Source: Octopus sinensis (Eukaryota). Taken from it: DNA of 64,000 nucleotides. The stretch covers positions 32,736,001-32,800,000 of the forward strand of contig NC_043002.1 in NCBI RefSeq assembly GCF_006345805.1. Direction: 5' to 3'. How positions within the stretch are numbered: the first letter of the stretch is position 1; every line of letters begins with the position of its first letter. Below are positions 1 to 64,000 of the stretch, one piece after another. The notes under the pieces are model-generated. The model made no database searches and was not told the DNA's origin. It was given only the letters and a program-made list of their open reading frames with translations. Position numbers and translations under genes: made by a program.

Positions 1-46
1 TAAACTTAAAGTAATTATATTCATGAGATCAATATAATTTACTTAC

Positions 47-364
47 CTCTGTTGTTCCTATTAGAGAATAATGTCGTATATTTTCCCATGTAACCAAAAG
101 TGCCCAAATAGATTGGAAATTATTAATATTTGCATACATTTTAATTTTTGCATCAATTTCTGTCAGTTTATTCGATACATTGCTATTTATTCCATTTGTT
201 GTGTAATTTTCATAAATGCTGTATTTAACTTGCTTAAACTCATTCCAAAGGTCTGCCCAGTATGGAGCAATAACATAGTCTGTATCGTCAGATAAACTAT
301 GCGGCTCGTAGCTGAGCCTAGTATCTCTTCTGATATTATCTGATAAATATCCACCAGCGTAGAT
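47..364 (-). CDS. NIDO domain exon, module 2 (IYAGGYLS...IAPYWADL...[11 protein letters not shown])
   Basis: ttttgtcag acceptor, gtaagt donor, 318 nt, phase 0-0; paralog of 58764-59069. Confidence 0.9.
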
Positions 365-2372
365 CTGACAAAACAAAATTACATAACATAGTTGAGAACA
401 ATTAGGTCATTAAAAGGTGTTTATATTGGCATTGCAATCAAAGGATTTTCAATTAAAAGTTTCTAATTATAATTAGACATCTGCCCAAGGTACAGCGGGA
501 GATCACATGGTTGCAAAGTTAGTCTTTAACACCATAGCTATGATATTTTGTTAGCTTTTATTTCCCTTTCTCTTATAAATTATTACGCTTTTAATAAAAT
601 ATAAATAAACAATCGTATATAATGATATTAATCGCTTAATTTTATATGTATATATATATATATGAAATTTCACAACAGTTATCTAAGGTACAATACCTAC
701 AGTATAAAAAGGTGGATTTGCTTGAATATTATAGCAAAGAAATATATCTATTTCTTTATTGCCCACAGGGGACTAAACAGAGGGGACAAACAAGGAGAGA
801 CAAAGGGTTTAAGTCGATTACATCGACCCCAGTGCGTAACTGGTACTTATTCAATCAAGCCCGAAAGGATGACAGACGAAGTCGACCTCGGCAGAGTTTG
901 AACGTAACGGCAGACGAAATATTGCTAAGCATTTCGCCCGGTGTGCTAACGATTCTGCCAGCACACCGGCCTTAGGAAAGAAATATATCAGAACCACAAA
1001 AACAGCACGGTTCCGCAGATGATAAGTGAAGAGGCAAAAACTACCAAATTTATCTGAGATTATCCAGTTACAGATAAAACTTTAATTACTAAATTAGGAA
1101 TGTACGAAAGGAATGTTGTGGTGGGATCTAAGTGTTATAACGCAAACTAGTACATACGTGAAAGCAATTCAGTCTTCTTTGTCCTACGTTGATATCAATT
1201 GACGGGCAAATGTATGGTGATCGGAAACCATAAAAGTCTCGTGCTTCATTGTGTTGGAGCAATGCTGTAAAATGGGGAAAAGAAACAAAAATTGAAAAGA
1301 TTATTATTTCAATCATAAAAGCTAATGTATAAAGGGTGAGGACCTGTGTCCGTAACTATTTCGGATCCACCCATGTAATGGAGAGTGAGGCAATGATCCT
1401 AATTCAACCGTGTCATTTCAATGATATGTAAAACGTGTTCAACTCTGTATAGGAGAGAGAAGAAAGGGAGAGACAGAGTGGGATGGGGAGAGAGAGAGAG
1501 AGAGAAAGAAAGCATTATCTTTTGATTGGCATACCATGCGGATTTTTTTTTTTTTGTTATAAATGTACGAGGATTATTATATAAAATGTGAATGTGAGAA
1601 CCATCCTTAATGTTTGTAAAAATTGTTGGGATCCAGTTTACTTTCATGTACAAACTTAGTTTAAAAGATATACATAGAATATTTAGCCAAGGGAAAATAA
1701 CAAGTGGGAATAGAGAAAGATAGTTAGGATGTTGAGAAAGATGGCTCGGCTGTTGCGGAGGATGGTAAGGATGTTGTGCTCCCGATTATAAGGACCGATC
1801 AGCCGGCGTGTTATGCTCTTGAGCAAGTTACTTTATCTTACATTACTGTATTCTACTCTTCTGTCAATGAGCATCTGATAAGAGCACTGATGCTGCATCA
1901 CTCTCTCCATCCAGGATGTTCCACTAGGTCAAGAGTAGAAGAGCACAGAGCTACATGGTTACGTAAAACAACTAACGAAAACATGGTGCTATTTATTGAA
2001 TCATATTCGTTTCACAGTGGCAGCTATGTTGTCATTATTTATTTTTGCGGTAACTCAATTTAGTGCAGACACATCGCATCTAATACCGTTATTAGTCTAA
2101 AATGTTCAGTCAATTACATTAATACTTTTCGTAGCACTACCCCATTATTCAAGAAAATAGTTCACTCTGGAGACTTCTGAGGTCAATATCTTGTGACATA
2201 TTTTAAATTCTTTACCCTTATATTTTTTTTTACTTCCAAAAGACATGATTTCCGGGTAAAGCCGCGTGGTACGTTAGACAAGTATCTTCTACTGTAACCT
2301 CGCTGATCAAAGACTTGTGAGCGGAATCGGTGAGCGGAAAAGGTTGGCATATGCATGAATGTATATATATAA

Positions 2373-2429
<57 letters not shown>

Positions 2430-4918
2430 AATCCTGACGGTTGGCATAATAACGAAACTAAAGCATGCAAAGTAAAGCTACCTGGCACAGATTGACCTTG
2501 AACTCTGCCCTACATGTGCACTCATTTTTAACTCCTAGCTCACTTCCTCTGTTTACAGCAGTACTTGTAAGGAATGTGTGTAGCGCATGATCATCGCATT
2601 GGCTCTGACAGAGAAAGTTGAGCAAAGAATCTGCCTTAAATTTTGCCAAATGCTTGGTGATACCTACTCAGAGCCCTACGCAAAGGTTTCAAAAATTTTC
2701 ATCGTGCTCGACACAATGAAAGAGATCTTGTACAACTGAAACTTGAGTGTCTTCTTGCTCAGCTAAAACCAGTTTTGGTATAAATTTGACAGACACGCGT
2801 CTCATCTCCAAATCTTAGTTGATAATGGACTAAACTGAACTGTAACTAGTCTGCACATCCTCTGATAACTCACGATGGTGATTTGACGATTTCCCTCCAC
2901 AGCTGCACGCACATCTGTGATGTTTTTCTCAGTTCTGCTGGTTGCGGGTCTCCGAGAACATTCGTGAATATCGACATTTTTTCGGCGATGTTGGGAACAT
3001 CTGAATCTCTCGTACACTTGTGTGCGGCGCATACACTCTTCTCCATACACTTTCTGCCACTTTGTGTAGGCCCCTGAGCAAGTATCGCCATGACAACTTT
3101 CTCTGCCATGGTGAATGCGACAATCACACGCTACACACCTTCCTTCAAATCACTGCTGTGAGCAACCGGAGTGGGATAGAACGTAAAAACCTGGTGCGCA
3201 TGTACAGAAAAGTTTAAGGTCAATCCTCGCCAAGCAACAGTCCGGGTACTTATTGATCAGACCTCGTATATGTAATGTAGATAGGGTTAAAATCGGAGCG
3301 GATTTCCTTTTGAAGCACATCTGCCTATTCTAGTATTCTAAACCCGTACGCAGATTTTATATTTCCTTGAGGTATGCATACTGGAAAATGCATCCAAGTT
3401 AGAGGTACAGCGATGGGAACCAGATTGGTCCCCGTTTATGTGAACACTGTAATGTGATACATAGAATACAAGTGTACCAAAGAGTAGAGGAAAACTTCGG
3501 CACTGAATTTACAAGGTATATTGAAAATGCATGGAAGAGATACTTTGATGATTGCTTCATAATCTGGATGAAATCTGTAAATAGTCTAGAAGAATTTAAT
3601 ATCCTTTTGAACAATCTGCATCCAGCTCTCCAATTTACAAAGTAGATGAGTAGTACCAAATTTCCATTTCTAGACATATTGGTAATTAAACGTAACACTT
3701 CCATCACACTGATATATACTATAAACACACAAACACGCATCAATACCCAAACTGTAAATCGTACCACCTCACACATACAAAACGTAATATCCTATACTGC
3801 CTAGCCAGAAATATTTGTACCATTGTAGAAAATATGAATATCAGAGACAAAACGCCTAACAGAGCTCAAAGAGTTTCTACTCAAACAAAGATACCCGTCT
3901 CTTCTTTTGGAAAATGGTATACAGTGTGTTATAGGGCAACCCAGAAACGAGCAAAACAAGAACAAGTCATACTCAATCCGTGTCACTAAAATATCTTTAG
4001 CATTGCCAAAGTAAACTTGCCGGTCATTGCACAAGGTAATCAATTAAAGCATATAATCACTGCTCGAGTTAATGATTCTAAGTAAAAGGCAGTCGAAGAA
4101 CTTGAAACAATTATTAACAAAAGCAAAATTTGACCTCGGCAACAATGACGAATCGTTCTTTGTATCTCAATGCAAGATAGTTGATGTGGTACATGTCAGT
4201 TCATGCACACCGGACAATACATGAACACAAAAGCCGGAAGAATATTTACAAATGCACATATAAGCTGCAAAAGCTGAAATGTAATTTGCTGCATCAAGTG
4301 CCCGAATTGTGAAGAGATATACACTGGTCAGACAGGGAACGCATTATCAGAACGTTCAAGTGTACACCAACAACAAATTAAGGACCCTGGTGTCCATCAG
4401 ATCCCGTTAAGCAACCATCTGGCAAAAGGTACTCAGGTACAACATTGACTTTCTGGAAAATTGCAACAATACAATTCAATGAAAACAGTTATATTGTTTA
4501 TAACATTTCAAAATATAGCCAAGCAATTATTCTTCTAGATGCGGTCAAAGTAAAGAATCTTTGATGTACCACCAAGCCATGACATCCAAGCTGCACACTA
4601 ATTGACTAAAATATTTCGTAGAAAAAAGCAGGGTAAATGCTAACCAAGCTGGTGCATTCACCACACCGTGACATCTAAGCCACATACTAACTGTTCAAAA
4701 GATTCAGTCAAATGGAGCCCACCGGATGGTACTTAAAAGAAAAATGTAACCATTTCACTACATTTGTGGGACACGACTGTCACTACATAAACCTGAAAGT
4801 ACTAGTTTATTTCAATGTTGTAAATTTATAAAAACTAAATAATTAAACGTGAAAATAAGACTTAGATGGAATTTCAGTGATTGATATATTCTTCTATACA
4901 CAATCATACAAATTCGGA

Positions 4919-5015
<97 letters not shown>

Positions 5016-5141
5016 GTCTGTCTGTCTGTCTATCTGTCTGTCTGTCTGTCTGTCTCTCTCTATCTCTCTGTCTATCTATCTGTCAATCTATCTATCTATG
5101 TATCTATTTATCGATCTATGTATCCGAATGTACCCACACGT

Positions 5142-5228
<87 letters not shown>

Positions 5229-8120
5229 TGTGTCATAAAATCAAAATGGAGAACAAAGTAAATTTGTAGAAGCCAGAAATTTAAGAGTGAATAAGAACAT
5301 GTTGACATATGTATTTACTTTCAATGTCTTTTTATTTGAAAGATAACGCTTTGTAATTCAATAATAAACGAGCTAATCATTTTAATTAATAAATTGACAT
5401 GCTTTACAGGCAAAACAACTATACTCACCTGATGGGGGACAATATTTTGTTGTTGTTTGTGTCGGTATCTTCGTTGTGTATTTTGTTGTAGGATTTAAAG
5501 TCGACAAAGTAGAGGTTTGGTAAAATGTGGTTTGAGTTGGAGAAGTAGATGTTGAAGCTGCATTGGTTCCTATGAGAAATAAAAACTTGTTATATAAAAT
5601 TGTCGTAACATATGACAGGTTCATTTCAAAATTTCTAGGATTTTCTGTCTTAAGTAGATTTCTTTTTTTCCTGCAGCAAAGCTACGTTCGAGGAAATAAA
5701 GATTGAGAGAAGGCATTCTTAACTGCGAGGAAAATGATATAGTTAAGATAACTAAAATATATTTATATTAAGAGGTGTTAATACAGAGCGTATTTTAATG
5801 TGACTAAATTATATGTTCTGGAATATGCTTAGAGTGACAGGAAATAATTGATGTACGATATGAGGTAGCTACAATATACAGAATAATTCTAATGATTTTT
5901 AAAGTAAACGCTACTATATATAGAAATATATAAATGTAACCAAAATATGTATAAAAACCAGGCAGTCTCATAATTACCACGATGCTAAGAAAACTTAAGT
6001 ATAAATTTTAATTATCAAACAGCAGTATTATTTTTCTATTTGCGAATACAACAATTTTCTAGCATAACTATACCGTTGACACAAAATACAGGTATCGACA
6101 AAGATTATTCTCTTGAATAAAATCAATTCAATATGGAAAGAAGGACAAGTGAGACTTACATTTGTCAACATAGGCTATAATTCTGCGTTAAACTAATTTG
6201 GGACGACAGTATTTCATTTTAATAAAGTTCGATAGGTAGTTGAAATATACGTACCATTCGTCACGGATGTTGTAAAACTTGTGCCCTGGGCAGCAGTGGA
6301 TGAAAGACTTGCCGCCGTGGTTTGTAAGGTCTTTGTTGATGGTGCCATTGTTGTTACATCTGATGACATAGAGGATGTTGAGGGACGTGTAGTTTTCTCT
6401 GTTGATGCAGTGATTGTTGTTACATCTGATGACATAGACGATGTTGAATATTGTGTCGAAGGAGCGGTGGTTTTGTCTGCTGATGCAGTATTGGTTGTTA
6501 CATCTGATGACATCGATGATGTTAAATATTGTGTCGAGGGAGCGGTGGTTTTGTCTGTTGATGCAACGCCTGTTGTTACATCTGATGACATAGACGATGT
6601 TGAATATTGTGTCGAGGGACCGGTGGTTTTGTCTGTTGATGCAACGCCTGTTGTTACATCTGATGACATAGACGATGTCGAATATTGTGTCGAGGGACCG
6701 GTGGTTTTGTCTGTTGATGCAACGCCTGTTGTTACATCTGATGACATCGAGGATGTTGAATATTGTGTTGAGGGACCTGAAGTTTGGTCAGTTGATGGTG
6801 CGATTGTTGTTACATCTGATGACATCGAGGATGTTAAATATTGTGTCGAGGGAGCGGTGGTTTTGTCTGTTGATGCAACGCCTGTTGTTACATCTGATGA
6901 CATCGAGGATGTTGAATATTGTGTAGAGGGACCTGAAGTTTGGTCAGTTGATGATGCGATTGTTGTTACATCTGATGACATCGAGGATGTTGAATATTGT
7001 GTAGAGGGACCTGAAGTTTGGTCAGTTGATGATGCGATTGTTGTTACATCTGATGACATCGAGGATGTTGAATATTGTGTCGAGGGACCTGAAGTTTGGT
7101 CAGTTGATGATGCGATTGTTGTTACATCTGATGACATCGAGGATGTTGAATATTGTGTTGAGGGACCTGAAGTTTGGTCAGTTGTTGATGCGATTGTTGT
7201 TACATCAGATGACATCGATGATGTTGAATATTGTGTTGAGGGACCTGAAGTTTGGTCAGTTGATGATGCGATTGTTGTTACATCTGATAACATCGAGGAT
7301 GTTGAATATTGTGTTGAGGGACCTGAAGTTTGGTCAGTTGTTGATGCGATTGTTGTTACATCAGATGACATCGATGATGTTGAATATTGTGTAGAGGGAC
7401 CTGAGGTTTGGTCAGTTGATGATTCGATTGTTGTTACATCTGATAACATCGAGGATGTTGAATATTGTGTTGAGGGACCTGAAGTTTGGTCAGTTGTTGA
7501 TGCGATTGTTGTTACATCAGATGACATCGATGATGTTGAATATTGTGTAGAGGGACCTGAAGTTTGGTCAGTTGATGGTGCGATTGTTGTCACATCTGAT
7601 GACATCGAGGATGTTGAATATTGTGTAGAGGGACCTGAAGTTTGGTCAGTTGATGGTGCGATTGTTGTTACATCGGATGACATAGAGGATGTTGAATATT
7701 GTGTAGAGGGACCTGAAGTTTGGTTAGTTGATGGTGCGATTGTTGTTACATCGGATGACATCGAGGATGTTGAATATTGTGTAGAGGGACCTGAAGTTTG
7801 GTCAGTTGATGGTGCGATTGTTGTTACATCTGATGACATAGAGGCTGTTGAATATTGTGTCGAGGGACCTGAAGTTTGGTCAGTTGATGGTGCCATTGTT
7901 GTTACATCAGATGACATCGGGGATGATGAATATTGTGTCGAGGGACCTGAAGTTTGGTCAGTTGTTGATGCCATTGTTGTTACATCGGATGACATAGAGG
8001 CTATTGAATACTGTGTGGAGTTGTAAGAAATTTGGTCAGTTGGTTGGGTGTCTGTTGAAAATTCTGTTGATGGATTGCTTGTTGTCAGATTTGTAGTCAT
8101 AGAGTTGGTTGAATATTCTG
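47..8120 (-). CDS. Module 2: mucin tandem-repeat exon, Thr-rich linker and start of a second NIDO domain; 4 exons, continues beyond window start
   Basis: Exons 8120-6255, 5569-5429, 1264-1158 and 364-47 splice in frame (phases 1,1,1,0,0); the last two are paralogs of 62084-61978 and 59069-58764. Confidence 0.87.
749..976 (-). mobile_element. tRNA-derived octopod-type SINE with 13-bp target-site duplication
   Basis: Same sequence family as 17262, 45649 and 50913; AAAGAAATATATC at 736-748 and 977-989. Confidence 0.85.
1158..1264 (-). CDS. NIDO N-terminal exon, module 2 ([36 protein letters not shown])
   Basis: ttttacag acceptor, gtatgt donor, 107 nt; same length and phases as paralog 61978-62084. 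Confidence 0.87.
2430..2720 (+). mobile_element. Mariner-like transposon 5' fragment
   Basis: Reads [16 protein letters not shown], the typical mariner transposase N-terminus; boundaries approximate. Confidence 0.6.
2780..3268 (-). mobile_element. Mariner-like transposon 5' fragment with terminal inverted repeat
   Basis: Minus strand starts TACGAGGTCTGATCAATAAGTACCCGGACT (mariner-type TIR); degenerate HTH region [15 protein letters not shown]...[13 protein letters not shown]; inner boundary approximate. Confidence 0.72.
3290..4460 (+). mobile_element. Decayed Penelope-like retroelement (RT plus GIY-YIG endonuclease)
   Basis: [34 protein letters not shown] motifs, then a degenerate [22 protein letters not shown]-like segment; stops and frameshifts. 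Confidence 0.8.
4920..5232. repeat. Compound microsatellite (TATC)n/(TGTC)n/(TG)n/(AG)n
   Basis: Directly visible; source of spurious ORFs 4877-5308. Confidence 0.95.
5429..5569 (-). CDS. Thr-rich linker exon ([15 protein letters not shown]...TTKYCPPS)
   Basis: tttttatttctcatag acceptor, gtgagt donor, 141 nt, phase 1-1. Confidence 0.85.
6255..8120 (-). CDS. Mucin (PTS) tandem-repeat exon, 78-bp/26-aa unit ([26 protein letters not shown])
   Basis: Open 1866-nt exon; tcttctcattctacag acceptor (CAGCAG, alternative start 8117); gtacgt donor; 22 SDVTT motifs. Confidence 0.9.
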
Positions 8121-9097
8121 CTGTAGAATGAGAAGACATGTGTTGATAATCCACTAACACAATTCATGTTAAGAATAAAGCATTACAAAATTAGTGTAAG
8201 TGTTTTATCTAAAGTTGAATGCGACACATTTGTTAATCAATTCAAATAAATCAAACTGATAATTGTAAGAAGATTTGTAGATCAGAGCAAACATTTGTTT
8301 CATCTCACGTACTTTACTTATTCACTGGAGTAAACCCAGAAACCATGACTTTATCTCCTACCTCCTAAAACAGAGAAATAACAAATACACGCGCGCACAT
8401 ATATATGCATACATGTTCATAAATACATATACATATGTATATATACATACACACATACATATACATACATGTATACGTATATATACATGCATATATATAT
8501 ATATATATATATAATATATATATATATATAATTGATATACATACATAAATATATATTAATATATTCTATTGTGTCTGGGGAGAGTTATTAATTTAACACA
8601 CTCACTACTCTGGTTTCCGCTTATTTACTTGTTATTTTTTACTAAAATATTCATTGTCACTTGCAACCCTTTCAATGGCTGTTGATTCTGTCCGTTATCA
8701 GAATTGCGTTCTTTGCTTTGTTGTACGCATGCGTGTGTGTCAGTGTGCCAGCACTTACACACATGTATGTATTTATGTATGTATGTATGTATGTATGTAT
8801 GTATGTATGTATGTATGTATGTATGTATATATGTATTATGTATGTATGTATGTGTGTATGTGTGTGTGCATACATGTGTGTGCATTCCTATATGTATATG
8901 TATGCATGTGTGCACATTTGTATATACTCTGCATGTATGTATTTGTATGCAGATACATATATATGTATGCATGTGTGCACGTTTGAATGTATGTATGTAT
9001 GTTTATATGTATATGTGTGTGTGTGAGTGTGTGTGTGACCTTAGTAAATTCTGCCCCACCAGGTCACAAAGGGGAAACCACACACCACCTCGGCGGC

Positions 9098-9215
9098 GAA
9101 AGTGAACCATAATCTATCTATTGTTACATGTTTATAAATACATTTACATACATGCATATATATTGATGTATATACATTAATGTGTATCTCTTATTATAAA
9201 TATATATATATATAT

Positions 9216-9249
<34 letters not shown>

Positions 9250-9272
9250 ATATTTATACATACACACACACA

Positions 9273-9309
<37 letters not shown>

Positions 9310-9911
9310 TAATGTATATACATCAATATATATGCATGTATGTAAATGTATTTATAAACATGTAACAATAGATAGATTATGGTTCACTTTCACTGTTTCA
9401 AGCGTTTTTCATTGATAAATCGAAATGTTACATCATGCAAAGAAATAAAACGGCTTCATATATATATATGCACTTACATACATACAAACATGCATACATA
9501 CATACATGCATGCATACATACATACATACATAAATACATACATACATACATGCATGCATACATACATACATACATAAATACATACATACATACATGCATG
9601 CATACATACATACATACATACATACATACATACATACATACATACATACATACATACATGTATGCATGCATGCATATTTGCATATATATCACAGAAATTT
9701 TGATAACTAAGTGAAACTTACGCGTAGTCGTTACAGTAGAAGGTATATGTGTTGTTGTGACTGTATCTGCAAAAAAATAATAATAATATACGCATTTTCA
9801 ATGTTTGAATGTACATTCATTCATAAACATATAAACACACAAACACACACACACACACAAATATATATATATAATATATATATATATATTTATACATACA
9901 CACACACAAAC

Positions 9912-9978
<67 letters not shown>

Positions 9979-10483
9979 TAATGTATATACATCAATATAT
10001 ATGCATGTATGTAAATGTATTTATAAACATGTAACAATAGATAGATTATGGTTCACTTTCACTGTTTCAAGCGTTTTTCATTGATAAATCGAAATGTTAC
10101 ATCATGCAAAGAAATAAAACGGCTTCATATGTATATATGCACTTACATACATACAAACATGCATACATACATACATGCATGCATACATACATACATACAT
10201 AAATACATACATACATACATGCATGCATACATACATACATACATACATACATACATACATACATACATACATACATACATACATACATACATACATACAT
10301 GTATGCATGCATGCATATTTGTATATATATCACAGAAATTTTGATAACTAAGTGAAACTTACGCGTAGTCGTTACAGTAGAAGGTATATGTGTTGTTGTG
10401 ACTGTATCTGCAAAAAAATAATAATAATATACGCATTTTCAATGTTTGAATGTACATTCATTCATAAACATATAAACACACAA

Positions 10484-10502
<19 letters not shown>
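9098..10502. repeat. 86-bp inverted repeat (9098-9183/9306-9391) overlapping a ~0.64-kb tandem duplication (9253-9858/9889-10502)
   Basis: Direct sequence comparison; the copies differ mainly in microsatellite length. Confidence 0.85.
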
Positions 10503-10541
<39 letters not shown>

Positions 10542-11118
10542 GGAGAGAGAGGGGGAATATAAAAGAAAGATACCACGCAGGAGATAAAAACAAGGAGAGA
10601 AAGTGAGAGAGAGAGAATCTGGTCGGCAACGTAGTGAATTGCATTTAGATGGTCTAAAGTCATAAAGTTATGAATGCATCATTATTTCTCCAGATATCCA
10701 ATTGGCTCTAACATCTGTCAATGATGTGCCCTGTCAAGGTTGAAGAATGACGAAGAGATAATAAATGGTGATTTTAATTCTAAAAGCAGAGAGAAAGGGT
10801 ACAAAATAATCACTCAGACATATGCACTCTCTCCCCCTCTCCCCACCCACTCTGTGTCTCCGTCCCTTCTCTCTCTCTCTCTCTCTGTTCCTTTCACTTG
10901 CTATTTCACTCTCTGTCTCACTCTTTCTGTCTCTCTCTATCTCTCACTCACACTTTCTTATGCATACACACAAGTTAACATCTGAATATATTTAGTTGCT
11001 CTCCATCACAATCTTGTTTTTAAGATTCGCACTTATTTCCATTGATTACATTTTAAAACAATCAATTAGTCAGTCAATCAATTTTCTCTTTGAATCTCTC
11101 CATCTCTCTCTCTCTCTT

Positions 11119-11152
<34 letters not shown>

Positions 11153-13289
11153 ATCTAACTATCTATCTCGTTTTCTACACACACGCTCGCACATATAAGG
11201 GAATCAAAACGTAAATTAAGGGTTAGGACGTTGTACACACGATCACAAGACCCCCCCCCCAGGCGAGTTTTGTGTGTAGTTATTGAGCAACAAAAAACCA
11301 ACACTCCATTTCACGCTGTCCTAGTCGACTCACCGGGAAATATATAACCATGTGGCGACTAGTGTTCCTTTCGTGGGAAAAGATGGCCTGACCGCCGAGC
11401 CAGCGGGCCATTACCATTCAAAGTTACAACAATGCGAGAAAAAATAAAATGAGCAGTGAATAACAACATCCGATACTCTGATATATATATACCGGGGTCT
11501 CCTAACGATAATGTAAACTTCATATTACCAAGGTATCCTTGTCCTGAACAGTGGCTTGCAGTCTAAACCTCGTTTGGCTAATTTAGTCTTTCCGTGGACC
11601 GGCTAGCTATGAAATTATGTAGCCTGGATTTTATATACTCCATCAATATTCTGGATATTTATTTGCATATGCAACCGTTAACTATAAATTAACTTTTTTC
11701 AGCTTATTGTACTTTCATTCGAGAAAAATTAACAACCTTCTGTGCCAATGGACCACTGTTGTTCCTGAAAGCAGTTTTGTAATATTTTCAACGATATATG
11801 TATGCATGTATGTATGCATGCATTTATGTATGTACGTACATATGTGCATTATGTGTGCACATATGTACATACATACATACATACATACATACATACATAC
11901 ATTCATACATACATACATACATGCATACATACATAATGTATGCAATTGATTTGGATTATTTGGTGGAAAAGACAATTCGAATCATACCTGTGCAGTTTCC
12001 ACTGATATGGTCGCATGATTCTCTGCAAGGACATGTCAAAGCGCAATCTTTCGCGTACTTCTTCACAGGACAAACTAAAATTGTTACAGAAACAAAGAAT
12101 TCATTATTTTTCATTTAAAAGAAAGAGAATATATTATGGTGTCAGAGGAGATGATGGGGTTAGTGAAGATACGGTGGTGGTGGTGGTGGTGGTGGTTGTA
12201 ATATCTATGTTAATGGTTGTTGTGGTATGTATGAATGGTGATTGTGATGGTGGCGGTGTTACTGGTTGTGATGAAATTAGTGATGATGTGAGGGTAATAA
12301 TGGCGATAGAAGTGTTGTTAGATATAGGGGTGGCGTTACAGATGGCGATGGTTGCGTTTGTGCTGATGTTTATAGTGTTGATTAATGTTAATAGTTTTTA
12401 TGGATGAACTTGTTGTGGTGATGGAGGGGTCATCGTCGTCGTCGTCATGGTTGTAGTGGGTCTTCTGATGGTGGGTGGGGATTATAGTAATCGTAGAAAT
12501 GACTAAGGTGGTCGTGGTGATTTCAGTGGTGGTTGTGAAGTTAACAGTGGCGGCAATGATTACTGTTATTGTTTTGATTTTCCTGTTTCTATTTCATCTA
12601 GCTGACCTATGGCGAAAGACATTGCACCCAGCCCAGTCAATCATTTTTATTTCACAGATTATGAATACTTGATTTACATTTTTATTGTCTTTTCTGAAGA
12701 TATCAGAGTCTTCTATGATGAAGACTCTGGTTATATTTCCAATAACAATATAGTACCTCCCTCGTTGGCCCGTTCCAACTATAGGTTCTTCAATCAACAT
12801 TTTTAATGATACAAGCACAAGTAACTTGATCGGTAAATAGGCTTTAAATTATAGGACAGGTAGTTATAACTCTCCTAGATTATTGCAAATTTATTTTACC
12901 ATTCTATACATATAGTACGCTGAACTGCCTACATTTTATTCCAGATTTAAAGTAAAGGCTATAACAGAACTTTGAAGACACCCAACAAAACAATTTTTAT
13001 TAAAAATAACTAGTTTTCGGAAAAGAGTCGGGACAGGACAAAGTGGAAGCCCGCCACACAATATTCATCATCATCATTGTTCGACCATGGTCGAGACAAT
13101 GGAATTTACCATGCTACGCCAGAATTCACGGTCCATCATAGCATTACGGAGGTCCTGTTGCTGGATGCCTGTATCCCTGGAGATTACACACGATATTGCT
13201 TTATGTTAAAATGTCTGAAAATGCTACAGAAACTTATGAAATGCTTCCGATTACTTGTCGATTAATGTGTGTCAACTAAGCATCTGTTT

Positions 13290-14205
13290 TTTGACGGTGC
13301 ATAAGGTTCATGATCTATAGAGAAGCGATAATAAACAATGTGGGACGTCAGAAGATCAGAGCTAGTTGAGAAAATATGCAATTTTCTGGGTGAAGACTGT
13401 CGTCTGTATAAAAGCAATAAGCGAACAGTTTGGAGTTGGTGCCGCAACTGTGCACAAAATTATTTTAAGAAATGAACATGCGCAAAATTTTGCAAAGTTT
13501 GTTTCTAGGTTATGTAGTTATGAATGGATAGAAGATGACGTTGGTGACAGCAGGAAGATGATCGACGTCATTCTCTCCAATCTAAGAGTACTTGAGTCTC
13601 TAGTGACCTGTTACGAAAGCTGGATCTACTGTTATGGTTTACAGGCCAAGGGACGGAGTACCCAATGGGGCCAACAAGATCAGACAAAGCTAATCTACCG
13701 GAATCTCTTGATGGTACTCTTTTCCGATAACAAGTGCCTCATCTACATCTACTGGGATTCCTCTGGGCAGATAGTCAACAAAAAGGAGGCTTTTAGGGAA
13801 TTGTAGAAGAGAATTCGTCGCAACAAGCCATAGCACTTGTACCTGTTTAATTTACTAGTATACAATTCCATTCTGATAACCAACTAATTGATAGCGATGG
13901 ACAGCAAAACGGTTCCCAACTCTCCCAACAGTCTAGACCTTGCTCCCTCACTTTTGATTCTTCCAAACTGAAGAACCTCAAAGGGCGGTCGTTTTGAAGG
14001 AATCGAGAAGATGAAGGAAATTGTGACTACGGTCTTGGATACCTTCAGTTGAATAACTTCCATGTGGCCTTTCATGAAGTGGCTGGCGTGCTACAACAAA
14101 TGCACTGAAGGGAGAGGATCCTTCTTTAAATTAGACTAGGGTTTTGTACTTTCAATTTAGTGTCTCTCCTGGAAAATTCTCAAAACCTCTGTAATGCATC
14201 TCGTA
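13290..14205 (+). mobile_element. Decayed mariner transposon
   Basis: LVTCYESWIYCY (cf. IVTGDEKW), LMVLFSDNKCLI, PDLAPS-like segment; ends ...ctcgta; left boundary approximate. Confidence 0.7.
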
Positions 14206-14348
14206 GATGAAAAAAAATTATAAATCTATCATTGTTTCTACTAGCTAACAACAATCCTAAAATATTGGTTGTAACAATAATATTTAGAGAACCAAAATAT
14301 AACACATTAGAATAAAACAAACAATCAACGAGTATATGTAAAACTTAC

Positions 14349-62084
<47,736 letters not shown>

Positions 62085-62746
62085 CTGTAACATTGAAAAG
62101 AAAAAGAAAAATTAATGTTAATAAAAACGATTAATATTTCAATTATAAATGTATTCGTTGTTAAAAGCTAGTTTATCGGTTTTCATATTAAAACTAAAAG
62201 TGGTGAGGATCTGTATCCATATTTATTTCGGATCCATTCAGGTAAGTGAGAGTGCGGTAAAGACTTTTATTCAGCCATGTTATTTTAACGATATATAAGA
62301 CGTGTGTATGTACATATGGGAGAGAGAGACAAAAAGAAGAGAGAGATAGAGGTGGAAAGAAACAGAGCATTATTTCTGATATGTACTCAATTATCTTTCA
62401 GTTGTAAAGGCTGCAATAATGTGCAGTCTTTTCTTAAAATTATTATGTAACATGTGAATGCGATAGCCACACATAATGTTAGTGGAAATTGTTAGAGTCC
62501 AGTTTGTTTTCAGGTTCAAACTTAATCTATTTAAAAATGAAACACATGTACTGACGAATGACTAATGGAAAATGTTTTGCCTACCTTTCATAACTCTTGT
62601 TTCTAGCAATGTAGGTGCTATATAAAACGTAGTGAACTACGTGAAGTCGTGGAAGTCAGTTTAATACTGTTCTAAAAACTCTAGAGTTAACATATGGACA
62701 TTATATACTTTACTTCCGATGATTTTTTCAGTTGCCTGTTTTGAAT

Positions 62747-62796
<50 letters not shown>

Positions 62797-62798
62797 AT

Positions 62799-63128
62799 AT
62801 TATATATAAGGGCTTAGTAAAATAAATTACTTTGCCACATACTGAACTCATTAGAAATAGCAGCTAAAGAAATTTCTTTAGCTATTTCTAATACTTAAAG
62901 AAGATCTCTCTCAGATAGTGTTTGCTCAAACCAACTCACAAATAACCTTTGCACTTGATTTTTTAATGTTTTTTCCCCCATACCTTTGTGAGTTGGTTTG
63001 AGCAAACACTATCTGAGAGAGATCTTCTTTAAGTATTAGAAATAGCTAAAGAAATTTCTTTAGCTGCTATTTCTAATGAGTTCAGTATGTGGCAAAGTAA
63101 TTTATTTTACTAAGCCCTTATATATAAT
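62799..63128. mobile_element. MITE-like foldback: 144-bp inverted arms with a 42-bp spacer
   Basis: 62799-62942 is the reverse complement of 62985-63128; sits at the edge of a (TA)n tract. Confidence 0.6.
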
Positions 63129-63495
63129 GTAATATTTTGAATTCGCCTAAAATGGTCCCTTTACATACTGAATACTTGGTGAAATTGATTAATAATTAAT
63201 TAATTTTACCCTCAATTGTTGAAATTATAATTCATTTCTCTCTGTTTAATGCTTCGGTTTTCACCGATAAAACATAGTGTTTGTCAATTTTAACCCACGC
63301 TGGTGGAAAGGGGAGAGCAGAAATTCTTCGCTTGCATATTTTGAATTTGATAGCACTTTTAGTTCGAGCGGAATTCTAGAGGTGATAAGAAGCCAAAAGG
63401 GTATGCTCCCACTTTCAGTGTTCCCAAATCCGAATCAAGGAGTTCTGAGCTGACGAAAGAAATGTCGATTTGACTAATCTAGAAACGTACGTTCT

Positions 63496-63877
<382 letters not shown>

Positions 63878-64000
63878 TGTATGTATGTATGTATGGTGCG
63901 ATCGGTAAATTGTCGCCCTTTTATATTTTTAATTTCGTGCCTATGCATAGTTTGTTTTGATTTTGTCGACTACACAATTTAGTCGGGTCAGCTGGGCACC

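What the first reader, a model, noticed from the sequence alone, without database searches (positions are those of the whole stretch)
47..62084. Possible giant repeated-module mucin: NIDO-AMOP-VWD-EGF module runs in phase into a mucin repeat and a second NIDO, with no membrane anchor between
Seen: module 1 ends at a perfect phase-1 donor (14349). The next convincing minus-strand exon is the mucin exon with a phase-1 acceptor (8120), which splices in frame to a second NIDO. I found no SEA, transmembrane, cytoplasmic or stop-containing exon, and no convincing signal-peptide exon, in 8.2-14.3 kb. Known: vertebrate MUC4 has a single PTS-NIDO-AMOP-VWD-EGF-TM pass. Inference: either (A) one protein with at least two concatenated PTS-NIDO-AMOP-VWD-EGF modules, or (B) two tandem paralogs whose ends I missed. 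A weak first-exon candidate for (B) is 11469-11415 (MLLFTAHFIFSRIVVTLNG, phase-1 donor), which may simply be repeat-derived.
Basis: partly seen in the sequence, partly recalled or inferred. Interest (0 to 1): 0.78.

Follow-up and report, generated by a model that had tools for sequence, protein, structure and literature searches.

The report
Two-module MUC4-like octopus mucin gene

Summary
The window is Octopus sinensis. Its exons match RefSeq XP_036359396.1, "mucin-4-like, partial", at 98-100%.

I rebuilt 29 minus-strand exons (62084 to 47). They give 2170 codons with no stop, apart from one 1-nt deletion at 26254.

No juxtamembrane, transmembrane, cytoplasmic, stop-bearing or homologous signal-peptide exon lies between the last EGF exon (ends 14349) and the mucin exon (acceptor 8120).

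- a six-cysteine exon at 12074-11988;
- two identical 45-nt linker exons at 10407-10363 and 9766-9722.

RefSeq splices through these into the mucin exon.

In O. bimaculoides the same two modules lie in the same order. A signal peptide is seen only before the first. Juxtamembrane and transmembrane exons are seen only after the second.

One two-module protein is therefore favoured, at about 0.6, but it is unproven:
- I had no transcript data;
- the RefSeq model spans 357 kb and probably hops between paralogs;
- recent evolution of the exons looks nearly neutral;
- Pfam does not detect AMOP.

Similar two-module, single-anchor proteins are predicted in sharks, rays, a sea urchin and a bivalve. This is a new variant of a known kind, of moderate interest.

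The parts
61978..62084 (-). Exon 1 seen in the window (pre-[14 protein letters not shown]...NYFR). It enters in phase 1, so further upstream exons (PTS, signal peptide) lie outside the window.
   Evidence: Acceptor ttacag, donor GTATGT. 79% identical to O. bimaculoides P0001.
57921..59069 (-). Exons 2-3 (59069-58764, 58134-57921): NIDO domain of module 1.
   Evidence: Pfam NIDO E=1.9e-16, 61 bits, above the cut-off. Splice sites.
51374..54029 (-). Exons 4-5 (54029-53827, 51587-51374): Cys- and Trp-rich region in the position that AMOP holds in MUC4.
   Evidence: No Pfam AMOP hit. Aligns to the same region of lamprey mucin-4, P0023, E=3e-8.
45269..48753 (-). Exons 6-8 (48753-48499, 48060-47917, 45472-45269): VWD domain. 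The GDPH motif lies at 48742-48731.
   Evidence: Pfam VWD E=3.3e-13. The sequence reads [14 protein letters not shown].
40874..41113 (-). Exon 9: C8-3_MUC4 domain.
   Evidence: Pfam PF23263 E=1.2e-9.
14349..39262 (-). Exons 10-22: an Ig-like segment, then the EGF-like array. Exons: 39262-39055, 36600-36443, 34514-34350, 31492-31376, 29234-29100, 27468-27352, 26978-26865, 26435-26182, 24405-24286, 23547-23416, 21069-20950, 17157-17038, 14600-14349.
   Evidence: Junction-by-junction splice model. EGF_CA and cEGF Pfam hits on P0035, which matches these exons at 98-100%.
26253..26254 (-). 1-nt deletion (TTT to TT) in exon 17 that shifts the frame. The exon is intact in O. vulgaris. RefSeq XP_036359396.1 starts exactly here.
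11988..12074 (-). Reading through its donor gives GMIRIVFSTK and a stop.
   Evidence: ttttag acceptor, GTATGA donor. 73-79% identical to O. bimaculoides P0005 and P0001 at the same position, with all six Cys kept. Used by P0035. Read-through.
10363..10407 (-). Linker mini-exon, copy A (DTVTTTHIPSTVTTT, 45 nt, phase 1 at both ends).
   Evidence: tttttttgcag acceptor, GTAAGT donor. One copy is used in P0035.
9722..9766 (-). Linker mini-exon, copy B, identical to copy A. It belongs to a 640-bp tandem duplication (9202-9898 and 9861-10538).
   Evidence: O. vulgaris has one copy with intact splice sites.
6255..8120 (-). Mucin (PTS) exon of module 2: 622 codons, 78-nt repeat x 21.1, Ser 29%, Thr 25%, no Cys, no stop.
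   Evidence: 99.8% identical to P0035.
5429..5569 (-). Second PTS exon, ending ...TTTKYCPPS.
   Evidence: P0035 match.
1158..1264 (-). Pre-NIDO exon of module 2, paralog of 62084-61978.
47..364 (-). First NIDO exon of module 2, paralog of 59069-58764 (84% nt identity). The rest of module 2 lies beyond the window.
11415..11469 (-). It belongs to the rival explanation only.
   Evidence: Unique sequence, 95% conserved with the ORF kept in O. vulgaris. No similarity to the real signal-peptide exon of P0155. About four comparable chance candidates per 64 kb.
11658..11663 (-). The only AATAAA in the 3.9-kb junction interval, about 290 nt after the read-through stop of exon 23. A possible alternative poly(A) signal.
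   Evidence: window-wide density is 1.4 per kb.

Best explanation
The window holds most of one gene for a MUC4-type, membrane-tethered mucin with two concatenated modules.

Inferred order: signal peptide and first PTS region (upstream, outside the window); module 1 (NIDO, Cys-rich AMOP-position region, VWD with GDPH, C8-3_MUC4, Ig-like segment, about 13 exons of EGF-like repeats, a six-Cys exon); one or two 15-residue Thr-rich linker exons; a second PTS region of about 670 residues; module 2; then juxtamembrane region, one transmembrane helix and a cytoplasmic tail (downstream, outside the window).

Origin, inferred: an intragenic tandem duplication with breakpoints in introns. Because the exons are phase-1 symmetric, the copy stayed in frame.

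Function, inferred from MUC4 and from a skin-mucus proteome: a heavily O-glycosylated surface or mucus glycoprotein. Each VWD carries GDPH, so the precursor may be cut in each module.

Shown here: the exons, their phases, the open frame, the domains, the absence of recognisable terminal or first exons at the junction, and synteny in three octopus species.

Inferred: that the transcript really runs through, and everything about processing and function.
For: 1. A 29-exon model gives 2170 codons with no stop and canonical splice sites throughout.
2. RefSeq XP_036359396.1 (P0035) matches the window exons at 98-100%. It joins 14349 to 12074-11988, to one mini-exon, to 8120, and on to the second NIDO.
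3. The independent O. vulgaris model CAI9724667 (P0004) chains the same exons, although in a shifted frame.
4. No juxtamembrane, TM, tail or signal-peptide exon is found at the junction. The same queries find them in O. bimaculoides.
5. Only one AATAAA lies in the 3.9-kb junction interval.
6. The window is collinear with O. bimaculoides L004 (module A, 85-92% including introns) and then with L003 (module B). The spacing fits direct adjacency.
7. Module A starts with a clear signal peptide (P0155). Module B's mucin exon starts directly in PTS sequence.
8. Juxtamembrane exons and a TM exon (L003 65522...LILGLGIGISAAVILLVIILLCIWFKWKKKN) follow module B only.
9. The O. vulgaris assembly has the same junction.
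10. Two-module proteins with an internal PTS region and a single C-terminal TM are predicted in Scyliorhinus, Hemitrygon, Mobula and Diadema; a two-module Mya arenaria model also has a single C-terminal TM.
11. The locus product A0A7E6EUU4 (LOC115213197) is listed among proteins detected in octopus skin mucus (PMC11431876).
Against: - No transcript or junction read was available. A search of 5.8 billion proteins with a junction query found only one genomic read-through ORF.
- P0035 is 5'-partial and spans 357 kb. Its juxtamembrane part is 81% identical to the next gene (C, L002) but only 43% to module B, so the model probably hops between paralogs and may be homology-driven.
- The window has a frameshift in exon 17.
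- O. sinensis versus O. vulgaris exon changes are 24 nonsynonymous to 5 synonymous, which fits neutrality (p=0.82), not omega 0.2 (p=1e-5). Exon divergence (0.85%) is not below intron divergence (0.66%).
- dN/dS against O. bimaculoides is 0.5-0.75.
- RefSeq splits the O. bimaculoides modules into separate models, although these end at or beside assembly gaps.
- In O. bimaculoides, 4.3 kb of the junction was not sampled and 8.2 kb is N.
Confidence: 0.6

Rival explanations
1. Two separate tandem genes. Gene 1 is a secreted, unanchored one-module mucin-like protein. It ends by reading through the donor of exon 23 (..NCTGMIRIVFSTK, then a stop) and uses the AATAAA at 11663. Gene 2 starts from its own promoter at about 11.5 kb, with the exon 11469-11415 as a non-homologous signal peptide, and splices through the mini-exons into the mucin exon.
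For: - The read-through stop and the single AATAAA are suitably placed.
- The candidate first exon sits upstream of both mini-exons, has a phase-1 donor, and keeps its ORF in O. vulgaris.
- O. bimaculoides RefSeq has separate models. One is a 111-residue model over the last EGF exon running past the locus end, whose size fits termination by read-through.
- Gnomon's merged model is suspect on other grounds.
Against: - The candidate has no similarity to the family's true signal peptide and has an Arg in its hydrophobic core.
- It lies in a stretch that is 95% identical between the species, no better conserved than the flanking DNA. Comparable chance candidates occur about once per 16 kb.
- A poly(A) site and a promoter would have to sit within about 200 bp.
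- Two annotation pipelines chain exon 23 to the mini-exon and the mucin exon.
- The O. bimaculoides model boundaries lie at or beside assembly gaps.
Confidence: 0.22
2. Module 1, or the whole two-module gene, is decaying in this lineage. The 1-nt deletion at 26254 is real, translation stops about 23 codons later, and the open frame elsewhere only reflects the short time since inactivation.
For: - The frameshift is absent from O. vulgaris.
- RefSeq starts its partial model right after it.
- Nonsynonymous to synonymous changes are 24:5, indistinguishable from neutral, and exon divergence is not below intron divergence.
Against: - It is a single-base loss in a TTT run, a common kind of assembly error (general knowledge), and I could not check reads.
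- There are no other stops or frameshifts in 2170 codons.
- One exon indel was seen against 4.5 expected at the intron rate (P=0.06).
- All Cys of exon 23 are kept against O. bimaculoides.
- dN/dS is below 1 over the longer branch.
- A product of this locus is reported in skin mucus of the sister species (PMC11431876).
Confidence: 0.12
3. One gene, but the modules are used as alternative cassettes. Because the exons are phase-1 symmetric, transcripts could skip module 1 or module 2, giving mostly single-module isoforms that share one signal peptide and one anchor.
For: - Exons 12-27 are all phase 1 at both ends.
- Annotation models in three species skip various EGF exons without losing frame.
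Against: Nothing direct. Skipping about 50 kb and more than 20 exons as a block is unusual. I had no isoform data.
Confidence: 0.06

Closest known systems
Vertebrate MUC4 (human and rodent), a transmembrane mucin
   Same: - PTS tandem repeat, then NIDO, a Cys-rich region, VWD with GDPH, C8-3_MUC4 and EGF-like domains.
- A single TM and a short tail in the family's full models.
- GDPH is the putative autocatalytic cleavage site that gives the MUC4 alpha and beta subunits (PMC8660890).
   Different: - Mammalian MUC4 has one module and three EGF domains (PMC8660890).
- Here there are two modules separated by a second PTS region, and about 13 EGF-encoding exons per module.
- Pfam AMOP is not detected.
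- Sequence identity to vertebrate MUC4 is only about 25-31%.
RefSeq XP_036359396.1 / UniProt A0A7E6EUU4, mucin-4-like, partial (Octopus sinensis, LOC115213197)
   Same: It is the automatic annotation of this very locus. It matches the window exons from 26254 to 41 at 98-100% and makes the module 1 to mucin exon to module 2 join.
   Different: - It lacks exons 1-16 and the first part of exon 17 of module 1.
- It uses only one of the two mini-exons.
- It spans 357 kb and probably takes its 3' end from a neighbouring paralog.
- It is a computed model. I found no paper that describes a two-module MUC4-like mucin.
O. bimaculoides XP_052824446.1 (P0155, module A) and XP_014781778.2 (P0002, module B)
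   Same: - Syntenic orthologs of module 1 and module 2, in the same order and with similar spacing.
- A supplies the signal peptide. B is followed by juxtamembrane and TM exons.
   Different: They are annotated as separate, truncated genes whose ends fall at or beside assembly gaps. The junction itself is only partly sampled there.
Predicted two-module MUC4-like proteins in other animals: Scyliorhinus torazame P0135, Hemitrygon akajei P0062, Mobula hypostoma P0075, Diadema setosum P0067, Mya arenaria P0036
   Same: - Two VWD-containing modules and one C-terminal TM in all five; an internal PTS region in the first four.
- P0135 has Pfam NIDO x2, VWD x2 and C8-3 x2; P0062 has NIDO x2.
   Different: - All are automatic models without experimental support known to me.
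- Identity to the octopus protein is 27-36%.
- At least one comparable model (Haliotis asinina P0038) has a TM between its modules and is probably two merged genes.
Acanthosepion pharaonis mucin-like protein (P0008), the single-module cephalopod relative
   Same: Signal peptide, PTS, NIDO, VWD, EGF array, juxtamembrane region, TM and tail in 1481 residues. 42% identical over 90% of module 1.
   Different: It has one module only. It shows what a stand-alone gene of this family looks like.

Membership tests
MUC4-type transmembrane mucin (mucin-like protein family) | Ser/Thr-rich tandem-repeat (PTS) domain | tested here: met
   78-nt unit x 21.1, 91% matches. Ser 29%, Thr 25%, Pro 5%, no Cys, in 621 residues.
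MUC4-type transmembrane mucin (mucin-like protein family) | NIDO domain | tested here: met
   Pfam PF06119 E=1.9e-16, 61 bits against a cut-off of 25. A second copy begins at 364-47.
MUC4-type transmembrane mucin (mucin-like protein family) | AMOP domain between NIDO and VWD | tested here: inconclusive
   No Pfam PF03782 hit even at E<=10. The 133-residue Cys-rich region aligns to the same region of lamprey mucin-4 (E=3e-8). Pfam also reports no AMOP for the shark and ray two-module proteins at E<=0.001.
MUC4-type transmembrane mucin (mucin-like protein family) | VWD domain carrying the GDPH motif | tested here: met
   Pfam PF00094 E=3.3e-13. GDPH at 48742-48731. Cleavage itself is not testable here.
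MUC4-type transmembrane mucin (mucin-like protein family) | Mucin-4-like C8-3 domain | tested here: met
   PF23263 E=1.2e-9.
MUC4-type transmembrane mucin (mucin-like protein family) | EGF-like domains after the VWD region | tested here: met
   EGF_CA, cEGF and FXa_inhibition hits on P0035, which matches the window exons at 98-100%. Cys patterns in exons 11-23.
MUC4-type transmembrane mucin (mucin-like protein family) | Single C-terminal transmembrane helix and short cytoplasmic tail | tested here: inconclusive
   None in the window. Present in P0035 (residue 2458) and after O. bimaculoides module B (L003 65522), outside the window.
MUC4-type transmembrane mucin (mucin-like protein family) | One PTS-NIDO-AMOP-VWD-EGF pass per polypeptide (as in mammals) | tested here: not met
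   Two passes in one open frame in the gene model. Whether they lie in one transcript is inferred, not shown.
SEA-type transmembrane mucins (MUC1, MUC16 and relatives) | SEA domain next to the membrane | tested here: not met
   No Pfam SEA hit in the juxtamembrane region of P0035 at E<=1. I call it juxtamembrane, or SEA-position, only.
Gel-forming mucins / VWF family | Repeated VWD-C8-TIL units and a C-terminal cystine knot | tested here: not met
   Only one VWD per module. No TIL, VWC or CTCK hits.
SUSD2 / Mesh-type proteins | AMOP-VWD followed by Sushi (CCP) domains | tested here: not met
   No Sushi hit. SUSD2-like hits are far weaker (E 1e-14 to 1e-35, against 0 for the mucin-like proteins).

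The most novel reading that the evidence does not exclude
The two-module precursor works as a mucin polyprotein. Each module's VWD carries a GDPH self-cleavage site, so one translation product would be cut twice. This would give a non-covalently linked chain: PTS1-NIDO1; then VWD1-EGFs-PTS2-NIDO2; then VWD2-EGFs-TM. Only the last piece is anchored. The surface glycocalyx would be extended, and large mucin pieces could be shed into skin mucus. If the two-module predictions in elasmobranchs, sea urchin and bivalves are also real, this would be an overlooked architecture of the MUC4 family, either ancient or repeatedly evolved.
Probability: 0.2. Interest if true: 0.65.

Novelty: new variant of a known kind. 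Interest (0 to 1): 0.4.

Why it matters
MUC4 is described in the literature as a single-module membrane mucin. In Lang et al. 2016 (PMC4948705), the most deeply branching animal with a Muc4-like protein is Xenopus tropicalis.

A real octopus protein with two full NIDO-VWD-EGF modules, two PTS regions and one anchor would show that:
- the family is modular;
- it can grow by in-frame intragenic duplication of phase-1 exon blocks;
- it may be processed into several subunits.

It would also flag a practical problem. Annotation pipelines treat such loci inconsistently: merged in O. sinensis, split in O. bimaculoides, frame-shifted in O. vulgaris. Mucin repertoires and proteome identifications in cephalopods are therefore unreliable at these loci.

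If the modules turn out to be separate genes, the finding is an ordinary tandem paralog cluster.

Tried and rejected
1. Deletion/fusion idea. I first took O. bimaculoides L002 (the P0005 gene) as the ortholog of module 1. L002 has linker and juxtamembrane exons after its six-Cys exon, so I inferred a lineage-specific deletion that fused two genes. I dropped this when L004 (the P0155 gene) proved to be the true collinear ortholog at 85-92% including introns, directly followed by L003. The arrangement is shared, not derived.

2. Junction-spanning protein search (last EGF exon + six-Cys exon + start of the mucin exon). It found only one genomic read-through ORF from a Logan contig and no transcript-derived protein.

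3. Walking the O. sinensis and O. vulgaris chromosomes through P0035 and P0006. No DNA was returned because the gene ranges are 357 kb and 163 kb.

4. Skin-mucus proteome supplements. I looked for peptides across the junction and found none. The peptide [13 protein letters not shown], which is in module 1 exon 5 here, is listed under A0A7E6EUU4. It comes from an in-silico digest and is not in that sequence, so it is not evidence.

5. The sigma-70 promoter and terminator scan does not apply to an animal genome. I ignored it.

6. Assigning the second half of P0035 to O. bimaculoides module B or C by windowed identity. The result was mixed and indecisive, except for the juxtamembrane exon.

7. 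Pfam on transposon-like ORFs in the introns. Only a weak RVT_1 hit.

Full report
**What the window is.** The window is AT-rich, microsatellite-laden animal DNA. A draft protein stitched from minus-strand ORF pieces found octopus "mucin-4" and "mucin-like" proteins at 63-76% identity, and mollusc, echinoderm and lamprey relatives at 26-42%. The window aligns at 94-99% to Octopus vulgaris chromosome OX597819.1 (locus L001). Its exons match RefSeq XP_036359396.1 / UniProt A0A7E6EUU4, "mucin-4-like, partial [Octopus sinensis]", at 98-100% (P0035). The window is therefore O. sinensis, and this locus already carries an automatic annotation.

**Gene model.** I used O. bimaculoides and O. sinensis proteins as guides and resolved every junction by splice site, phase and guide fit. 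This gave 29 minus-strand exons from 62084 to 47. All have AG acceptors and GT donors, many of them GTAAGT. From exon 12 to exon 27 every exon is in phase 1 at both ends. The model reads 2170 codons without a stop, apart from one 1-nt deletion.

Pfam confirms the following in module 1:
- NIDO, E=1.9e-16
- VWD, E=3.3e-13
- C8-3_MUC4, E=1.2e-9

EGF_CA and cEGF hits cover the EGF array. The VWD begins [10 protein letters not shown], which contains the GDPH motif. Pfam does not detect AMOP, even at E<=10. The 133-residue Cys/Trp-rich stretch in the AMOP position does align to the same region of lamprey mucin-4 (E=3e-8).

These points are correct:
- The exon ending at 14349 has a GTAAGT donor in phase 1.
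- The mucin exon's acceptor at 8120 is in phase 1.
- The mucin exon is 1866 nt, a 78-nt unit repeated 21.1 times, 54% Ser+Thr, with no Cys and no stop.
- It continues in frame through 5569-5429 and 1264-1158 to a second NIDO exon at 364-47, which is 84% identical in DNA to 59069-58764.
- The junction has no terminal exon. The juxtamembrane, TM and tail segments of O. vulgaris P0006 and cuttlefish P0008 find nothing in the window (best E 0.6-1). A hydropathy scan of 14349-8121 finds only microsatellite-coded strings.
- As a positive control, the same queries find linker, juxtamembrane and TM exons in O. bimaculoides loci at E 1e-10 to 1e-18.

This point is wrong: three exons lie between 14349 and 8120.
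- Exon 23 (12074-11988) encodes ICPVKKYAKDCALTCPCRESCDHISGNCT. It follows the last EGF exon in O. bimaculoides proteins too, with all six Cys kept.
- Two identical 45-nt exons (10407-10363 and 9766-9722) encode DTVTTTHIPSTVTTT. Each has a long polypyrimidine acceptor and a GTAAGT donor. They sit in a 640-bp tandem duplication.
- O. vulgaris has one copy with intact splice sites.
- These mini-exons resemble the Thr-rich linker mini-exons (DDKTTE..PTTEV) that precede the juxtamembrane region in single-module paralogs.

**One gene or two.** P0035 splices 14349 to 12074-11988, to one mini-exon, to 8120, and onward through the second module to a TM and tail. The O. vulgaris model CAI9724667 (P0004) chains the same exons. 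It uses acceptors 14 nt and 35 nt away, so it runs out of frame and stops inside the mucin exon.

Comparative data carry more weight.
- The window from 62334 to 13791 is collinear, introns included, with O. bimaculoides locus L004 at 85-92%. L004 is the gene of XP_052824446.1 (P0155).
- The window from 9100 to 1 is collinear with locus L003, the gene of XP_014781778.2 (P0002), at 80-91%.
- L003 starts 4.3 kb after L004 ends on CM046606.1. The distances match the window once an 8.2-kb run of N is allowed for. The same module A to module B order is therefore shared.
- P0155 begins with a clear signal peptide, MESKMKLTCIIFIALQLIIHTPVTTCLA|QE, which is split over two exons. The second of these continues into PTS sequence.
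- Module 2's mucin exon starts directly in PTS sequence. No homolog of the signal-peptide exon lies upstream of it.
- After module B, O. bimaculoides has two juxtamembrane exons and a TM exon...LILGLGIGISAAVILLVIILLCIWFKWKKKN. Nothing of the kind follows module A in the gap-free O. sinensis window.
- Only one AATAAA occurs in the 3.9-kb junction interval, against 1.4 per kb window-wide.

The simplest reading is one signal peptide, two modules and one anchor. This is the product expected from an intragenic duplication whose breakpoints fell in phase-1 introns.

**Caveats.**
- I had no transcript evidence. A junction query against 5.8 billion proteins returned only one genomic read-through ORF.
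- P0035 is 5'-partial and spans 357 kb. Its juxtamembrane exon is 81% identical to the next O. bimaculoides gene (module C, L002) but only 43% to module B. Its last third was probably borrowed from a neighbouring paralog. That weakens it as a witness.
- The O. vulgaris model P0006 spans 163 kb and is likewise composite.
- The window has a 1-nt deletion (TTT to TT) at 26254 in exon 17. It is absent from O. vulgaris, and P0035 starts exactly there. It may be an assembly error or a real lesion.
- Between O. sinensis and O. vulgaris I count 24 nonsynonymous and 5 synonymous exon changes. This fits neutrality (p=0.82) and does not fit omega 0.2 (p=1e-5).
- Exon divergence (0.85%) is not below intron divergence (0.66%).
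- The only sign of recent constraint is one exon indel against 4.5 expected (P=0.06).
- Against O. bimaculoides, dN/dS is 0.50 for exons 1-16 and 0.75 for exons 17-22. The gene evolves fast.

**The rival.** The two-gene reading is coherent.
- Reading through the exon 23 donor gives a stop after 11 codons.
- The lone AATAAA lies about 290 nt further on.

Against it:
- The candidate bears no resemblance to the family's signal peptide.
- It has an Arg in its hydrophobic core.
- Comparable chance candidates occur about once per 16 kb, so the chance of one in this interval is about 0.2.

My estimates: one two-module gene 0.6, two genes 0.22, a decaying locus 0.12, cassette-type alternative use of the modules 0.06.

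**Comparison with what is known.** The family is the MUC4 / "mucin-like protein" family. Human MUC4 has one module and three EGF-like domains, and is putatively self-cleaved at GDPH into alpha and beta subunits (PMC8660890). The octopus protein shares PTS, NIDO, VWD-GDPH, C8-3 and EGF. It differs in module number, EGF count and sequence.

Two-module architecture is not unique in databases.
- Models from Scyliorhinus, Hemitrygon, Mobula and Diadema show two VWD-containing modules, an internal PTS region and one C-terminal TM; a two-module Mya arenaria model also has a single C-terminal TM, but no PTS-rich window was detected in it.
- Pfam gives NIDO x2, VWD x2 and C8-3 x2 for the Scyliorhinus protein (P0135), and NIDO x2 for the Hemitrygon protein (P0062).
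- A Haliotis model has a TM between its modules and is probably a merge of two genes.
- The cuttlefish relative P0008 is a clean single-module gene.
- I found no paper describing a two-module MUC4-like mucin.
- A skin-mucus proteome of O. vulgaris lists A0A7E6EUU4 (LOC115213197) among detected, differentially abundant proteins (PMC11431876). This fits a role in skin mucus.

**Verdict.** The interpretation "one giant repeated-module mucin" is favoured but unproven. It is already implicit in an automatic annotation and paralleled by predictions in other phyla. I rate it a new variant of a known kind, of moderate interest.

Noticed in passing
window 14348-14284 (minus strand): Reading through the donor after 14349 gives a 21-residue, strongly hydrophobic tail ([21 protein letters not shown]) and then a stop. 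A related Logan contig ORF (P0034) reads similarly. It is probably a by-product of AT-rich intron sequence, but it resembles a membrane or GPI-type tail.
   Followed up: partly
window 62791-63229 and 63493-63786: Two stretches are 98-99% identical in inverted orientation, just upstream of exon 1. This may be a transposon with long inverted ends or an assembly palindrome. It probably explains why module 1's PTS exon is not within the window.
   Followed up: no
L001 41890-41989 (O. vulgaris), equivalent to window 52347: The O. vulgaris assembly has a 100-N gap exactly here. The 42 kb upstream of the gap contains no module exons, so module 1's NIDO and the first exon of its AMOP-position region (exons 1-4) are missing or misplaced in that assembly. 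The first 88 residues of model P0004 come from unrelated sequence.
   Followed up: partly
window 6281-8026 (+) and L001 85777-91402: The mucin repeat is also open on the opposite strand (581 aa). The O. vulgaris annotation calls a 426-aa antisense gene there. This is most likely an artefact of the repeat.
   Followed up: no
window 6255-8120 versus L001 about 85650-86920: The mucin repeat array appears shorter in O. vulgaris (about 1.2-1.3 kb against 1.87 kb), as expected for a variable-number tandem repeat. It was not measured exactly.
   Followed up: partly
window 55127-56336 (minus strand, intron 3): A retrotransposon remnant with reverse-transcriptase motifs (Pfam RVT_1, E=3.5e-5, below the cut-off).
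   Followed up: partly
window 744-974, 17263-17501, 25950-26093, 45656-45888, 48185-48343, 50913-51150: A family of short interspersed repeats of about 230 bp, 75-89% alike, in both orientations inside the introns.
   Followed up: no
window 43118-44556 (+), 15453-15968 (+), 13366-13806 (+): Plus-strand ORFs in the introns. The first two share an LNDLVRDL(N/S)LSK motif. They look transposon-derived, but none has a Pfam hit at E<=0.01.
   Followed up: partly
L004 85376-86128 (O. bimaculoides): A separate 111-residue gene model starts in the last EGF exon of module A and runs past the locus end. Its size fits that exon plus the six-Cys exon plus a short read-through. This shows how fragmented the O. 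bimaculoides annotation is here.
   Followed up: no
PMC11431876, supplementary file 9: The in-silico peptide [13 protein letters not shown] is listed under A0A7E6EUU4 but is absent from that sequence. It is present in module 1 exon 5 of this window. Accessions in that table seem to label homologous entries from other databases.
   Followed up: yes
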